A stretch of DNA of 64,000 nt from Flavobacteriales bacterium. Its GTDB lineage: Bacteria > Bacteroidota > Bacteroidia > Flavobacteriales_F > PHOS-HE28. A program made the position numbers and the translations under genes. Below are positions 1-64,000 of this stretch, piece after piece. The DNA lies in assembly GCA_016715995.1 (NCBI GenBank), contig JADJXF010000009.1, positions 318,436 to 382,435 on the forward strand, read 5' to 3'. The notes below the pieces were generated by a model. The model worked only from the letters and a program-made list of their open reading frames with translations, made no database searches and was not told where the DNA came from. Within the stretch, counting starts at the first letter, position 1; every line of letters starts with the position of its first letter.

Positions 1-772
1 TCTCGCCTTCCTTGGTGTTCCTAGGCTCGCTAACGAGTGTCTCAACAACCATGCGATAATAGCCCCGACGAGGACGAGTGATGCTGATATAGATCACCGG
101 ATAGCCCAATTTCCTGGCCAACGCTTCAGTTCCGAAGAACACCGGGGTGTCCTGGTTCAGGAATGTCATCCAGTAGGCCCGCTCCGGTGCCGGCGTCTGA
201 TCGGCGATGAACGCCGTGGCGGTGAGCAGGTGCCGGTCGCGGATCATGCTCTTATTGGTCTCCCGCATCGTATACAGCTTGGTGCCGTGCCGGGTGCGCA
301 TATGGTGCATCAAGCGATCGAACCCGAGGTTCTGCAGCGGGTGGTAGATGACGTAGAGCTGTGGAATGGTCTTCTCCTGGCTGTAGCGCGCGCCCGCCAG
401 TTCCCAATTGCCGAAGTGCCCCAGTACAAGGATCACGCTCTGCTTCTTGTTCGCATAACCCTCCAGGATATCGAGCCCCTCGAAGGCGACACGACTACGG
501 ACCGCAGGGGGACCAATGGTCAGCGTTTTCAGGGTCTCCAAGGTCAGGTCGCAGAACCACCGGTAGAAACGGCTGGCGATGGCGTTGATCTCGGCCTGGC
601 TCTTCTCCGGGAAACTTTTGCGCAGATTGGTGATCACGACGGTCTTTCGATATCGGAGCAGGCGGTAGAGGAGGAAATAGATGCCATCGCTGAGCAGATA
701 CAGCAGCGGGAAGGGCAGCACGGAGATGCCGTAGATGAACGGCAGGGCGAAGTAGTAGCCGAGGCTTCCCAT
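1..772 (-). CDS. Lipid A biosynthesis acyltransferase (LpxL/HtrB family), C-terminally truncated by the window edge
   Basis: Reverse translation from ATG (770-772) gives MGSLGYYFALPFIYGISVLPFPLLYLLSDGIYFLLYRLL...LVLGHFGNWELAGARY..., the HX4D-type lauroyl/myristoyl acyltransferase signature. The ORF runs off the left edge, so it is absent from the ORF track. Confidence 0.7.
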   Translation of the reverse strand, partial: MGSLGYYFALPFIYGISVLPFPLLYLLSDGIYFLLYRLLRYRKTVVITNLRKSFPEKSQAEINAIASRFYRWFCDLTLETLKTLTIGPPAVRSRVAFEGLDILEGYANKKQSVILVLGHFGNWELAGARYSQEKTIPQLYVIYHPLQNLGFDRLMHHMRTRHGTKLYTMRETNKSMIRDRHLLTATAFIADQTPAPERAYWMTFLNQDTPVFFGTEALARKLGYPVIYISITRPRRGYYRMVVETLVSEPRNTKEGE

Positions 773-806
773 GGGGCCGCGAAACTACCGCTCGCGCATG
801 GCGCGG

Positions 807-1235
807 TCAGCGTTCAATCAGCAGCCGGAAGTCGTTGGGGCGGAGCCAGGTCTGCGGCGCGACACGCACCAGATCCTGACCCTTGTCCAATCCGATCTTG
901 CCTTGGATGCCAGCCAACACCCAGAGGTCGTACTTGCCCGAGGCCGAGGTGCTCTCATTTCGGCGCACCACGCGAACGAGCTCCAAGCCCGTCACATCCA
1001 GTTGCACACGCGGCCGGATCATGATGACATCCATGGCCAGGATGCGCTGACGGTCGTTGATCCTGAGAAAGCCGCTCTCGATCACCGGCTCCCAATCCGC
1101 CTGAAGCACATGCATGAAGCTGCGGCCGCTGCTGGTGAAGAAGATGAACTCCTGCGTGTCGATTTCCTTGGGCAGCGGTGCTGTGCCGACACATGCGGAA
1201 AGGAGCAAGACCATAATGACATTGACCTTCTTCAC
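807..1235 (-). CDS. hypothetical lipoprotein
   Basis: A GTG at 1233-1235 (or ATG at 1214) gives (M)KKVNVIMVLLLSAC-VGTAPLPKE, a signal peptide plus LSAC lipobox. The ORF track extends upstream from a TTG that gives an implausible Arg-rich leader. Confidence 0.45.
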   Translation of the reverse strand: MKKVNVIMVLLLSACVGTAPLPKEIDTQEFIFFTSSGRSFMHVLQADWEPVIESGFLRINDRQRILAMDVIMIRPRVQLDVTGLELVRVVRRNESTSASGKYDLWVLAGIQGKIGLDKGQDLVRVAPQTWLRPNDFRLLIER

Positions 1236-1263
1236 TTCTCGAAGGTAGACCGCACCGGAAGGC

Positions 1264-1902
1264 TCAGCTGGTGAACAACTCCTTTCTCCCCACCACCGAG
1301 CAAATCGGGCATTTGCGCGGATCATGCGCCTTCGCCGGGCAGTATTCACGCCCAAAGAAGATGATGCGCAGGTGCAGTTCGGCCCATTGCTCTTCGGGGA
1401 AGAGCTTCTTCAGGTCCGCCTCGGTGTGCTCCACGCTCTTGCCAGTGCTCAACGTCCAGCGCCAAGCGAGGCGGTGGATGTGCGTATCCACCGGGAAAGC
1501 TGGCACGCCGAAGGCTTGCACCATCACCACGCTGGCGGTCTTGTGGCCTACAGAGGGAAGCGCTTCAAGCTCGGTGATTGTGTCCGGCACCTTGCCGCCG
1601 TGCTTCTCCAGAATGATCGTGCTCAAGCCGTGGATGCCCTTTGCCTTCGCAGGTGCAAGTCCGCAAGGCCGGATGATGTCTTCGATCTGCTGCACGCTCA
1701 GCTTCACCATCTGCTGCGGCGTACGCGCTTTCGCGAAAAGCAACGGCGTGATCTCGTTCACCTTCTTATCCGTGCATTGCGCGCTGAGCACCACGGCGAC
1801 AAGCAGCGTGTAAGGATCCTCGTGGTCCAGCGGTATGGTCGTGCGCGGGTAGAGCTCGGCGAGGGTGCGAGCGACGAAGGTGGCTTTCTCCTTCCTGGTC
1901 AT
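1264..1902 (-). CDS. nth: endonuclease III (DNA glycosylase / AP lyase)
   Basis: MTRKEKATFVARTLAELYP...LVAVVLSAQCTDKKVN...GVGHKTASVV...CPICSV, the HhH-GPD fold plus the FeS Cys cluster. ATG at 1900-1902. The 1264..2205 track ORF has an artifactual N-terminal extension. Confidence 0.9.
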   Translation of the reverse strand: MTRKEKATFVARTLAELYPRTTIPLDHEDPYTLLVAVVLSAQCTDKKVNEITPLLFAKARTPQQMVKLSVQQIEDIIRPCGLAPAKAKGIHGLSTIILEKHGGKVPDTITELEALPSVGHKTASVVMVQAFGVPAFPVDTHIHRLAWRWTLSTGKSVEHTEADLKKLFPEEQWAELHLRIIFFGREYCPAKAHDPRKCPICSVVGRKELFTS

Positions 1903-2288
1903 CACTTCAATCGCTCCAGCCTTCCCTTGCGCTTCACGATGTTCTTGTAGTCCCACTGGATCTCTCGCGCTTTCTTCAGCCAACGCTTCAGGTCCTTGGC
2001 GTTGATCTCCTCCACCGACGTGTAGATGATCTGCGCGGCCTTGAACTTCCCTTCCACCTCCAGCTTCTCTTCCTCGAACCCCTGCCCGCTCCAGAACAGC
2101 AGGCGCATGCCCGCCTTCAACCGGCTGTAGCCCACCACGGGGTTGCCATCCAGGAACCACACCGGGTGCGCGTGCCACACTTTGCTCTCCGCGTCGGGCA
2201 GGCACTCATCAATGATGCCCGCGAGCGTCTCGGCGATCTTGCGGTCAGCGGTGGCGAGGGACTTGTCGTAGGTGGTGAATCTGCTCAC
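1902..2288 (-). CDS. DUF1801 (YdhG/YdeI-like) domain protein
   Basis: 128 aa, MSRFTTYDKSLATADRKIAETLAGIIDECLPDAESKVWHAHPVWFLDGNPVVGYS.... Its TGA stop overlaps the nth ATG (TGATG), so the two genes form an operon. Confidence 0.75.
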   Translation of the reverse strand: MSRFTTYDKSLATADRKIAETLAGIIDECLPDAESKVWHAHPVWFLDGNPVVGYSRLKAGMRLLFWSGQGFEEEKLEVEGKFKAAQIIYTSVEEINAKDLKRWLKKAREIQWDYKNIVKRKGRLERLK

Positions 2289-2291
2289 CGC

Positions 2292-2366
2292 GTGAACGTA
2301 TTGAGTGAACTACCCAGGATGAACGTATGCGACCGCGTCGGGATCTTCTCCCGCTCAACATGCCCC
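2292..2366. repeat. about 75-bp element containing two GAACGTATGCGA-like motifs, copy 1 of a direct repeat flanking the ankyrin gene
   Basis: gtgaacgtattgagtgaac..gatgaacgtatgcgaccgcgtcgggatcttctcccgctcaacatgcccc. It is about 70% identical to 3896-3970. Confidence 0.5.
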
Positions 2367-2468
2367 TATCCTGCTGATCGGCGAGCACGCCCTGAAGCCG
2401 TAAATTCAGAACGACCAGACCAACCCGGTCCACCCGCCATCCATAAGTACTTTATCCTCCATGACCTT

Positions 2469-3704
2469 CTACTCTTTCCCGAAGCCGGCAGCTTTCACCG
2501 CATCGATCACGCCTTGGTTGTTCGAATTGCGCGCGAAGCCCATGGTGAACATGACCGAGAACATCGGGCAGAACTTGTCGCCTTTGGATTGCTTGATCTT
2601 CACGGCATCACCTCTTCCAGCTCCTTTGGAGATCAGGTAGTTCACGATCTCGAGATTGCCCTTGTCCGCAGCCACCATAAGCAAGTTGATCCCCTCGGCA
2701 TTATAATTCGTTCCGCCGGGGAGACCGGAGCAATTTTGCTTGCCGCTCCCTTCGTAGATCTTCGTCACGTACTTGGGGTACTTCTCGACCATCAGCTTCA
2801 CGAATTCGAGATTGTTGGTAAGGACGGCCGCGAGAACGAAGTCGCCGTTCGTGTACGTGAAGTTCGGAAGCTTTGCAGCATCGCCTGCGCGGTCCTTCAC
2901 GTTGAATCCTTTCTTCTCGTCGAAGTCAGCGTTCGCCCCGTGCTCGATCAGCGCTCTGGCGACGCCGGTCTTGCCGAAGTCGAGCGATTGCATCAGGATG
3001 TTCCCCCATGATCCGGCAACGGCCTGGTTGGGGTCGGCCCCTTTCTCCAGGAGGTAAACAGCTATCTGTTCCAGCGTGCTGAACTCGCTCGCTTGCGCAT
3101 TCGCCATGCGCGCGGGCAGCGTGAGGCCCGCCTTCGACATGGGTTCCACGAGTCCAGCCAGGTAGGCCACGCGCTCTTCCCCTTCCTTGGCACTTATCAG
3201 TGCGTTCATCACGGTCTGATCGGTCAAAGGGCCAATGGAGTATTTCTCCAACGGGTCCGCGCCTGCATCCACGAGCATCTTGATGATCTCCAGATCGCAC
3301 CCCACGATGGCCTGGGAGAGCATGGTTTGCCCGACCTTGGTTTTGACCTTGATGTCAGCACCTGCGGCCAGAAGCAATTTTACCGCTTCCGCATTGCCCC
3401 AATAGGCCGCGTTGATCAGCGGAGTGAATCCGTTCGCTGGATGAACGAAGTTCAATTCGGACTGCCCATCGATCAGGGCTTTCACCACTTCGGCATCTGC
3501 CCAGCAAGCAGCCAGGTTCAGCGGGGTGCCGAACGCAGGATCCATGCTTTTCAGGTCAGCACCGGCACCGATGGCCGCGAGGGCATTCGGGTAGTTCCCA
3601 CCTTTCAGTGCGGTCCAAAGGTCCTCTGTGGCACCAGCGAAGGAGCAAGGGTTAACCAAAGCCAATGTCGCAATGGTCATGAGCGTCTTGAGTCGTTGGG
3701 ACAT
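2469..3704 (-). CDS. secreted ankyrin-repeat protein
   Basis: Signal peptide MSQRLKTLMTIATLALVNPCSFAG. Repeated G-TPL--AA--G---VVK-LI--GAD ankyrin modules run through about 400 aa. Confidence 0.8.
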   Translation of the reverse strand: MSQRLKTLMTIATLALVNPCSFAGATEDLWTALKGGNYPNALAAIGAGADLKSMDPAFGTPLNLAACWADAEVVKALIDGQSELNFVHPANGFTPLINAAYWGNAEAVKLLLAAGADIKVKTKVGQTMLSQAIVGCDLEIIKMLVDAGADPLEKYSIGPLTDQTVMNALISAKEGEERVAYLAGLVEPMSKAGLTLPARMANAQASEFSTLEQIAVYLLEKGADPNQAVAGSWGNILMQSLDFGKTGVARALIEHGANADFDEKKGFNVKDRAGDAAKLPNFTYTNGDFVLAAVLTNNLEFVKLMVEKYPKYVTKIYEGSGKQNCSGLPGGTNYNAEGINLLMVAADKGNLEIVNYLISKGAGRGDAVKIKQSKGDKFCPMFSVMFTMGFARNSNNQGVIDAVKAAGFGKE

Positions 3705-3888
3705 GGTTCGTGGGCTTTGTTGTTCTTGTGCTGTGGACTGCGCCGATGGCAGCTCGGCACACACAACAGTAGACAATAATCGCATGCCGCGCATCTGTGG
3801 AGCTTAAGAGTGAAGGAGCTTGCCAGGCAGCGCCTCGGTCGATAAAGGATCCCTTCGTCAGAAAGGGCTTCGAACTGGAACCAACACC

Positions 3889-4371
3889 TCACCTGGTAAA
3901 CGTATGCGAAGAGGATCCCCTCACGAACGTATGCGACCTTGTCGGCACTTTCTCGCCTTCCACATGCACCAGGTTCTGCTGCTCCGCGAAGACATCCTGT
4001 AGCAGCGTATTGGAGACCATCAGATCGCTCGGCGTTGCTACACCTTCTACTTCTAAGTAGCAGTAGAGCGTCTCGCCATCGAGTTCCTTACCTACCCACT
4101 TCCAAGTCATCTGCTTGTCCTCTTGGAACAAGGTGAGGTGCTCCATGAAGTAACGGTTCAGCAGGCTGTCGGCGTTGGGGTGCTCCTTGTCGGAGCCGAG
4201 CTTCAATTCACCCCGCGTCGAGAGTGCATGCTCGATGTCATGGGCGGTCATCCGCCAGGTCAGGTCGAGCGTTTGCTCCTTCGCGTTGTGACGGATGGTG
4301 AGAATGGAAACGAAGAAGTCGTGGACGGCAAGCACGCTGGAAAGTCCGGCGGCTAGGAGCAAAGCCTTCAT
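3889..4371 (-). CDS. DUF6702-like secreted protein
   Basis: MKALLLAAGLSSVLAVHDFFVSILTIRHNAKEQTLDLTWRMTAHDIEHAL resembles the HKYYVS...IRIF..DLE motif of DUF6702. Transcribed divergently from the M1 peptidase. Confidence 0.55.
   Translation of the reverse strand: MKALLLAAGLSSVLAVHDFFVSILTIRHNAKEQTLDLTWRMTAHDIEHALSTRGELKLGSDKEHPNADSLLNRYFMEHLTLFQEDKQMTWKWVGKELDGETLYCYLEVEGVATPSDLMVSNTLLQDVFAEQQNLVHVEGEKVPTRSHTFVRGSSSHTFTR
3896..3970. repeat. copy 2 of the ankyrin-flanking direct repeat
   Basis: gtaaacgtatgcgaagagg..cacgaacgtatgcgaccttgtcggcactttctcgccttccacatgcacc. It overlaps the 3' end of the DUF6702-like gene. Confidence 0.5.
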
Positions 4372-4437
4372 GGTCCCAAAGGTCGGTTTCGCGGGCGGAC
4401 CGATGGTGACAACCCTGCGCGCTCTACTTTCGCTGAC

Positions 4438-6816
4438 ATGGTGAAGATGTGTTCCCTACTGGTGCTTGGCGTCCAGGTTGCCAGCGCTGTTATCGCCCAG
4501 GACTCCCCCCGCTACGGCCGCGACAAGTTCCGCCAGCTGGATCAGGAACTGCCCACGCCCAACGAACAACGTACCGCCAGCGGCGCACCCGGTCATGCCT
4601 ATTGGCAGATGAAGGCCGACTACGACATCCATGTGGAGATCACCGAGCCCAAGGCCAGCGAAGGCGTGCTGCCTAAGCTCATGGGCCGCGAGACCATCAC
4701 CTATCACAACCAGAGCCCCGACAAGCTCGAGTATCTCTGGCTGCAACTGGACCAGAACATTTTCGAGCCCGGCAGTGATGCGAACGTGACGCGCACCGGA
4801 ACCATCGGCGATAGCGTGAACGTGGACCAGATCGAGAAATGGGTGAAACCCTTCGATGGTGGTTACAGGATCACCAGCGTGACCGATGCCAGCGGCGGCA
4901 AGCTGAAGTACACGATCAACAAGACCATGATGCGCGTCGATCTGCCCAAGCCGCTCGCGCCCGGCGCCACCTTCAGCTTCAAGGTGCAGTGGTGGAACTG
5001 GTTAAACGACCGGATGAAGTGGGGCGGCCGGGGCGGCTACGAGTATTTCCCCGAGGAGGACAACCACATCTTCACCATCGCGCATTTCTATCCGCGCATG
5101 GCGGCTTACATGGACTACAGCGGCTGGATGCACAAGCAGTTCCTCGGCCAAGGCGAATTCACCCTCGACTTCGGCGACTACAGCCTCAGCATCACCGCAC
5201 CGAGCGACCATATCGTAGCGGCCACCGGCGAATGGGCGAACGCATCAGCTGTGCTCACGGGCACGCAGCAGAAGCGATTGGCGCAGGCGCGCACAAGCGA
5301 CAGGCCGGTGATGATCGTGACGCCGCAAGAAGCGCTGGACAACGAGAAGGAGCGCGGCAGCGGCACGAAGACTTGGGTGTACAAGAGCAAGAACGTGCGT
5401 GATGTCGCCTTCGCCAGCAGCCGCAAGTTCATCTGGGACGCCATGAACCAGCCGGTGAAGACGAATAATGTCTTATGCATGAGCTACTACCCTAAGGAGG
5501 GCAATCCGCTGTGGGAGCAATACAGCACCAAGGTGGTGGCGCACACCATCAAGACCTACAGCAAGTTCACGGCGGACTACATCTACCCGGTGGCCATCAG
5601 CGTCCACACCGACCGCATCGGCATGGAGTACCCGATGATCTGCTTCAACGGCGGAAGGCCGGAGAAGGACGGCACCTACAGCGAGCGCACGAAGTATGGC
5701 ATGATCGGCGTGATCACCCACGAGGTGGGTCACAACTTCTTCCCCATGATCATCAACTCCGATGAGCGCCAGTGGACTTGGATGGACGAGGGCCTCAACA
5801 CCTTCGTGCAATACCTCACCGAGCAGGAGTGGGACAAGGATTACCCCAGCTGGCGCGGCAAGCCCCGCAACATCGTCGATTACATGAAGGGCGATCCCAA
5901 TGCGGCGCCCGACAAGGTGAAGGCGCGCATCGAGCCGATCATGACCAACAGCGAGAGCATCACGCAGTTCGGCAACAACGCTTACGGCAAGCCCTGCACG
6001 TCGCTCAACATCCTGCGCGAGACGATCATGGGCCGCGAGCTCTTCGACCACGCCTTCAAGACCTATTGTGACCGCTGGAAGTTCAAGCACCCCACGCCCG
6101 CCGATTTCTTCCGCACCATGGAGGATGCCAGCGGCGTGGACCTCGATTGGTTCTGGCGCGGCTGGTTCTACACCACGGATCACGTGGACATCGAGCTCGC
6201 CAACCTGCGCTACAAGCGCTTGAACCCACGGGATCCGCTGCTGGCCAAGGAGATCAAGCGCGAGGACAAAGCGCGCGAAGTGCCCGATATCAGCCGCCAG
6301 CGCAACATCGACAGCGGGCTGGAGTTCGTCGTTGACCGCGACCCCGCCACGCGCGACTTCTACAACAGCTACGATCCGCTCACCGCCACCGAGCGCGACC
6401 TGGCAGCCTACGAGAAGTGGAAGAATGGCCTGAAGCCCGAGGAGATGGCGCTGCTCAACGAGGACCTGCACCTCTACGAGCTATCATTCAAGAACATCGG
6501 CGGGCTGGTGATGCCAGTGATCCTGGAATGGGAGTACGCCGATGGCAGCAAGGAAGTGGAGCGCATCCCCGCCGAGATCTGGAAGACCAGCGACGAGGTG
6601 AGCAAGGTCTTCGTGAAACGCAAGGAGGTGAAGGGCGTCACCCTCGATCCCTTCCTCGAGACCGCCGACTGCGACCTGAACAACAACAGCTGGCCGCCGC
6701 GCATGGTGCCCACGCGTTTCGATATGTTCAAAGAGCGCGAGCGCGAGTGGCGCCGGCCGAACCCGATGCAGGAGGAACGGAACAGGCAGGCGGGAGGGGA
6801 GATGAAGGGGCGGTAG
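4438..6816 (+). CDS. M1-family (gluzincin) zinc metallopeptidase, secreted
   Basis: Signal peptide MVKMCSLLVLGVQVASAVIAQ. GMEYP (a GAMEN-like motif) followed by HEVGHNFF-x17-WMDEG, an HExxH-x18-E pattern. 792 aa. Confidence 0.85.
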   Translation: MVKMCSLLVLGVQVASAVIAQDSPRYGRDKFRQLDQELPTPNEQRTASGAPGHAYWQMKADYDIHVEITEPKASEGVLPKLMGRETITYHNQSPDKLEYLWLQLDQNIFEPGSDANVTRTGTIGDSVNVDQIEKWVKPFDGGYRITSVTDASGGKLKYTINKTMMRVDLPKPLAPGATFSFKVQWWNWLNDRMKWGGRGGYEYFPEEDNHIFTIAHFYPRMAAYMDYSGWMHKQFLGQGEFTLDFGDYSLSITAPSDHIVAATGEWANASAVLTGTQQKRLAQARTSDRPVMIVTPQEALDNEKERGSGTKTWVYKSKNVRDVAFASSRKFIWDAMNQPVKTNNVLCMSYYPKEGNPLWEQYSTKVVAHTIKTYSKFTADYIYPVAISVHTDRIGMEYPMICFNGGRPEKDGTYSERTKYGMIGVITHEVGHNFFPMIINSDERQWTWMDEGLNTFVQYLTEQEWDKDYPSWRGKPRNIVDYMKGDPNAAPDKVKARIEPIMTNSESITQFGNNAYGKPCTSLNILRETIMGRELFDHAFKTYCDRWKFKHPTPADFFRTMEDASGVDLDWFWRGWFYTTDHVDIELANLRYKRLNPRDPLLAKEIKREDKAREVPDISRQRNIDSGLEFVVDRDPATRDFYNSYDPLTATERDLAAYEKWKNGLKPEEMALLNEDLHLYELSFKNIGGLVMPVILEWEYADGSKEVERIPAEIWKTSDEVSKVFVKRKEVKGVTLDPFLETADCDLNNNSWPPRMVPTRFDMFKEREREWRRPNPMQEERNRQAGGEMKGR

Positions 6817-7017
6817 GCATCAGCCCTGCCTCTCCGTCCCTAGGGCATTGCGCTGGTTCTGGTATACGTTGAGCAGTGCACGACTCGCGGGGTGTGGGAA
6901 GTTGTGGAACATCATGCCCAGATCGGGAAGCTTGACCCCTTTCGTCCAGGCGAACAAGCACGCCAAGCCTTTGGCGCGACTTGTGGCCGATGAATCGTCC
7001 AAACGAACACTAGAAAC

Positions 7018-7440
7018 ATGAACAGTCGAATGCAGATCGTGACGGCGCTGGTCGCCGTCATCACGCTTTCTGGTTGCCAGAAGTACGATGATGGTCCTTT
7101 CTTCAGCCTGCGGGCCCGCGAAGAACGGATGGCGAATACGTGGAAGGTGGACAAGGCGATGAACGGGGACGATAACGTCACTTCCGCCTTTACGCAGTAC
7201 GAGTTGAAACTGACACGCGGCCGGGATGCCGAGCTGACAGCGCAGTACACGCTCGGGGCAATCATCTTCGAGTTCGAAACGAACGGTACCTGGCACTTCG
7301 AGAATAACGATGAAGACGTACGCTTCGACTTCGAGAACGACGCAGCCGACGAGACCTACGAGATCCTTCGCCTCAAGGAGACTGAACTATGGCTGCGCGA
7401 GAAGGATGGTGACCTGGAACTGCAGTTGGTGCCTGCGTGA
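7018..7440 (+). CDS. hypothetical lipoprotein
   Basis: MNSRMQIVTALVAVITLSGC-QKYDDG, a signal peptide plus lipobox. Clean codon periodicity. 140 aa. Confidence 0.55.
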   Translation: MNSRMQIVTALVAVITLSGCQKYDDGPFFSLRAREERMANTWKVDKAMNGDDNVTSAFTQYELKLTRGRDAELTAQYTLGAIIFEFETNGTWHFENNDEDVRFDFENDAADETYEILRLKETELWLREKDGDLELQLVPA

Positions 7441-7467
7441 TCCATATGCCAAGCAGGCTTATAAGCC

Positions 7468-7905
7468 TTAACCCCGCTTCTCAGCCCACGCCTTGAACCG
7501 CTCCTGGATCTTGGCGCTCTCCTTCTTGAACGCGCTGGGCATGAGGAAGGCAATCACTTTCATGAAGCCTCGCATCCGGAATTCGTTGTCGGAATGCCAG
7601 ATGGTCTTTGAGGGTCCGGCTTCCTCGAAGGTATTGCGCACCTCGTTCCACACGCCCTTCGCTTCGTAGGTTCCGCTGAACTCGCGTGGCAGGTCGCGCT
7701 TGGTGATGGTCTCGACCATCTCGATCTCGCGGCCGCCCATCTTGTACTTCAATCGGCTCTTCGCGCCCAGCTGGCCGGGCGTGCCACTAATCGGTTCGAA
7801 GCTGATGAGCGTGGGCTGCCACTCCTTCATGGTCGCCGCGTTGTCGAAGAGCTGGATCATCCGCTCGCGCGGCAGGTCGATGGTGATCGTGGTGCGGAAT
7901 TTCAT
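7468..7905 (-). CDS. SRPBCC (Bet v1/AHSA1-like) superfamily protein
   Basis: MKFRTTITIDLPRERMIQLFDNAATMKEWQPTLISFE..., the typical polyketide-cyclase/AHSA1-like N-terminus. ATG at 7905; the track start further upstream is a TTG artifact. Confidence 0.65.
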   Translation of the reverse strand: MKFRTTITIDLPRERMIQLFDNAATMKEWQPTLISFEPISGTPGQLGAKSRLKYKMGGREIEMVETITKRDLPREFSGTYEAKGVWNEVRNTFEEAGPSKTIWHSDNEFRMRGFMKVIAFLMPSAFKKESAKIQERFKAWAEKRG

Positions 7906-7967
7906 GCACGCCAAGCTAACGAACGACCGCGTTCTGCATTTGCTTCTGTGATGCGCAGTGAGTGCCC

Positions 7968-8831
7968 TCACCCAATCACCCAAAGCCTTTTCGCTTCCAG
8001 CCTGAAGCGCACCTCATTCCCAATGGTCATGGGCTCGCCATCCAGGTGCGCGAGGGTGCCCTCCTGCCACACTTGCGCTTCCGTGGCGGTGATGTTGCGC
8101 ACGTACGGGTTGCGGTCGGCGCGGTGGGTGTAGATGTCGAAGAAGGCCTTGAGCAATGGGAAGAAAGGCGGCTTCTGAACCACGCGCAGCTCCGCCTGGC
8201 CATCATCGGGCAGTGAGCCGGGGCTGATGTCGGCGCCGTTGCCGAATTCGCGCGTATTGCAGAACACCAGCATGAGCACCTCCTGCTCGGTGGTCTCGTG
8301 GTTGGCCTTCACCACCACGCGCATCGGCGGCGCGCCGAAGATCTCCTGCACGATGATCCTGGCGTAACCGAGCATGCCGCGTCGCTTGCTCTTATCGAAG
8401 CGGTCCGCCACGCGCGCATCGAAGCCGATGCCGGCATTGCCAAGGAAGAAGGAGTCGTTGAGGTAGCACACATCCATCAGCCGCGGTGGGCCCGTAAGCG
8501 CATGCCGCAGCGCCTTCTCCGGATCCAGGGGCAGCTTGATGGACCGCGCGTAGCCGTTGCCGCTTCCCATGGCCACGATACCCATCGGGACCTCGCCGCC
8601 GAGCAGCCCCTGCGCGATGGCGTTGTTCGTGCCGTCGCCGCCGACGCTGATCACACGGTCAGCGCCTGCGGCCAAGGCCTCGCGCGCCAGCGTGGTGCCA
8701 TGACCTGGACCCTCTACTTCCCGCAACGTGAGTTCCATCCCAAGCTCGCGGCCCACGCGCTCCGCGATGCCCTTGATGCGCGGCGCCTGGTGCTTGCCGG
8801 ATCGGGGATTGTAGATCAGCGTGGCCTTCAT
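7968..8831 (-). CDS. diacylglycerol/lipid kinase, DAGK catalytic domain (YegS/DgkB-like)
   Basis: MKATLIYNPRSGK...VISVGGDGTNNAIAQGL...IVAMGSGNGYARS, the GGDGT nucleotide-binding motif. Its start overlaps the LtaS-like stop by 4 nt. Confidence 0.85.
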   Translation of the reverse strand: MKATLIYNPRSGKHQAPRIKGIAERVGRELGMELTLREVEGPGHGTTLAREALAAGADRVISVGGDGTNNAIAQGLLGGEVPMGIVAMGSGNGYARSIKLPLDPEKALRHALTGPPRLMDVCYLNDSFFLGNAGIGFDARVADRFDKSKRRGMLGYARIIVQEIFGAPPMRVVVKANHETTEQEVLMLVFCNTREFGNGADISPGSLPDDGQAELRVVQKPPFFPLLKAFFDIYTHRADRNPYVRNITATEAQVWQEGTLAHLDGEPMTIGNEVRFRLEAKRLWVIG

Positions 8832-10675
8832 GGCAGAGTGAGCTCCTGGCGCAGGAGGCGGTTGTTGAATTGCTGGATGGCGGCCTGCAGCACACTTTCC
8901 TTTTCGCTGCTGCTCGTGCCGTTCCCATCGGAACGCACCACGCCATCCGCATCGATGGCGAGGTAGCTGCCGGTAGTGCGCGTCACCGCCATGGGCGCGC
9001 GCTCATCGCGCAGCGCGCTGCTCCCGAAGCTAAAGAAGGGCCGGGTCATGCCGATCAGGTCCATCGCGGTGGGCACGATGTCGATGTGCTGGGTCACGCG
9101 ATCCACCGTTCGTGGCGCGATGGCCTCCGGCATGTGGAAGAGCAGGGGTACCCAGTAGTCCACGGCCTCGGAATACTGTTGGCCCGTGCGGTCGATGTCG
9201 GCGGTGTGGTCGGCGGTGATGATGAACAGCGTATTGCCGAACCATGGCTGTTTCCGGGCTGTCTCGAAGAAACGCCGGAGCGCGTCATCGGTGTACCGCA
9301 GCGAAGGATGGATCCGCAGCGTACCGCCCGCGAATCGCTCGGCATCCTCCGGAAGCAAGTGGTAGGGGTGGTGAGAACTGAGCGTGAAGACCGTGCTGAA
9401 GAAGGGCTGTTGCTCCTGGCTGAGTTCATTCGCCACGTACTGGAGGTACGGACGGTCCCAGATTCCCCAAGAGCCATCGTAATCCTCCTTCACCGGGTAT
9501 TCCTCCAGCCCACGGTAGCGAGCGTATCCGGCGCTCTTGGCGAAGCTGTCGAAGCCCATGGTTCCGTTTCGACCGCCATGGTAGAAGCTGGTGGAATAGC
9601 CCTCCTCGGCCAGCAGGTTCGCCATCGACGTGAACGGCGTCTGTGCGTACACCGAGGTGATGAAGGCCTCGTCCATCAGCTCCGGGATCGCGGCGGTGAT
9701 GGCCGGTATGCCATCGATGCTGCGGCGCCCATTCGCATAAGCGCGTGTGAACGTGAGGCTCTGCGCCATCAGCGAATCGAGGAAGGGCATGTAGCCTTCG
9801 TTGCCGGAGAGCTTTGCGCTGTACGCGGCGGAGAAGCTCTCAAGGATGAGCAGCACCACGTTCGGGCGCGTGCTGGCGATCGCGATTGATTCCGGCGTGT
9901 TCTTCTGCTCGCTGTACTGATGCTCAACCGGCCACAAGCGATCCGCTTCTTCCTGTGTCATGTATGCCTTCTTCTCCACCACCGGCTTGCCCCAGGTCAT
10001 CATGATGGTGAAGGGCGTGTTCAGGACCACCGAGAAGTAGGGTGGCGGCACATGGTCGGCGGCGTTCATCACACCAATCGGAATGAGCTGCACGCCGCCG
10101 CGCGAGGCCAGCACGAGGAGCGCAATGGTCACCACGCGCCACATGATTCGCCTGTCCGGACTTGAATAGCCGCTGGCCGAAAGCCGCGCTGCGCGCCGAT
10201 ACGCCCACCACGCGAAGACCAGGCAGGCGATGAAGAGAAGCACGATGTACCAATACTCCTTCGCGAACACCGTTGCAAGGCTTCCGGTGTCACCGCCCCC
10301 TGCCATGATGCCGAAAAGGTCAGCGGTGCTGCGCTTCAAGGTGAACTTGTAGTATTCGAGGTCGGCGCAGGCGAAGAAGAAGCCGATGGCATTCACCACC
10401 ACGAACATGGTCTGCTTCACACGGGCGAACCAGCCTTGCTCCGTGTCGTGCGCTAGGCAGAGCACGATCCACGGCAGGTTGAGCCAGGCCAGTACGCTCA
10501 AATCGAAACGGATGCCGCCCCAATACGCGGCGAAGGGCACGTTCGGGAAGGCGTCGCGGTTGAGCAGCACGAAGGCGATGCGCAGCAGCGTGTACACGAG
10601 CGCGAGCGCGCCCATCCGGGCAAGCATCACGAGCAAGGGTCCGCGCAGGTTTCGCACGGCGCCAAAGATGCGCAA
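8828..10675 (-). CDS. LTA-synthase/sulfatase-family (LtaS-like) polytopic membrane phosphotransferase
   Basis: About 5 N-terminal TM helices, then a sulfatase/alkaline-phosphatase fold (VVLLILESFSAAY..., HGGRNGTMGFD, ADHTAD). 615 aa. Confidence 0.85.
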   Translation of the reverse strand: MRIFGAVRNLRGPLLVMLARMGALALVYTLLRIAFVLLNRDAFPNVPFAAYWGGIRFDLSVLAWLNLPWIVLCLAHDTEQGWFARVKQTMFVVVNAIGFFFACADLEYYKFTLKRSTADLFGIMAGGGDTGSLATVFAKEYWYIVLLFIACLVFAWWAYRRAARLSASGYSSPDRRIMWRVVTIALLVLASRGGVQLIPIGVMNAADHVPPPYFSVVLNTPFTIMMTWGKPVVEKKAYMTQEEADRLWPVEHQYSEQKNTPESIAIASTRPNVVLLILESFSAAYSAKLSGNEGYMPFLDSLMAQSLTFTRAYANGRRSIDGIPAITAAIPELMDEAFITSVYAQTPFTSMANLLAEEGYSTSFYHGGRNGTMGFDSFAKSAGYARYRGLEEYPVKEDYDGSWGIWDRPYLQYVANELSQEQQPFFSTVFTLSSHHPYHLLPEDAERFAGGTLRIHPSLRYTDDALRRFFETARKQPWFGNTLFIITADHTADIDRTGQQYSEAVDYWVPLLFHMPEAIAPRTVDRVTQHIDIVPTAMDLIGMTRPFFSFGSSALRDERAPMAVTRTTGSYLAIDADGVVRSDGNGTSSSEKESVLQAAIQQFNNRLLRQELTLP

Positions 10676-10678
10676 GGA

Positions 10679-12187
10679 TCACCGCGCTGGCCGGTATATC
10701 CAGCGGCCATCAACGGCTGACACTGGCGCGCCTAGCGGATAGGCCCATTGCAGGAAGCGTAGGCTGTCTAGCGGCCGGTCGCTGATCACGTAGCGCACCT
10801 CGCCGGATCGCATCATCGCATCGAAGCGACCCAGGTCGAACGGCGGATCCACGCTCCATTCCACGATATCCTTCTGGCTCACGAGGCTCTGGCCGTTCAA
10901 CAGCAGCTCAAGATGCCCGCGATAGGTGATGAACACATGATCCATGGGTAGCAGACCGAATTCATCCTTCAGTACGGAATGGAGGCGCTCATCTGATTGA
11001 AGCCGTGCCTCGTGCTTGGCGTCATCGCCGAGCGCAAGGACCGTGTAACGCAAGGCGGACGCACGGTGAACCATGTATTGCCCGGCTTGCAGGAAGAAGA
11101 TCAGCACGAGGGCCGAAGCCATAGTGCGGGATGTGTTCAGCAGTTTCGGTTCAGCGCTCATCACCGCGCAACCGACGAAGACAAGCACGAGGTTCTCGAA
11201 GAAGTAGTTGTATTCACTGCCGGCCTTCAACGCGGTGAGGAAGGCGAAGGCAAGGCTCAGTGGAATGGAGAGCAACAGGAATCGCGACAGCGGATCCCGG
11301 CGTTTGAGGAGGGCTACCGGAATCAACAGCGATGCGGCATGCCAGCCGACGAGGTGGAGGTAGTCGCGCGAGGCGAACAGATGCCGGAGGTAATCGTTCC
11401 GCAGTCCGTTCCGCAAGCCGCCAACGGTGTTCGCTAGGAGCAGGCTCATGTCCTCTCCTTGCAGCAACGCGCTGCCAACGACGAGCAGCGTGAGCCCGGC
11501 TGCCCCGGAGAACCACGCGAGCGCACGCCAATCGCGCAGCCAGAGGAGCAGCAGCGGCACAAGCATGAAGAGCAGGATCGCGGTCTGCTTGAAAAGCAGC
11601 GCGACCGCGGCCATCGCTCCGGCCAGCAGCATGGCGTCTCGCTTCTGCCGCGATGCTTCCGCTCGCGCGTAGCGGAACACGAAGAACAGCGTAGCGACGA
11701 ATCCGAGGGCGTATAGCGCATCCACGCGTCCGAAGAAGTGCTTGCTGAACGCGGCGAACGTGAGCAGGCCAGCGATCACCGCGCCTGATCGGTTGGCGCC
11801 AGCGGCCCGTGCAGCGGCGAAGACCACCGCCAACGTGAGCAGGTTGAGTACGAGCGACAGAATGCGGTTCAGCAGGTAAAGCGCTCGGAGCTCGTATGCG
11901 CCGATGCCCAGCGCCCTTGCGGTCCCCGCCACGAGCGCATGATAGGCCGGCGTGTATTGCACCACATCGAACGGCTGCTGCTGCGGATCGGTGTAGAGCG
12001 CCTTCCCCAGCATGATCTTCTGGATGCCGTGCATCACGCTCAGCTCCGCACCGGCGATGTCAGGGCTGTGACTCGTGATCAACGGCACGCGTAGACCGGT
12101 CATCACCACGACGCAGGCCCCCAGCAGCACCAGCAGCAGCTTGCGCGTCGGGGCGATCAGCCTATCCGTTGCTGTTAGCATGCCCAT
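10679..12187 (-). CDS. polytopic membrane protein, GT-C-type glycosyltransferase-like (ArnT/PMT-like)
   Basis: 502 aa with about 11 predicted TM segments and an early loop YTDPQQQPFDVVQYTPAYH. The family assignment is an inference from topology and operon context only. Confidence 0.5.
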   Translation of the reverse strand: MGMLTATDRLIAPTRKLLLVLLGACVVVMTGLRVPLITSHSPDIAGAELSVMHGIQKIMLGKALYTDPQQQPFDVVQYTPAYHALVAGTARALGIGAYELRALYLLNRILSLVLNLLTLAVVFAAARAAGANRSGAVIAGLLTFAAFSKHFFGRVDALYALGFVATLFFVFRYARAEASRQKRDAMLLAGAMAAVALLFKQTAILLFMLVPLLLLWLRDWRALAWFSGAAGLTLLVVGSALLQGEDMSLLLANTVGGLRNGLRNDYLRHLFASRDYLHLVGWHAASLLIPVALLKRRDPLSRFLLLSIPLSLAFAFLTALKAGSEYNYFFENLVLVFVGCAVMSAEPKLLNTSRTMASALVLIFFLQAGQYMVHRASALRYTVLALGDDAKHEARLQSDERLHSVLKDEFGLLPMDHVFITYRGHLELLLNGQSLVSQKDIVEWSVDPPFDLGRFDAMMRSGEVRYVISDRPLDSLRFLQWAYPLGAPVSAVDGRWIYRPAR

Positions 12188-12193
12188 GTCCCT

Positions 12194-12913
12194 TCATCCT
12201 TGGCGATCACCTGCATCTGCTGATGGCTTGCGCGCGACGCACAGCAGCGATCGTCCGAAGGAGTGCAGCACCAGCTTGTCCGTCACCCGCGAGCACGGAA
12301 CAACCATGCGGTCCCAGAAGCGCAGTTGCCCCATGGTAGGCGCGTTTTGGCGAAGCAGGCACTTGTTGGCCAGCGAGGGCAGGAGTCCCGCGCTGTCCAG
12401 GTAGCGGAGGTCGATGACTTCCAGCGGCGAGGGCAATTCACTGCGGAGCATGCGCTTGTCGTACCGGCGGAAATGCCCGATGGCACGGTCGAATTCGCTG
12501 AAGAGGAAGTTGAACGCAGGCACAAGGATGAGCAGGTGACCACCGGGCTGGAGCAACGCGTAGGCGCGTTGCAGTTCCGCGCTGCTGTCCTCAATGTGCT
12601 CGATCACATCGATGTAGAGGATGGTGTCGAACCGCCGACCGGTGAGCTGCGCCGTGGTGCCGTGGATGCGTTCCGCTGCGCCGAGGACCGGCTGCGACGT
12701 GAACGGAGGAACGCGATCGAGCAGCGCCTGGTCTGGTTCGAGGAAGGTGTACGCGCTCACTCGCTCATTCACGAGGTGCTCCGCATTGGCGCCGATGCCG
12801 CAGCCCACATCGAGCACCTGCCCCCGCACGCAGGGTCGCAGCACGCCCGAGAAATAGCGCTTCCAGTTGCGTGCGTGCTGGAAGAGGTCCAGCTCCGTGC
12901 CTTGATAGGTCAT
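12194..12913 (-). CDS. class I SAM-dependent methyltransferase
   Basis: VLDVGCGIGANAEHL (motif I, GxGxG) ... LQPGGHLLILVP. ATG at 12911-12913 overlaps the upstream GT2 stop (ATGA). Confidence 0.75.
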   Translation of the reverse strand: MTYQGTELDLFQHARNWKRYFSGVLRPCVRGQVLDVGCGIGANAEHLVNERVSAYTFLEPDQALLDRVPPFTSQPVLGAAERIHGTTAQLTGRRFDTILYIDVIEHIEDSSAELQRAYALLQPGGHLLILVPAFNFLFSEFDRAIGHFRRYDKRMLRSELPSPLEVIDLRYLDSAGLLPSLANKCLLRQNAPTMGQLRFWDRMVVPCSRVTDKLVLHSFGRSLLCVARKPSADAGDRQG

Positions 12914-13842
12914 GCGCTCCCGTCGGGATGCACGGTGTACAGATGCCGACCCGCGCGTTCGCGACGCTGGGCGGTGTTCACCAGCAGCAGGCCGGTGGTG
13001 AAGAAGCCCAGGCACAGCAGCATTCCGTTGAAGAGCGAGACAGAAAGCAAACTGGCCCATCCCGGGATGGCCCACGGGGTGAAGAGCTTGATGCCCACGA
13101 TGGCCATGAGCGAGAGCAAGAGGACGATCGCCAAGCCGATGAGGCCGCGCAGGAATGTGGAGAGCACCTCTTCACTGTACTCGATCAGCGCACGGAAAGC
13201 GTGCACGCTCAGTCCGCGGAAGCTCATCTTGCTGGTGCCGTCGATGCGCGGACGCCGGTCGCGCACGATGACGCGGGTGGCCACGCGCTGCCGGGAGAGG
13301 AAAGCCGCATAATGCGTGAATGAACGGTCGAGCACGGCGGACAGGACGCGGCGATCGATCATGCAGTAGTTGCCGAAGGGGATGCTGCGACCAGCGAGCA
13401 GCCGGAAGACGAGCCGGTATACCTGATAGCCGATCCGGAAGCCCACCGGCTCCGAGCGTCGGCCACGGGCCACGAAGGCGATGGACGCCTCCGAGATGCC
13501 CGCAAGCTCGACGATGGCACCCGGATCATCCTCGCCATCGCTGTCCATCACGATGAAGCGCCCGGCATCCAGCGTGCTGGCGAACTGCAGGCCCTGGTAG
13601 ATGGCTTCCTGATGCCCCATGTTGTAGCCCAGTGAAAGGCAGCGGAGCTTCACGTTCGGGGCGCTGGACGTATGCGCCAGCAGCAGGTGCAGGGTGTCGT
13701 CGGGGCTCGCGTCGTCCACCATCACCACCGTGAAACGGTGCGGCTGCCGGGCAAGCACCTGCTCCAGTTCCTCCACGAAGCGGACGGCCACGCTCCCCTC
13801 GTTGTAGCAGGGCGCGATGATGGCGAAGTGCTGGTCGGTCAT
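12910..13842 (-). CDS. GT2 polyprenyl-phosphate glycosyltransferase (ArnC/DPM1/GtrB-like)
   Basis: MTDQHFAIIAPCYNEG...VVMVDDASPDDT...VMDSDGEDDP, the DxD/ED catalytic motifs, plus two C-terminal TM helices typical of ArnC/GtrB. Confidence 0.85.
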   Translation of the reverse strand: MTDQHFAIIAPCYNEGSVAVRFVEELEQVLARQPHRFTVVMVDDASPDDTLHLLLAHTSSAPNVKLRCLSLGYNMGHQEAIYQGLQFASTLDAGRFIVMDSDGEDDPGAIVELAGISEASIAFVARGRRSEPVGFRIGYQVYRLVFRLLAGRSIPFGNYCMIDRRVLSAVLDRSFTHYAAFLSRQRVATRVIVRDRRPRIDGTSKMSFRGLSVHAFRALIEYSEEVLSTFLRGLIGLAIVLLLSLMAIVGIKLFTPWAIPGWASLLSVSLFNGMLLCLGFFTTGLLLVNTAQRRERAGRHLYTVHPDGSA

Positions 13843-13867
13843 GGCGTTCGGCGAAGTAACGGGGAAG

Positions 13868-13950
13868 TGTTGTCAGTTGTCTGTTCTCGGTTGCCCGTCG
13901 CACCGACCCCGCCTTCACTGACAACCGACAACCGGGAACTGACAACTCGC
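13868..13950. promoter_or_regulatory. imperfect inverted repeat rich in GTTGTC/GACAAC hexamers in the divergent promoter region
   Basis: Left arm gtgttgtcagttgtctgttctcggttg; right arm cactgacaaccgacaaccgggaactgacaactc. It lies between the minus-strand lipid operon start (13842) and the E1 gene. Confidence 0.35.
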
Positions 13951-13986
13951 CTTCGGGCCACCCAGAATCCCATCACACCCTCAGGA

Positions 13987-13994
13987 TACCTTTG
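13987..13994 (+). promoter_or_regulatory. Bacteroidota -7-like promoter box TACCTTTG
   Basis: Matches TAnnTTTG and lies 16 nt upstream of ATG 14010. This argues against the TTG start at 13992 used by the ORF track. Confidence 0.3.
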
Positions 13995-14009
13995 CCCCGC
14001 TTAACCATC

Positions 14010-16058
14010 ATGCCCACACTGACCACGGAGGATCGCCAGCTCCACTTCGAGCACGGCACCCACACCGACGCCTTCCTCATCGCCACCTACGAGAAGCTCG
14101 TCTTCCCCCGCATCATCGAGGAGAAGATGCTCAGTTTGCTGCGCCAGGGTAAGATCAGCAAATGGTTCAGCGGCATCGGTCAGGAGGCCATCAGCGTGGG
14201 CGCGGCCATGGCCCTGCACCCGGACGAGTACATCCTGCCGATGCACCGCAACCTGGGCGTGTTCACCACGCGCGGCATGCCCTTCCGCAAGCTCTTCGCG
14301 CAATGGCAGGGCAAGGCCACCGGTTACAGCAAGGGCCGCGAGCGCAGCTTCCACTTCGGCAGCCAGGAGCACAAGGTGGTGGGCATGATCAGCCACCTAG
14401 GGCCGCAGATGGGCATCGCCGACGGCATCGCGCTGGCGCACAAGCTGAAGAAGGAGAATCGCTGCACCATCGTCTTCACCGGCGATGGCGCCACCAGCGA
14501 AGGCGATTTCCACGAGAGCGTGAACGTGGCGGCGGTATGGGACCTGCCCGTGCTCTTCATCATCGAGAACAACGGCTACGGACTGAGCACGCCCAGCAGC
14601 GAGCAGTTCCGCATGAAGAGCTTCGTGGACAAGGCCATCGGCTACGGCATCGAAGGCGTGCAGATCGCCGGCAACAACATCCTGGAGGTGTACGACAACA
14701 TCGCGCGGCTGGCCGACAGCGTGCGCGAGAACCCGCGTCCCATCTTGGTGGAGTGCATCACCTTCCGCATGCGCGGCCACGAGGAAGCCAGCGGCACCAA
14801 GTACGTGCCCAAGGAGCTTTTCGAGGAATGGGGCAAGAAGGATCCCGTGGCCAACTACGAGGCCTGGCTGCTGAAGATCGGCGTCCTCACCATCGCGAAG
14901 CGCGACGAGATCCGCACGCGGCTGAAGGATGGCATCGAGGCCGATTTGAAGTTGGCGTTCGAGGAGCCGGAGCCGGTTCCCGTTGAAGAGGTGGAGGTGG
15001 GTGATGTATACGCGCCCGTTCCGAGCGGGGGCGAGGGGGGCGCGAGTACCAAGCTGCCCCTCGACTCCGCTCAGGGCAGTCGTGAGATCCGCATGATCGA
15101 TGCGATCCAAGAAGGCATGGCGCAAAGCATGGAGCGCCACGCCAACCTCGTCCTCATGGGCCAGGACATCGCGGAGTACGGCGGTGCGTTCAAGATCACG
15201 GAGGGCTTCGTGGAGCAATTCGGCAAGGACCGGGTGCGCAACACGCCGTTGTGCGAGAGCGCGATCCTGGGTGTATCGCTCGGCCTCAGCATCAAGGGCA
15301 TGAAGTCGATGATGGAGATGCAGTTCGCCGATTTCGTCAGCGAGGGCATCACGCAGATCTGCAACAACCTCGCGAAGGCCCACTACCGCTGGGGGCAGAA
15401 CGCCGACGTGGTGGTGCGCATGCCCACCGGTGCCGGAGTGGGAGCGGGGCCCTTCCACAGCCAGAGCAACGAGATGTGGTTCGTGAAGACGCCCGGACTG
15501 AAAGTGGTGTACCCGAGCAACCCCTACGATGCCAAGGGCCTGCTCATGACCGCCTTCGACGACCCGAATCCGGTGATGTTCTTCGAGCACAAGGCCATGT
15601 ACCGCAGCATCACCGGGCCGGTGCCCGAGCAGCCTTACTGCATTCCCTTCGGCAAGGCGAATGTTGTGCGTGAAGGCAAGGCCCTAACGATCATCACCTA
15701 CGGCATGGGCGTGCATTGGGCAATGGAGACAGTGCAAGCCCTGAGCGGAGTCGAAGGGCGACCAATTGATGCGGAGATCATAGATCTAAGAACACTCGTT
15801 CCCCTCGATGTGGACACCATCCTCACCAGCGTGAAGAAGACCGGCAAGGCCCTCGTGCTGCACGAGGACACCCTCACCGCCGGCATGGGCGGCGAGATCA
15901 GCGCGCTCATCAACGAGCACGCCTTCGAATACCTCGATGCACCCGTGGTGCGCGTGGCGAGTTGGGATACGCCCGTGCCTTTCGCTATTCCGCTGGAGAA
16001 TGGCTTCTTGCCGAAGGGGAGGTTGAAGGCGGCGGTGGAGAGGTTGGTGAACTACTGA
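14010..16058 (+). CDS. 2-oxoacid (pyruvate/branched-chain) dehydrogenase E1 component, fused alpha/beta subunits
   Basis: TPP-binding GDGATSEGDFHESVN...IENNGYG in the alpha part; a transketolase-like beta part (MQFADF..., GPFHSQS). Ends ...FAIPLENGFLPKGRLKAAVERLVNY. Confidence 0.9.
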   Translation: MPTLTTEDRQLHFEHGTHTDAFLIATYEKLVFPRIIEEKMLSLLRQGKISKWFSGIGQEAISVGAAMALHPDEYILPMHRNLGVFTTRGMPFRKLFAQWQGKATGYSKGRERSFHFGSQEHKVVGMISHLGPQMGIADGIALAHKLKKENRCTIVFTGDGATSEGDFHESVNVAAVWDLPVLFIIENNGYGLSTPSSEQFRMKSFVDKAIGYGIEGVQIAGNNILEVYDNIARLADSVRENPRPILVECITFRMRGHEEASGTKYVPKELFEEWGKKDPVANYEAWLLKIGVLTIAKRDEIRTRLKDGIEADLKLAFEEPEPVPVEEVEVGDVYAPVPSGGEGGASTKLPLDSAQGSREIRMIDAIQEGMAQSMERHANLVLMGQDIAEYGGAFKITEGFVEQFGKDRVRNTPLCESAILGVSLGLSIKGMKSMMEMQFADFVSEGITQICNNLAKAHYRWGQNADVVVRMPTGAGVGAGPFHSQSNEMWFVKTPGLKVVYPSNPYDAKGLLMTAFDDPNPVMFFEHKAMYRSITGPVPEQPYCIPFGKANVVREGKALTIITYGMGVHWAMETVQALSGVEGRPIDAEIIDLRTLVPLDVDTILTSVKKTGKALVLHEDTLTAGMGGEISALINEHAFEYLDAPVVRVASWDTPVPFAIPLENGFLPKGRLKAAVERLVNY

Positions 16059-16061
16059 GCG
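15980..16061 (+). repeat. direct repeat copy 1 (last 27 codons of the E1 gene)
   Basis: ttcgctattccgctggagaatggcttcttgccgaaggggaggttgaaggcggcggtggagaggttggtgaactactga. A 39-nt core is identical to the copy at 16741-16823. The AGG/TTG/GGG codon usage is atypical for this gene. Confidence 0.7.
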
Positions 16062-16081
16062 GATGATCTAGTTTTGGTTCG

Positions 16082-16468
16082 ATGAGCAAGCTTGGGATCA
16101 AGGGCAGCATTCCGGTGGACAAGGGGCGGGTGGAACTGAAGCTGTCCTTGTTGAAGTTCAAGGAGGACGACATCGTTTTCATCTACAGCCCGGCACTGGA
16201 CCTTACCGGCTATGGGAAGGACGGCCGCTCCGCTAAGCGTTCGTTCGAGATCACGCTAGAGGAATTCGTGAACTACACCACCAATAAAGGAACTCTGGAC
16301 AAGGAGTTGCGGCGGCTCGGTTGGACGGTCGGCGGGAGCAAGCGCTCACCGAAGTTCCAGCAACCCTACTTGGATGAATTGTTCAAGGCCCGACCCTATC
16401 TCGGCGAGATCTTCCGCGAGAAGGAGTTCCAGCGGTTTGATGAGGAGGTGATGTTCCCAGCAGCCTGA
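16082..16468 (+). CDS. HicB-like antitoxin (UPF0150 / RNase H-like fold)
   Basis: KFKEDDIVFIYSPALDLTGYGKDGRSAKRSFEITLEEFVNYT matches the HicB N-domain pattern (D-GY-v-sP-L-G--t-G-T-EEA). It lies immediately upstream of hicA with a 2-nt gap. Confidence 0.55.
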   Translation: MSKLGIKGSIPVDKGRVELKLSLLKFKEDDIVFIYSPALDLTGYGKDGRSAKRSFEITLEEFVNYTTNKGTLDKELRRLGWTVGGSKRSPKFQQPYLDELFKARPYLGEIFREKEFQRFDEEVMFPAA

Positions 16469-16470
16469 GC

Positions 16471-16704
16471 ATGTCTCCCGGCCTGCGGAACATACCGTTG
16501 CGCCGGTACCGGAAGTTCTTGGAGCAGCAGGGGTGCAAGTGCATTCGAACCAAAGGCGGCCATGAGCATTGGGCCAGGGCCGATCTGAACAGGCCGATCA
16601 CGCTCCAAAGCCACATCGACCCCGTGCCGGAGTTCATCGTGCGACAGCACCTCCGCTACCTTGGCGTGGACCTCGACGAGTTCGAGAAGTTGATGGGACG
16701 TTGA
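16471..16704 (+). CDS. hicA: HicA-family mRNA interferase toxin (YcfA-like)
   Basis: YRKFLEQQGCKCIRTKGGHEHWARADLNRPITLQSHIDPVPEFIVRQHLRYLGV, versus E. coli HicA FRRWLESQGV...GSNHLKLR...PRHPCDEIKEPLRKAILKQLGL. 77 aa. Confidence 0.75.
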   Translation: MSPGLRNIPLRRYRKFLEQQGCKCIRTKGGHEHWARADLNRPITLQSHIDPVPEFIVRQHLRYLGVDLDEFEKLMGR

Positions 16705-16740
16705 TTGAACCGGAGAAGAACATGAAAGCCATTGTGACCT

Positions 16741-16823
16741 TCGCAATTCCGCTGGAGAACGGTTTCCTACCGAAGGGGAGGTTGAAGGCGGCGGTGGAGA
16801 GGTTGGTGGGGTATTGAGCCTGC
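16741..16823 (+). repeat. direct repeat copy 2, an orphan 3' fragment of an E1 gene (...FAIPLENGFLPKGRLKAAVERLVGY*)
   Basis: ttcgcaattccgctggagaacggtttcctaccgaaggggaggttgaaggcggcggtggagaggttggtggggtattga. It differs from copy 1 mostly at synonymous positions. The sequence preceding it is unrelated. Confidence 0.7.
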
Positions 16824-16929
16824 GACGCATTATCCGCAAAGCCAGTCTCAGAAATAACGACGATCCGATGATGCTTTGCTTTTGGAGTTGGTCCAATCAG
16901 GTGAACTGGCTTGGGGCATCGGTTAACTA

Positions 16930-17349
16930 TTGTTGACGCGATTCGAAGAGGCACGGATTCGACGAAGGATTCAGCAGAAGTTTGGTGGTAAATGGTACCG
17001 AGATGATATGAACGAGTACCACGTAAAGCCTGAAGATCGGCACAAGCAGTTTGGGGTTTGCTTGAATTTGGAGATTGATATCAGCGCAAAGTCTTTCCGA
17101 ACCATTGAGATGAAGGTACGCTATGATAAATCCCGCGGCTTAGCGGAGGCTGTTATGGAGGTAAGAGGTGACCAACTGAACCATATCGAAGGACCATTTT
17201 CCTATACCGTGGAGACAGACCCTTGCTATGGTGATGCTGGTTGGTACCGCGTTCAATTGGTCGAGTCGAACAAACTGTATGTCTACTACGAAGGTTTGGG
17301 GCGCATGAAGCACATCTCTGGTTATGAGGTATGGAAGAAGAGGCAATAG
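16930..17349 (+). CDS. hypothetical protein in a low-GC (about 45%) segment
   Basis: 139 aa, MLTRFEEARIRRRIQQKFGGKWYRDDMNEYHV.... No family recognised. Local GC is far below the 63% background. Confidence 0.5.
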   Translation: MLTRFEEARIRRRIQQKFGGKWYRDDMNEYHVKPEDRHKQFGVCLNLEIDISAKSFRTIEMKVRYDKSRGLAEAVMEVRGDQLNHIEGPFSYTVETDPCYGDAGWYRVQLVESNKLYVYYEGLGRMKHISGYEVWKKRQ

Positions 17350-17410
17350 ACCTCCTCAATCTTGCGCCGGCTTACCGAATCTGCAATTCCCGATTCTCAA
17401 TACTCTGTCT

Positions 17411-17665
17411 CTACTTCCTGAGCCATTTCGTAGGCGCATTATGGCGGTAGCGTTTACCATCGCAAACACGGTCCCACACATCGAGGATGCTCTTTGAATT
17501 GTGCAGCGGCTCCTTGCCCGATTGCACCAAACGTCGGTTCCTCTTCCGCATGCGGCGATTTGCCAGTTGCTTATAGGCCCTGCCGCCATGGTGTTCCCAG
17601 TAGCCGAAAAATGGCTGGTGTTTTCTGGAACGGGACATGGCCTTGCCATTTGAATAGCACGGCAT
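17411..17665 (-). CDS. small basic hypothetical protein (84 aa)
   Basis: MPCYSNGKAMSRSRKHQPFFGYWEHHGGRAYKQLANRRMRKRNRRLVQ.... Tandem operator-like repeats lie directly upstream. It may be a remnant of a mobile-element gene. Confidence 0.25.
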   Translation of the reverse strand: MPCYSNGKAMSRSRKHQPFFGYWEHHGGRAYKQLANRRMRKRNRRLVQSGKEPLHNSKSILDVWDRVCDGKRYRHNAPTKWLRK

Positions 17666-17695
17666 GACGCAAGAATATCCGTGAGGGTTGTCCTT

Positions 17696-17782
17696 AGACC
17701 TCAGCAGGGTCCCACTCTAGACCTCAGCAGGGTGTCACCCGCTCCCGAGCGCTGGGCGTGTATTGCTAAATCTCAGCAGGAT
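17696..17782. repeat. three copies of A(G/A)A(C/T)CTCAGCAGG(G/A)T, two spaced 23 bp apart and a third 49 bp further on
   Basis: agacctcagcagggt at 17696 and 17719; aatctcagcaggat at 17768. They lie 30-120 bp upstream of the 17665 minus-strand start. Confidence 0.4.
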
Positions 17783-17850
17783 CTCGCGCCTTCAAGTACC
17801 CTGCGCCCTGTCCATCAATGCGCCGCTGCTTCCCGTACGCCGTTCGCACG

Positions 17851-18063
17851 TCAGTTCAGCTCCCGGAGCAGCGCCTTGTACTCGGGATTCTTGCTGAAGT
17901 GTTCCGCACCGAGGCCGATCACCACGCGCGCCGAATCCAGTTGACCGGAATCCTGCAGGTGTTCGGCATGACGGACCAAGCCTTCGCGCAGCAGGCGGCG
18001 CTGGTCGGTGGGGAGCCGCTCGATGTCCGGTATCGCCGCATAGGCCCGGTCGAAACCTTTCAT
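17851..18063 (-). CDS. helical (TPR-like) ORF, probably the frame-shifted C-terminal part of the 18096..18575 gene
   Basis: Its frame is open upstream (...QLLALTQLKLRLARDAGES-MKGFDRAYAAIPDIERLPTDQRRLLREGL...) and overlaps the end of the upstream ORF in a different frame. Confidence 0.35.
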   Translation of the reverse strand: MKGFDRAYAAIPDIERLPTDQRRLLREGLVRHAEHLQDSGQLDSARVVIGLGAEHFSKNPEYKALLRELN

Positions 18064-18095
18064 GCTCTCTCCGGCATCGCGTGCCAGCCGCAGCT

Positions 18096-18575
18096 TCAGT
18101 TGGGTGAGGGCCAGTAGCTGCCAGCGGCGTTCTCGGGCTGGTATCCCGTCATCCGATCGAACTGGCGTTTGGCCTTGCTGTATTCACCCAGGTCCAGGTG
18201 CAGGAAGCCCGCATCCATCGCTGCGGTGTTCAGCTCCTGCCAATAGTCCGCGTAGTTGTTGAAGTAGGCCAGGCCCTTGTCCTTCTTGCGGAATTTCTCG
18301 GCGAACTTCAACGCTTCGCGGTGCGCGTTCTTGAATTCCGGATCCGAAGTGTACTTGTCCAGTCGGCTCATCTCATGCCAGCACATACTGCTGTAGAGGT
18401 ATGGCAATGGATCGCGGCGCGTATCGTCCTTTTCGATGTACCGGGCGGCCTTGGCGATGCACTTCTCGTACTCCTCGTCCACATAGAGCACCAAGAGGTC
18501 ATCGTACACATGGTCCTGCGCGGCGGCAGGTGTGAGCAGCAACAAGGCGGCGAGCATGATCGTCGGTCTTTGCAT
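18096..18575 (-). CDS. secreted helical/TPR-like hypothetical protein
   Basis: MQRPTIMLAALLLLTPAAAQ signal peptide, then a YEKCIAKAARYIEKD...YADYWQELNTAA helical-repeat sequence. Confidence 0.6.
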   Translation of the reverse strand: MQRPTIMLAALLLLTPAAAQDHVYDDLLVLYVDEEYEKCIAKAARYIEKDDTRRDPLPYLYSSMCWHEMSRLDKYTSDPEFKNAHREALKFAEKFRKKDKGLAYFNNYADYWQELNTAAMDAGFLHLDLGEYSKAKRQFDRMTGYQPENAAGSYWPSPN

Positions 18576-18680
18576 GGCATGTTGGATAGGGAGCGTGGGC
18601 CACAAGGATGGTGCCGACATGCCTGCGCAAACGCTCATCGCACCCGCTCCCGCGGATCTGCGATCCGTGGTCTAGCATCT

Positions 18681-19052
18681 TCAGTCACCTGTCGGCTTTA
18701 TCGCACTCGTCTCCACCATCAGCACCACGGTTTTCTTCGGTGCGCGCGGGCGATGCATCACGCCTTTGGTGATGGTAACGCCTTGCTGCGGGTTCAACTC
18801 GATCGTGCGGTCCTCCAGGTCGATCAGCAATTGACCTTCCAGCACGAAGAAGAACTCGTCGTCATCCTCGTGCTTGTGCCAGTGGAAGTCCCCTTCCAGC
18901 ATGCCCAGACGCACCACGCTGTCGTTCACTTGCGTCAGCGTTCGGTTGGCCCACTTCACCTGCGTGGCGGCAACAATCGTGGGTACATCTATGCGCTCAA
19001 GGTGCGGGTATTGCACGGCCAGGTCGATATCGTAGGTCGTCGGTCGGTCCAT
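18681..19052 (-). CDS. cupin-domain protein
   Basis: GDFHWHKHEDDDEFFFVLEGQLLIDL...TITKGVMHRP, the two cupin motifs. 123 aa. Confidence 0.8.
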   Translation of the reverse strand: MDRPTTYDIDLAVQYPHLERIDVPTIVAATQVKWANRTLTQVNDSVVRLGMLEGDFHWHKHEDDDEFFFVLEGQLLIDLEDRTIELNPQQGVTITKGVMHRPRAPKKTVVLMVETSAIKPTGD

Positions 19053-19232
19053 CGTTTCCGTATTTCGTCATCCCGGCCTTGGGGCCGGATCGTACCAAGG
19101 TATTCCATGGTCACGGCTCCCCGCGGACCCGCGATCCGTGGTTTCCTCACTCCTCCCGATTCCGCAAATGCGGACAGGTCATGCGATTCTGTGGTCACGC
19201 TTCGAGCCATTCCGTCACCACGGATCGCGGCT

Positions 19233-19984
19233 TCAATAGCCCACTAGCCGCACGACGCTCACCCGGCCATCGCGGTGCATGGCGCGCACCACATAGGTGC
19301 CAGCGTTGCTCGGTGAGAGGATCGACCGTATTGCCCCGCTGTATTGCGCAACGATCCTGCCGGTGGCATCGAGGACGTCGATGCTGCGAAGCGCATCCGC
19401 GCTTTCCACGCGGATCGGCCCACCATTGCTGGGGTTGGGAAAGAGCGAGATGCCTGAAGCGCTTGTGCCATCGCCGACTGACATGGCGCCGGGGCAGAGA
19501 GGCAGCAGCTGATGCACCTGCATGTCCACGCCGCTGAGGCCGCCCTGCACTTGGAACGAGAGGCGGATCCAGCCAGTCTGCGCGCCACGGCGATAGGCGA
19601 TGTACTGGTTGTCGATGGTGACTGGTCCAATAGCCGTGAATCCGCCGAAGTCGCCGAGCACGATCTGTACTTGGGCCGTTGTAGGTAGCCCGTGGCCATG
19701 TCAGCGCAGACCTCGATGTCGTCATCCACGAAGCGCAGCACCGCGACGTTGGGCCCGTCCACCTCAGGCGCGCCGCGGTAGAGCACAGCCTTAGCATCGT
19801 GGAAATCGTCGCAATCGAATTCGATCGAGGAAGAGTCGGCGGTAAACGGAATCGTCAGCGTGATGTCCACGTTCACATCCATGGCGCTCATGCCATCGGG
19901 CACTTCGCCCGCTAGGAGCTGGGCGTTCGCTGGCGCGCAAACGAGGAGAAGAACGCTGCAGAGGATGAGTAGGCGTGCTTTCAT
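19233..19984 (-). pseudogene. small T9SS C-terminal-sorting-domain protein with a frameshift near 19686-19703
   Basis: N-terminal frame: MKARLLILCSVLLLVCAPANAQ...DDDIEVCADMATG. C-terminal frame: PTTAQVQIVLGDFGGFTAIGPVTIDNQY...LFPNPSNGGPIRVES..DVLDATGRIVAQYS...GTYVVRAMHRDGRVSVVRLV (Por_Secre_tail). The frames differ by 1 nt and the C-terminal frame has a TGA at 19701-19703. Confidence 0.6.
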
Positions 19985-20083
19985 GTTGCGATGGATGGAA
20001 GGTGTGGCTTCGTGGATCAACCGGAAGACGATGACCCGGCCGCAGGCGCTGCCCGGAAGGCGGGCCTGGGCCTCGAGGGAGGC

Positions 20084-20470
20084 TCAAACGCTCCGGTGCC
20101 CGATGACCTGGATGATGCCGAGCCCGGATATCACCACTTGCATCCAATGGAAGGGGTCGGTCATGATCACCTGCACCACGATCCAGATGATTGTGCCCAG
20201 CCCGAGGGCGAGCGCAGCGCGGGAAGCATGGGCCGAGTGCCGAAGCGTGAGGACCAGACCCACGGCATGACCGACGCCGAGCACACCGAAGAGGAGGAGC
20301 CCCGGCCAGAAGAAATCGGTGAACGGCGAATTGGTCAGCGAGTCCAAGGGCAGCTGTATCAAGCGACCGTCGGGCGCCAGCATGAGCATCAATCCGCACG
20401 GGATGGCGCTCACGGCCATGAGGCCCTGCGCGATGATGACGGCGATCCGCATGCGGCAAATGTTCGCCAT
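20084..20470 (-). CDS. hypothetical small membrane protein
   Basis: MANICRMRIAVIIAQGLMAVSAIPCGLMLML...FFWPGLLLFGVLGVGHAVGLVL...IIWIVVQVIM, 3-4 TM helices. ATG at 20470. Confidence 0.55.
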   Translation of the reverse strand: MANICRMRIAVIIAQGLMAVSAIPCGLMLMLAPDGRLIQLPLDSLTNSPFTDFFWPGLLLFGVLGVGHAVGLVLTLRHSAHASRAALALGLGTIIWIVVQVIMTDPFHWMQVVISGLGIIQVIGHRSV

Positions 20471-20591
20471 CTCCGGGAACAGCACATGACTTTCCGCAGT
20501 TGCGGACTTATGCGCAAACGGCTGTTGCCGAATTGCCGGTCACGGCGAAGGAGGCATTCTTCTCTGGCGATTCCTTTGCCAGACGACTCAC

Positions 20592-21197
20592 ATGCCGCGC
20601 AAGTCCGCCCCCGACGCGCTGACGCTCTTCGATGCGCTGGTGTACACCCGCCTGTACCGGGTGGCCATCGATCCACCGAGCGCCGCGCACGCGTGGGTGA
20701 TGCAAGTGAGGCATCAGCTGCGCGAGCGGATCGGTGTCTTCGACGGATTCTATCGCATACCGGGCGTCGCGCTGCTGGAGGCCGACCTGCCGCCAGAGTA
20801 TGAACGGCCGCTGTCCGACGCCGTTGCGCGCGGAAGCGATGGGCTCCACGGCTTCGGGCTGCGCCTCGAGGGCATCGCCCATTCCGCCGACCGCAAGTGC
20901 ATCCACATCGCAGTGCAGGGCGATGCGGCCCTCGCGCGGCTCCGCGACGGGGTGGCGGATCATGTGCGGGCCAACCGACGCATCCGCAAGGTGGGCGTGG
21001 ATGTGGTGCCGGAACCGCGGCTGGTGATCGCCAGCGGATTGAAGGCCGCGCAGTTCGAGGCGGCATGGGCGCTGCTCGAAGGCGAGGCCTTCTCCGCCGC
21101 TCACCGCGTGAACGATCTGGTGCTGCTGCGGCGCGAGTGGGACGACACCTCCCTGGACGAGCACGTGCGCACCTTCCGGCTGGGGCCGATGGGCTGA
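20592..21197 (+). CDS. hypothetical protein (possibly a degenerate 2H-phosphoesterase/LigT-like fold)
   Basis: Two-half architecture with LYRVAIDPP... and CIHIAVQG... segments, but the canonical HxT/SxL motifs are absent. The printed sequence differs locally from the ORF track at the 3' end (see noticed_but_rejected). Confidence 0.35.
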   Translation: MPRKSAPDALTLFDALVYTRLYRVAIDPPSAAHAWVMQVRHQLRERIGVFDGFYRIPGVALLEADLPPEYERPLSDAVARGSDGLHGFGLRLEGIAHSADRKCIHIAVQGDAALARLRDGVADHVRANRRIRKVGVDVVPEPRLVIASGLKAAQFEAAWALLEGEAFSAAHRVNDLVLLRREWDDTSLDEHVRTFRLGPMG

Positions 21198-21243
21198 CCC
21201 TGCGGGTTACTTTTGGCGCGTGCAGGCACCGAAGCTCCCCACG

Positions 21244-21525
21244 ATGTTCAGCCTCTTCCGTCAGCGGAGGCTGCGGGGCTTCGATTACACGCCGCGCTAC
21301 TACGATGCCGCCAAGGAGGCTCGCGATGAGCGGCGGAAGCGCGCCACCGGTGGCCCAGCCGATCCGGAGGCCCTCCGCGAGCGGCTCCGCCATAGCTGGC
21401 AGCGCGAGGGAAGCGACCGCTCCAGCGTGATGCGGCTGGCGGTGATCATGGGCCTGGTGTGCGCGATCCTCTTCTTCATCATCAAGGGCTTCGGCCTGCT
21501 CCAGCATTTCGCATGGCCGACCTGA
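21244..21525 (+). CDS. small hypothetical protein with a C-terminal TM helix
   Basis: MFSLFRQRRLRGFDYTPRYYDAAKEARDERRKRA...MRLAVIMGLVCAILFFIIKGF. The ATG at 21244 is the first unambiguous start. Overlaps the mutL start. Confidence 0.3.
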   Translation: MFSLFRQRRLRGFDYTPRYYDAAKEARDERRKRATGGPADPEALRERLRHSWQREGSDRSSVMRLAVIMGLVCAILFFIIKGFGLLQHFAWPT

Positions 21526-23351
21526 TCAGGCTGCTGCCCGACCATGTGGCCAACCAGATCGCCGCCGGCGAGGTCGTGCAACGGCCCGCGAGCGTGGTGA
21601 AGGAACTGCTGGAGAACAGCGTGGACGCCGGCGCGTCGCGCATCACGTTGGTGGTGAAGGACGCTGGCCGCACCCTGGTGCAGGTCACCGACGACGGCAA
21701 GGGCATGAGTCCGACCGATGCGCGCCTTTGCTTCGAGCGTCACGCCACCAGCAAGATCCGCCAGGCCGACGACCTCGGCGCGATTCGCACCAAGGGCTTC
21801 CGGGGCGAGGCGCTGGCGAGCATCGCCGCCATCGCGCAGGTGGAGCTGCGGACGCGCGAGCACGACCAGGAGCTGGGCACGCGCGTGCTCATCGAAGGCA
21901 ACCGCGTGCGCGCGCAGGAGCCCATCGCGGGGCAGGAGGGCACTAGCATCAGCGTGCGAAGCCTGTTCTACAACACGCCCGCGCGCCGCCAGTTCCTCAA
22001 GAGCGATAGCGTGGAGATGCGGCATGTGCTCGATGAGTTCAACCGCATCGCGCTGGCGCATCCCGATATCGGATTCCGGCTGGTGAGCAACGACCGGGAG
22101 GAGTTCAACCTGCCGCCGGGCAGTCCCGATGCGCCGTATGGCGCCAGCATGCGGCAACGGATCACCGGCCTCTTCGGCCGCCGCTACGACGAGCGGCTGG
22201 TGCCGGTGGAGGAGGGCACGGATATCGTCTCGGTGCGCGGCTTTGTGGGCAAGCCCGAATTCGCGCGGCGATCGCGCGGCGAGCAGTTCTTCTTCGTGAA
22301 TCGCCGCTTCATCCGCAGCAGCTACCTGGAGCATGCCGTGCGCCGTGCCTATGAGGAGCTCATCACCGCCGACAGCTATCCCGGCTGGTTCCTCTTCGTG
22401 GACCTCGACCCTGCGCAGATCGACATCAACATCCATCCGACGAAGACCGAGATCAAATTCCGCGATGATCGCGCAGTGTACGCCATCGTGCATGCCGCCG
22501 TGCGCCGCGCGCTGGGGCGCTTCAACATCGTGCCCAGCCTCGATTTCGAGCCGGAGCCCGCCATGATCGCCGCGATGGGCGGCGGCGGCTCGGCCCCTGC
22601 CTGGCGCCCCACCGACCTCGGCGCATTCACCGCGCCGCCGCGCCCGAGCCCCGAGGGCTGGCAGAAGCTCTTCGACATGGGCATGGCCTCGCCGGTGGAC
22701 GACGGTCCCACGGTGGGCTCAGCCACTAGCGTGCTGCCAGTGGAGGACCGTGTGCTGCCCTCCCGCGAAGGGGAGGAGGCGGGCTCCGAGCGGCCGGTCT
22801 TCCAGTTGCACGGCCGCTACATCGTGGCGCAGGTCCGCAGCGGTGTGCTCGTGGTGGACCAGCACCGCGCGCATGAGCGTGTGCTCTACGAGCGCAACCT
22901 GAAGCTCCTCGCGCAAGGTGTCGGCATGTCGCAGACGGAGCTGTTCCCGCGGCACATCGAACTGGCCGCTGCCGACCTCGCGTTGGTGGAGGGTGTGCTG
23001 CCCGAGCTGCGCAGCATGGGCCTCGACCTGGAGCTCTTCGGCGGCCGCACCGTGCAGGTGAACGGCATGCCCGCCGAAGCGGCCGATGAGGATCCCGCCC
23101 GGTTGCTGGAGCAGTTGCTGGAGCAGTTGCGGTCGGCGGGCAGCGCGTTGCGCAACGAGCGCCACCCGGTGCTCGCGCGCGGCATGGCGCGCAGCATGGC
23201 CATCCGCCCAGGACGGGTGCTCGCCACCGCCGAGATGCATGGCCTCATCGACCGGCTCTTCGCCTGCGAGCAGCCCACGCGCACGCCCGGCGGCAAGCCC
23301 GTGCTCTTCACCCTCACGCTTCACGAGCTCGACCAACGATTCGAACGCTGA
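21513..23351 (+). CDS. mutL: DNA mismatch repair protein MutL
   Basis: MADLIRLLPDHVANQIAAGEVVQRPASVVKELLENSVDAGA...DDGKGM...GFRGEALASI, the GHKL ATPase motifs, with a C-terminal dimerisation domain. 612 aa. Confidence 0.95.
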   Translation: MADLIRLLPDHVANQIAAGEVVQRPASVVKELLENSVDAGASRITLVVKDAGRTLVQVTDDGKGMSPTDARLCFERHATSKIRQADDLGAIRTKGFRGEALASIAAIAQVELRTREHDQELGTRVLIEGNRVRAQEPIAGQEGTSISVRSLFYNTPARRQFLKSDSVEMRHVLDEFNRIALAHPDIGFRLVSNDREEFNLPPGSPDAPYGASMRQRITGLFGRRYDERLVPVEEGTDIVSVRGFVGKPEFARRSRGEQFFFVNRRFIRSSYLEHAVRRAYEELITADSYPGWFLFVDLDPAQIDINIHPTKTEIKFRDDRAVYAIVHAAVRRALGRFNIVPSLDFEPEPAMIAAMGGGGSAPAWRPTDLGAFTAPPRPSPEGWQKLFDMGMASPVDDGPTVGSATSVLPVEDRVLPSREGEEAGSERPVFQLHGRYIVAQVRSGVLVVDQHRAHERVLYERNLKLLAQGVGMSQTELFPRHIELAAADLALVEGVLPELRSMGLDLELFGGRTVQVNGMPAEAADEDPARLLEQLLEQLRSAGSALRNERHPVLARGMARSMAIRPGRVLATAEMHGLIDRLFACEQPTRTPGGKPVLFTLTLHELDQRFER

Positions 23352-24118
23352 TGCAGTACCGCACCGGCCCTTTGCAGCACACGCCCACCGTGGTGAAGAA
23401 CCTGGTGATCATCAACGCGCTCGTGTATCTCGTGAAGTACCTCGGCCGGGGGCAGTTCCTCGGCTTCGACATGGACGACGCGCTCGGCCTGCACTACATC
23501 AGCTCCCCTGAGTTCAGGCCGTGGCAGCTGGTGACGCACATGTTCATGCACGGAGGTTTCTGGCACCTCTTCATGAACATGTTCGGCCTCTTCATGCTCG
23601 GTTCGCCGCTCGAGTACCGATGGGGCTCCAAGCGCTTCCTCACGTACTACATGCTCTGCGGGATCGGTGCCGGCATCCTCAACATGGGCGTGCAGGCATG
23701 GGAGTACCATCAGCTCACTGAATGGATGGCCGCCACCGACATCGCCGCGGTGCGCGCGCAGGGCGCCGATGCGCTGATCGACCTGTGGCACGGTGGCACG
23801 GGCTTCGGCGATGAGGCCATGAACCAGCTCGCCGGCCTGCTCTTCATCGATTTGGTCGGCGCATCGGGCGCGGTCTTCGGAATCCTGCTGGCCTTCGGCA
23901 TGCTCTACCCGAACGTGGAGCTAATCCTCTTCCCGCTGCCCATCCCCATCAAGGCGAAGTACTTCGTGGCGCTCTACGGCGCGTATGAGCTGTACGCCGG
24001 ATACGCAGGGATCATGGGCCGCGGCAGCGACAACGTGGCCCACTTCGCGCACATCGGCGGGCTGGTGGTGGGCTTCGTGATCCTCATGATCTGGAAACGA
24101 CGGCTCCCGCATACGTGA
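23351..24118 (+). CDS. rhomboid-family intramembrane serine protease
   Basis: GASGAVFGIL (GxSG) and AHFAHIGG (catalytic His) across 6 TM. Its ATG overlaps the mutL TGA. Confidence 0.85.
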   Translation: MQYRTGPLQHTPTVVKNLVIINALVYLVKYLGRGQFLGFDMDDALGLHYISSPEFRPWQLVTHMFMHGGFWHLFMNMFGLFMLGSPLEYRWGSKRFLTYYMLCGIGAGILNMGVQAWEYHQLTEWMAATDIAAVRAQGADALIDLWHGGTGFGDEAMNQLAGLLFIDLVGASGAVFGILLAFGMLYPNVELILFPLPIPIKAKYFVALYGAYELYAGYAGIMGRGSDNVAHFAHIGGLVVGFVILMIWKRRLPHT

Positions 24119-24158
24119 TGCGCCCGCTACGTTCCTTCCACGGACCGATCTTTACGAC

Positions 24159-25046
24159 ATGTTCGAGGACCTGAAGCGGCAATGGCGGAGCGGCGGCATG
24201 GTGATCCGCCTGATCCTGGTCAATGCGGGCGTGTTCGTGGCGCTGCATTTGATCAACCTGCCGTTCTGGGCGATGCGCGAGCAAGGACCGGATATCCTAG
24301 GCTGGTTGTGGAGCACCAGCAACCTGGGCGAGCTGCTCTACCGCCCATGGACGGTGATCACGTACATGTTCACGCATTGGGGCTTCGGCCACATTTTCTT
24401 CAATCTGCTCATGCTTTGGTTCATGGGCCGCTTGTTCGAGGACCTGCTCGGCGGCAAACGCGTGCTGGGCACTTACATCCTGGGCGGCCTCAGCGGCTTC
24501 CTTTTCTACTTGGTGAGCTACAACCTACTGCCGGTATTCGATGGCCATGCGGCTACGAGCACGATCCTTGGTGCATCGGCCTCGGTGATGGCCGTCCTCG
24601 TGGGCATTGCCGCGTACCGTCCCGACTACGAGGTGCGGCTGCTGCTCTTCGGCACGGTCAGGCTGAAGTGGATTGCTGTGGTGCTCGTGGTGATCGACCT
24701 CGTGAGCGTGCAGGATGGGCAGAACAGCGGCGGCCACCTCGCGCACCTCGGTGGCGCGCTCTATGGCTACCTCGCTTCCATGCAATTGCGCAAGGGTAAC
24801 GACTGGTCCCTCGGTTTCGTGAACGGATTGGAGCGCATCACGGGCCTCTTCCGCAGGAAACGCGGTCCGCGCCTGCGGGTGGAGAAGGCCTTCGCCGGTG
24901 GCAAGCGCATGAGCGATGCGGCATTCAACCAGCACAAGAACAATCAGCAAGCGCGCATCGATACGATCCTGGACAAGATCAGCCGCAGCGGGTATGACAG
25001 CCTGAGCAAGGATGAGAAGGATTTTCTTTTCAAGGCTGGGAAGTAG
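24159..25046 (+). CDS. rhomboid-family protease paralog with an extended C-terminal tail
   Basis: GASASVMAVL and GGHLAHLGGALYG motifs, plus a C-terminal soluble tail ...IDTILDKISRSGYDSLSKDEKDFLFKAGK. Confidence 0.85.
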   Translation: MFEDLKRQWRSGGMVIRLILVNAGVFVALHLINLPFWAMREQGPDILGWLWSTSNLGELLYRPWTVITYMFTHWGFGHIFFNLLMLWFMGRLFEDLLGGKRVLGTYILGGLSGFLFYLVSYNLLPVFDGHAATSTILGASASVMAVLVGIAAYRPDYEVRLLLFGTVRLKWIAVVLVVIDLVSVQDGQNSGGHLAHLGGALYGYLASMQLRKGNDWSLGFVNGLERITGLFRRKRGPRLRVEKAFAGGKRMSDAAFNQHKNNQQARIDTILDKISRSGYDSLSKDEKDFLFKAGK

Positions 25047-25142
25047 ATCAGCGGGCAGTTGGCAGGGTCAGTAGGGAGTTAGCAATGATCCTCCTTCATT
25101 TCCATTCTCCATTCATCCTCTCGCAATCGTTGATCTGATCGC

Positions 25143-26285
25143 ATGACCTCCGCTCAATCAACACCGGGCAACAGCGTCAAGCCGAAGCGCGCTTCGCGCT
25201 GGCACCTGCCGCTGTGGTGGGCCAATGGTGCGGCAGTGCTGGTGCTGTTGGTCACCTACCTGGCCCCGCAGGTGAGCCCGGCCACCTTCTGGCCCCTCAT
25301 GCTGCTCGCCTTCGCCTTCCCCTTCCAGTTGCTGCTGCACCTCGGCTTCCTGTTGTATTGGCTGCTCTTCCGGCGCAAGCGCATGCTGCTCTCGGGCATT
25401 GCATTGCTCATCGGCTGGGGCCACATCGCCGATCATGTCCAGTTCTCCGGTCGGTCACAGCCGCCGAAGGGAATCACAACCGAGGCGATCAAGGTGCTCA
25501 GCTGGAACGTGCGCCTCTTCGACCTGTACAATTGGAAGAACCATCCGCACACGCGCGACCGCATCTTCGAGCTGCTGCACCGCGAGGACGCCGGGATCCT
25601 CTGCCTGCAGGAATTCTTCTCCAGCAGCAACAACCGCTTCTTCCTCACGCGCGATGCATTGGTGCAGGAGTTCCCCTACCACGAGCACCTCGGCTGGGCG
25701 CTGTCGGCGCGCAAGGAGCAGTTCGGCGTGGCCACCTTCAGCAAGCATCCCATCGTGGGCAGGGGCAGGGTGGAGTTCGCCCGGCGCAGCGGCAACATCT
25801 GCATCTGGTCCGACATCGCCATCGGGCGCGATACGGTGCGCGTGTACAACGCCCATCTGGCCAGCTACCATTTCGGCAAAGAGGATTACCGCTTCATCGA
25901 AGGCCTCGATGCCGAGCGCGATGCGGATTCGATCAAGCTCGGCGGCGGCCGCATCCTGCAACGTCTGCGCATAGGCTCTGTCCGGCGAGCGCAAGAGGTG
26001 GAGGCGATTGAGCAGCACATGGCCGCGAGCCCGTTCCCTGTGCTGTTCTGCGGCGACATCAACGATGTGCCGATGAGCTACGCCTACGCACGCTTGCGGG
26101 GCGATCGCCGCGATGCCTTCGTGGAGAGCGGGCGTGGGCTCGGCGGCACCTACATCGGTCGGCTGCCCAGCTTCCGCATCGATCACATGCTCCACGACAA
26201 GGCAATCGCGAGCTGGGACTTCCGCACCTTGCCCGAGGAGCTGAGCGACCATCACCCGATCAGCGCGGTGATCGCGGTACGCTAG
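25143..26285 (+). CDS. endonuclease/exonuclease/phosphatase (EEP) family protein with an N-terminal TM anchor
   Basis: N-terminal TM helices, then LSWNVRLFD...LCLQEF...NAHLASY...GDINDV...DHHPI, the EEP catalytic motifs. Confidence 0.85.
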   Translation: MTSAQSTPGNSVKPKRASRWHLPLWWANGAAVLVLLVTYLAPQVSPATFWPLMLLAFAFPFQLLLHLGFLLYWLLFRRKRMLLSGIALLIGWGHIADHVQFSGRSQPPKGITTEAIKVLSWNVRLFDLYNWKNHPHTRDRIFELLHREDAGILCLQEFFSSSNNRFFLTRDALVQEFPYHEHLGWALSARKEQFGVATFSKHPIVGRGRVEFARRSGNICIWSDIAIGRDTVRVYNAHLASYHFGKEDYRFIEGLDAERDADSIKLGGGRILQRLRIGSVRRAQEVEAIEQHMAASPFPVLFCGDINDVPMSYAYARLRGDRRDAFVESGRGLGGTYIGRLPSFRIDHMLHDKAIASWDFRTLPEELSDHHPISAVIAVR

Positions 26286-26418
26286 TGATGCGGACAGTGC
26301 TCCGGTGAAGCAGCGCATCGGCTGCCATCCTCGTCCTCGGATGGTCCGGCAAAACGCGCAGCTGCGTCAATCGGACGGATGCGGCGTGCATCACTGCGTA
26401 GTTTCGGGCACCCATTCC

Positions 26419-28866
26419 ATGTCCATGCGCCATCGTCACCTCTTCGTCATCCTGCTGATGCTCCTGAACGCTTTCGCCGTGATAGCGCAGGTCGGCGAGC
26501 GCGGCAGCTGCCACTACTACCGTAACCGTGATGCGGGGCTCCGCTTACCCTTGACCGCAGCGCAGCGTGACCTCATCGATGAGACGATCGCCCGCAGCGA
26601 CACCTTTGATATTCGGCACTATGAGATCAGCCTGGACGTCACGGACTATGGTGGGCAGTACCTCAAGGCAAGCACCACCATCACCTACGCGGCGCGCATG
26701 GATGGGCAGTCCTCGATCCGGTTCGACCTGCAAGGCCTTCAGGTGGATTCCGTGACGGATGGCGATGGCGCCTTGCCATACACCTATGATGGCCAGTTCT
26801 TGCGCGTGGACCTCGGGACGGCGCCAGCGATTGACGAGGAACGGCAACTGATGGTGCACTACCAAGGCACACCGGACCGGGACCCGAACTGGGGCGGCTT
26901 CTACTTCGAGAGCAACTACATCTACAACCTCGGCATCGGCCTCACCACCGTGCCACCCAACTTCGGGAAGGTGTGGTACCCCTGCTTCGACAGCTTTGTG
27001 GAGCGCGCCAGCTATTCGTGGCATGTGAAGAGCGCCGGCGGTCGCCGTTTCCACGGGCAGGGTGAATTCCTTGGAGAGACACCGCTCGGCGGCGATACGG
27101 TGATCCGCTCCTACATGCTCACGCAGGAGATCCCCACGCACATCAGCGCGGTGGCCGTTGCGGATTATGCGGAGCACAACTACGTCCACACCGGTGCCAA
27201 TGGCGACATCCCGGTGACGCTGCTGGCCAAGTCGGCGACGCTTCCTTCGATGGTGAGCAAGTTCACCGACCTCAGCGCCGCCATCGACGCGCTCGAGTAC
27301 TGGTATGGGCCTTATGCGTACGGCCGTGTAGGCTATGTGCTCACCACCGACGGCGCGCTGGAGATCCCCACCAATGTGGCCTACCCCGATTTCATGCCCG
27401 GCCAGAGCGCCTCGCAGAACCGGAAGCTCTTCACACATGAGCTCGGGCACCACTGGTGGGGTGATGTGGTGACGCCTCACATTCACAACGATATGTGGCT
27501 GAAGGAAGGCCCCGCAGAGTACAGCGCCCATCTGCTGGAGGAATGGCTCTATGGTCGCGCGGCCATGGTGGCCATGGTGAAGAACAACCTGCTCGACATC
27601 ATGAACACCGCGCATCTCGACGATGGCGGCTTCCAGCCGCTTTCGCCGATGCCCGATGAGCACATCTATGGCACGCACACCTACTACAAGGGCGCAGCGG
27701 TGCTGCACAATCTCCGCGGCTACCTTGGCGATGAGGCCTTCCGCAACGCCATGCGCCAGGTGCAGCTCCAGTACGGCAACAGCGACCTCACTGCGGCGCA
27801 GTTCCGCGATGCGTTGGAAGCCGTGAGCGGGGAGGACCTGCATCCCTTCTTCCAAGACTGGATCTTCAGTCCGGGGTACTCGGTGTTCGAGGTGCGCTCA
27901 TTCACCGCGGCGCCTGGCGGAGGGGCATGGGAGGTTGACCTGCGCATCGGTCAGAAGCTCTATGGCACCCTCGGAATGCACACCGATGTGCCGCTTGACC
28001 TCACGCTCTTCGCTGCCGATGGAAATGTGCACGAGCAGCGCATCATGGCGGGCGGAGTGCTCACGGAGCTTCAGGTGAGCTGCCCCTTCGAACCGGTGCT
28101 GGCCGTGCTGAACCGCTACCAGCGGCTCAACCAGGCCCGCATGGACCACGAGATCACATTGGTGCCAGGGGTGAGCTTCGGCAATGTGCTGCCCTACGTC
28201 GATTTCCGGCTCTATGCCAACACCCTCGTGGATAGCACGCTCGTGCGTGTGGACCACATCTGGTCCGGGGCGGATACCGATGCGCTTGGTTGGGGCATCA
28301 CGCAGATCAGCGACACGCATTACTGGAATGTGGACGGCCTTTGGCCGGAAGGCACCAGCCTACGTGGCCGGTTGCTCTACATGGGCGGCGTTCCCAACCA
28401 GATGGACCACGCGCTGATCGCCGGAGATGAGACGGGCTTGGTGGTGGTTCACCGGCGCACGGCGGATGAGCCCTGGCAGGTCTATGCCGATCAGACGATC
28501 AACGCGGGATCGCTGACGAATGGCACGGGCACCATCACGATGGAGACGCTGGAGAAAGGGCAGTACGCGTACGCCAAGATGAGCGGCGCCATCGGCGTGC
28601 CCGAGCAGCAGCATGCAGCCTTCGCGCTCTATCCGGTGCCAGCCGACGACCAACTCACCGTGCGCCTCGATGCCCCGGCTGAAGGCACATGCCTGGTTGA
28701 TGCGATCGCCGCCGATGGCCGTGTGGTCCTGCGCCGCACCGCGCCCAAGGGATCAACGCTGCTCCAGTTGGATGTAAGCAGCTTGGCTGAGGGCGCATAC
28801 ACCATCCGCGTCGTAAGCATGTCGGGGACGGTGCTGGGGGCGCGCGCCTTCTTCGTGGCACGCTGA
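26419..28866 (+). CDS. M1-family aminopeptidase with a T9SS C-terminal sorting domain
   Basis: Signal MSMRHRHLFVILLMLLNAFAVIAQ. GALEIPTN (GAMEN-like), then HELGHHWWGD-x17-WLKEGPAEY. C-terminus ...LYPVPADDQLTVRLDAP...GAYTIRVVSMSGTVLGARAFFVAR (Por_Secre_tail). Confidence 0.85.
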   Translation: MSMRHRHLFVILLMLLNAFAVIAQVGERGSCHYYRNRDAGLRLPLTAAQRDLIDETIARSDTFDIRHYEISLDVTDYGGQYLKASTTITYAARMDGQSSIRFDLQGLQVDSVTDGDGALPYTYDGQFLRVDLGTAPAIDEERQLMVHYQGTPDRDPNWGGFYFESNYIYNLGIGLTTVPPNFGKVWYPCFDSFVERASYSWHVKSAGGRRFHGQGEFLGETPLGGDTVIRSYMLTQEIPTHISAVAVADYAEHNYVHTGANGDIPVTLLAKSATLPSMVSKFTDLSAAIDALEYWYGPYAYGRVGYVLTTDGALEIPTNVAYPDFMPGQSASQNRKLFTHELGHHWWGDVVTPHIHNDMWLKEGPAEYSAHLLEEWLYGRAAMVAMVKNNLLDIMNTAHLDDGGFQPLSPMPDEHIYGTHTYYKGAAVLHNLRGYLGDEAFRNAMRQVQLQYGNSDLTAAQFRDALEAVSGEDLHPFFQDWIFSPGYSVFEVRSFTAAPGGGAWEVDLRIGQKLYGTLGMHTDVPLDLTLFAADGNVHEQRIMAGGVLTELQVSCPFEPVLAVLNRYQRLNQARMDHEITLVPGVSFGNVLPYVDFRLYANTLVDSTLVRVDHIWSGADTDALGWGITQISDTHYWNVDGLWPEGTSLRGRLLYMGGVPNQMDHALIAGDETGLVVVHRRTADEPWQVYADQTINAGSLTNGTGTITMETLEKGQYAYAKMSGAIGVPEQQHAAFALYPVPADDQLTVRLDAPAEGTCLVDAIAADGRVVLRRTAPKGSTLLQLDVSSLAEGAYTIRVVSMSGTVLGARAFFVAR

Positions 28867-28870
28867 TCCG

Positions 28871-29896
28871 ATGTCCTTCAACGCCATCGGTCGGAAGAAA
28901 CCGCTGTACAAGGTCAGTCCTGCACTGACCGAATATCTGCGCCGACATGGTCGAGTGGCCTCCTCACCGGTGGCGTACAGCGAATTGCTCCGCTACGATG
29001 GACTGATGCCGCACCACGGCGCCGATGGGAAAGCCACGCTGTGGAGCACGGTGCTCTTCCGGCCGGCCGATCAAGCCGAATTGTATCAGCGTCTGGTGGA
29101 GACCTACCAGCTGCTGATCGCCGGCGGCAAACCGATCGAGCACCTGCAGGTGGCTGGCGTGGACCTCTGCCCTTATGGCAACTCGCAACCCTTCCGTGTG
29201 AAGATCCTCAACCGCCTCAACGACAACCACGACTACTACTACATCAAGCGCACCGATGCCAGCCGCGTGTATGGTCTTGAACTGGAGCACCTCCTCTCAC
29301 CTTACCGTATGAACTACCTGTTGAATTGCGAAACCCTGCTGGAGGAGCACATCATCGGCGTCCCGGGCGACAGCTTCATCACGGACCCCACGCGTTATGG
29401 CGGCGGCATGAACGCCGTGCGGCTGTGCAAGGAGTTCGTGAAGTTCAACGAGCGCTGCTTCGTGCGGCTGCTCGGCGATATGCGCGCGTACAATTTCGTG
29501 GTGGATGTGATCCACGACCTCGACCAGGTGCAATACCGCTTGCGTGCCATCGATCTGGACCAGCAGAGCTATGAGGGGCGCGTGCGGATCTACCTGCCAC
29601 AGTTCTACAAGGAGAACCTGCCGTATGTCCGATTGGCGCAAGAGGTCATTGGGCCGGAGACGGCACTTCAGTACCGCAACGAGGAGCGCTCCCTGCTGCG
29701 GCGACGCACGACCCTGGCCGGTGACACCCTTGACGACCTCCTCTCGGTGATGGCCGGCGACGAAATCGCTCCGCAGGAGCATGTTTCGCAATTGGGCCAG
29801 GAGTTGGCCGCGCATCATAGCGATGAAGGCTTCACCGACTGCACGAGCATGGGGACGCTGCTTGCCAGGCACGTGCGGGCCTGCTTGAGCGAATAG
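28871..29896 (+). CDS. conserved hypothetical protein
   Basis: 341 aa with clean periodicity, ...RVKILNRLNDNHDYYYIKRTDASRVYGLELEHL.... No family recognised. Confidence 0.6.
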   Translation: MSFNAIGRKKPLYKVSPALTEYLRRHGRVASSPVAYSELLRYDGLMPHHGADGKATLWSTVLFRPADQAELYQRLVETYQLLIAGGKPIEHLQVAGVDLCPYGNSQPFRVKILNRLNDNHDYYYIKRTDASRVYGLELEHLLSPYRMNYLLNCETLLEEHIIGVPGDSFITDPTRYGGGMNAVRLCKEFVKFNERCFVRLLGDMRAYNFVVDVIHDLDQVQYRLRAIDLDQQSYEGRVRIYLPQFYKENLPYVRLAQEVIGPETALQYRNEERSLLRRRTTLAGDTLDDLLSVMAGDEIAPQEHVSQLGQELAAHHSDEGFTDCTSMGTLLARHVRACLSE

Positions 29897-29997
29897 TCCG
29901 CCATCAGTCTAGCGGAAGGGATGAAGGCGTAACCGCAGGCAACGGATCGCGTTAGAGCGCCCCGGACATCGTTCTGATGGCCGGAAAAAGCGACCTA

Positions 29998-30735
29998 ATG
30001 AAACGTTCGATCCTCTCCCTGACGGTGTGCTTCAATCTGGTCTGCGTAGCGCAGTTGTCGCAGCGCATCGAGTACCATTGGCTCAACCAGGTTTGCGCCG
30101 ACCTTATTAATTGTGATGGGGGCTGCACGGCCTGCAACATCCCGACGAACTCCGCTGGTTCCTTCTTCGGGACCAACGCCGCCTTCATCGGCGTCTCCAT
30201 CTGCCCGCTGCCCATCAACGTGGGTGACAATGCCGTCTTCACCGGCGGGTGGGACCTGCAGTCCGGCCCTGGCAAGACCGTCATCATCTCAGGCATCGCC
30301 ACGGTGCCCATGCGGATTGATAGCATCCGCTTCCGCCATTCCATCTACTCCATCGGGCCCGACCGCGTGAAGGTGGCATACACCGCCAATGCCGCGATGG
30401 CTCCCGAGGAGGTGGCCGACGTTGAGGTGCCGACCGATTTCACCACTGTTTCGCTCGCCGACCTGGGTTGTGTGCAACCTGCTCCCGGCGCGCCGATGGG
30501 CACCTTCCAGATCCGCTTCACGCCCTACGGCAGCACCGAGGGCGGCTGGGCGCTGGATGAGGTGATCATTGTGGGAAGCACCTGCGAGGCCTCCACCGTG
30601 GGCGTGGCCGAACTGGCCGTGTACCGTGATGCCACGGGCGGCCCTTGGGTGGATCTGCTCGGACGACCGATGACGGCTCAGCCTGCGCCCGGCGTGTACA
30701 TCGCTGCTGGCAAGCGCGTGCGCGTGGTGGAGTGA
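29998..30735 (+). CDS. secreted Cys-rich hypothetical protein
   Basis: MKRSILSLTVCFNLVCVAQ signal peptide, then a CADLINCDGGCTACNIP Cys cluster. Confidence 0.55.
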   Translation: MKRSILSLTVCFNLVCVAQLSQRIEYHWLNQVCADLINCDGGCTACNIPTNSAGSFFGTNAAFIGVSICPLPINVGDNAVFTGGWDLQSGPGKTVIISGIATVPMRIDSIRFRHSIYSIGPDRVKVAYTANAAMAPEEVADVEVPTDFTTVSLADLGCVQPAPGAPMGTFQIRFTPYGSTEGGWALDEVIIVGSTCEASTVGVAELAVYRDATGGPWVDLLGRPMTAQPAPGVYIAAGKRVRVVE

Positions 30736-30788
30736 CAGTCCCAATCCAGTCCTTTCGTAGGCTCCGCGCTCTTGTTGAAGCGCGCTAT

Positions 30789-31703
30789 TCAACCTGCCTT
30801 CGCTCCCGCGCGCGGGTGGAAGCGCAGGATGTTGCTGCGCAGGTATTCCCGATCCAGGTGCGTGTAGATCTCCGTGGTGGTGATGCTGGCATGGCCGAGC
30901 ATCTCCTGCACCGCGCGCAGGTCCGCGCCGCCCTCAACCAGATGCGTGGCGAACGAGTGCCGGAAGGTGTGCGGGCCGATGGTCTTGCGCACGCCAGCGC
31001 GCACGGCCAGTCGCTTCACAAGGTTGAAGACGGACATGCGCGACAGTCCTCCGCCGCGCGCGTTGAGGAAGACGATGTCCTCCGCCTTCTTCTGCACAGG
31101 CAGTGCGGCGCGTTCGTGCCGCACGTAGAGCCCGATCCAATGCAGGGCCTCCGCGCCGATGGGAACCAGCCTTTCCTTGTCGCCCTTGCCCACCACGCGC
31201 AGGAATCCTTCGGCGGCGCTGATGCGCGATAGACGCAGCCCGCAGAGCTCGCTCACGCGAAGTCCGCAGCCATAGAGCGTTTCGATGATCGCCCTGTCAC
31301 GGTGCGCCAGTCGCGCGCTCAGGTCCACCGCGTCGGCCAACGCGTCGATTTCATCTATGGAGAGGAAGACAGGCAGCTTGCGACCCAGCCGTGGGCTCTC
31401 GATCAATTCGCTCGGGTCGTTGTCGATGGCCTTGTCCACAAGTAGGCTGCGGTGGAATACGCGCACCGCGCTGAGCAGGCGTGCCTGACTTGTGGCAGCG
31501 AGTCCTGTGCGCGCTTGGCTGGTGATGAAGGCTTGCAGGTCGTCCAGGGTCAGGCAATCAGGCGGCAGGGGCGGGGCGTTCCCTTCGGCGAAGGCACGCA
31601 GCTTGGCGATGTCGTGCGCATAGGCCTGCACGGTCCGGTCACTGAGCGCGCGCTCGAGCTTCAGGTACATGCGGAAGCCGCGCAGGGCCTTCTCCCAATC
31701 CAT
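30789..31703 (-). CDS. xerD: site-specific tyrosine recombinase XerD
   Basis: MDWEKALRGFRMYLKLERALSDRTVQAYAHDIAKL...GLRVSEL...GKGDKER...HTFRHSFATHLVEGGADLRAVQEMLGHASITTTEIYTH, giving R..HxxR..Y. ATG at 31703. The 470-aa track ORF has an artifactual extension. Confidence 0.85.
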   Translation of the reverse strand: MDWEKALRGFRMYLKLERALSDRTVQAYAHDIAKLRAFAEGNAPPLPPDCLTLDDLQAFITSQARTGLAATSQARLLSAVRVFHRSLLVDKAIDNDPSELIESPRLGRKLPVFLSIDEIDALADAVDLSARLAHRDRAIIETLYGCGLRVSELCGLRLSRISAAEGFLRVVGKGDKERLVPIGAEALHWIGLYVRHERAALPVQKKAEDIVFLNARGGGLSRMSVFNLVKRLAVRAGVRKTIGPHTFRHSFATHLVEGGADLRAVQEMLGHASITTTEIYTHLDREYLRSNILRFHPRAGAKAG

Positions 31704-31793
31704 GCACGAAGGTTCATTGTCGTTGGTCGCTGGTGCCGCGCTGGTCACCCTGGCTTCCAACGCTGCGCTGTTCATCCGCATCTTCGCGCGGCG

Positions 31794-32219
31794 ATGGCGC
31801 GCTTCCTCATCCTCAACGGGCCCAACCTCAACCTGCTTGGATCGCGGGAGCCGTCGGTCTATGGAGGCCGTTCCTTCGAGGAGTACCTGGTGGACCTGCG
31901 CGGCGAGTTCGCGGCGCACGCCATCGTTCATGTGCAGAGCAACATCGAAGGGGAATTGGTAGAGGCCGTGCAGCGCGCGGATGGGGCGTACGATGGCTTG
32001 GCGCTCAATGCCGGCGGGTTCACGCACACCTCCGTTGCGCTGCGCGATGCGATCGCTGCGGTGCGCATCCCGGTTGTGGAGGTGCACATCAGCAACCTGC
32101 TGGAGCGGGAGCCCTTCCGCCACGTTTCGCTCACGGGCGGCGTATGCATCGGGAGCATCATGGGCCTCGGCCTCGATGGCTACCGGCTCGCCATCGCCCA
32201 TCTGCTTCAGCGCCGCTGA
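31794..32219 (+). CDS. aroQ: type II 3-dehydroquinate dehydratase
   Basis: MARFLILNGPNLNLLGSREPSVYG...ALNAGGFTHTSVALRDA...VVEVHISN. 141 aa. ATG at 31794. Confidence 0.9.
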   Translation: MARFLILNGPNLNLLGSREPSVYGGRSFEEYLVDLRGEFAAHAIVHVQSNIEGELVEAVQRADGAYDGLALNAGGFTHTSVALRDAIAAVRIPVVEVHISNLLEREPFRHVSLTGGVCIGSIMGLGLDGYRLAIAHLLQRR

Positions 32220-33241
32220 TGGAAGGCGGCTTGGTCGAGCGCGGAGAAGCGCTTCCAGCCGAGCACGAAGCGGTCATAGGCGATGCTGCGGTGATAGAGG
32301 CCGGTGAGGTCGGGTGAGCGGTCCAGGGCGGCGAGTGATCGGCGCTGCCTGAGCGCGCGCGGCAGCCGTGCAATGAAATGCCATTGGGCGCGACCGACTT
32401 CCCACGAGTGGCGGCCATGGCCCTCGATCAGGAATTTGATCGCAGCGAAGCCATCGAGCACCATGCGCCTCAGCAGCCAGAGCCACCATCGCGGACCGCT
32501 TAGATTCTTCGTGAGTACCAGGAGGCTGTTGCGGAAGTTGAGGTAGGTCTTGCGGGGGCTGCCGTAGCCGAGGGCGCCGCCCCCGACGTGGCGCACCGAT
32601 GCGCTGCTGGTGTAACCGATGCGCCAGCCCTGGCGACGTAACCGCCAGCAGAGGTCGATCTCCTCCATGTGGGCGAAGAAGGCCTCATCGAATCCGCCCG
32701 CGCCGTGGAATGCTTCGGCGCGGATCAGCAGGCAAGCGCCCGTGGCCCAGAACACCTCGCGATCGTCGTCGTACTGCCCCGAGTCGGACTCGGTGATCTC
32801 GAAGATCCTGCCCCGGCAGAAGGGGTAGCCGTTGCGGTCGAGGAATCCGCCAGCCGCGCCTGCATGCTCGAATCGGCCCGGATCGGCGTGGGAAAGGACC
32901 TTGGGTTGGCAGGCGGCCATCAGCGGATCGCGATTGAGGTAGGCATTCAGCTGTTCGAGCCAGCCCGGCGTCACCTCCACGTCGCTGTTGAGCAGGAGGT
33001 AACGTTCCGCATCCACCTGTTGGAGCGCCATGTTGTAGCCTCCAGCGAAGCCGAGGTTGCGCGGCAGTTGTATCACGCGCACCGTAGGCATCGCTTCGCG
33101 GAGCCAGGCCGTTGAACCATCCGTTGATGCGTTGTCGGCCACGATCACTTCCGCGCCGGAGCTGTTGGCCAGCACGCCGGGCAGGAAGCGCTGCAGCCAA
33201 TGCTGCCCGTTCCAATTGAGGATGACGATCGCCGTGCGCAT
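32207..33241 (-). CDS. family-2 glycosyltransferase
   Basis: MRTAIVILNWNG...VIVADNASTDGS...LLNSDVEV, the GT-A DxD fold. Its end overlaps the convergent aroQ 3' end. Confidence 0.8.
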   Translation of the reverse strand: MRTAIVILNWNGQHWLQRFLPGVLANSSGAEVIVADNASTDGSTAWLREAMPTVRVIQLPRNLGFAGGYNMALQQVDAERYLLLNSDVEVTPGWLEQLNAYLNRDPLMAACQPKVLSHADPGRFEHAGAAGGFLDRNGYPFCRGRIFEITESDSGQYDDDREVFWATGACLLIRAEAFHGAGGFDEAFFAHMEEIDLCWRLRRQGWRIGYTSSASVRHVGGGALGYGSPRKTYLNFRNSLLVLTKNLSGPRWWLWLLRRMVLDGFAAIKFLIEGHGRHSWEVGRAQWHFIARLPRALRQRRSLAALDRSPDLTGLYHRSIAYDRFVLGWKRFSALDQAAFHQRR

Positions 33242-33286
33242 GCGTCTGAAGCGCGGCAAAGGTGGGGCGGCGCGGTCAGCCGATGA

Positions 33287-34744
33287 TCAGCGCGGATCGT
33301 TGAAGAACTCGTTCACCCGATCGCTCTCGAGGGTGCCCACCTGCTGGGTCTGCACGCCGGGCAGCGGCACGTTGCGCTGGTGCAGGATGTTGTTCCACTG
33401 CGGATTATTCATCTCGCCGGGCACTTCACTGTGCAGGAGCACCAAGCACGAATTGGCCAGGTCGGGCTGGTAGAAGACGAAGCGCCGGTTGGTGTACTTG
33501 CCAGCGCGGTAGTAATGCCAGATGGTGTAGGGCAGGGTGCCCATCTCGTTGAACCGGTCCATCATCGTGTTCGGCGGCCCGTACTTGAGATAAGTCTGCC
33601 CGCGATCGGTCTCGTAGCCGCGCAGCACGCGGCATCCGAAGATCTTGTTCACCTTGATCACCTCGGCGCGATAAGCGCGCCACGCGGATTCGGGGTCAGC
33701 GCCCCGGTTGGCCCAGAAGCTGTACATGAAACGGCGCATCAGGTCCATGTCGCGATCCTTCCAGCGGTCGTCGATGATCTTGCGCTCCAACGGATCGGCG
33801 ATGGGCCGCAGGCTGTGGATGTGGGCGGCGAGCGAATCCGCATCCTGGAAAGCGCCGACGAAGGTGTTGCTGATGTCGAACGCGGCGAGCGATTGCAGGT
33901 CGTAGTTGAACGCGATGGGATTGTTGCGCTGGAAGAACAGTTCGCGCCGATCCACCAGGTCGCCGCGCCGATCCCGGATCTCCACCACCGCCAGATAGTT
34001 CCCCGAAGAGAGTTGGCCAATGTCGAATTCCGCGAATACCGGCTCCACTTTCCGTGCTTTGATGCGCTGCCCCATCTTCAGGCCACCGCTCACCATCCGC
34101 TTATCCAGGTCCTCCACCTGCCAGGAGAGCAGGTACAGGCTATCCTGCCCGAATCGCTCGTCGGCGCCATAGACCTCAGCGTAGAATGCCAGACGGCCTA
34201 CGCTAGGCGGCAGGTAATCGCTCAGCAGCGGCACCGCGCGATACCCGAACTTCGATGGCACATCCGCTGGTGCGCGCTCGAATCGCTCGGCGAAGAGGAT
34301 GTCCGAGATCGACAAGCCTGAAGGCTGAGCGCCGATGGCGAGCGGCGCATCATACCTCGTCACGGTCGTGTCCGTGCTGTTCAGGTCGCGCACCTCGATG
34401 GAGAGTTGGTATTCACCGGGTGGAAGGTCGAAGAACTCCTGATGCACCAGGTCGGTCTGGAGGGAATCGAGCCGCTCCGGACCGAGGACCTCCGTCTTGG
34501 CGAAGGCCTTGATCGCACCCGCCTGTTCGATGATCGTGAGCGCCTCCACGCGTGCCTGGGTGAAGCCGGGCTGGGTGGACTTCATAGTGGCAGTGCCAGC
34601 TAGGATGGCCATGTTCACTTCCACACGAGGGCCGGCATTTGGTTGGTGGAACACTCTTGTCTCCACGGCCAAGTCGACTGCGGCCCGCAGCGGGGACAAA
34701 AGCATGAGCAGGGCGAGGAGGAGGGTGGATCGCTGGTAGGCCAT
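33287..34744 (-). CDS. GWxTD-domain protein (secreted)
   Basis: Signal MAYQRSTLLLALLMLLSPLRA; C-terminal ...GYETDRGQTYLKYGPPN... is the GWxTD motif region. Confidence 0.75.
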   Translation of the reverse strand: MAYQRSTLLLALLMLLSPLRAAVDLAVETRVFHQPNAGPRVEVNMAILAGTATMKSTQPGFTQARVEALTIIEQAGAIKAFAKTEVLGPERLDSLQTDLVHQEFFDLPPGEYQLSIEVRDLNSTDTTVTRYDAPLAIGAQPSGLSISDILFAERFERAPADVPSKFGYRAVPLLSDYLPPSVGRLAFYAEVYGADERFGQDSLYLLSWQVEDLDKRMVSGGLKMGQRIKARKVEPVFAEFDIGQLSSGNYLAVVEIRDRRGDLVDRRELFFQRNNPIAFNYDLQSLAAFDISNTFVGAFQDADSLAAHIHSLRPIADPLERKIIDDRWKDRDMDLMRRFMYSFWANRGADPESAWRAYRAEVIKVNKIFGCRVLRGYETDRGQTYLKYGPPNTMMDRFNEMGTLPYTIWHYYRAGKYTNRRFVFYQPDLANSCLVLLHSEVPGEMNNPQWNNILHQRNVPLPGVQTQQVGTLESDRVNEFFNDPR

Positions 34745-34866
34745 CACCACAAAGCTAGGGTCATTGCGCATGGCGTTGCGACCGCTCACATGGACGCCGT
34801 TGCCGATGCTCGCTTGAGAGGTGGGATGAGACGTTCAAGCGGATTGCTGAGCGTGGGCGTGAGAAA

Positions 34867-34890
34867 GGCCCGCTGCGGTTGGAGCGGGCC
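34867..34890 (-). terminator. hairpin terminator downstream of tRNA-Ser
   Basis: ggcccgct-gcggttgg-agcgggcc stem-loop, followed on the minus strand by TTTCTC. Confidence 0.4.
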
Positions 34891-34899
34891 TTGCACGGG

Positions 34900-34986
34900 C
34901 GGAGAGGGAGGGATTCGAACCCCCGGTACCCGTGAGGGCACATCTGTTTTCGAGACAGACCCGATCGACCACTCTGGCACCTCTCC
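34900..34986 (-). tRNA. tRNA-Ser (anticodon CGA), type II with long variable arm
   Basis: GGAGAGGTGCCAGAGTGGTCGATCGGGTCTGTCTCGAAAACAGATGTGCCCTCACGGGTACCGGGGGTTCGAATCCCTCCCTCTCCG. A 7-bp acceptor stem, anticodon loop CTCGAAA, TPsiC loop GTTCGAATC. CCA is not encoded. Confidence 0.9.
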
Positions 34987-35040
34987 GATCAGGGGGCGGC
35001 GAAGATAGACCCGCGCCGTTCACGGCTCATTCCGCCGCAC

Positions 35041-35664
35041 TCAGTCCTTCTTCCGGAAGGCGCCGTTCTGCCAGGCCTGGATGAATTGCGCCCAGGCCAC
35101 AGGGTTGAATAGGTTGATCGGTGGTGTGCCCCCGCTGTAATACAGCTTCGTCTGATCCATCGCCATCTGGTACTGATAGCTCTGATAGGCATCAGGCGGC
35201 AGGCTCTCCATCCGCTGCACCATCTCGGCCGGTGAGAGGTTGCGCAGGGTGAGTTGGTAGTCGTCAGCCGGCAGGTTCAGGTTCATGAAAGCCTCACTGA
35301 ATTGCTCCTTGGAGGGCCAGGGGTACACCACGGCCTCCTTCAGCCACACGGTGTCCCGGCTCATCACATGGATCATGGAATACTTGTTCTCCGGCAGGTC
35401 GCTGGGGATGACATAGTTGGAGCGGACGAACCCCAGCGCGCTGAACAAGATGGTATCACCTTCTTGGGCCACGAAGCTGAAATAGCCGAACACATCGCTC
35501 ATGGTGCCGCGGTAGGTGTTGCGCACCAGGATGTTGGTGAAGGGGATCGGTGCCAGGCTGTCGGTCACCACCACTCCGCTGAACTGTACCAGCTGCGGTA
35601 TGGGCGGTTGCGCGGTCAGTGGGAAGGATGCGGCCAGCACGATGGCTGCAAGAACGGTTCTCAT
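35041..35664 (-). CDS. carboxypeptidase-like regulatory (CarbopepD_reg) domain protein, secreted
   Basis: MRTVLAAIVLAASFPLTAQ signal; ...QFSGVVVTDSLAPIPFTNILVRNTYRGTMSDVFGYFSF, the CarbopepD_reg_2-like pattern. ATG at 35664. Confidence 0.7.
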   Translation of the reverse strand: MRTVLAAIVLAASFPLTAQPPIPQLVQFSGVVVTDSLAPIPFTNILVRNTYRGTMSDVFGYFSFVAQEGDTILFSALGFVRSNYVIPSDLPENKYSMIHVMSRDTVWLKEAVVYPWPSKEQFSEAFMNLNLPADDYQLTLRNLSPAEMVQRMESLPPDAYQSYQYQMAMDQTKLYYSGGTPPINLFNPVAWAQFIQAWQNGAFRKKD

Positions 35665-35760
35665 GTGGGAAACAAAGGTAGCCCGTTGCTTTCGCGACTC
35701 CGGATGATGGGACGTGCGACCATCCCGGTAGTTTAGCCGGATCAAACCAAACCCTGCCCG

Positions 35761-36822
35761 ATGCGCTCGATTCTGACACTTGTTGTGATGCTCCCCGTAT
35801 TCGCGGTCGCGCAGATCACCATCGGGCCGACCGATATGCCCACCGCTGGCGATACCGTTCGGTATCGCACCACCTCCGCAGCCGGGCTGGATTATGCTTC
35901 CACTGAGGCCGGGATAATCTGGGACTTCAGCATGCTCACGCCCGATACGGAGGGCGCGGATACCTGCGTCACGGTGGCGTCCACGCCTTTGCTCTACCAG
36001 TTCTTCTTCAACAACGGTATTCTCTATCCGCAGCATCAGGCCAGCCATGCACAACGCGGGCCATCCTTCGGCTTCCAGCAGCTCACCGTCAACGATGTGT
36101 TCGAGTACTTCAAGAATGACGCCATCGGTTTCCGCAATGTGGGCTTCGGCGCCAATGTGAATGGCGTGCCGGCCAGCACGCGCCGCATTCCTGTGGATTG
36201 GGTCCATCGGTTTCCGTTGGAGTACGGTGACATGGATACCAGCTACAGCGAGTTCACGCTCAACGTCCCTTCGCTCTTCTCCTTCACGCAGAAACAGACA
36301 CGGTACAATGAAGTGGATGGCTGGGGCACCTTGTACCTGCCTGCGGACACCTTCGATGTGCTCCGCGTGAAGAGCACCTTGGAACGGAACGATTCAATCT
36401 TCATCAGCCAGTTCGGCCAAGGCTTCTCCTTCCCCGAACCCGAGACCGTGGAATACAAGTGGATCGCGCTGGGGATGGATGGTCCAGTGCTTCAGATCAA
36501 CGTGAACGCCGGACAAGCGACCACGGCGCGCTTCTACTATCAGCCGGATGATATCACGCTGAGCGCACCTTCGTCAGTCGAATCAGCACGATTGATCGTA
36601 GCACCGAATCCGGCTAACGAGTCCGTGATGTTCCAGTTGCCCGGTGATCCTGGCGTCTTGACCTTGCACGATGCGCAGGGAAGGCAGGTGCGAAGCCTTC
36701 GTGTCGGTAAAGGCTCCGCGCAGCTGCGGATATCGGTCACGGACCTGGCTCCAGGGGCGTACCTGGCGCGGCTCAGCAATGCCGAGGGTGCGCACGTGGC
36801 TCGTGTGATGGTGGAACACTGA
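35761..36822 (+). CDS. T9SS C-terminal-sorting-domain hypothetical protein
   Basis: Signal MRSILTLVVMLPVFAVAQ. C-terminus ...LIVAPNPANESVMFQLPGDPGVLTLHDAQGRQV...GAYLARLSNAEGAHVARVMVEH (Por_Secre_tail). Confidence 0.75.
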   Translation: MRSILTLVVMLPVFAVAQITIGPTDMPTAGDTVRYRTTSAAGLDYASTEAGIIWDFSMLTPDTEGADTCVTVASTPLLYQFFFNNGILYPQHQASHAQRGPSFGFQQLTVNDVFEYFKNDAIGFRNVGFGANVNGVPASTRRIPVDWVHRFPLEYGDMDTSYSEFTLNVPSLFSFTQKQTRYNEVDGWGTLYLPADTFDVLRVKSTLERNDSIFISQFGQGFSFPEPETVEYKWIALGMDGPVLQINVNAGQATTARFYYQPDDITLSAPSSVESARLIVAPNPANESVMFQLPGDPGVLTLHDAQGRQVRSLRVGKGSAQLRISVTDLAPGAYLARLSNAEGAHVARVMVEH

Positions 36823-36954
36823 TTCGCGGTCGTGCCTTTGCCAACGGATGTGCCACCCGTCAAGCTGGCAGGCCGCTCGTAACGGCATGGACTTCGAATG
36901 GGCCCGGCTCCAACGGCATGGGATAATTTCGCCCCGACCTCACCAACACCAACC

Positions 36955-37545
36955 ATGAAGAAGTACCTCGGCATCATCATCGGACTCGGATTCCTCGGCA
37001 TCATCGCCCTTTGGATCGGATCGTTCTACAACGGCACCGTCGCTGCCAATGAGCAAGTGGAGAAGGTCTGGGGCGATGTCCTCGTCCGCTACCAGGAACG
37101 GGCGGACAAGACCAAGAACCTGCTGGAGATCGTGAAGGGCGCTGCGGATTTCGAGCAGGAGACGCTCACGCAGGTGATCGAGGCGCGCTCCAAGGCCACC
37201 GGCATCAACCTCACCGCCGATCAGCTCACGCCGGAGAACCTCAAGGCCTTCGAGGATGCGCAGGCCCAGTTCACCGGCGCGCTCTCACGGCTGCTCGTCA
37301 CCATTGAGCGCTACCCTGACCTGAAGGCCGTTGCCGCGTTCCGCGATTTCCAAGCGCAGTATGAAGGCATGGAGAACCGCATCAGCGTGGAGCGCCGCAA
37401 GTTCAACGATGCGGTGCGGCTCTACAACCTGCGCATCAAGCGCTTCCCGGGCAACTTCTTGGCCGGCTTCTTCGGCTTCCCGGAGAAAGGCTACTTCCAG
37501 GCCGCCGAAGGCACCGAGAACGCGCCCGACATCTCGTTCAAGTGA
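36955..37545 (+). CDS. lemA: LemA-family protein
   Basis: MKKYLGIIIGLGFLGIIALWIGSFYN (N-terminal TM) ...VLVRYQERADKTKNLLEIVKG...RRKFNDAVRLYN. Confidence 0.85.
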   Translation: MKKYLGIIIGLGFLGIIALWIGSFYNGTVAANEQVEKVWGDVLVRYQERADKTKNLLEIVKGAADFEQETLTQVIEARSKATGINLTADQLTPENLKAFEDAQAQFTGALSRLLVTIERYPDLKAVAAFRDFQAQYEGMENRISVERRKFNDAVRLYNLRIKRFPGNFLAGFFGFPEKGYFQAAEGTENAPDISFK

Positions 37546-37991
37546 GCGTGCTCACGGCCGAGGAGTTCCTCACCGCCGAGGAGCAGAAGCAGGTGAAGGC
37601 GGCCATTCAGCAGGCCGAGAAGCGCACCTCGGGAGAGATTCGGGTCCATCTGGAGGACCACATCGACGAGGATGTCCTGGATCATGCCGCGTTCGTGTTC
37701 GAGGAACTGGGCATGCACCAAACACGCGACCGCAACGGTGTGCTCATTTACGTGTGCGTGGCCGACCGTCAGGCTGCGGTGATCGGCGACCAAGGCATCA
37801 ACGAACGCGTGCCGCCGCACTTCTGGAATGATGTGCTCGGCGTGCTGCAGCTGCATTTCGCTGCCGGTCGACGGGCGGAAGGCCTCTGTGAAGCGGTGGC
37901 CATGGTGGGGGAGAAGCTCATCGCCTTCCATCCGCTTCGTTCCGACGACAGCGACGAGTTGAGCAACGAGGTGAGCATCGGCAAGCGATGA
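37542..37991 (+). CDS. TPM-domain (TLP18.3/Psb32/MOLO-1) protein
   Basis: ...EIRVHLEDHIDEDVLDHAAFVFEELGMHQTRDRNGVLIYVCVADRQ.... GTG start overlapping the LemA stop. Confidence 0.8.
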   Translation: MSVLTAEEFLTAEEQKQVKAAIQQAEKRTSGEIRVHLEDHIDEDVLDHAAFVFEELGMHQTRDRNGVLIYVCVADRQAAVIGDQGINERVPPHFWNDVLGVLQLHFAAGRRAEGLCEAVAMVGEKLIAFHPLRSDDSDELSNEVSIGKR

Positions 37992-38797
37992 GGACCGCGC
38001 TCGCCACCGCATTCCTGCTGATCGTGCTCTCCGCGCAGGCCGCGCGATTTGATTGCTCCCTTTCGAGGCCCAGCGAGCGCGACCAGGACCGATTGCTGTG
38101 GACGTACACGGACCTGCTTTCCGCCGATGAGGCGCAGCGCATCGATGACCGTTTGACCGCTTTCGCGCGTGAGACGAGCAACCGCATCCTCGTCCTTATC
38201 GTGGATACCCTCTGCGGCACCAGCGATTCGGACTTGGCGTTCCGGATCGGGGAGGAATGGGGCCTTGGCGCCAAGGGCTTCGACAACGGCATCGTCTTCC
38301 TCATCAAGCCTACCGGAGGGCAGGGAGAGCGTAGGGTCTTCATCGCAACCGGCTACGGATTGGAGGGTGCCATCCCCGATGCCACGTGCAAGCAGATCAT
38401 CGAGAACGAGGTGATCCCGCGCTTCAAGCAGGGCCGCTTCGCCGATGGCATCGAGGCCGCGCTCAACGTTCTCATGCCCCTTGCCAAGGGCGAATTCGAC
38501 CACCGGAGCTACGGCCGCAAGAGCGTGCCTTGGGGCGTGGTGATCATGGTGCTGGTGGTCATTCTCATCGCCATATTCTCTTGGCGCGGACGCGTGAAGC
38601 GCTACGCACGGACCAACAGTTTGGACTTCTGGTCGGCCATGTGGCTGCTGAGCCAGATGGACCGCAAGCACTCCGGGCGCTGGCAAGGTGGGACCGGGGG
38701 CGGCGGCTTCCGCGGGTTCGGAGGCGGGGGAGGTGGCGGGTTCGGTGGTTTCGGCGGCGGCAGCTTCGGCGGTGGCGGCGCCGGTGGCAGTTGGTAG
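37988..38797 (+). CDS. TPM-domain (YgcG-like) membrane protein with a Gly-rich tail
   Basis: Signal MRTALATAFLLIVLSAQA, TPM core (...NRILVLIVDTL...GIVFLI...), a TM helix, then a GGGGFRGFGGGGGGGFGGFGGGSFGGGGAGGSW tail. LemA-TPM-TPM operon. Confidence 0.8.
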   Translation: MRTALATAFLLIVLSAQAARFDCSLSRPSERDQDRLLWTYTDLLSADEAQRIDDRLTAFARETSNRILVLIVDTLCGTSDSDLAFRIGEEWGLGAKGFDNGIVFLIKPTGGQGERRVFIATGYGLEGAIPDATCKQIIENEVIPRFKQGRFADGIEAALNVLMPLAKGEFDHRSYGRKSVPWGVVIMVLVVILIAIFSWRGRVKRYARTNSLDFWSAMWLLSQMDRKHSGRWQGGTGGGGFRGFGGGGGGGFGGFGGGSFGGGGAGGSW

Positions 38798-38879
38798 CAA
38801 GCATTGATGCGTTGCCTATCGGCATCATGAACCCCGACAACCGGCAACCGACAACAGACACCCGGCAACTGGGCTAGCA

Positions 38880-39620
38880 ATGGCGTTCAGCAAGTGGATC
38901 GGCGGCGGCCTCGGCTTCACCTTCGGTGGGCCTATCGGTGCCATCGTGGGCTTCGCCATCGGTGCGATGCTCGATCACATGAGCGGCGTCCCAACCGAGG
39001 AGATGCCGCCCATGCGCAGTCGGCCCGGCCCTGCCACCGGCGGCGACATGGCCATGAGCCTGGTGGTGCTCACGGCGGCATTGATGCGTGCCGATGGCCG
39101 CGTGACGCAGCGCGAACTGGACCATGTGCGGCGCTTCTTCGTGCAACAGTTCGGTGTGCAGCAGGCGGGCCAATTGCTCGTGGTCCTGCGCGATGTGCTG
39201 AAGCGCGAGATCCCCGTGCACGAGGTCTGCGAGCAGATGCGGCAGCACATGCCGCATCCGGTGCGCCTGCAGCTCATGCACTACCTCATCGGCCTGGCCC
39301 ACGCCGATGGCCAAGTGGACCGCAAGGAGTTCGAGGTGTTGCGCCGCATCGCGCACGGCCTGGGCATCAACGACAAGGACCTCGGCTCGCTCAGCGCCAT
39401 GTTCCGCACCGCTGACCCGTCAGCGGCTTACGACGTGCTGGAGATCACGCGCAGCGCCACCGACGACGATGTGAAGAAGGCCTACCGCCGCATGGCCATG
39501 AAGTACCACCCGGACAAGGTGGCCCAGCTCGGCGAGGAAGTGCAGAAGGCTGCCCACGAGAAGTTCAAGAAGGTGCAGGAGGCCTACGAGGCCATCCAGA
39601 AGGAGAGGGGGATGAAGTGA
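38880..39620 (+). CDS. DjlA-like co-chaperone (N-terminal TM, TerB-like domain, C-terminal J domain)
   Basis: MAFSKWIGGGLGFTFGGPIGAIVGFAIGAML (TM) ... AALMRADGRVTQRELDHVRRFF (TerB-like) ... DDDVKKAYRRMAMKYHPDK (J-domain HPD). Confidence 0.75.
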   Translation: MAFSKWIGGGLGFTFGGPIGAIVGFAIGAMLDHMSGVPTEEMPPMRSRPGPATGGDMAMSLVVLTAALMRADGRVTQRELDHVRRFFVQQFGVQQAGQLLVVLRDVLKREIPVHEVCEQMRQHMPHPVRLQLMHYLIGLAHADGQVDRKEFEVLRRIAHGLGINDKDLGSLSAMFRTADPSAAYDVLEITRSATDDDVKKAYRRMAMKYHPDKVAQLGEEVQKAAHEKFKKVQEAYEAIQKERGMK

Positions 39621-39723
39621 AGGGCTCGGGTGAACATTCAAGACACGAGTCCCCTGCCCTAGCTGAGCTTCAATCTTTTTAACGGCCCGGCCCGCCAAGC
39701 CCCACCGAAGGGCAACGGTTACA

Positions 39724-39731
39724 TTTGGCAC
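39724..39731 (+). promoter_or_regulatory. -7-like box TACATTTG
   Basis: Matches TAnnTTTG, 27 nt upstream of the PPIase ATG at 39759. Confidence 0.3.
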
Positions 39732-39758
39732 CCTTTCAATGACCTTATCCTCGGTCCG

Positions 39759-41918
39759 ATGACTTCGAAACGACTCTTGAGCACCGCCCTCGCTGGCCTA
39801 ATGGTGGTGGCCACCGTAGCGCAGAACGGCGCCTCCGACCCCGTGCTGATGACCGTTGACAGCCAGCCGGTGAAGCGTGCCGAATTCGAGGCCATCTACA
39901 AGAAGAACAATAAGGAGGCGGCGGTGACGAAGGAGGCCTTGGATGAGTACCTGGAGCTCTTCATCAACTACAAGCTGAAGGTGCGCGAGGCGGAGAAGCT
40001 GGGCATGGACACCATCGGCAAGTTCCGCAACGAACTCGACGGCTACCGCAAGCAGCTGGCGCGTCCGTACTTGATCGACCGCGAATTGAACGACGCGCTG
40101 CTGCGCGAGGCGTATGACCGCAGCCAGCAAGAGGTGCGGGCCAGCCACATCCTTGTGCAGGTGGCCGCCGATGCTTCACCGGAGGACACCTTGGCCGCAT
40201 GGAAGAAGCTCCAGGGCCTGCGCGAGCGGGTGATGAAGGGCGAGGATTTCGGCACGATCGCCCGGAGCAACAGCGATGACCCGAGTGCGGAGAAGAACGA
40301 CGGGGACCTCGGTTGGTTCAGCGCATTGCAGATGGTGTACCCATTCGAGAATGCGGCATACCTCACGCCGGTAGGTGAAGTAAGCCAGCCGGTGCGCACG
40401 CGCTTCGGCTACCACGTCCTGAAGGTGGCGGGCAAGCGCCCGGCGCGCGGCCAGGTGAAGGTGGCGCATGTGATGCTGCGCAGCACCGATACCGACACGC
40501 CCGAGAAGCAGGCGAACAGTGAGCAGCGGATCCGGGAGATCCACAAGCAGATCACCGAAGGGACGCTTTCCTTCGCCGATGCGGCCTTGAAGTACAGCGA
40601 GGACGAGAGTTCCAACACGAAAGGCGGCGAACTGGGCCAATTCGGAACGGGTAAGATGATCGAGGAGTTCGAGGACGCGGCCTTCTCATTGAAGCAGCCC
40701 GGCCAGATCGGCGAGCCGGTGAAATCACGCTTCGGCTGGCACATCATCAAGAGCATCGAGGTCATCCCGCCCGCGACTTACGACCAGGCCAAGGGCGAAC
40801 TGAAGAGCAAGATCGCGCGCGACAGCCGCGCCGAGATCACCCGCAAGGCCTTCCTGTCGAAGCTGAAGAAGGACTACGGCTTCATGACCTATCCAGGGAA
40901 CCTGAAGGCCGTGTACGCCATGGTGGACACCTCCATCTTCAAGAAAGGCACCGCCACTACGGATACCCTTATCCGCAAACAGGTGGTGGAAGGGCCCTAC
41001 GTGAAAGGCAAAGGGAAGAAGGCGGTACGCTACAAGCGCGAACTGGCCGGTGCGATCAGCGGCGGGCGAATGCTGGCCGTTCGGAGCCGTCCGTATGAGG
41101 AGATGACGCAGACCATGGACGATACCGTGGTGGTGCGCGAGGTGATGGAGGGCTGGGCCTATGACCGGAAGAAGGCCGCCAAGCTCTCCAAGCCGGTGTT
41201 CGCCTTCACCGGCAAGACCTTCACGCAGAAGGACCTTCTGGATCAGCTTGAGAACCGCCAGCGTCGCGAGCGCTCCACGCCAATCCCTGCGTACGTGGAC
41301 TCCCGGTTGAACGAATACGCCGAAGAGCGCATCCTCGCGTATGAGGACGAGAACCTCGAGGGCAAGTATGAGGATTTCCGCCTGCTGATGAAGGAATACC
41401 GCGATGGCATCCTGCTCTTCGAACTCACTGATCAGAAGGTATGGAGCAAGGCCGTGAAGGACAGTGCCGGGCTCGCGGAATTCCAGCAGTCCAACGCCGA
41501 CCGCTTCATGTGGCCCACGCGCTACGAGTGCGATGTGTACACCTGCGCCGATGCCAAGGTGGCCAAGCAAGTGCGCGGCCTCGTGAAGCAGGGCAAGCGC
41601 GGCAACGACCTCATGTCCGTGGTGAACAAGTCGAACGCCCTCGCCCTGAACATCGATAGTGGCACCTTCACCGAAGAGGACAAGCCCTTCCTGATAGGCC
41701 TGAGCGCGATTGGGCTGAGCAAGGACATCGCCCTTGATGGCCGTGTGGCGCTGGTGGACCTGAAGAAGATACTACCGCCTTCGCCGAAGACGCTGGATGA
41801 GGCGCGCGGCCTTATCACTGCCGCTTACCAGGACCAGTTGGAGAAGGATTGGGTGGCGGAGATGCGCGCCAAGTACCCGGTGACGGTGGACAAGGGTGTG
41901 CTCTATTCCATCAAGTGA
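39759..41918 (+). CDS. PpiC-type peptidyl-prolyl cis-trans isomerase (PpiD/SurA-like periplasmic chaperone), 719 aa
   Basis: Signal MTSKRLLSTALAGLMVVATVAQ. Two parvulin domains (RASHILVQV...GDLGWF...GYHVLKVAGKR; KVAHVMLRS...GELGQF...GWHIIKSIE). Confidence 0.85.
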   Translation: MTSKRLLSTALAGLMVVATVAQNGASDPVLMTVDSQPVKRAEFEAIYKKNNKEAAVTKEALDEYLELFINYKLKVREAEKLGMDTIGKFRNELDGYRKQLARPYLIDRELNDALLREAYDRSQQEVRASHILVQVAADASPEDTLAAWKKLQGLRERVMKGEDFGTIARSNSDDPSAEKNDGDLGWFSALQMVYPFENAAYLTPVGEVSQPVRTRFGYHVLKVAGKRPARGQVKVAHVMLRSTDTDTPEKQANSEQRIREIHKQITEGTLSFADAALKYSEDESSNTKGGELGQFGTGKMIEEFEDAAFSLKQPGQIGEPVKSRFGWHIIKSIEVIPPATYDQAKGELKSKIARDSRAEITRKAFLSKLKKDYGFMTYPGNLKAVYAMVDTSIFKKGTATTDTLIRKQVVEGPYVKGKGKKAVRYKRELAGAISGGRMLAVRSRPYEEMTQTMDDTVVVREVMEGWAYDRKKAAKLSKPVFAFTGKTFTQKDLLDQLENRQRRERSTPIPAYVDSRLNEYAEERILAYEDENLEGKYEDFRLLMKEYRDGILLFELTDQKVWSKAVKDSAGLAEFQQSNADRFMWPTRYECDVYTCADAKVAKQVRGLVKQGKRGNDLMSVVNKSNALALNIDSGTFTEEDKPFLIGLSAIGLSKDIALDGRVALVDLKKILPPSPKTLDEARGLITAAYQDQLEKDWVAEMRAKYPVTVDKGVLYSIK

Positions 41919-41928
41919 GGAGCGCTGC

Positions 41929-42772
41929 GGTGCGTCCGCGTTGTTCTTACGCGCTCCTGCTCGGATTGGCGCTGACCTCCTGCGGGGGCGATTCCTCGGA
42001 GGATGATCCGCCCATTGCGCGTGCCTACGACCAAGTGCTGCATTGGAGCGACCTGCGGCAGTTCATCCCCATCGGCACAGCGGCCGAGGACAGCGCGGCA
42101 ATGGCAGAGGCATACATCAATGCATGGATGCATCAACAGGTGGAACTGCACCATGCGGAGCTGAACCTGGCCCCTGATCGCAAAGGCTTCGAGAACGAGC
42201 TGCGCGACTACCGGAACTCATTGCTGATGCATGCCTATGAAGAGGAACTGGTGCGGCAGCGATTGGACACCAATATCAATGCCGAGGAGCTTGAAGCGTA
42301 CTACCACGAGCATGCGGGCGATTTCGACCTGGCCGATGACATCATGCGAGCACGCTGGTTCAAGGTGCCCGTGGACGACCGCCGCGCACTGAAGCGCTTG
42401 GAGAACCGGTTCATGAGCGGCAAGGCGGATGACATGCGCGAAGTGGAGATTGCCCTGGTGCAGCGTGGCATCACCATCATCGACCGGAGCGGGCAATGGA
42501 CCACCTTGGCCGAACTGCGCAATGAAGTGCCTGTTGAGGCGTTGCCAGGTGTGGGGCCCGAGGGCCGCCGCATCGTGATCCAAGCGCTTGAGGCGGCCTG
42601 GTTCCTTGACATACTCGAACTTCGCCCGCGCCATGCCCCATCGCCCATCGAGCTGGTTAGGCAAGACATCCGGACCATCCTACTTAACCGCCGCAAGCTC
42701 GACCTCATCGAGAAGATGCGAGAAGACCTCCTGAACGATGCCATCGCGAGCAAGAGCGTTGTGCGCTACTAG
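41929..42772 (+). CDS. SurA-N-like chaperone-domain lipoprotein (no parvulin domain)
   Basis: GTG start gives (M)RPRCSYALLLGLALTSC-GGDSS lipobox. Helical SurA_N-like body ...AEAYINAWMHQQVELHHAELN.... Confidence 0.6.
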
Positions 42773-44123
42773 GAAGGCCTGTGGCCTGTTCGCGCTCCTG
42801 CTGGCCGGGACGGCGACCGCACAGCCCACCGCGCTCACGATTGACGCGATCATCGCGGTGGTTGGGCGCGAAGCGGTGCTCCATTCCGATCTGGTTGTGC
42901 GCGTGGAGCAGGCCAAACAAGGCGGGGCAGAGGCGGGCAAGGCGCTGGAGTGCGACCTGCTGGAGGATGTGCTCTACGAGAAGCTCCTCTTGGAGCAGGC
43001 CAAACTCGACAGCGTAGAGAGCGACGACGCGCAGGTGGACGCGGAGCTTGACCGGCGGATCCGCTACTTCGTGCAGCAGATCGGCAGCGAGAAGAAACTG
43101 GAGGAGTTCTATGGCAAGTCCATCGCTGAGATCAAGGCCGACTTCCGTCAACAAGTGCGCGACCAACTGATGGTGCAGCAGATGCAGCAGCGCATCACGG
43201 CGGATGTGAACATCACGCCGCGTGAAGTGAAGCGCTTCTACGAGCGCATTCCGGAGGACAGCATCCCGCTCATCAGCGCGGAGGTGGAGCATGCTGTGAT
43301 CCTCCGGGTGCCTAAGCCAAGCGAGGACGAGGACCGGCGCGTGCGCCGCAAGATCGAGGAGCACCGTGAAGCAGTAGTCAACGGCACCAAAGAGTTCTGC
43401 ACCATCGCCATTCTTTACTCGGAGGATCCCGGCTCGGCCAAGGATTGCGGTGAATTGGGCATGGTGCCGCCAGGTGTGATGGTGCCTGAGTTCGATGCTG
43501 TTGCCGCCAGCCTGAAGGAAGGGGAGGTGTCCCAAGTGTTCAAGACCCAATACGGTTGGCATTTCATGCAGCTGATCGAGCGGCGAGGCGAACAGTACAA
43601 CGCGCGGCATGTGCTCATGCGGCCGGTGGTCACGCCAGCGGATTTGAATGGCGCCCGCGTGCTTCTGGACAGTGTCCGCACGGAGATCCTCGCTGGCCGG
43701 CTCACGTTCGAGAAAGCGGCTGTGGAATACAGCGACGATGAGGAGAGCCGTGGTCAGAACGGCATCTTGATCGAACCCAACGACAACTCCACGCGATGGG
43801 CGATAGGGGAGCTGGAACAACAGACCTTCTTCGTGCTGGACAAATTGAAGCCCGGTGAGATCGGCGAGCCGCAATTGGTCGTGCAGCCTGACGGCATGAA
43901 GGCCTATCGCTTGCTCAAGCTCATCTCCCGCACGGAGCCGCATCGGGCCAACCTGAAGGAAGATTATCGCCTGATCCAGCAGGCCGCTGAAGGCAAGCAG
44001 CGGTCGGAGCTGATTGATCGATGGATCAACGAGCACATCGGCTCCATCTACGTCCGCGTGGACGATGATCACTTGAGTTGCCCATTCAAATACACGTGGG
44101 TCACGCCTGTCACAGGGCAGTGA
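42738..44123 (+). CDS. surA: periplasmic chaperone / peptidyl-prolyl isomerase SurA
   Basis: Signal ...LFALLLAGTATAQP, SurA N-domain, parvulin domain (ARHVLMRP...), C-terminal domain. The start may lie a few codons downstream of the annotated ATG. Confidence 0.8.
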   Translation: MPSRARALCATRKACGLFALLLAGTATAQPTALTIDAIIAVVGREAVLHSDLVVRVEQAKQGGAEAGKALECDLLEDVLYEKLLLEQAKLDSVESDDAQVDAELDRRIRYFVQQIGSEKKLEEFYGKSIAEIKADFRQQVRDQLMVQQMQQRITADVNITPREVKRFYERIPEDSIPLISAEVEHAVILRVPKPSEDEDRRVRRKIEEHREAVVNGTKEFCTIAILYSEDPGSAKDCGELGMVPPGVMVPEFDAVAASLKEGEVSQVFKTQYGWHFMQLIERRGEQYNARHVLMRPVVTPADLNGARVLLDSVRTEILAGRLTFEKAAVEYSDDEESRGQNGILIEPNDNSTRWAIGELEQQTFFVLDKLKPGEIGEPQLVVQPDGMKAYRLLKLISRTEPHRANLKEDYRLIQQAAEGKQRSELIDRWINEHIGSIYVRVDDDHLSCPFKYTWVTPVTGQ

Positions 44124-44143
44124 CCGTTTCAACCATATCCCTC

Positions 44144-45109
44144 ATGAGCATCCCAACCGACGATGTGCGCAGCGTGGAGCTCTTCGGTGAGCGTTACCGC
44201 ACCCTGAAGCGCGAAGTGAACAAGGTCATCATCGGGCAGGACGCCGCCGTGGACCACGTCCTGCTGGGCATCTTCAGCCGGGGGCACTGCCTGCTGGTCG
44301 GTGTGCCAGGGTTGGCAAAGACGCTTTTGGTGAACACCGTGGCCAAGGCGCTGGGGCTCACCTTCAGCCGCATCCAGTTCACCCCGGACCTCATGCCCAG
44401 CGACATCATCGGTTCGGAGATCCTCGGCGAGGACCGTCGCTTCCGGTTCATCAAGGGGCCGCTCTTCGCCAACATCATCCTGGCCGATGAGATCAACCGG
44501 ACACCGCCCAAGACCCAGGCCGCTCTGCTGGAGGCGATGCAGGAACGCTCTGTCACCGCCGCCGGGCAGACCCTGCCGCTGCCTGAGCCCTTCTTCGTGC
44601 TGGCCACACAGAACCCCATCGAGCAGGAGGGAACCTATCCTTTGCCCGAGGCCCAGTTGGACCGCTTCATGTTCGACATCCGGGTGGATTACCCAAGCTT
44701 CAATGAAGAGTTGGCGGTAGTGAAAGCCACCACGAGCGATGCCCAAGCCGACGTGCAGCCGGTGTTGACCTCCGAGGAGATCCTGCACTACCAGCGGCTC
44801 GTCAGGCGTGTTCCCGTTGCGGACAATGTGCTCGAGTACGCGGTGCGGCTGGCAACCCGCACGCGGCCGGGTCAGTCAGGAACGCCAGCGATCATTGCCG
44901 ATCATGTGGCGTGGGGCGCTGGACCCCGGGCCTCGCAGTACTTGGTGATCGGCGCCAAGGCGCGCGCGCTGGCGCATGGCCGCTTCTCGCCGGACATCGC
45001 CGACGTGCAGGCTGTCGCACCGCCGATCCTCCGCCATCGCATCGTGCGCAACTACAAGGCGGAGGCCGAGGGAATCACCTCCGATCGCATCGTGGCCGAG
45101 TTGCTTTAG
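44144..45109 (+). CDS. MoxR-family AAA+ ATPase
   Basis: IIGQDAAVDHVLLGIFSRGHCLLVGVPGLAKT (Walker A) ... ILADEINRTPPKTQAALLEAMQE (Walker B/sensor). Confidence 0.9.
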   Translation: MSIPTDDVRSVELFGERYRTLKREVNKVIIGQDAAVDHVLLGIFSRGHCLLVGVPGLAKTLLVNTVAKALGLTFSRIQFTPDLMPSDIIGSEILGEDRRFRFIKGPLFANIILADEINRTPPKTQAALLEAMQERSVTAAGQTLPLPEPFFVLATQNPIEQEGTYPLPEAQLDRFMFDIRVDYPSFNEELAVVKATTSDAQADVQPVLTSEEILHYQRLVRRVPVADNVLEYAVRLATRTRPGQSGTPAIIADHVAWGAGPRASQYLVIGAKARALAHGRFSPDIADVQAVAPPILRHRIVRNYKAEAEGITSDRIVAELL

Positions 45110-45197
45110 CACGCTTTCGGCTGGCGCTGGTCAGCTGACTGCGCTCAAGTCGCATCCGGTGCGTGTTGCCATAGCTTTGGTGACTATTCCGCCCATC

Positions 45198-46013
45198 ATG
45201 ACGACATCATACGCGGCCAGGCCCTGCTCCATGCTGAGTGTCCTGTTAGGTTCCATGGCCTTCGCCCAGTTCCCGTTGGTGGACGTCAGCTTGGAACATG
45301 ATCAAGCCAACGACCAACTGAAGATCAGCCTTCGGGCCAATGACTTCGATTTCGGGGATATTGTGAGCAACATGGTCTTCACCGTCCGCTGGCTGGAATC
45401 CTCGCCAGCCACCCTGGGCTTCGGCACCAGCGAGTGGTGCCCATCACCCACCACGGCCTTGCCCTTGGCCCCATCTGCCATGGTTACACCAGGTAATGGA
45501 TTCAAGTATCGAACGTGGAACGCCATCGGCCTCGCTGCGCTTTCGGAGATCCAGGATAACGGCGGGTGCGGGCAGACCCTGCTAGCGGATACGTGGACGC
45601 AGGTCTTCACCATCGCGGTGAACAACGATCTGGGTGGCACGGTCTTCACGATCGCGGAAGACCAATACGCCATCGATAATAACCGAACGTTCTACGTGTC
45701 CTTGAATGGTCAGCCCAGCACGGGTAGCGTTTACACGTTCTCGACAATGGTGGCGCCAATCGCCCCGCAATCGCATCATGTCCTGTCCTTGTGGCCGAAT
45801 CCTTCGACTGGCCTGGTGATGGTGGATTGGAGCGCACACGCCCCAGCCATCATGGGCTTGGAAGTGCTCGATGCGACTGGACGTGTTGTGCGGAGATGGG
45901 GCGCCATTCCGCCACCGCGAACCCTAGACCTACAGGGCATTGGTGCCGGGGCTTATTACGTGCGAGCGATTGCTGGGGAAGAGGTATTCCAAGCACCCCT
46001 CGTCCTAGAGTGA
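45198..46013 (+). CDS. T9SS C-terminal-sorting-domain protein; its N-terminal domain is paralogous to the giant adhesin N-terminus
   Basis: Signal ...MLSVLLGSMAFAQ. VFTVRWLESSPATLGFGTSEWCPSP...YRTWNAIGL...GGCGQ...FYVSLNG parallels 50170-50540. C-terminus ...SLWPNPSTGLVMVDW...YYVRAIAGEEVFQAPLVLE. Confidence 0.75.
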   Translation: MTTSYAARPCSMLSVLLGSMAFAQFPLVDVSLEHDQANDQLKISLRANDFDFGDIVSNMVFTVRWLESSPATLGFGTSEWCPSPTTALPLAPSAMVTPGNGFKYRTWNAIGLAALSEIQDNGGCGQTLLADTWTQVFTIAVNNDLGGTVFTIAEDQYAIDNNRTFYVSLNGQPSTGSVYTFSTMVAPIAPQSHHVLSLWPNPSTGLVMVDWSAHAPAIMGLEVLDATGRVVRRWGAIPPPRTLDLQGIGAGAYYVRAIAGEEVFQAPLVLE

Positions 46014-47284
46014 TGGGAGGCCGTTCCAATCACCTTGGCTGGGTGCTCTTGGCCGGCCTGCTGCCGATGGCCAATGCCCGTGGTCAATTTTGGCAGGTCT
46101 TCGACATGGCCAATTCCGGTTTCCCCAGCAACACGGTGGTCGATATTGTCGTGGAGGCCAATGGTGATGCATGGGTCGCCACGGACTGGGGCTTATGTCG
46201 ACGCGAAGCAGGGGAGTGGAGCGTTCTCCAGACCTCGAACTCAGGACTCCCGGACAACTACTTGCGGTCGCTTGCCCTGGACCACGATGGGCGATTATGG
46301 GTTGGAACCTCGTTGGCTGGTGTGGCGGTCTATGACGGACAGGATTGGGTGGTTTACGACACCCAGAATTCACCCCTGCCGGATGACCAGGTCAACACGA
46401 TTCATGTGGACCACCAGGGTTGGGTCTGGCTCGGCACCGTTGGCGGATTGGCCTGCTTCACCGGCACCGAATGGCGCCTTTATGATTCCTCTCCAGCCAG
46501 CTTCAATGGTCGAATCCTGAATGGTGATCATGTCCTGGACATCGATACCCGGTCCGACGGGCTGGTGGTCTTGGGCATGCTGAATGGCGGCTTCCATTTC
46601 CTAACGGACACCTCCGTTCAGTATTTCACCACATTCAATTCAGGGTTCTTCGACAACACCCAACGTGCGGTTCTGCTCGATACCGTGGCCAATGAGCGCT
46701 GGCTCGCATGTCCGGCCGGTGGCCTCGTGCGCCAGATTGGCGACTGGTATGGCGGCACATGGTTCCAGTACACCTCTCTGAACTCCGATCTCCCCAGCAA
46801 TGCCCTGATGGATGTGGAGCGGGATGGTTCCGGCCGCCTTTGGTTGGCCGGTCAGGTCAGCGGCTTGATCCGCCGCGACCCGAATGACGCGTATGCTTCC
46901 TACTTGACATCGAATTCCGGGATTCCCGGCAATGAGCTGAATTGCGTCACGGTTGCCCCGGATGGCAGCATATGGGTGGGGACATTCATTGGCGGTGCTG
47001 GGCGGCTTGATGTGAGCACTGGAATCGGTTCAGCCGGACCCAGTAATCTGTCCATATCCCTTACTCCGGTGCCGAACGACGGGCATTTCAGGGTAGATGC
47101 CCCGTCCCACTCAAGAGTAGTTCGATGGGAGGTGATTGAGCCGCAAGGCCGGAATCTCCGTTCCGGAGCGACAGCCCACCTGAACGGATTGGAAGTGAAC
47201 CTCGGCGAGTGCGCTCCGGGTCTGTATTTCTTTCGGGCCGATGTGGACGGGAGTACAATTATCCTGCGGTTCGTGGTCCATTGA
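46013..47284 (+). CDS. beta-propeller (two-component-regulator-propeller-like) repeat protein with a T9SS C-terminal sorting domain
   Basis: Signal MGGRSNHLGWVLLAGLLPMANA. Repeated ...NSGLPDNYLRSLALDHDGRLWVGT.../...NSPLPDDQVNTIHVDHQGWVWLGT... blades. C-terminus ISLTPVPNDGHFRVD...GLYFFRADVDGSTIILRFVVH. Its ATG overlaps the upstream TGA. Confidence 0.75.
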   Translation: MGGRSNHLGWVLLAGLLPMANARGQFWQVFDMANSGFPSNTVVDIVVEANGDAWVATDWGLCRREAGEWSVLQTSNSGLPDNYLRSLALDHDGRLWVGTSLAGVAVYDGQDWVVYDTQNSPLPDDQVNTIHVDHQGWVWLGTVGGLACFTGTEWRLYDSSPASFNGRILNGDHVLDIDTRSDGLVVLGMLNGGFHFLTDTSVQYFTTFNSGFFDNTQRAVLLDTVANERWLACPAGGLVRQIGDWYGGTWFQYTSLNSDLPSNALMDVERDGSGRLWLAGQVSGLIRRDPNDAYASYLTSNSGIPGNELNCVTVAPDGSIWVGTFIGGAGRLDVSTGIGSAGPSNLSISLTPVPNDGHFRVDAPSHSRVVRWEVIEPQGRNLRSGATAHLNGLEVNLGECAPGLYFFRADVDGSTIILRFVVH

Positions 47285-47317
47285 CCATGCCATGGGCGTT
47301 CGGTATCTTGCGCGGCC

Positions 47318-49924
47318 ATGAAGCGAAACAACTACCCCAGCATCTCCTTGCCTCTGATCGCTAGGACTTTGTCAATCGCCGTGGCCCTTGGCTGGTTGCC
47401 TCTCGCGGCACGGCGCAATGCACGACGACCAATGCCACCGGCTGCCAATGCAGAACGTCCGGCCAGACGAACTGCGAGCTGCTACCGGACATCCAGATTT
47501 CGTGGTATGCGCTGGCGAACTACGCGAGTGGCCCGAACCAGTATGCGCAGAATGCCACGAGCAATGCGGGTCGCCTAAAGGTAAGTGGCAGCACCCCTAA
47601 CCAGGGCTATGGTCCTTTGGAGGCGCGTGGGGTCAACGCCCAACAGCAGCGGACCTTTATCTGCGGCTCGGACACCATTACGGTGAACAATCTGCCGAAC
47701 GACAACAACGGATTCACCTGCTCGAATGGATATGAGGCCAAGCAGAGGCTCTATCAGCGTGTGTATCGCAAAAGGTCGGCACGATGACCTACACGGAGGA
47801 GCTTGCGGCACCATGACCTACCATCCGACGCACAACCACTACCACGTAGATGACTGGACGACGATGACCTTGCGGATTCAGCAAGCAGGCGTTTCCGATC
47901 CGAGGCAGTGGCCCATCGTATCAACAGGTGCCAAGCTGGGGTTCTGCCTGATGGACCTCAGCACCTGTCCCAATAGCCCTGGGCATTGCCGTACCTCGCA
48001 GCTGTACAATCAGGGAACAGCGCTCAATTCATCGAGCAATTTTCCGAACTATGGATTAGGAATCGGGTATTCCTGTTCCGAGAATTTCCAAGGCATCAGC
48101 GCAGGCAAGACGGACATCTACGACGAAGGGCTCGATGGCATGTGGATCAACATGCTCCCAGGAGACCCGGGAATGCCCGTGCTCTGCAACGGGAACTATT
48201 GGATCGTTGCCGAGGTGGATCCGCGCAATGCCTGGCGGGAGGAGGATGAAGAGAACAACTATACCGCGATTCCCTTCACTGTGAGTTCGCAAAAGGCCGC
48301 AGGCAGCGGTGGTTCAGGGAGCATGCTCACGAACAAGCGCTCTCTCCTTGCGCCAGGAGAGACCATCACACTGACGGCAACGCCGGGCTTCAGCTACCTC
48401 TGGAGCACAGGTGCGACATCACGGTCGATTACGACCTCGACACCCGGAACCTACTCATGCACCGTAACGGCTCCTTGTGGATCCATTGCGACGCCGAGCA
48501 TCACGGTGAGTGTCTTGAGCGCTCCTGCTGCGCCGGTTGGGACGGGCACCACGGTGCTGACGGGCAACTCCGCGCAGATTTCCGCGACAGGCGCGAATGT
48601 CCGGTGGTTCGACGCGGCCTCGGGCGGCAGTCAGGTTGGGACGGGCAACGCATTCAACACGCCGGTGCTGACCAATACGACGTCCTACTGGGCGCAGAAT
48701 TTCAACGTGTCACCAGGAATCTCAGTGAACGCTGGCAAGGCTGACAATTCCGGTGGCGGAGGATACTTCAACGGTAAGCATTGGCTCTATTTCGACGCGT
48801 TCGAGCCCTTCAAGCTCCGATCCTTCAAGGTGTACGCCAACTCGTTCGGCAAGCGCCAGTTCGTTCTCCGCGATCAGCTCGGCAACCTCATCGCCGAGAA
48901 ATTCGTGGAGCTGCCATCGGGCATGAGCGTGGTCAACGTGGAGTGGGATGTACCTGCCGGGGTGCAGCACGCCATCACCGCCTTCGACGATAATAGCGAC
49001 GTGTTCCAGGACCTTTACCGGAACAATGCGGGCGTCTCTTATCCGTACACGATTGGCAGCGTCGGTTCCATCACCGGCTCCTCTGGCGGCCCCGGTGTCT
49101 ATTACTTCCTGTATGATTGGCTGGTGACGACCAATACGGTGGAGTCCGGCAGCACGCGCACCATGGTCACTGCCAACGTCACGGAAGGCGTTCTGGTGGA
49201 TGTGAAAGCCATCCTCGATGGTCCGTACAATTCAGGCACCGGCCTCATGAACGATGCACTTCGAGTGGCCGGTCTGCTCCCGACCGCCGAACCATACGCA
49301 GGTTTGGGCTTCACGCATGCCTCCAACGGCGGCGGTGAGACCCTCACCCCGGCGATGCTGCAGGCCACTGGTTCCGCCGCTCCCGTGGATTGGGTGCTGA
49401 TTGAGCTTCGCAATGCCGCGCAACCGAGCCAGGTTGTCGCTACGCGCAGCGCGGTGCTTACCCGAGCAGGGAACGTTGTTTCCGGCTCAGGTGGGCCGAT
49501 ACGGTTGGGCGCGCTGAATGGCAGCTACTATGTCGCCATTCGCCACCGGAATCATCTGGGCGTGATGACGGCCAGTGCCTTGAGCCTTGGTCAGACAAGT
49601 ACAGTCATCGATTTCAAGTCCGGTTCGACCGCGACTTGGGGTACGGATGCACGCCAAACGAACGGCTCCGTCATGACCATGTGGTCTGGCAATGTGGAGC
49701 GCAATAACAACTTGAAGTATGTGGGCGAGCAGAACGACCGGGACCCCATACTGCTGGCCGTTGGTGGTTCAGTGCCCACCAATACCGCGCAAGGCTACCT
49801 CTCGGCTGATGCCAACCTCGATGGGCTCGTTAAGTATGTTGGTGAACTGAATGACCGCGACCCCATCCTTCTGAACATCGGCGGCTCCGTGCCTACCAAT
49901 GTGCGTTTTGAACAACTGCCCTGA
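47318..49924 (+). CDS. lysyl-oxidase-like (LOX, copper amine oxidase) domain protein with Ig-like repeats and two dockerin-like C-terminal segments; the 5' region is frameshifted twice
   Basis: Signal in frame A (MKRNNYPSISLPLIARTLSIAVALGWLPLAA, 47318-). The LOX N-half is in frame B (CELLPDIQISWYALANY...AGRLKVSGSTPNQGYGPLE..., ending TGA 47785). The LOX core is back in frame A from 47726 (GTMTYHPTHNHYHVDDW...GAKLGFCLMDLSTC...NFPNYGLGIGYSC...MPVLCNGNYWIVAEVDP...EDEENN) and aligns to human LOX WEWHSCHQHYH...GHKASFCLED...DCQWIDITDV. The A4 run at 47770-47773 is the likely second shift site. C-terminus: two DANLDGLVKYVGELNDRDPILL dockerin-like loops. Confidence 0.6.
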
Positions 49925-51325
49925 TTCTCCAACTTGGCAGCCCCTGGCGGATTCCCTACGCTGACTTCCTGAACCATACCCCTCAACCAAAACCTGTGTC
50001 CATGCTGTTCAATTTTTCCCAAGCGTGCAAGCGCCTTTCCATCGCGCTGGCGATATCCACCTTCGCTGGTTCCGTCGCGCTGGCGCAATTGCCGACCAAC
50101 GTGGAAATCGATTTGGCTCCAGGTGTTGGAACCAACCAGTTGGATGTGCGGCTGAAGGCGAATGGCGCGTCATTCTCTGAGGTGATCAGCGGCCTCACGT
50201 TCACTATTCGATGGCCAGGCACATCTCCGGCTGGATTGGGTGTCTTCAATAGTGCATGGTGCCCATCTCCATCGCTGGCGCTCAATGTTGGAGGGTCTGC
50301 CCAGGTGACGGATGGAAGTTTTCACTACCGCACGTACACTTCCACCGGTACGGCTCAGATTGGGGAGACACAGAATAATTCAGGTTGCGGTGATTTTGGG
50401 CAGGTTTTGCCGGCAGGCACATGGATAACGATCGGCACCATTGGCATTTCAACCAACACCACGTGCACTCAGTTCCAGATTGTCAACGATGCATTCACAG
50501 GTGCGAACAATAGGAACTTCTTCGTTTCGCTGAATGGCGTTCAAGGACTTGCCGGTCCCATTGAGGGCAATCCGGTTTGCACGAGCAACACCGCCTGTGG
50601 CGTAACGATAGGGAGTATAGGCAGCAATGGGCCCATCTGTGTCGGATCCACATTGAACCTGACCGCTAGCGCCACGGGGACGGCATTGACGTATAGCTGG
50701 ATCGGACCGAACGGATTCACCTCCAATCTTCAGAATCCGAGCATAGTCGGTGCTACGAGTCTCGCCTCCGGTACTTACACGGTCACGGTGGCATCCAACG
50801 GGTGCCAGAGTAGGAGCCGGACGATTGATGTGGCGGTCACTACTCCGAATAACCCTGGTACTTTGAGTGGGGATCAGACCATTTGCGTGGGCGGCGGCAC
50901 CACATTCTTCAGCACTGTCACCGGAGGAAGCTGAGGACGCACGGGCAACACGCTTGCTGCCACGGTCGACCCTTTACCGGGGATATAGACCACCAGGGGG
51001 CCAGGTTCAACGCTGATTACGTACACGGTGACCGCGGTGCACCTTGACCGGCACACCTCAAGGGACTTTTGCCGCGCCGAGTGCGACCATCAATTACGCG
51101 GGTTCGCCCTATTGCAGCACTGCAGGAACAGTGAGTGTGACGCAGACCGGAACTTCCGGCGGGACCTATTCCGCCAACCCGGCCGGCTTGAGCATCAATG
51201 GCAGCACGGGTGCTGTGAATACCGGCACCAGCACGCCCGGCACTTACACGGTGACGTACGCCATTACTGGAACTGGCGGATGCGCTGATTTCGAGACCAC
51301 CGCGCAGATCACCATAACGGCTGCT

Positions 51326-53512
51326 CCGACGGCGGGCACCTTGAGCGGTACGCCTCAGGGGATCTGCGTGGGCGGCACGACGACCTACGCGATCAGCGGC
51401 AACAGCGCGACTGGCACCTGGGGCACGCAGGACGTCAACATAGCCACGGTGGTGAACGGGTTGGTGACGGGCGCTGGCCCTGGCACGACGAACATCACTT
51501 ACACGGTGGCAGGCACGGGCGGCTGCAACGCTGCGACGGCCACGCGGTCGGTGACGGTGACGGCGCCTCCGACGGCGGGCACCTTGAGCGGCACGCCTCA
51601 GGGCATCTGCGTGGGCGGCACGACGACCTACGCGATCAGCGGCAACAGCGCGACTGGCACCTGGGGCACGCAGGACCCCAACATAGCCACGGTGGTGAAC
51701 GGGTTGGTGACGGGCGCTGGCCCTGGCACGACGAACATCACTTACACGGTGGCAGGCACGGGCGGCTGCAACGCTGCGACGGCCACACGGTCGGTGACGG
51801 TGACCGCGCCCCCTGTAGCGGGCACGATCAGCGGTACGCCTCAGGGGATCTGCGTGGGCGGCACGACGACCTACGCGATCAGCGGCAACAGCGCGACGGG
51901 CACCTGGGGCCCGGATAACGCCTCGGTGGCCCCGGTGGTGAACGGGTTGGTGACGGGCCAGGCCCCGGCACGACGAACATCACTTACACGGTGGCGGGCA
52001 CGGGCGGCTGCGTAACGCTGCGACCGGCCACGCGGTCGGTGACGGTGACGGCGCCCCTATGGCGGGCACCTTGAGCGGCACGCCACAGGGCATCTGCGTG
52101 GGCGGCACGACGACATACGCGATCAGCGGCAACAGCGCGACGGGCACTTGGGGCACGGATAACGCCTCGGTGGCCACGGTGGTGAACGGCCTGGTGACGG
52201 GCCAGGGCCCGGGCACGACGAACATCACTTACACGGTGGCAGGCACGGGCGGCTGCAACGCTGCGACGGCCACACGGTCGGTGACGGTGACCGCGCCCCC
52301 TGTAGCGGGCACGATCAGCGGTACGCCTCAGGGGATCTGCGTGGGCGGCACGACGACCTACGCGATCAGCGGCAACAGCGCGACTGGCACCTGGGGCACG
52401 GATAACGCCTCGGTGGCCACGGTGGTGAACGGCCTGGTGACGGGCCAGGGCCCGGGCACGACGAACATCACCTACACGGTGGCGGGCACGGGCGGCTGCA
52501 ACGCTGCGACGGCCACGCGGTCGGTGACGGTGACGGCGCCTCCGACGGCGGGCACCTTGAGCGGCACGCCTCAGGGCATCTGCGTGGGCGGCACGACGAC
52601 ATACGCGATCAGCGGCAACAGCGCGACGGGCACTTGGGGCACGGATAACGCCTCGGTGGCCACGGTGGTGAACGGCCTGGTGACGGGCGCTGGCCCTGGC
52701 ACGACGAACATCACTTACACGGTGGCAGGCACGGGCGGCTGCAACGCTGCGACGGCCACACGGTCGGTGACGGTGACCGCGCCCCCACGGCGGGCACCTT
52801 GAGCGGTACGCCTCAGGGGATCTGCGTGGGCGGCACGACGACCTACGCGATCAGCGGCAACAGCGCGACTGGCACCTGGGGCACGCAGGACGTCAACATA
52901 GCCACGGTGGTGAACGGGGTGGTGACGGGCGCTGGCCCTGGCACGACGAACATCACTTACACGGTGGCAGGCACGGGCGGCTGCAACGCTGCGACGACCA
53001 CGCGTCGGTGACGGTGACGGCACCTCCACGGCAGGCACCTTGGCGGTACGCCGCAGGGCATCTGCGTGGGCGGCACGACGACTTACACGATCAGCGGCAA
53101 TAGCGCATCTGGCAGCTGGGGCACCCAGGACCCCTTGGTGGCCACGGTGGTTGGCGGCGTTGTGACGGGCCAAGGCCCGGGCACCACGAACATTACTTAC
53201 ACGGTGGCTGGCACGGGCGGTTGCAACGCTGCGACGGCCACGCGCTCGGTGACGGTGACGGCACCTCCCACGGCAGGGACGATCGCTGGTACCCCGCAGG
53301 GCATCTGCGTGGGCGGCACGACGACTTACACGATCAGCGGCAACAGCGCGACTGGCACCTGGGGCTCGCAGAACACTGCGGTGGCCACGGTGGTCGGTGG
53401 CGTTGTCACAGGCCAGGGCCCCGGCACGACGAACATCACCTACACGGTGGCTGGCACGGGCGGTTGCAACGCTGCGACGGCCACGCGGTCGGTGACGGTG
53501 ACGGCGAATCCT
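51326..53512 (+). repeat. nine tandem 243-bp repeats, each encoding an 81-aa BIG2-like Ig domain
   Basis: Unit: APPTAGTLSGTPQGICVGGTTTYAISGNSATGTWGTQDVNIATVVNGLVTGAGPGTTNITYTVAGTGGCNAATATRSVTVT. Units start at 51326, 51569, 51812, 52055, 52298, 52541, 52784, 53027 and 53270. They are over 90% identical, with scattered 1-3 nt indels. Confidence 0.9.
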
Positions 53513-53739
53513 GCGGCACCAACTCCTGATAGCTATGGCCCACTTTGCTCAACCGCCTCGCCTATCATCTTAGGCGGCAGTCCTTCCGGTGGTGTTTGGA
53601 CTGGTGTAGGAGTAAGCGGAACAGGTCCCTACACATTCAACCCTGCAGTTGGCACGCAACTGCTCACTTACACGATTACTGTTGGTGGGTGTAGCAATAG
53701 CGCTTCAACCACAGTGAACGTAGGTGTATGCGACTGCGC

Positions 53740-55800
53740 AGGCGTGATTAATGGCACCGCATTTATCGATGGCTGCAACAATTGCGTGGGTGGCACAACG
53801 GGTTTGGATCCATGCGGGAACGACTGCTTGGGAGTGCCTGGTGGCAATGCCCAGGTGGATGCCTGCGGCGTGTGCTACGCGAACGGCCCCGCCAACCCGC
53901 TATGGAACACCACCTGCGCGGACTGCCTTGGCGTTCCCAACGGCAATGCCCAAGTGGATGCCTGCGGCGTGTGCTACGCGAATGGTCCTGCCAACCCGCT
54001 ATGGAACACCACCTGCGCGGACTGCCTTGGCGTTCCCAATGGCAATGCCCAGGTGGACGCCTGCGGCGTGTGCTACGCGAACGGCCCTGCCAACCCGCTA
54101 TGGAACACCACCTGCGCGGACTGCCTTGGTGTTCCCAACGGCAATGCCCAGGTGGATGCCTGCGGCGTGTGCTACGCGAACGGTCCCGCCAATCCGCTTT
54201 GAACACCACCTGCGCGGACTGCCTTGGCGTTCCCAACGGAAATGCCCAGACAGATGCTTGCGGCGTGTGCTACGCGAACGGCCCTGCCAACCCGCTATTG
54301 AACACCACCTGTGCGGACTGCCTTGGCGTGCCTAACGGAACTGCCCAGACAGATGCTTGCGGCGTGTGCTACGCGAACGGCCCTGCCAACCCGCTTTGGA
54401 ACACGACCTGTGCGGACTGCCTTGGCGTGCCTAACGGAACTGCCCAGACAGATGCTTGCGGCGTGTGCTACGCGAACGGCCCTGCCAACCCGCTTTGGAA
54501 CACCACCTGCGCCGATTGCCTTGGCGTGCCCAACGGCACTGCCCAAACGGATGCTTGCGGCGTGTGCTACGCGAACGGTCCGGCTAACCCGCTATGGAAC
54601 ACGACTTGCGCCGATTGCTTGGGCGTACCCAACGGCACTGCCCAGACCGATGCTTGCGGGGTGTGCTATGCGAACGGTCCTGCCAACCCGCTTTGGAACT
54701 CCACCTGCACAGATTGCGCTGGGGTGGTGAATGGATTGGCCATTTATCGATAACTGCGAAGAGTGTGTTGGAGGAACTACGGGCTTGGATCCGTGCGATA
54801 ATGACTGCCTTGGTGTGCCAGGAGGCACGGCCCAAACAGATGCCTGCGGCGTGTGCTACGCGAACGGCCCTGGCAACCCGCTTTGGAACACGACCTGTGC
54901 GGACTGCCTTGGCGTGCCTAACGGAACTGCCCAGACAGATGCTTGCGGCGTGTGCTACGCGAACGGCCCGCACCCGCTGCACGACCTGTGCGGACTGCCT
55001 TGGCGTGCGTAACGGAACTGCCCAGACAGATACTTGCGGCGTTTGCGACGCGAACGGCCCTGCCAATACGCTTTGGAACACGACCTGTGCGGACTGCTGG
55101 CGTGCTAACGGAACTGCCCAGCAGATGCTTGCGGCGTGTGCTACGCAACGGCCCTGCCAACCCGCTTGGAACACCACCTGCGCGGATTGCCTTGGCGTTC
55201 CCAACGCCACTGCCCAAACGCACGCTCGCGGCGTGCGCTACGCGAACGGCCCGGCTAACCCGCTATGGAACACGACTTGCGCCGATTGCTTGGGCGTACC
55301 CAACGGCACTGCCCAGACCGTGCTTGCGGGGTGTGCTATGCGAACGGTCCTGCCACCGCTTTGGAACTCCACCTGCACGATTGCGCTGGGGTGGTGAATG
55401 GATTGGCATTTATCGATAACTGCGAAGAGTGTGTTGGAGGAACTACGGGCTTGGATCCGTGCGATAATGACTGCCTTGGTGTGCCAGGAGGCACGGCCCA
55501 AACAGATGCCTGCGGCGTGTGCTACGCGAACGGCCCTGCCAACCCGCTATGGAACACCACCTGCGCGGACTGCCTTGGCGTTCCCAACGGCAATGCCCAG
55601 GTGGATGCCTGCGGCGTGTGCTACGCGAACGGTCCTGCCAACCCGCTGTGGAACACCACCTGCGCGGACTGCCTTGGCGTTCCCAACGGCAATGCCCAGG
55701 TGGATGCCTGCAGCGTATGCTACGCGAACGGCCCTGCCAACCCGCTGTGGAACAGCACCTGCGCGGACTGCGAGGGTGCACCCAACGGTCCTGCTCAACC
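53740..55800 (+). repeat. about 20 tandem 99-bp repeats encoding a Cys-rich 33-aa module, organised into higher-order units each led by a longer module
   Basis: Unit TTCADCLGVPNG(N/T)AQ(V/T)DACGVCYANGPANPLWN. Longer lead modules GV(I/V)NG(T/L)AFIDNCEECVGGTTGLDPC(G/D)NDCLGVPGG..DACGVCYANGP occur at 53745, 54716 and 55384. There are many single-nt indels between 54180 and 55380. Confidence 0.85.
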
Positions 55801-57251
55801 CGGCACTCCTTGCGATGATGATGACGAGCTGACGGATAATGATACGTGGACTACAGGATGCGCATGCGAGGGCACCCCCATCGGCAACTGCACTGAGTTC
55901 CTGACCATCGAGATCCGTACGGATGTGAATGGTAGCCAGACTTCCTGGGAGGTCCGCGAGTTGGTCACCAACATCCTTGCTGCGAGCGGAGATGGATACG
56001 CGGATGACGCCGTTGTAACTGACGACATGTGCTTGGCAGAGGGCTGCTACCGACTGACGGTGTTCGATGCGGGCTTTGACGGTATCGCGGGCGGCGGGTA
56101 TATCCTACGCACCTCGGGGAATCCGGGCCAGCGCATCATCGACAACCGTGCGAACTTCAGCGCCGGCCAAGTGAGCGCAATCGCGAATGGCGAGGGCTTC
56201 TGCGTGCCATTGGGCATCAGCCGCTTGATCTTCACGAGCTGCGACAAGCTCGACTGGGTCAACAACCAGTTCATCGTCGCCAATGATGAAGCGGCGGTCA
56301 ACGCCGAATGGATTGTGGGAGGCGCGAATGGCGTGCAGGATACGAATACGGGCTATGAGTTCTGGTTCTTCAACCCGAACGGTGGGTATTCGTTCCGTCG
56401 GTTCCGCAGCCATGCGACATCTGATGGATACCCGGCTACTGGACCCACCCGCGCATGCCACACCAAGGTCAATACGTGGGCGGCGGCGAACCACATCCCA
56501 GCCTTCCAGTTGATGAACGTTCGCGTCCGAAGCCGCATCAATGGCGATTACAATCCCTGGGGTCCAGCGTGTCGCTTCAAGATCGATCCTGTTCGTGCAG
56601 CTTGCCCACTGACCAAATTGGAGGACATTCCGGGCAATTCCTTCTATAGCTGCAATGTGACCCGTGCCTGGGGACAGATGCTCTACTGCAAGAAGGTCAC
56701 GAATGCCACGCAGTACCAGTTCCGGTTCCGCAACGCGGAGCTGGTCACCCCTGTGGTTCGGACTCGGACAACATGGAACCTCCAGATGAACTGGACTCCA
56801 GCCTTGCCGAGCGGATCATACCAAGTTGATGTACGGGCATTCTTGAATGGACAGTGGTGCATCAGCGGTGCTGAATGGGGTGATGCCTGCATGGTCACCA
56901 TCACGGGATCGCCGGGCGCGTCCGATGGCCAGCAGAACCTGACCTTAGGGTCCGGACTAGCGATGGACGCGACCATGACCCTCAGCCCGAACCCGAATGG
57001 TGGTGATTGGATGCAATTGCATCTCAACGCGACGCAGGACGGTATCGAGAATGCCACTTTGGAGGTCTACGACTTGGTCGGTCAGCGCGTGATGACCACT
57101 CAGGTGCCGGTGAATGGCGGCCAGATCAACGGAGTGGTGGAACTGAGCAATTTAGCGAGCGGCACATACTTGGTGAACTTGGTCGCCGGCACGGAGCGGT
57201 ACACGCAACGACTGGTGATAAGTCGCTGATACATGAGAGCAGATTGAGGCT

Positions 57252-57290
57252 GAAAGGGCCGACTCGTGAGAGTCGGCCCTTTCAGCTTGT
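57252..57290 (+). terminator. rho-independent terminator of the giant adhesin gene
   Basis: gaaagggccgactc-gtgag-agtcggccctttc, a perfect 14-bp stem, followed by agcttgtt. Confidence 0.6.
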
Positions 57291-57341
57291 TGACCTCGCA
57301 AGTACCCGAATAAAGCTTGCTCAATCCTAGGCTAAGCCAGA

Positions 57342-57361
57342 AACTACGTAGAACTACGTAG
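57342..57361. repeat. tandem AACTACGTAG x2 (contains the palindromic octamer CTACGTAG twice)
   Basis: gaaactacgtagaactacgtagaaatc in the intergenic region. Possible dimeric TF-binding site. Confidence 0.3.
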
Positions 57362-57438
57362 AAATCGGCCCTAAACACCCCTGAAAATACCAAGAACTCG
57401 GTATTGTGAGGCCATTGGAGGGAGGTCACCTTGGTGGC

Positions 57439-57570
57439 ATGAAAACCATCAACGCATTCCTCCGCTGCGAGCTTCCGCTCACCCCGTCCACCGAACGGAT
57501 TAATCGCATCTGCTTCGTGGTTTCGATGCTCGGCCTGACGGCCCTGGTGACGGTGATTGGAATGAGCTAG
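57439..57570 (+). CDS. possible small hydrophobic ORF (43 aa)
   Basis: GGAGG 11 nt upstream. MKTINAFLRCELPLTPSTERINRICFVVSMLGLTALVTVIGMS. Not in the ORF track because it is under 60 aa. Weak. Confidence 0.2.
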   Translation: MKTINAFLRCELPLTPSTERINRICFVVSMLGLTALVTVIGMS

Positions 57571-57677
57571 CAGCCTCTCATCCTCCGGCGGGCACTATGC
57601 CGGGTATGCTATCCGCCCGCCGCTATCGTTCGAAGCCCTGGGTTGGACACCCCGGGGCTTCGGCGCATCTGCGCCAA

Positions 57678-57712
57678 ATGAACAGCCCCGCTGGAAGCGG
57701 GGCTGTTCATCC
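57678..57712 (-). terminator. rho-independent terminator downstream of gap (minus strand)
   Basis: gaacagccccgct-ggaa-gcggggctgttc stem-loop 15 nt beyond the gap stop. On the minus strand it is followed by ATTTGG. Confidence 0.55.
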
Positions 57713-57725
57713 AGGTAGGCTCGCC

Positions 57726-59180
57726 TCAGTAGTAGATCAACCGCCGCACCTTGGCCACATGCTTGGCCAAGCGGATCACCTGCTTGGTATAGCCGAATTC
57801 GTTATCGTACCAAGCGTAGAGCACGGCACTCTTGCCATCGGGGCCCACGATAGTGGCGTTGCTGTCGAACACGCTGCAGCAGGTGTCCCCGATGATGTCG
57901 CTGCTCACCAGTTCGGGATCGATATGGTAGTGGATCTGGTTCACCAGTTCGCCGTTCAGCGCCGCATGGCGCACCAACTCATTGACCTCATCACGCGTGA
58001 CCTGCCGCTTCAAGTTGAGGCTCATGATGGCCAACGAACCGTTCGGGGTGGGCACGCGCACGGCGTTGGCGGTGAGCTTGTCCTTCAGGCTGGGGATGGC
58101 CTTGGTGACCGCACTACCGGCGCCCGTGCTGGTGATCACCATGTTGATGGCTGCGCTGCGGCCGCGGCGGGGCTTCTTGTGGTAGTTGTCCAGCAGGTTC
58201 TGATCATTGGTATAGGCATGCACCGTCTCGATGTGGCCTTTTTCGATGCCGATCTGGTCCTCCATCACCTTCAGGATGGGGCAGATGGCATTGGTGGTGC
58301 AGCTGGCCGCGCTGATGAGCTGCTCATTGTCCACATCGAGCTCCTTGTGGTTGATGCCGTACACGATGTTGGGCATATCCTTGCCTGGCGCGGTGAGGAT
58401 CACCTTGCTCACGCCCTTGGACTTCAGATGCCGACCCAAGGCCTCACGCTTGGTGAATGCACCGGTGTTGTCGATGACCAGGGCGTTGTTGATTCCGTGG
58501 GCCGTGTAGTCGATTCCCTCCGGTTCGCTGGCTGCGATCAGGAGCACCCGCTGACCATTGATCAGGAGAGCCTTTCCGGCGATGTCCTCCACTACGCTTC
58601 CCTTGAAGGCGCCATGAACGCTGTCATTCCGCAGCAAGGCCGCCCGCTTCACGATCTCCTCATCGGTAATGGTGCGGGTGACGATGGCGCGTAGGCGCAG
58701 CTGTTGGCCCTTACCGGCCTGCTTCACCAACTCGCGGGCAGCGATGCGGCCGATACGGCCGAAGCCGTAAAGCACAACATCCCGTGGTTCGAACTTGTGC
58801 TTATCCGAGCCGATGAAGCCACCAAGGGTGGTGTTTAGGAACTTGTCCAGGTCGCGCTTGCCTTCCTGCGTGAATTCCCAGGTGAGCTTGGCGATGTCGA
58901 TCTTGCTGGGGGCCAGGTCCAAATCCAGCAATGCCTTGGCCACTTGCGCGCAGGTGAACACATCGATGGGCTTCTTGACCACATCATTCGCATAATGGAA
59001 GCGCTTCAATGCCTCGCTCGTGCTGATGTCAAGCAGTTGGTCGCGGAAGAAGACCAGCTCCACACCCTTGCCGTACATCAACTGGCCAACGGCACTGAGC
59101 AGTTCCACTGCGGCGCGTTCACGTGCAACGAATTCCTTCAAACCGGCCTCGTAGCCGCTTTTCACTTCAACGGTTTCCAT
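57726..59180 (-). CDS. gap: glyceraldehyde-3-phosphate dehydrogenase, long form with an N-terminal extension of about 130 aa
   Basis: VLYGFGRIGRIAAR (NAD-binding) ... ISAASCTTNAICP (catalytic Cys) ... WYDNEFGY. These are preceded by METVEVKSGYEAGLKEFVARERAAVELL.... ATG 59180 is preferred over 59213, which lies inside the rpoD terminator hairpin. Confidence 0.85.
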   Translation of the reverse strand: METVEVKSGYEAGLKEFVARERAAVELLSAVGQLMYGKGVELVFFRDQLLDISTSEALKRFHYANDVVKKPIDVFTCAQVAKALLDLDLAPSKIDIAKLTWEFTQEGKRDLDKFLNTTLGGFIGSDKHKFEPRDVVLYGFGRIGRIAARELVKQAGKGQQLRLRAIVTRTITDEEIVKRAALLRNDSVHGAFKGSVVEDIAGKALLINGQRVLLIAASEPEGIDYTAHGINNALVIDNTGAFTKREALGRHLKSKGVSKVILTAPGKDMPNIVYGINHKELDVDNEQLISAASCTTNAICPILKVMEDQIGIEKGHIETVHAYTNDQNLLDNYHKKPRRGRSAAINMVITSTGAGSAVTKAIPSLKDKLTANAVRVPTPNGSLAIMSLNLKRQVTRDEVNELVRHAALNGELVNQIHYHIDPELVSSDIIGDTCCSVFDSNATIVGPDGKSAVLYAWYDNEFGYTKQVIRLAKHVAKVRRLIYY

Positions 59181-59210
59181 GGTTGGTGATGGGTGACTTG
59201 TGCGAATGAA

Positions 59211-59236
59211 CATGCCCCGCTCATTGGCGGGGCATG
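59211..59236 (-). terminator. rho-independent terminator of rpoD
   Basis: catgccccgc-tcattg-gcggggcatg stem-loop 3 nt after the rpoD stop, followed on the minus strand by TTCATTCG. Confidence 0.5.
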
Positions 59237-59239
59237 CGA

Positions 59240-60103
59240 CTAGCCGAGGTATGCCTTCAGCAACTTGCTGCGGCTCGTATGCCGTAGTCGCCGTATGGCC
59301 TTCTCCTTGATCTGGCGCACGCGCTCGCGCGTCAGGTCGAACTTGGCGCCGATCTCCTCCAACGTGAGGCCGTGGTTGATGCCGATCCCGAAGAAGAGCT
59401 TCACGACATCGCGTTCGCGTTCGGTGAGGGTGCTCAGGGCCCGCTCGATCTCCTTGGCCAGGGATTCATTGAGCAGGAGGCGATCAGCCGGTGCGCTGTC
59501 GTTATTGGGCAGCACGTCCAGCAGGCTGTTGCTCTCGCCTTCGACGAAGGGGGCATCCATGCTGATGTGGCGGCCGCTCACCTTCATGGTATCGGCCACC
59601 TTCTCCGGCGGCAGGTCCAGGCTGGCGGCGAGCTCATCGGCGCTGGGCGGACGTTCGAATTCCTGCTCCAGTTTTGCGAAGGCCTTGTTGATCTTGTTCA
59701 GCGATCCCACTTGGTTCAGGGGCAGGCGCACAATACGGCTCTGCTCGGCCAAGGCCTGCAAAATGCTCTGGCGAATCCACCACACGGCATAGCTGATGAA
59801 CTTGAAGCCCCGGGTCTCATCGAAGCGCTGCGCCGCCTTAATCAAGCCGAGGTTGCCCTCGTTGATTAGATCCGGAAGGCTGAGCCCTTGGTTCTGGTAC
59901 TGCTTGGCCACCGATACCACGAAGCGCAGGTTGGCCTTCACCAGCTTCTCCAGCGCTTTACCGTCGCCTTCTTTGATGCGCCGTGCCAGTTCCACCTCCA
60001 TGTCGGCGGTGATCAGGCCTTCCTTACCGATCTCCTGCAGGTACTTGTCCAGCGACTGGCTTTCCCGGTTGGTGATCGATTTGGTGATCTTGAGTTGACG
60101 CAT
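59240..60103 (-). CDS. rpoD: RNA polymerase sigma factor RpoD (short Bacteroidota-type sigma-A, 287 aa)
   Basis: [27 protein letters not shown]...region 2.4 AVWWIRQSI...region 4.2 [29 protein letters not shown]. Lacks region 1.1, as in Bacteroidota. Confidence 0.9.
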
Positions 60104-60263
60104 CCTTGATGCCACGGTCGTTTGGGTATTAGTGGGTTATGAAGATTCTGATTCGACCGTTCACATCACCACATGTGTATGCGTCGGGCTGCGAAGGTAG
60201 GGGCTGTCCTACGCACGGGACAAGTCCGGTTCTTCACTTGCCGGGCATCAGCTCTTGCTTTGC

Positions 60264-61721
60264 CTATACCCCTAGGCCGTAATATGCCCTTTGCCCGTTG
60301 GGGTAGACACCTTCAACCAGCACGCCACCACGCTTGCCGGATAGGGCGCGCTCCACGTCAGCAGGGCTCTTCACTGGGCCGTCATCGATTTTGGTGATGA
60401 TGAAGCCTTCCCGGATGCCGCTGGCGCGGAACTTCCCGCCATTCACTGCGGACACCTTCACACCGCTGGCTATACGAAGCGCACGGAGCTCCGCCTCAGT
60501 GGCCATCCGCAACTCGGCACCCAACGACTCTAATCGGGTGGTTTTGCCCCCGGCAGCGACGGTGCTTCCCTCCTTGCCGCGCAGCGTAATCTCCATGATG
60601 TTCTCCCTGCCATCGCGGAGAATGGTCACCGGGACCCGGTCGCCGGGCTTGAACTTGCCCACCTGCTCCTGCAATTGAGGCACGTTATCAACGGGGATGC
60701 TGCCCACGCGCACGATCACATCGCCCTTCTCGATACCGGCATTCGACGCGGCCCCTCCTTCCGTTAGGCCATTCACGTAAACGCCGCGCGGGCGATCTAG
60801 CCGGAGTTCCTGGGCGAGCTTCTGATCCAGGTCGCGGATGCTCACGCCCAGGTACGCCCGCTGAACGCTGCCATGCTCCACCAGGTCGCTGGTCACTTTC
60901 TTCACGATGTTCACCGGCACGGCGAAGGAGTAGCCCGTGTACTGGCCGGTGGTGCTCGCGATCGCGGTATTGATGCCTACGAGTTCGCCATTCGCATTCA
61001 CCAGGGCGCCCCCGCTGTTGCCCGGATTCACGGCCGCATCGGTCTGGATGAAGCTCTCGATCGGGAAGATGTCGCGGCTGGGATCGTACTGCAATAAGTT
61101 GATGTTCCTCGCTTTTGCGCTAACGATTCCTGCCGTTACGGTGCTGGTCAGGTTCATCGGATTGCCCACGGCCAGCACCCATTCACCCACCCGCACTTCA
61201 TCCGAGTTGCCGAATTCCAACGTGGCTAGTCCGGTCCCGTCGACCTTCAGCACCGCGATGTCGGTGCTGGGGTCGCGGCCGACGACACGGGCCTCGAAGT
61301 TTCGACGGTCATTCAGGTGCACCATGATCTTGTCCGCACCCTCCACCACGTGGTTGTTCGTCACAATGAAGCCGTCCGGACTGATGATCACGCCCGACCC
61401 AGCGCCTTGCCGCTGATGCTGCTGGCTGGGTGCGCGGTACCCCCAGAAGAAATCGGCGAAGGGGTCGCGCACCTGGATGGTCGTCTCTGTGGTCACGTGC
61501 ACCACGGCGTTCACAGTGCGCTCGGCAGCTTCAGTGAAATCAACAGCGACAACGGGTGTTGCACCAGCGGATGGAAGGTTCACGTAGGTCACCGGCGGTC
61601 CGGTCCGTCCTTCCTCAGTGAGGGAGAGCTGCGCAACTGGTTGGAGGAAGCGGTTGTGCAAGACCAGTGCGATGAATGCGCCGGCCATGCCGACGGCGAA
61701 GTACCCGAGGATGCGTTTCAT
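60264..61721 (-). CDS. Do-family periplasmic serine endoprotease (HtrA/DegP/DegQ) with two PDZ domains
   Basis: MKRILGYFAVGMAGAFIALVL (signal/anchor) ... TNNHVV (His) ... D ... GNSGGALVN (Ser), then two PDZ domains. ATG at 61721. The track start is an upstream GTG artifact. Confidence 0.9.
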   Translation of the reverse strand: MKRILGYFAVGMAGAFIALVLHNRFLQPVAQLSLTEEGRTGPPVTYVNLPSAGATPVVAVDFTEAAERTVNAVVHVTTETTIQVRDPFADFFWGYRAPSQQHQRQGAGSGVIISPDGFIVTNNHVVEGADKIMVHLNDRRNFEARVVGRDPSTDIAVLKVDGTGLATLEFGNSDEVRVGEWVLAVGNPMNLTSTVTAGIVSAKARNINLLQYDPSRDIFPIESFIQTDAAVNPGNSGGALVNANGELVGINTAIASTTGQYTGYSFAVPVNIVKKVTSDLVEHGSVQRAYLGVSIRDLDQKLAQELRLDRPRGVYVNGLTEGGAASNAGIEKGDVIVRVGSIPVDNVPQLQEQVGKFKPGDRVPVTILRDGRENIMEITLRGKEGSTVAAGGKTTRLESLGAELRMATEAELRALRIASGVKVSAVNGGKFRASGIREGFIITKIDDGPVKSPADVERALSGKRGGVLVEGVYPNGQRAYYGLGV

Positions 61722-61869
61722 GGTTTCAGAATCTGGGCGGGGACGATCAAACGCCATGCCCGCCATGACCAAGCAACGAAGTGACAGAGCGGAAGTGACG
61801 GGCTGTCGCGTTAAGAAGTGTTGATCGGCGCCGTCCTTAACCAACGTCGGGCGAGCGATCTTTCGACCC

Positions 61870-62655
61870 ATGGAACTGGTCTTTGAGAAGTGGCAGGGCA
61901 CGGGCAACGACTTCATCGTGGTGGATGATTGGGATGGGCGATTCCCCAGCCATGATGAAGCGCTGATTCGGCGTCTATGTAACCGGCATTTCGGCATCGG
62001 GAGCGATGGGCTGATTCTGTTGCAGTCTCCGACCACCGCAGGTGTAGACTACCACATGGAGTTCTTCAATCCCGATGCGAGCAAGAGCTTCTGCGGGAAT
62101 GGCAGCCGCTGCGCCTTCGCGTTTTGGAACAGGCAGCAATCGAGGATGGGCGAGGAGGCCCTCTTTACGGCCATCGATGGCGAGCACCGTGCCTCCAAGG
62201 ATGAACGGGGCGTTCGTGTTTCGTTGCTGCCGCCACGGTCCATCGAGCACATTGCCTCAGACATGGACCTAATCGACACAGGGTCGCCCCATCTCATGGT
62301 CTGGGTGTCGGATCCGGATGCGGTCGACCTCGTATCCGAGGCTCGGCGCCATCGGTATAGTGCCCGCTTCGCGGAGTTTGGTGTGAACGTGAATTTCCTC
62401 CGTTGGCGCAGTGACCAGTTGGAAATGCGCACCTACGAACGTGGCGTTGAAGCCGAAACGCTTAGCTGCGGCACCGGTGTAACGGCAGCGGCCATCGATG
62501 CGCTTCACCGTGGACTTGGGCGAGGACCCCAGGTTTCGGTGCGCACGAAGGGCGGCGACTTGAGCGTTGAGGTTAGCCGCGAACAGGACCGGTTCACCAG
62601 CGTTGCATTGATCGGACCTGCTGTTCGCGTCTATCACGGGGTCATCTCCGTCTGA
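61870..62655 (+). CDS. dapF: diaminopimelate epimerase
   Basis: MELVFEKWQGTGNDFIVVDD...FFNPDASKSFCGNGSRCAF...SCGTGVTAA, the two catalytic Cys motifs. Confidence 0.9.
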   Translation: MELVFEKWQGTGNDFIVVDDWDGRFPSHDEALIRRLCNRHFGIGSDGLILLQSPTTAGVDYHMEFFNPDASKSFCGNGSRCAFAFWNRQQSRMGEEALFTAIDGEHRASKDERGVRVSLLPPRSIEHIASDMDLIDTGSPHLMVWVSDPDAVDLVSEARRHRYSARFAEFGVNVNFLRWRSDQLEMRTYERGVEAETLSCGTGVTAAAIDALHRGLGRGPQVSVRTKGGDLSVEVSREQDRFTSVALIGPAVRVYHGVISV

Positions 62656-62658
62656 ACA

Positions 62659-63696
62659 ATGGCCCGCCGACGAACGAAGTGGTTGATGGCCGCGTTGGTC
62701 CTGCTGATTGCGGGACTGCTTGCTGCAGGCTACGCCTACAACCGGCTTTTCAAGCAATCCCCCCGATTCAGCGATGAGAGCCGCGTGCTGCTGATTCCCA
62801 CCGGCGCGAGCTTCGCGATGGTGCTGGACAGCCTCGTGGCCATGGATGCGGTCTCGGATCCGCGCGCCTTCCGGTTGCTCTGCGAACGCAAGAAGTATGT
62901 CGACCGGATTAAGCCGGGCCGGTACCGAGTAAAGCGCGGTTTGAGCTTGAACGCATTGGTGAACATGCTGCGAGCGGGGGAGCAGGAACCGGTGCGGGTC
63001 ACCTTCGCCAACGTTGAACACTTGCAGGAATTGGCCGGTCGCCTCGGCCGGGTGCTGGAGCCGGATTCGGTGGCATTCCTGAAGGCCTTCTTCGACCCCG
63101 AACAGCAGGCTGAATGCGAACTGGATGACGCAACGATGATCAGCCTCTTCCTACCCAATACCTATGAATTGTGGTGGACCACCACACCGGGCCAATTCAT
63201 CGCGCGCATGCGACGCGAGCACGATGTGTTCTGGAGCGAGGAACGCCGCCACGCGGCTTCCGGAAAGGGCTTGTCTCCAGCGGAAGCTGCAACCTTGGCT
63301 TCCATCGTGCAGGCCGAGACGGTGCGCATGGACGATGCGCCGGTCATCGCGGGCGTGTACCTGAACCGGCTCCGCATCGGCATGCCGCTCCAAGCAGACC
63401 CCACGCTCACCTTCGCGCTCGGCTTGGACAGTGTGCGCCGGGTGCTCGATCGCGACAAGCTGGTTGATTCACCCTACAATACCTACCGGAATGCCGGCCT
63501 CCCGCCAGGACCAATCAACATGCCGGAGCCTCGCTTCATCGATGCGGTGCTGAGCGCGCACAAGCACGAGTACCTGTATTTCTGCGCCCGTGCCGATCTC
63601 AGCGGCTACTCGGACTTCGCCCGCACATACGAGCAGCACTTGGTTAACGCACGGCGCTACCAGCGCGCGCTCAACCAGCGCAAGATCTACCGTTGA
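62659..63696 (+). CDS. mltG: endolytic murein transglycosylase MltG (YceG-like)
   Basis: N-terminal TM MARRRTKWLMAALVLLIAGLLAAG ... YLYFCARADLSGYSDFARTYEQHLVNARRYQ, the YceG C-terminal motif region. Its start overlaps the dapF stop. Confidence 0.85.
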   Translation: MARRRTKWLMAALVLLIAGLLAAGYAYNRLFKQSPRFSDESRVLLIPTGASFAMVLDSLVAMDAVSDPRAFRLLCERKKYVDRIKPGRYRVKRGLSLNALVNMLRAGEQEPVRVTFANVEHLQELAGRLGRVLEPDSVAFLKAFFDPEQQAECELDDATMISLFLPNTYELWWTTTPGQFIARMRREHDVFWSEERRHAASGKGLSPAEAATLASIVQAETVRMDDAPVIAGVYLNRLRIGMPLQADPTLTFALGLDSVRRVLDRDKLVDSPYNTYRNAGLPPGPINMPEPRFIDAVLSAHKHEYLYFCARADLSGYSDFARTYEQHLVNARRYQRALNQRKIYR

Positions 63697-63781
63697 GCGT
63701 TAAGGTTCACGGAAGGCGTGCCACGCGCCGAAGGCCTATTTTCGCCGCCTCTTTTCACGGAACGCAACGCTGAAGGCAAGT

Positions 63782-64000
63782 ATGAGCAAGATCAAGTTCG
63801 GGACCGATGGCTGGCGCGCCATCATCGCGCAGGAATTCACCGTGGACAACGTGGCGCGCGTGAGCGTGGCGGTGGCCGATTGGGTGCTCCAGAAGCATCC
63901 GGGCAACAAGCGCATCGTGCTCGGCCACGATTGCCGCTTCGCCGGCGAGCTCTTCGCGGAGACCTGCGCCAAAGTCTTCATCAGCAGGGGCATCGAGGTG
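63782..64000 (+). CDS. phosphoglucomutase/phosphomannomutase-family protein, N-terminal fragment (runs off the right edge)
   Basis: MSKIKFGTDGWRAIIAQEFTVDNVARVSVAVADWVLQ...VLGHDCRFAGELFAE, the GTDGWRG-type alpha/beta/alpha domain I motif. Not in the ORF track because there is no stop in the window. Confidence 0.75.
   Translation, partial: MSKIKFGTDGWRAIIAQEFTVDNVARVSVAVADWVLQKHPGNKRIVLGHDCRFAGELFAETCAKVFISRGIEV

Follow-up and report, generated by a model that had tools for sequence, protein, structure and literature searches.

A putative HicA/HicB-type toxin-antitoxin cassette between two copies of an E1 dehydrogenase gene terminus, with probable displacement of the native gene end

Our analysis of a 64,000-nucleotide stretch of a Flavobacteriales contig (hereafter the window) showed that the gene for a fused E1 component of a 2-oxoacid dehydrogenase is followed by a putative two-gene toxin-antitoxin cassette and then by a second, orphan copy of its own 3' end (Table 1). 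Comparison with 80 related genomes shows that the orphan is the displaced native terminus and that the working E1 gene ends in cassette-linked sequence. We regard it as fairly probable that the cassette came to lie there through homologous recombination, by a 'terminus displacement'. The E1 protein matched the Pfam models E1_dh (3.6e-72), Transket_pyr (1.2e-33) and Transketolase_C (2.5e-32), and its orthologues have 62-89% identity across 80 Bacteroidota genomes. Note that the ATG at 14010 may be the true start of the E1 ORF.

Table 1. Features at and beyond the E1 gene end (positions in the window)
Feature	Position	Strand	Basis or remark
Fused alpha/beta E1 component, 2-oxoacid dehydrogenase (688-aa ORF)	13992..16058	+	Cassette target gene
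Upstream direct-repeat copy (functional E1 3' end)	15975..16060	+	Repeat alignment
39-nt core, identical in both copies	16011..16049 and 16770-16808	+	Exact match
Cassette-linked replacement tail AAC TAC TGA (N-Y-stop) and 23-nt spacer	16050..16081	+	Tail comparison
HicB-fold antitoxin candidate, 128 aa	16082..16468	+	HicB N-terminal fold; family outside all sequence models
HicA-family toxin (putative), 77 aa	16471..16704	+	HicA fold, conserved G-G-H motif
Downstream orphan copy of E1 terminus, native tail GGG TAT TGA	16734..16819	+	Repeat alignment
Lineage-specific low-GC islet, outside the repeat-bounded cassette	16820..17800		GC 0.51
Real orphan-family gene, 113 aa	17008-17349	+	Homologue search
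Doubtful basic ORF, 84 aa	17411-17665	-	No homologue found
Three 21-nt direct repeats	17695-17787		Repeat search

The two copies of the terminus form a direct repeat of 86 nt with 87% identity (759 nt from start to start), and only two ORFs lie between them, as the first-pass annotation had described. Its identical 39-nt core was also confirmed: the window contains exactly two matches to it, with none expected by chance, and the core is probably a tract of gene conversion or of crossover. The copies had been said to differ at synonymous sites. Within the E1-shared codons (FAIPLENGFL), this holds for all five differences that lie upstream of the core, a pattern to be expected of copies that have each evolved as part of a functional E1 gene. 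It does not hold for the left repeat edge, where two more mismatches change a residue from Pro to Thr, or for the positions after the core, which read AACTAC (NY) upstream and GGGTAT (GY) in the orphan. The working E1 gene ends in …VNY-stop and the orphan in …VGY-stop; the last two codons of E1 have been replaced, and the original end now lies 0.76 kb downstream, behind the cassette. The AGG, TTG and GGG codons once taken as a sign of element origin belong to the shared core and also occur in relatives without the cassette (AGG in 22/31, TTG in 22/31), and that argument was therefore abandoned.

The origin of the two tails was examined over 21 nt (loci in relatives are cited by L numbers). No difference separates the orphan tail of the window from the E1 tail of the cassette-free L023 (0/21 nt), or the orphan of L014 from the E1 tail of L008 (0/21), and the orphan of L007 differs from such a tail at 1/21. 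The E1 tails of cassette-bearing loci differ from cassette-free tails at 4-13 of 21 positions (4-11 in the comparison of the window, L007, L028 and L014). A (D/N)-Y-stop tail is common to the window, L001, L167 and L028, in place of the native G-Y-stop. The motif that lies downstream of E1 in cassette-free genomes comes after the orphan in L014. Since the orphan tail equals the E1 tail of cassette-free relatives, the orphan carries the displaced ancestral gene end, and the earlier proposal of a cassette inserted in the E1 3' end, with an intact gene bearing an element-linked end, is upheld.

Other cargoes were found at the same E1 end, each flanked by E1-end repeats of its own (20-165 nt). One combines a Lit peptidase (PADLOC 2e-24), an 83-aa gene and an inverted HicAB-like pair; another is a HaeII methylase with its endonuclease (4e-92 and 5e-155; L044); further cargoes consist of unknown ORFs. 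The genome loci yielded seven E1-end cassettes, and no recombinase was found in any of them. The site has been used recurrently, and these sequences show the E1 gene end to be an integrase-free site at which small selfish or defence cassettes land repeatedly.

Insertion with long target duplication of restriction-modification gene complexes was reportedly described by Nobusato et al. in 2000. Restriction-modification units insert without an integrase and with long target duplications that often span a stop codon (PMC2853133; Furuta, Abe and Kobayashi 2010), and our cassette resembles them as a small addiction or defence unit without a mobility gene, between direct repeats which measure tens to hundreds of bp, are single-copy in insert-free genomes and often cross a stop codon. 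The HaeII unit of L044 fits this class exactly, as its 35-nt repeats (34/35 identical) include the stop codon and 5 nt beyond, without tail replacement. This unit and the published class would favour a true target-site duplication, in which a staggered double-strand break or replicative repair duplicated about 86-165 nt of the recipient E1 end. We nevertheless consider this origin highly improbable for the toxin-antitoxin cassette, because the upstream tail differs from the downstream tail in the window, L001, L167, L007, L014 and L028 and is common to related cassettes in different hosts, which is not expected if both copies are recipient-derived. Unlike the restriction-modification cases, moreover, the cargo is a toxin-antitoxin pair, the upstream copy has a cassette-linked tail so that the copies are not simple recipient duplicates, and filled and empty genomes belong to different species rather than to strains of one.

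Several other Flavobacteriales species have the same cassette and duplication in synteny, and relatives without the cassette are interspersed among them. The cassette is therefore old and patchy, and did not arrive recently; the opposite possibility, that hicBA and the duplicate terminus are ancestral syntenic sequence, applies in part. The same architecture in independent assemblies (L007, L087, L028, L001 and the four Logan contigs L167-L170) argues that the locus is not an assembly artefact. The repeats measure about 165 nt in L007, L087 and L028, 86 nt in the window and L167, 79 nt in L014, 48 nt in L001, 35 nt in L044 and 20 nt in L022, and their left boundary is variable among cassettes, even inside one cassette family. 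Lineage-specific substitutions are common to both copies in L028 (113 nt, 95%) and in L014 (79 nt, 94%) despite the deep divergence of the two cassettes, indicating concerted evolution of the repeat copies. L015 has two orphan copies. In L174 and L175 the cassette follows E1 with no orphan in the 443 nt remaining downstream (in the longer contig, L174), so that the duplication is not obligatory. Frameshifts in the 5' part of hicA in L007/L087 and in L028 suggest decay in some lineages, and L001 and L089 have a truncated cassette.

Cassette identity follows E1 distances (L007-L001 82%, window-L007 80%, L028 65-69%), at third codon positions the cassette (45-71% identity) is no more conserved than E1, and the cassette tree mirrors the E1 tree. 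With congruent trees and a cassette at least as diverged as E1, there is no demonstrated recent transfer, and the cassette could be a long-standing resident that no longer moves. It would then descend from one ancient insertion before the Flavobacteriales lineages split, with vertical inheritance and repeated deletion producing the patchiness, the orphan persisting only through gene conversion from E1, and nothing moving today. The congruent distances, the toxin frameshifts and truncations, and the left boundary common to the L007 and L028 orphans (about -165 nt) are in its favour. We consider this history unlikely, however, because about 10 independent precise losses would be needed on the E1 tree and because orphan tails stay identical to the native tails of other species, where the resident E1 cannot be the donor. 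Several unrelated cargoes with their own repeat boundaries at one site also imply repeated insertion events. In addition, long flanking repeats are over-represented around the toxin-antitoxin family in unrelated contexts: direct repeats of 30 nt or more were found in 11/65 other metagenomic contexts and in 2/280 random control segments (Fisher p = 3e-7). The L158 repeat corresponds to the final 30 nt of the ORF upstream.

In agreement with the first-pass annotation, no integrase gene was found in or next to the window cassette; the flanks of relatives were covered to 6 kb, and a recombinase may therefore act in trans. The annotation had taken the copies for an attL/attR-like pair, which would make the locus a decayed site-specific integrative element (CIME): a tyrosine or serine integrase targeted the E1 3' end and was later lost, leaving attL, the toxin-antitoxin pair and attR, and related integrase-bearing elements could mobilise the cassette in trans. 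A gene 3' end rebuilt by element sequence, with a downstream direct repeat, is the product of integrase insertion, and CIMEs are so defined (PMC5704250); the present locus shares with them, and with integrative elements targeting 3' ends of protein-coding genes, the direct repeats at a gene 3' end, the element-reconstituted gene, the lack of an internal integrase and possible tandem accretion, as in the two orphan copies of L015. In L171/L172, in a different context, a copy of the module with 65% identity is found 2 kb away from a tyrosine integrase, and the window has a tyrosine recombinase gene 14 kb away (30789-32201). However, the latter sits amid housekeeping genes (MutL, rhomboid and M1 peptidase), no repeat of the upstream Nramp gene end was found in L171 or L172, no cognate integrase-bearing element was found at the E1 site, and neither the E1-end pattern nor E1 was matched in the viral collection. 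Dyad symmetry is absent from both copies in the window, and the repeats are long and vary in length and left boundary from 20 to about 165 nt, also against a site-specific recombinase, as is the lack of a recombinase in all seven cassettes. We consider such an element quite improbable; for variable, dyad-less repeats, 'terminus displacement' or 'insertion with long target duplication' appears to fit better.

Under terminus displacement, the incoming DNA would have consisted of an E1 3' segment with a slightly different tail, then the cassette, then a second partial E1 3' segment, and would have recombined with the resident E1 gene. E1 would be kept intact, now with its cassette-linked end, and the resident tail and native downstream DNA would be shunted behind the cassette, the tail as an untranslated orphan. 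A dedicated recombinase would not be needed, as the two E1-end copies would be substrates for host homologous recombination, which could keep converting them towards each other, as in the identical core, and could delete the cassette precisely, restoring a normal E1 end; such deletion would explain the patchy distribution. Any genome whose E1 end is similar enough could also receive the unit anew, either as a circle with one hybrid repeat or as a linear fragment with E1 and orphan as homology arms. We infer both the recombination pathway and any present-day mobility; neither within-species empty/filled polymorphism nor an excised circle was seen, and the exact 39-nt core was not found in the metagenome collection. 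At rhs loci, a model of homologous recombination by way of a circular intermediate has been put forward to account for the displaced C-terminal tips (Jackson et al. 2009, PMC2935791). There (and in CDI), as proposed here, the incoming DNA brings part of the conserved gene together with a new tip and the genes linked to it, the resident tip is not deleted but persists downstream as a silent, still homologous orphan, arrays can build up (compare L015), and no recombinase gene is involved. In contrast to rhs, the target here is a housekeeping metabolic gene, the 'tip' is 2-7 codons without functional novelty, and the payload is an unrelated selfish cassette, not a toxin domain with its immunity gene.

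The proteins of the cassette have HicB and HicA folds, and the toxin gene starts 2 nt past the antitoxin stop codon. The first-pass assignment to HicA/HicB is borne out by the folds; as for sequence models, the 128-aa antitoxin matched no HicB model, its C-terminal 40 residues contain no recognisable RHH or HTH DNA-binding domain, and the 77-aa toxin scores below the Pfam gathering threshold. As part of the terminus-displacement explanation, and with the same better-than-even confidence, we interpret the cassette as a bicistronic type II toxin-antitoxin system, with the HicB-fold antitoxin first and a translationally coupled HicA that would act as an mRNA interferase. It shares with the HicAB systems of E. 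coli, Yersinia (HicA3B3), Burkholderia and S. pneumoniae the HicA fold with G-G-H, the HicB N-terminal fold in the partner and adjacent, tightly coupled genes, and differs in the order antitoxin then toxin and in the divergence from the models. The pair would serve as an addiction or defence module, so that the cassette would resist loss. TAnnTTTG is the published Bacteroidetes -7 promoter consensus. The spacer sequence TAGTTTTG (16069-16076), 5 nt upstream of the hicB-like ATG, fits it, and the motif upstream of the antitoxin gene is kept in the window, L167, L001, L007, L028 and L174, and also in L171, where the genomic context differs; the cassette thus probably has its own Bacteroidetes-type promoter. 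In Microcystis aeruginosa, a ParDE-like module lies between 152-bp direct repeats downstream of the MaOC1 gene (PMC7935541), likewise a two-gene type II pair between long direct repeats directly after an unrelated gene; in contrast to our locus, the family is ParDE-like, the repeats are intergenic with inverted repeats, and there is no terminus displacement.

The segment beyond the orphan, once treated as adjoining the cassette, is indeed low in GC (0.51, against 0.62 in the whole window and 0.63 in E1). The repeat does not bound it, no connection with the cassette was demonstrated, and no third E1-end copy was found around it; on these sequence features we regard it as a separate islet. Its 113-aa gene product corresponds to residues 27-139 of P0130, over which the identity is 100%, and there are only six distant homologues among 1.8 billion representatives. 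The native neighbours resume at 17851.

The last 86 nt of the fused alpha/beta E1 dehydrogenase gene are present again downstream of the gene with 87% identity, and the two copies enclose a 673-nt insert with only two ORFs, separated by 2 nt and encoding proteins of 128 and 77 aa. A 39-nt core is the same in both copies and occurs no third time in the 64 kb, with no such stretch expected by chance. The duplicated E1 terminus around a hicB-hicA pair, which the first-pass annotation had reported, was thus borne out. The five differences between the copies upstream of the core are synonymous in the codons shared with E1. Past the core, the E1 gene terminates in AAC TAC TGA (NY*), and the downstream copy, hereafter the orphan, in GGG TAT TGA (GY*). 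The GC content is 0.57 in the cassette and 0.62 in the window. The coordinates and the junction sequences are summarized in the table.

Coordinates (window positions) of the features around the E1 gene end, with the sequences expected at the junctions
Feature	Position	Strand	Remarks
Three-gene block	10679-13842		502-aa membrane protein, methyltransferase, GT2 glycosyltransferase
Inverted repeat	13869-13946		30 nt, 80% complementary, 18-nt spacer; GTTGTC/GACAAC-type units
Fused alpha/beta E1 dehydrogenase gene	13992-16058		Pfam E1_dh, Transket_pyr, Transketolase_C
Upstream repeat copy (E1 end)	15975-16060		core at 16011-16049
HicB-fold antitoxin gene	16082-16468	+	128 aa
HicA toxin gene	16471-16704	+	77 aa
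Downstream repeat copy (orphan)	16734-16819		core at 16770-16808
Low-GC segment	16820-17800		GC 0.51
113-aa gene	17008-17349
Tandem direct copies	17695-17787		three copies of the 21-nt unit TAGACCTCAGCAGGGTnnCAC
TPR-like gene	17851-18638	-	native neighbour
Cupin gene	18681-19052		native neighbour
Tyrosine recombinase gene	30789-32201	-	470 aa; Phage_integrase + SAM_1, 170-aa N-terminal extension; neighbours MutL, two rhomboids, M1 peptidase, GT2
E1 left-specific bases before the core			…GAGAATGGCTTCTTG
Empty-site junction			E1 left-specific …GAGAATGGCTTCTTG + core + GGGTATTGAGCCTGCGAC
Circle junction			hicA end + orphan left part + core + AACTACTGAGCGGATGATC + hicB

Close to its end, E1 uses AGG, TTG and GGG codons, which had been read in the first-pass annotation as a sign that this end is derived from the element. 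They are indeed atypical of the gene, as AGG serves none of the 31 Arg codons in its body, but AGG and TTG are each found near the E1 end in 22 of 31 cassette-free relatives, and therefore these codons do not mark element-derived sequence in the window genome. Synonymous conservation in the last 15-codon windows of E1 (0.66-0.71, against a gene mean of 0.79) was not raised and so gave no evidence of an element that acts there at the nucleotide level. Sliding-window identity showed no cassette-specific signal that would mark a joint transfer of the cassette and the E1 3' region, since the 3' bins place the window with L007, L032 and L023 (L numbers denote the compared loci and contigs from relatives, metagenomes and Logan), the last two of which are cassette-free. 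Rfam, sigma-70 and terminator scans of 15500-18500 yielded nothing over the chance level.

The 77-aa protein matches Pfam HicA_toxin (PF07927) with an E value of 6e-5 and 23.5 bits, below the gathering score of 27, and it also matches PHROG 353 'toxin'. PF07927 is matched by 36 of its 46 homologues (best E 3.9e-7), several of which carry the name HicA family toxin at NCBI or JGI. The protein fits the dsRBD-like alpha-beta-beta-beta-alpha fold of solved HicA proteins and has the conserved His in the G-x-H context; among the 46 homologues G30 and H31 are invariant and G29 is nearly so, and G29-G30-H31 aligns with the GGH of 1whz. From what is known of HicA, H31 is presumably the catalytic His. 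A phmmer search with HicA against the PDB sequences returned spurious WD40 matches only, and a six-sequence HicA profile reached 1whz at an E value of only 0.22.

The 128-aa protein has no match in Pfam, NCBIfam, PADLOC or PHROGs at E <= 0.01, and none of its 45 homologues has a precomputed Pfam domain. The expected match to HicB or HicB_lk_antitox (UPF0150) therefore failed at the level of sequence models, but an N-terminal HicB fold (partial RNase H-like beta-beta-beta-alpha-beta) was found, and about 82-85 of the 128 residues align to HicB structures. For the C-terminal part, the model shows a pair of short strands, a pair of short helices and one further strand, with no match to a DNA-binding domain of the RHH or HTH type that would serve autoregulation. 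This antitoxin family with a HicB fold is thus covered by no sequence model. Directly downstream of the HicB-like homologue, 73 of 80 metagenome loci have a HicA gene, as does every genome or Logan locus in which the sequence extends far enough, and the same adjacency occurs in Bacteroidales and Cytophagales genomes in unrelated contexts. Judged by the PF07927 and PHROG matches, the HicA names and this conserved adjacency, the pair is a real and widespread HicAB-type module in the order antitoxin to toxin.

The published Bacteroidetes -7 consensus is TAnnTTTG. In every close cassette, also in that of L171 at a different locus, this motif precedes the antitoxin ATG by 5-8 nt. The cassette probably brings its own promoter, the upstream element of which would overlap the replaced E1 tail.

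The comparison covered 80 E1 loci from species-representative genomes. A single E1 end without a cassette is present in about 25 close relatives, which are other species rather than conspecific strains and whose E1 is 77-89% identical; their native end is mostly …VERLVGY* or …AGY*. An E1 end duplicated around this same cassette was found in L007, in the independent contig L087, in L028 and in four Logan contigs (L167-L170) with an antitoxin 94% identical to the one in the window; truncated cassettes with a duplicated E1 end are present in L001 and L089. Exact searches were empty, with no match to the 39-nt core in the metagenome collection and no contig for the HicB-like and E1 proteins of the window. 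In the last 21 nt, the orphan shows no difference from the native tail for the window (compared with L023) and for L014 (compared with L008), and one difference for L007. The E1 tails of the cassette-bearing genomes differ from the native tail at 4-13 of the 21 positions (four in the window), and a (D/N)Y* tail is common to the window, L001, L167 and L028. In L014, moreover, the orphan is followed by a motif that comes after E1 in cassette-free genomes. The tail matches and this motif indicate that the orphan is the displaced ancestral terminus and that the tail of the working E1 gene travels with the cassette, as the first-pass annotation had in essence supposed in describing an element that integrates into a gene 3' end and rebuilds it with a copy of its own.

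The motif itself, (C)AACGCGCCGACG…GGAACGCCGGCAGCG, is conserved and is located about 10-45 nt past the E1 stop in L003, L008, L019, L023, L032 and L012, and past the orphan stop in L014; it may be a terminator, a small RNA or the terminal part of a convergently oriented gene.

The insert is a HicAB-type cassette for addiction or defence that has displaced the terminus of a housekeeping gene. Considering the repeat pattern, the published models and the occurrence of repeat-flanked modules in other contexts, we favour recombination-driven displacement of the terminus as the probable route. Three things make up the pattern: a conserved segment of the gene occurs in two copies, the gene has a short new tail, and its old tail has been moved downstream. 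This pattern matches the model with homologous recombination and a circular intermediate proposed for rhs C-terminal displacement (PMC2935791). A second match is the insertion with long target duplication reported for restriction-modification units, which proceeds without an integrase (PMC2853133, PMC3874152) and in which a start or stop codon frequently falls within the repeats (PMC2853133). As in that class, the repeats exceed 30 bp (86 nt), the insert is smaller than 20 kb (673 nt), the repeat aligns to a single copy in the approximately 25 cassette-free relatives, and the HicB-like and HicA genes are the only ORFs, with no mobility gene in or beside the insert. The window differs from that class in its cargo, which is toxin-antitoxin instead of restriction and modification genes (these are present in L044, see below), and in its upstream repeat, which is not near-identical to the recipient target owing to the cassette-linked tail. 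A literal duplication by staggered cuts is in our view very improbable. The first duplication of the E1 end could have been made by one-sided homology with an illegitimate second joint, a process described before (PMC3240628), and a ParDE-like module lies between 152-bp repeats in Microcystis (PMC7935541).

Direct repeats resembling attL and attR at the 3' end of a target gene are also what a decayed integrase element or a CIME (cis-mobilizable element; PMC5704250) would show. However, no related integrase-bearing element was found among the repeat-showing E1 loci of the 80 (6-kb flanks), and in the viral collection neither a match to a degenerate E1-end pattern nor a relative of E1 turned up, but only three distant HicB-like loci. 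Neither repeat copy has an inverted repeat (seed of at least 6 nt) or dyad symmetry that could provide recombinase-binding sites around the core, and the extent of the repeat is not constant but varies from 20 to about 165 nt between loci, so that we regard this origin as improbable. The nearest recombinase in the window, a tyrosine recombinase, lies 14 kb away among housekeeping genes. An integron gene cassette (attC with intI/attI) and an IMEX/dif reading were dropped because the repeats have no inverted-repeat structure; for the integron cassette, the lack of an adjacent integrase and the putative promoter of its own were also considered.

In a tree of E1, a single subclade contains the window, L007 and L001, with the cassette-free L030, L003, L023 and L032 branching among them, and L028 falls in a separate deep clade whose other members have no cassette. 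The antitoxins of L007 and L001 are 82% identical, that of the window is 80% identical to L007 and 79% to L001, and that of L028 is 65-69% identical to all of them; these distances mirror the host distances. The third-position identity of the cassettes (45-71%) is not above that of E1, and the left boundary of the orphan is the same in L007 and L028 (about -165 nt) and is shortened in the window and L167 (-86 nt). These distances, identities and boundaries give no sign of recent transfer among the lineages of the window, L007, L001 and L028, and the association is old, accompanied either by numerous exact losses or by transfer among close relatives only. That the cassette is an immobile fossil we consider unlikely. 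The two copies within one genome share lineage-specific substitutions (95% identity over 113 nt in L028 and 94% over 79 nt in L014), which requires continuing recombination between the copies.

Signs of decay were seen in the toxin gene. A 1-nt deletion near codon 8 causes a 5' frameshift of hicA in two independent assemblies (L007:8472-8500 and L087:313-345), and a distinct +2 frameshift is present in L028:8456-8500, so that in these three loci the toxin may have lost its activity or may be translated from a TTG farther downstream, next to an intact antitoxin gene. In L174:2948-6066 and in L175, a 70%-identical cassette directly follows E1, which keeps a native-type …IGY* tail, and no orphan E1 fragment was found in the remaining 443 nt downstream in L174 or in the rest of the L175 contig; these loci may represent the donor-type arrangement.

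Other inserts at the E1 end sit between repeats of each genome's own E1 terminus. In L014:8049-10119, a 2-kb cassette between 79-nt E1-end repeats encodes a Lit-like peptidase of the phage-exclusion type (Pfam U49, 1.4e-8; NCBIfam Lit, 8e-33; PADLOC Lit, 2e-24), a HicAB-like pair that is inverted and distantly related (41% and 55% identity), and a lysine-rich 83-aa protein of unassigned family. L015:8058-9800 has two successive orphan E1-end fragments, the second unit of which carries the same 83-aa gene, and its own E1 tail is aberrant (…ERFRPGGF*), which suggests tandem accretion of two cassettes. L022 contains a 222-aa ORF without an assigned family and a 20-nt repeat; by eye this ORF had been taken for a HUH/RayT-like transposase, but neither Pfam nor PDB supports this. 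In L044:7983-10040, from a Thermoflexibacter MAG with a 66%-identical E1, a complete HaeII restriction-modification unit (C5 methylase, 4e-92; endonuclease RE_HaeII, 5e-155) is located between 35-nt repeats of the E1 terminus, stop codon included. This locus offers a textbook example of insertion with long target duplication at the E1 end in a different Bacteroidota order. No recombinase gene was found in the cassettes of L014, L015, L022 and L044. The E1 end is thus a site used again and again by other small selfish cassettes.

Elsewhere, 11 of 65 loci with the HicB-like/HicA module have direct repeats of 30 nt or more on its flanks, compared with 2 of 280 random control segments (p = 3e-7). 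Repeats of 31-611 nt flank the module in the metagenome loci L141, L142, L150, L152, L153, L155 and L158 in unrelated contexts, and the repeat in L158 is the last 30 nt of an upstream 474-aa ORF. In L171:5001-8715 and L172, a 65%-identical module follows an Nramp transporter gene whose end has no repeat, with a 550-aa gene of unassigned family and a tyrosine integrase 2 kb downstream of the module.

The spread of toxin-antitoxin and small defence modules without mobility genes has been poorly explained so far. At the end of one housekeeping gene, a natural series is now available, consisting of the empty site, the displaced-terminus cassette, the orphan-free cassette, tandem cassettes and other cargo (Lit and HaeII restriction-modification), which carries the picture of long target duplication and terminus displacement from restriction-modification and rhs loci to Bacteroidota toxin-antitoxin modules and makes the recombination model testable. 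The value of the locus lies mainly in this natural test series for recombinase-free mobility and in the definition of a widespread HicB-fold antitoxin family, which, having no sequence model, is currently missed by genome annotation pipelines. As a more speculative extension, the E1 3'-end copies might conceivably serve as portable homology arms by which host RecA excises, loses and re-inserts small toxin-antitoxin, abortive-infection and restriction-modification cassettes in any related genome, each cassette bringing along a piece of the essential E1 gene. If so, this would be a recombinase-free mobility strategy general for addiction and defence modules in Bacteroidota, with the E1 terminus as one dedicated docking site, and the strong enrichment of long repeats around the HicAB-like family in unrelated contexts would be the footprint of such a life style.

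Beyond the orphan, the first-pass annotation had described an adjoining low-GC segment with two ORFs and operator-like repeats. The low GC was confirmed, but no third E1-end copy bounds the segment; it has no counterpart in relatives, in which the native neighbours lie 1-4 kb downstream of E1, and it is a separate islet in the same variable spot. The ORF described there as 139 aa is a real gene, but one of 113 aa, for which 1.8 billion representatives yielded no more than six distant homologues, and a doubtful basic ORF of 84 aa has no homologue at all. The 21-nt direct copies are local, being absent from the rest of the window, and sit between this 84-aa ORF and the 3' end of the TPR-like gene. 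The TPR-like gene is split in the window into ORFs of 70 and 180 aa and is contiguous in L002, L004 and L005, the split being due to a frameshift, to pseudogene formation or to faulty assembly. A second variable spot lies 5' of E1, where the three-gene block between an upstream conserved gene and E1 is present in L002, L004 and L005 and absent in L001, L007, L029 and L032, in which the conserved gene abuts E1. The inverted repeat listed in the table is located just upstream of the E1 start.

Follow-up and report, generated by a model that had tools for sequence, protein, structure and literature searches.

LOX domains were recorded in Bacteroidetes, Actinobacteria, Proteobacteria, and other phyla in the 2015 survey of Grau-Bove et al. 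(PMC4448552), according to which prokaryotic LOX proteins are mostly single-domain. The only characterized prokaryotic LOX that we found in the literature is archaeal, HTU-LOX of Haloterrigena turkmenica, a copper-dependent, BAPN-sensitive amine oxidase with a relaxed substrate range (PMC6452851). The native roles of prokaryotic lysyl oxidases, which are known from sequence surveys, are still called cryptic, and apart from the 2015 survey, our literature search returned nothing specific on LOX proteins in Flavobacteria or Bacteroidetes.

We analyzed a 64-kb stretch of DNA (the window) in which a frame-broken gene on the plus strand (positions 47318-49924) is an ortholog of a conserved protein of 850 to 870 residues (~865) from uncultured Flavobacteriales. 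A database search returned more than 1,000 homologues, some of which carry the name “lysyl oxidase family protein” and the best of which aligns over 100% of the length with 89% identity; a scan of species-representative genomes gave no relative closer than 79%. Cultured bacteria of the genera Dyadobacter, Pedobacter, and Rudanella have this LOX subtype as well. A first-pass annotation of this DNA had described LOX domains as rare in bacteria, which the number of homologues, their presence in these cultured genera, and the Bacteroidetes LOX already in the survey (PMC4448552) contradict. Prokaryotic LOX proteins, including those of Bacteroidota, are thus known, and the present gene adds a member to a large syntenic family. 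From sequence comparisons, we consider it likely that this locus carries a copy of a conserved gene for an exported, multidomain copper amine oxidase of the LOX family. The proposed domain order is a Sec signal peptide, a LOX-type catalytic domain, two Ig-like modules, a middle domain, and a C-terminal module of ~250 residues.

Gene neighborhood and frame breaks

The LOX gene adjoins T9SS cargo genes in a conserved gene order, and the order around the LOX gene is kept in at least nine loci, down to 56% identity. The T9SS type A sorting domain model (TIGR04183) scored 38.3 bits at the end of the neighbor at 55265-57226 and 22.7 bits, just below the 23-bit cut-off, on the neighbor at 44976-46010. 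These matches bear out the T9SS cargo part of what had been called a T9SS cargo island, but the surrounding cluster is a conserved chromosomal neighborhood rather than an island. A GAPDH gene is also among the window neighbors.

The start codon and predicted Sec signal peptide, MKRNNYPSISLPLIARTLSIAVALGWLPLAA, occupy 47318-47410 (+ strand) and are read in phase 2 (the 47318 frame). Homologues have equivalent N termini that end in A/G-Q-C, and the signal peptide is probably cleaved before Gln-Cys. As the first-pass annotation had it, the signal peptide shares its frame with the catalytic core: the ATG at 47318 is in phase with the long open reading frame (ORF) at 47726-49924 (732 residues; TGA at 49922-49924). 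The upstream half of the domain was likewise correctly placed in a different frame, with CELLPDIQISWYA...AGRLKVSGSTPNQG encoded in the 47320 frame and not in the core frame.

Nucleotide alignment resolved three frame changes within 47405-47806, each a net loss of one base, where two frameshifts had been described. The first (47405-47415, + strand) takes the reading from phase 2 to phase 1 at the junction of the signal peptide and the mature protein; its exact site is indeterminate, lying somewhere in 47365-47415. Phase 1 has no start codon, yet it reads ...TAQCTTTNAT as homologues do and encodes the N-terminal half of the catalytic region (47416-47772, + strand), which is 90% identical to the protein P0001 in that frame. 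The second break (47770-47775, + strand; phase 1 to phase 0), placed by alignment with L001 and L002, lies at an A4 homopolymer that we confirmed at 47770-47773, as had been claimed for the second shift; the window reads cgcAAAAGgtc against cggAAGgtc in the closest relative, and an AAC codon is absent a few bases downstream, giving the net loss of one base. The piece that the two-shift description had missed follows, ten codons in phase 0 (VGTMTYTEEL, 47775-47804, + strand) that match VGNTMSYTEEL and TGNTMTYTEEL of intact homologues. The third break (47800-47806, + strand; phase 0 to phase 2) is the loss of one G relative to the closest relative (GCGGC in the window versus GCGGGC). Across this region, intact homologues read ...YRKVGNTMSYTEELAGTMTYHPTH, and the corresponding pieces in the window are YRK in phase 1, VGTMTYTEEL in phase 0, and GTMTYHPTH in phase 2.

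Strong purifying selection acts on the LOX gene. Against the closest relative, the out-of-frame segment had a dN/dS of 0.043 and the remainder one of 0.057, and the correct frames are free of in-frame stops or other decay. A dN/dS of 0.04 in the out-of-frame part implies that the breaks are very recent or, more likely, consensus errors. Two of the three breaks fall at short homopolymers (the A4 run and a G3 cut to G2), and an ortholog from a public metagenome-assembled genome (MAG), L013, is likewise frame-broken; its contig names (tig...) presumably reflect long-read assembly. We moderately favor consensus or assembly errors, over real recent inactivation, as the source of the frame breaks, although three errors in 400 bases of nonrepetitive sequence form an odd cluster that runs counter to this explanation.

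The breaks may instead belong to a real pseudogene that was inactivated very recently and perhaps lost along with the broken giant gene downstream, which would mean a strain shedding a surface-protein cluster. This adjacent tandem-repeat gene is split into at least seven frame segments, the first of its breaks is an 8-base gap with no homopolymer slip, and all other checkable genes in the 64 kb appear intact, so that the breaks are concentrated in two neighboring genes. We nevertheless regard inactivation as the less probable explanation. It sits poorly with dN/dS values of 0.04 to 0.06 in every segment, with correct frames lacking in-frame stops or other decay, with changes that are all single net base losses (two at homopolymers), and with a break of the same kind in the MAG ortholog with long-read-style contig names. 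Furthermore, the repeat gene is broken within 243-nt and 99-nt tandem arrays, a kind of sequence in which one expects consensus errors. If consensus errors are the cause, the intactness of the other checked genes means that they are unevenly distributed over the 64 kb. We rejected the idea of a window riddled with split genes, since a GC3 frame plot and Pfam scans showed ten suspicious short ORFs to be separate small genes with complete domains.

Programmed frame changes, whether recoding or a phase-variation switch, could be suggested by the A4 run at one break, but we dropped this explanation as extremely improbable, since three separate shifts would be required, the runs are merely 2 to 4 bases long, and more than 1,000 homologues are single-frame across these codons. 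For annotation, frame breaks such as these are, without read support, no ground for calling gene loss.

LOX fold and putative catalytic site

The LOX catalytic core lies at 47807-48304 (+ strand, phase 2), and all of the core motifs quoted in the first-pass annotation are present in the sequence (47807-48259): GTMTYHPTHNHYH at 47807-47845, GAKLGFC at 47927-47947, TDIY at 48110-48121, and EDEENN at 48242-48259. A search with Pfam PF01186 on the stitched translation, named beforehand as the test that could refute the LOX assignment, was significant, with 35.1 bits against a curated gathering cut-off of 20.4 bits; the in-frame ORF alone scored 30.5 bits and our three-frame repair scored 35.7 bits. 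The match falls into two stretches and spans positions 79-191 of the 204-position profile. In a profile-profile comparison (hhalign), the family alignment matched the LOXL2 catalytic domain with a probability of 91.9% (E = 6.9e-7), pairing HNHYH of the window protein with HRHYH of LOXL2, GAKLGFCLMD with GHKASFCLED, and GISAGKTDIY with GITMGCWDMY. The predicted copper His triad and the LTQ-type Lys and Tyr therefore align with LOXL2 by sequence, as the first-pass annotation had proposed. Foldseek with the model of the LOX domain gave only two hits at E<=0.001, both of them LOXL2 chains.

The putative copper histidines are encoded at 47831-47833, 47837-47839, and 47843-47845 (H-N-H-Y-H), the putative cofactor Lys at 47933-47935 (in GAKLGFCLMD), and the putative cofactor Tyr at 48119-48121 (in TDIY). 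We take the HxHxH copper ligands to correspond to His626, His628, and His630 of human LOXL2 (from the 5ZE3 work) and the LTQ-forming pair to correspond to Lys653 and Tyr689 of LOXL2. Residues H169, H172, H174, H176, and Y268 do not vary among 118 homologues, and K206 is kept in at least 90% of these sequences and in all of a 24-sequence set. Together, the profile comparisons and the structural model show membership in the LOX family, a predicted LOX fold, and conservation of the putative HxHxH copper site and LTQ-type Lys/Tyr pair.

The likeness to LOXL2 was found solely by profile-profile and structure comparison; neither a single-sequence phmmer search nor a family-profile hmmsearch retrieved LOXL2 among PDB chains. 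The model of the LOX domain is of moderate confidence (pLDDT of 73.8), and its least certain parts surround the loops of the Lys and Tyr: model residues 178-183 and 225-233, beside the putative cofactor residues, have values below 50. Both Pfam and hhalign cover just the C-terminal 60% of the catalytic domain. The N-terminal half contains the four-Cys motif QCTTTNATGCQCRTSGQTNC and LPDIQISW...GRLKVSGSTPNQG and, compared with LOXL2, has ~60 inserted residues. Its 131 residues had no Pfam match at E<=10, and hhalign against the N-terminal 74 residues of LOXL2 gave a probability of 0.2%, so that the resemblance of this upstream half to the PDLVPD...NQGT region of LOX, as previously suggested, found no sequence-profile support. 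The structural alignments are long (175 to 249 positions), however, and part of the N-terminal region may thus superpose on LOX.

We propose that the domain would act outside the cytoplasm as an active copper/LTQ amine oxidase, converting primary amines (peptidyl-lysine or free amines) to aldehydes, H2O2, and ammonia, with the noncatalytic modules positioning or anchoring the enzyme. We infer this copper-dependent activity with an LTQ cofactor from the aligned residues and by analogy with described LOX enzymes. The protein could alternatively have kept the LOX fold without being an amine oxidase, for example as a metal-binding or adhesive module, as its low identity to LOXL2 (a mere 16 to 19%), the ~60-residue insert, the extra N-terminal Cys motif, and the replacement of several LOXL2 cysteines might suggest. 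We consider this unlikely, as the catalytic HxHxH, Lys, and Tyr are precisely the residues kept across the 118 homologues, and the distant Dyadobacter protein has them too. The giant neighbor as a lysine-rich substrate of the LOX protein is an idea without support, since an ortholog of this neighbor has a Lys content of only 0.3%.

Accessory modules and the C-terminal tail

Two Ig-like modules follow the catalytic core (48323-48709, + strand), in agreement with the first-pass annotation. The second is Pfam Ig_7 (PF19081, “CHU_C associated”), which scored 39.6 to 42.8 bits (42.8 bits for the mapped feature) against a curated cut-off of 27.3 bits. The first gave weak matches to Ig_2 (13.4 to 13.8 bits) and to PDB Ig domains (E = 7e-5). 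Among PDB entries, the family profile matches Ig domains from LRIG1 and CD22. The middle domain of ~140 residues (48710-49132, + strand) is conserved across the family, with motifs KHWLYFDAFEPF and YYFLYDW, and had no Pfam match at E<=10.

The C-terminal module (~250 residues) begins with a beta-sandwich (49190-49690, + strand) modeled by AlphaFold2 at a pLDDT of ~80 to 95 (model residues 20-187) and without a sequence match in Pfam, NCBIfam, or the PDB. The tail (49691-49924, + strand) duplicates a 39-residue unit, KYVGExNDRDPIL...GGSVPTN, as the repeats NVERNNNLKYVGEQNDRDPILLAVGGSVPTN and DANLDGLVKYVGELNDRDPILLNIGGSVPTN, and ends with an invariant EQLP before the stop; NDRD, Y, G, and the terminal LP are invariant in the tail across the family. 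AlphaFold2 modeled the tail at a pLDDT of 31 to 39 with two short helices.

The protein had been said to end in dockerin-like tails with two DxNxDG loops. Exactly one DxNxDG is present (DANLDG, 49808-49825), the other repeat copy reading NVERNNN, and what is duplicated is the 39-residue unit. A true dockerin would plug into a cohesin-bearing cell-surface scaffold, and the duplicated loop-plus-short-helix motif with its one DxNxDG is reminiscent of this, as are 4 of the 12 best Foldseek hits, which are dyads of an X-module and a type II dockerin (4WI0_B, 4U3S_B, 2B59_B, and 4FL4). These dyad matches are nonsignificant (E = 0.076 to 0.53), however, and Pfam Dockerin (PF00404) did not match the last 247 residues at E<=10, although the Dockerin_1 model yields 21.9 bits on a paralog. 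Comparison by hhalign with an approximate sequence of a clostridial dockerin gave a probability of 0.9% over 11 columns. Besides the low pLDDT of the tail, the length of the repeat (39 residues) also counts against a dockerin, as does position 12 of the calcium loop, where Gly stands in place of an acidic residue and acidic residues come three or more positions later. The tail is no recognizable dockerin, and we find it quite improbable that it is a true one.

No T9SS C-terminal domain (CTD) model (TIGR04183, TIGR04131, PF18962, or PF13585) matched the protein, at E<=0.1 for NCBIfam on the window ORF and P0001 and at E<=10 for Pfam, whereas neighbors do match; the earlier statement that the protein lacks a T9SS CTD thus stands. 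The C-terminal module itself terminates many other secreted proteins (13,148 clusters). With its KY(V/T)GxxNDRDPIL repeats and QLP end, it closes secreted enzymes and giant adhesins of Flavobacteriales, Saprospiraceae, and Thiothrix, taking the position that T9SS CTDs have in neighboring cargo. Tentatively, the module could serve for C-terminal anchoring or sorting, as a domain that is undescribed and very abundant; many enzymes would then be displayed through it, the LOX protein among them. By analogy, it may act like an X-module-dockerin pair, docking cargo on a surface scaffold or sheath. More than 13,000 protein clusters contain this module, for which neither Pfam nor NCBIfam has a model, and it is probably more widely useful than the LOX assignment.

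Comparison with sorting domains and LOX proteins

Like the T9SS CTDs of type A (TIGR04183) and type B (TIGR04131), the C-terminal module stands at the extreme C terminus of varied secreted enzymes and adhesins, and it is found in genes adjoining type A CTD cargo. Unlike these CTDs, it shows no sequence match to them, is ~250 residues long versus roughly 70 to 100, and also occurs in Thiothrix, a Gammaproteobacterium. We know of no T9SS in Thiothrix.

A second LOX protein, encoded in the Flavobacteriales MAG SJ163 (L010, ORF 13-1806), is a paralog with the same EQLP-ending C-terminal module and the same gene neighborhood. Its LOX domain is nearer the canonical type (PF01186, 65.3 bits; GCYDIYGSGTTCNWIDITDV), and it has a segment that Pfam picks up as dockerin-like, at 21.9 bits (cut-off, 22.9 bits), and that the window protein lacks. 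LOX-like proteins of Cytophagales and Sphingobacteriales are more distant (30 to 36% identity) and carry a P-domain (PF01483) followed by LOX, without Ig modules or the C-terminal module. One of them, the 459-residue protein of Dyadobacter koreensis DSM 19938 (L048; PF01186, 38.3 bits), shares the insert and the motifs CELLPDL, HNHYHVDDW, GSKVSYCLFD, and QGISVGGYDTY.

Identity to the animal LOX and LOXL1-4 proteins (human LOXL2, PDB 5ZE3) is 16 to 19%. Relative to LOXL2, the window protein has the ~60-residue insert before the His motif, the N-terminal four-Cys motif, and a different disulfide pattern. Its partner domains are Ig-like and bacterial modules, in place of the SRCR domains or propeptide of animal LOX, and the host has no known collagen or elastin substrate. 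In contrast to the mostly single-domain prokaryotic LOX proteins (PMC4448552), the present family comprises five modules and ~865 residues. These bacterial LOX proteins form a large, well-conserved, syntenic set, keep their catalytic residues intact, have an unusual multimodule build, and are encoded next to surface cargo genes. The family thus offers an entry point to the role of LOX on the bacterial surface, be it protein cross-linking, amine scavenging, or peroxide production. By analogy, the activity described for archaeal HTU-LOX (PMC6452851) is the one that we would expect of the window protein.

The window protein belongs to the LOX family

The first-pass annotation proposed a lysyl oxidase (LOX) domain, and this reading held: the in-frame ORF reached 30.5 bits with Pfam PF01186, and the domain repaired across its frame breaks 35.7 bits, against a cut-off of 20.4 bits. 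All of the LOX motifs quoted in that annotation were found where it had placed them. Plain sequence searches against PDB chains missed the human homologue LOXL2. With the LOXL2 sequence verified against PDB entry 5ZE3, hhalign of the family profile to the LOXL2 catalytic domain gave a probability of 91.9% (E 6.9e-7), pairing HNHYH with HRHYH, GAKLGFCLMD with GHKASFCLED, and GISAGKTDIY with GITMGCWDMY. From structural work on LOXL2, we take the aligned positions to be the histidines that bind copper and the Lys and Tyr that make up the lysyl tyrosylquinone cofactor. Neither outcome that the first-pass annotation had named as refuting LOX, a missing PF01186 hit or a misaligned His triad, was obtained. 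The histidines and the Tyr never vary among 118 homologues, in which conservation of the Lys reaches at least 90%. The N-terminal 131 residues of the domain had no sequence-level match to LOX, and confidence in the predicted structure was low near the loops of the Lys and Tyr. The window protein is a LOX family member with catalytic residues under selection, and it is built for export. The A/G-Q-C at the end of its signal peptide is no lipobox but fits a pattern common in Bacteroidota, a signal-peptidase-I site followed by Gln. Outside the cytoplasm, the protein would be expected to oxidise primary amines to aldehydes, releasing H2O2 and ammonia.

Reading frame and integrity of the LOX gene

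A signal-peptide-like sequence starts with ATG 47318 in phase 2 of the three forward reading frames (phases 0, 1 and 2), the same phase as the long ORF that begins at 47726 and closes with the TGA at 49922-49924. Between them lies a phase-1 open stretch, AQCTTTNATGCQC...CELLPDIQISWYA...RLYQRVYRK, without a start codon of its own. Homologues read ...RLYQRVYRKVGNTMSYTEELAGTMTYHPTHNHYH across the break region, and the window gene encodes YRK in phase 1, VGTMTYTEEL (47775-47804) in phase 0, and GTMTYHPTH in phase 2. Two frameshifts had been proposed previously; nucleotide alignment to the contig encoding P0001, the closest intact homologue, instead revealed three net one-base losses, and a two-shift path omits ten conserved codons. 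The first loss (~47405-47415) falls at the junction of the signal peptide and the mature protein. The second is at an A4 run at 47770-47773, a homopolymer that the first-pass annotation had recognized, where the window has cgcAAAAGgtc versus cggAAGgtc with an AAC codon lost just downstream. The third is at 47800-47806 (GCGGC versus GCGGGC). We also observed a 15-nt imperfect direct repeat (47778-47792, ggcacgatgacctac; 47807-47821, ggcaccatgacctac; 14/15 identical, starts 29 nt apart) that codes for a conserved GTMTY...GTMTY pair, lies between frame break 2 and a point just past break 3, and could have misled consensus calling or polishing.

Compared with the closest relative, dN/dS was 0.043 in the out-of-frame LOX segment and 0.057 in the remainder, with synonymous divergence close to saturation. 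Therefore, the shifted part has been under equally strong purifying selection essentially throughout the time since divergence, as expected if the breaks are consensus errors or a very recent event. Further supporting these two explanations, all LOX shifts are net single-base losses, two of the three at short homopolymers, and an ortholog in a public MAG (L013, JADJOG010000006.1, 9554-12117) is likewise broken, changing frame at about residue 705. The giant neighbour downstream (49996-57229), an Ig-repeat gene with 81-residue units encoding a T9SS type A cargo protein, is also broken: it is one 1959-residue ORF in the complete genome CP129489.1 and at least seven frame segments in the window. 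Most of its breaks fall inside tandem arrays of 243 nt x 9 (51317-53506) and 99 nt x 15.8 (53843-55376) with 1-4% indels. However, the first of its breaks (near 51065) is a gap of 8 bases versus the closest relative, and all other checkable genes of the window are intact, which argues against consensus error. Considering both sides, we favor consensus error with modest confidence and regard a real, recent LOX pseudogene as possible but somewhat doubtful; the gene is probably intact in the living cell. Because the L013 ortholog is broken and matches to other genes of that locus and of a further locus (L014) are truncated, frame breaks may be common in assemblies of this Flavobacteriales lineage. 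The L013 contig names (tig...) point to a long-read assembly.

Non-catalytic modules and the C-terminal family

Two Ig-like modules follow the LOX domain, the second matching Pfam Ig_7 (42.8 bits), and a conserved middle domain of ~140 residues had no family match in Pfam. The C-terminal module (49190-49921) comprises ~250 residues, the first 170 of which were modelled confidently as a beta-sandwich and the last 75 poorly (pLDDT 31-39). In this tail, a 39-residue unit, KY(V/T)GxxNDRDPIL...GGxVPTN, occurs twice, and an invariant EQLP closes the protein. The protein had been described as ending in two DxNxDG dockerin-like loops, a description that found little support: the tail contains one DxNxDG, and Pfam, NCBIfam and PDB sequence searches returned nothing for the module, neither a dockerin nor a T9SS CTD nor any other model. 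Since hhalign against a dockerin gave 0.9% probability and the best Foldseek matches, X-module plus type II dockerin dyads, reached only E 0.076-0.53, we treat the likeness to dockerin as an unproven resemblance.

At E<=0.001, a profile of the module matched 13,148 cluster representatives, 3,771 of which passed E<=1e-30. The match extends to the final residue in 146 of the 150 best proteins, whose lengths range from 255 to 3228 residues. Partners include M36 and S8 peptidases, a lipase-like domain with BACON and PKD, GEVED, a beta-helix, and DUF5122 with LamG. The module terminates giant adhesin-type proteins of Thiothrix eikelboomii and a Saprospiraceae MAG and, in a related MAG, an M36 peptidase as well as a second LOX paralog of more canonical type. 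Copies were located at L010 13-1806 and 3997-8166, L032 11-8947 and 9782-13192, and L030 17-10825. The paralog (L010 13-1806), in the same neighbourhood, scored 65.3 bits with PF01186 and has a near-threshold Dockerin_1 segment mid-protein (21.9 bits, cut-off 22.9) besides its terminal module. Strictly C-terminal, promiscuous and found on secreted proteins, the module shows the behaviour of a domain for anchoring or sorting, and together with the Ig-like modules it may keep the LOX protein in place. These findings define a very large family across Flavobacteriales, Saprospiraceae and Thiothrix that lacks a Pfam or NCBIfam model.

Neighbourhood and relatives of the LOX protein

The locus runs from a rotamase gene through two further genes, the MoxR ATPase gene, a gene for a 271-residue cargo protein, the beta-propeller gene, LOX and the giant Ig-repeat gene to GAPDH and RpoD, which lie on the opposite strand. 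Rather than the island suggested initially, this is a stable chromosomal neighbourhood, arranged in the same order even where LOX identity drops to 56-60%. The secreted proteins on either side of LOX bear type A T9SS sorting domains; as the first-pass annotation noted, the LOX protein itself has none. The beta-propeller gene directly upstream (46085-47281) adjoins LOX in all related loci; its product has a weak type A sorting domain and scores 58.9 bits, under the cut-off of 260, with the model for PorZ, a component of the T9SS. The giant neighbour was the obvious candidate for a lysine-rich LOX target, but its composition speaks against this: the intact ortholog (L002 12661-18540) contains only 0.3% Lys, against 19% Thr and 12% Gly. 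The protein is either no LOX substrate or depleted of the very residue on which the enzyme encoded next to it would act. Elsewhere in the window, a short ORF (16444-16701) weakly matches HicA toxin, its 23.1 bits falling short of the cut-off of 27, and overlaps the end of ORF 16067-16465, a possible antitoxin partner.

Searching with the stitched protein, joined across the frame breaks, returned more than 1000 homologues. Nearly all of the best 120 are full-length (840-880 residues), each in a single reading frame, and P0001 is the closest, at 89% identity over its whole length. The window's own proteins had no entry in the databases searched. In these searches the full architecture was limited to uncultured Flavobacteriales. 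The same LOX subtype occurs in cultured Dyadobacter, joined there to a P-domain, and similar LOX domains (30-36% identity) were matched in Pedobacter, Rudanella, Runella and others. LOX had been called rare in bacteria, which does not apply to this phylum, and LOX in Bacteroidetes was already reported in 2015, in a survey where prokaryotic LOX proteins were mostly single-domain (PMC4448552). An archaeal LOX has been shown to be a copper-dependent, BAPN-sensitive amine oxidase that accepts a broad range of substrates and whose native role is cryptic (PMC6452851). The window gene adds one member to this already known family.
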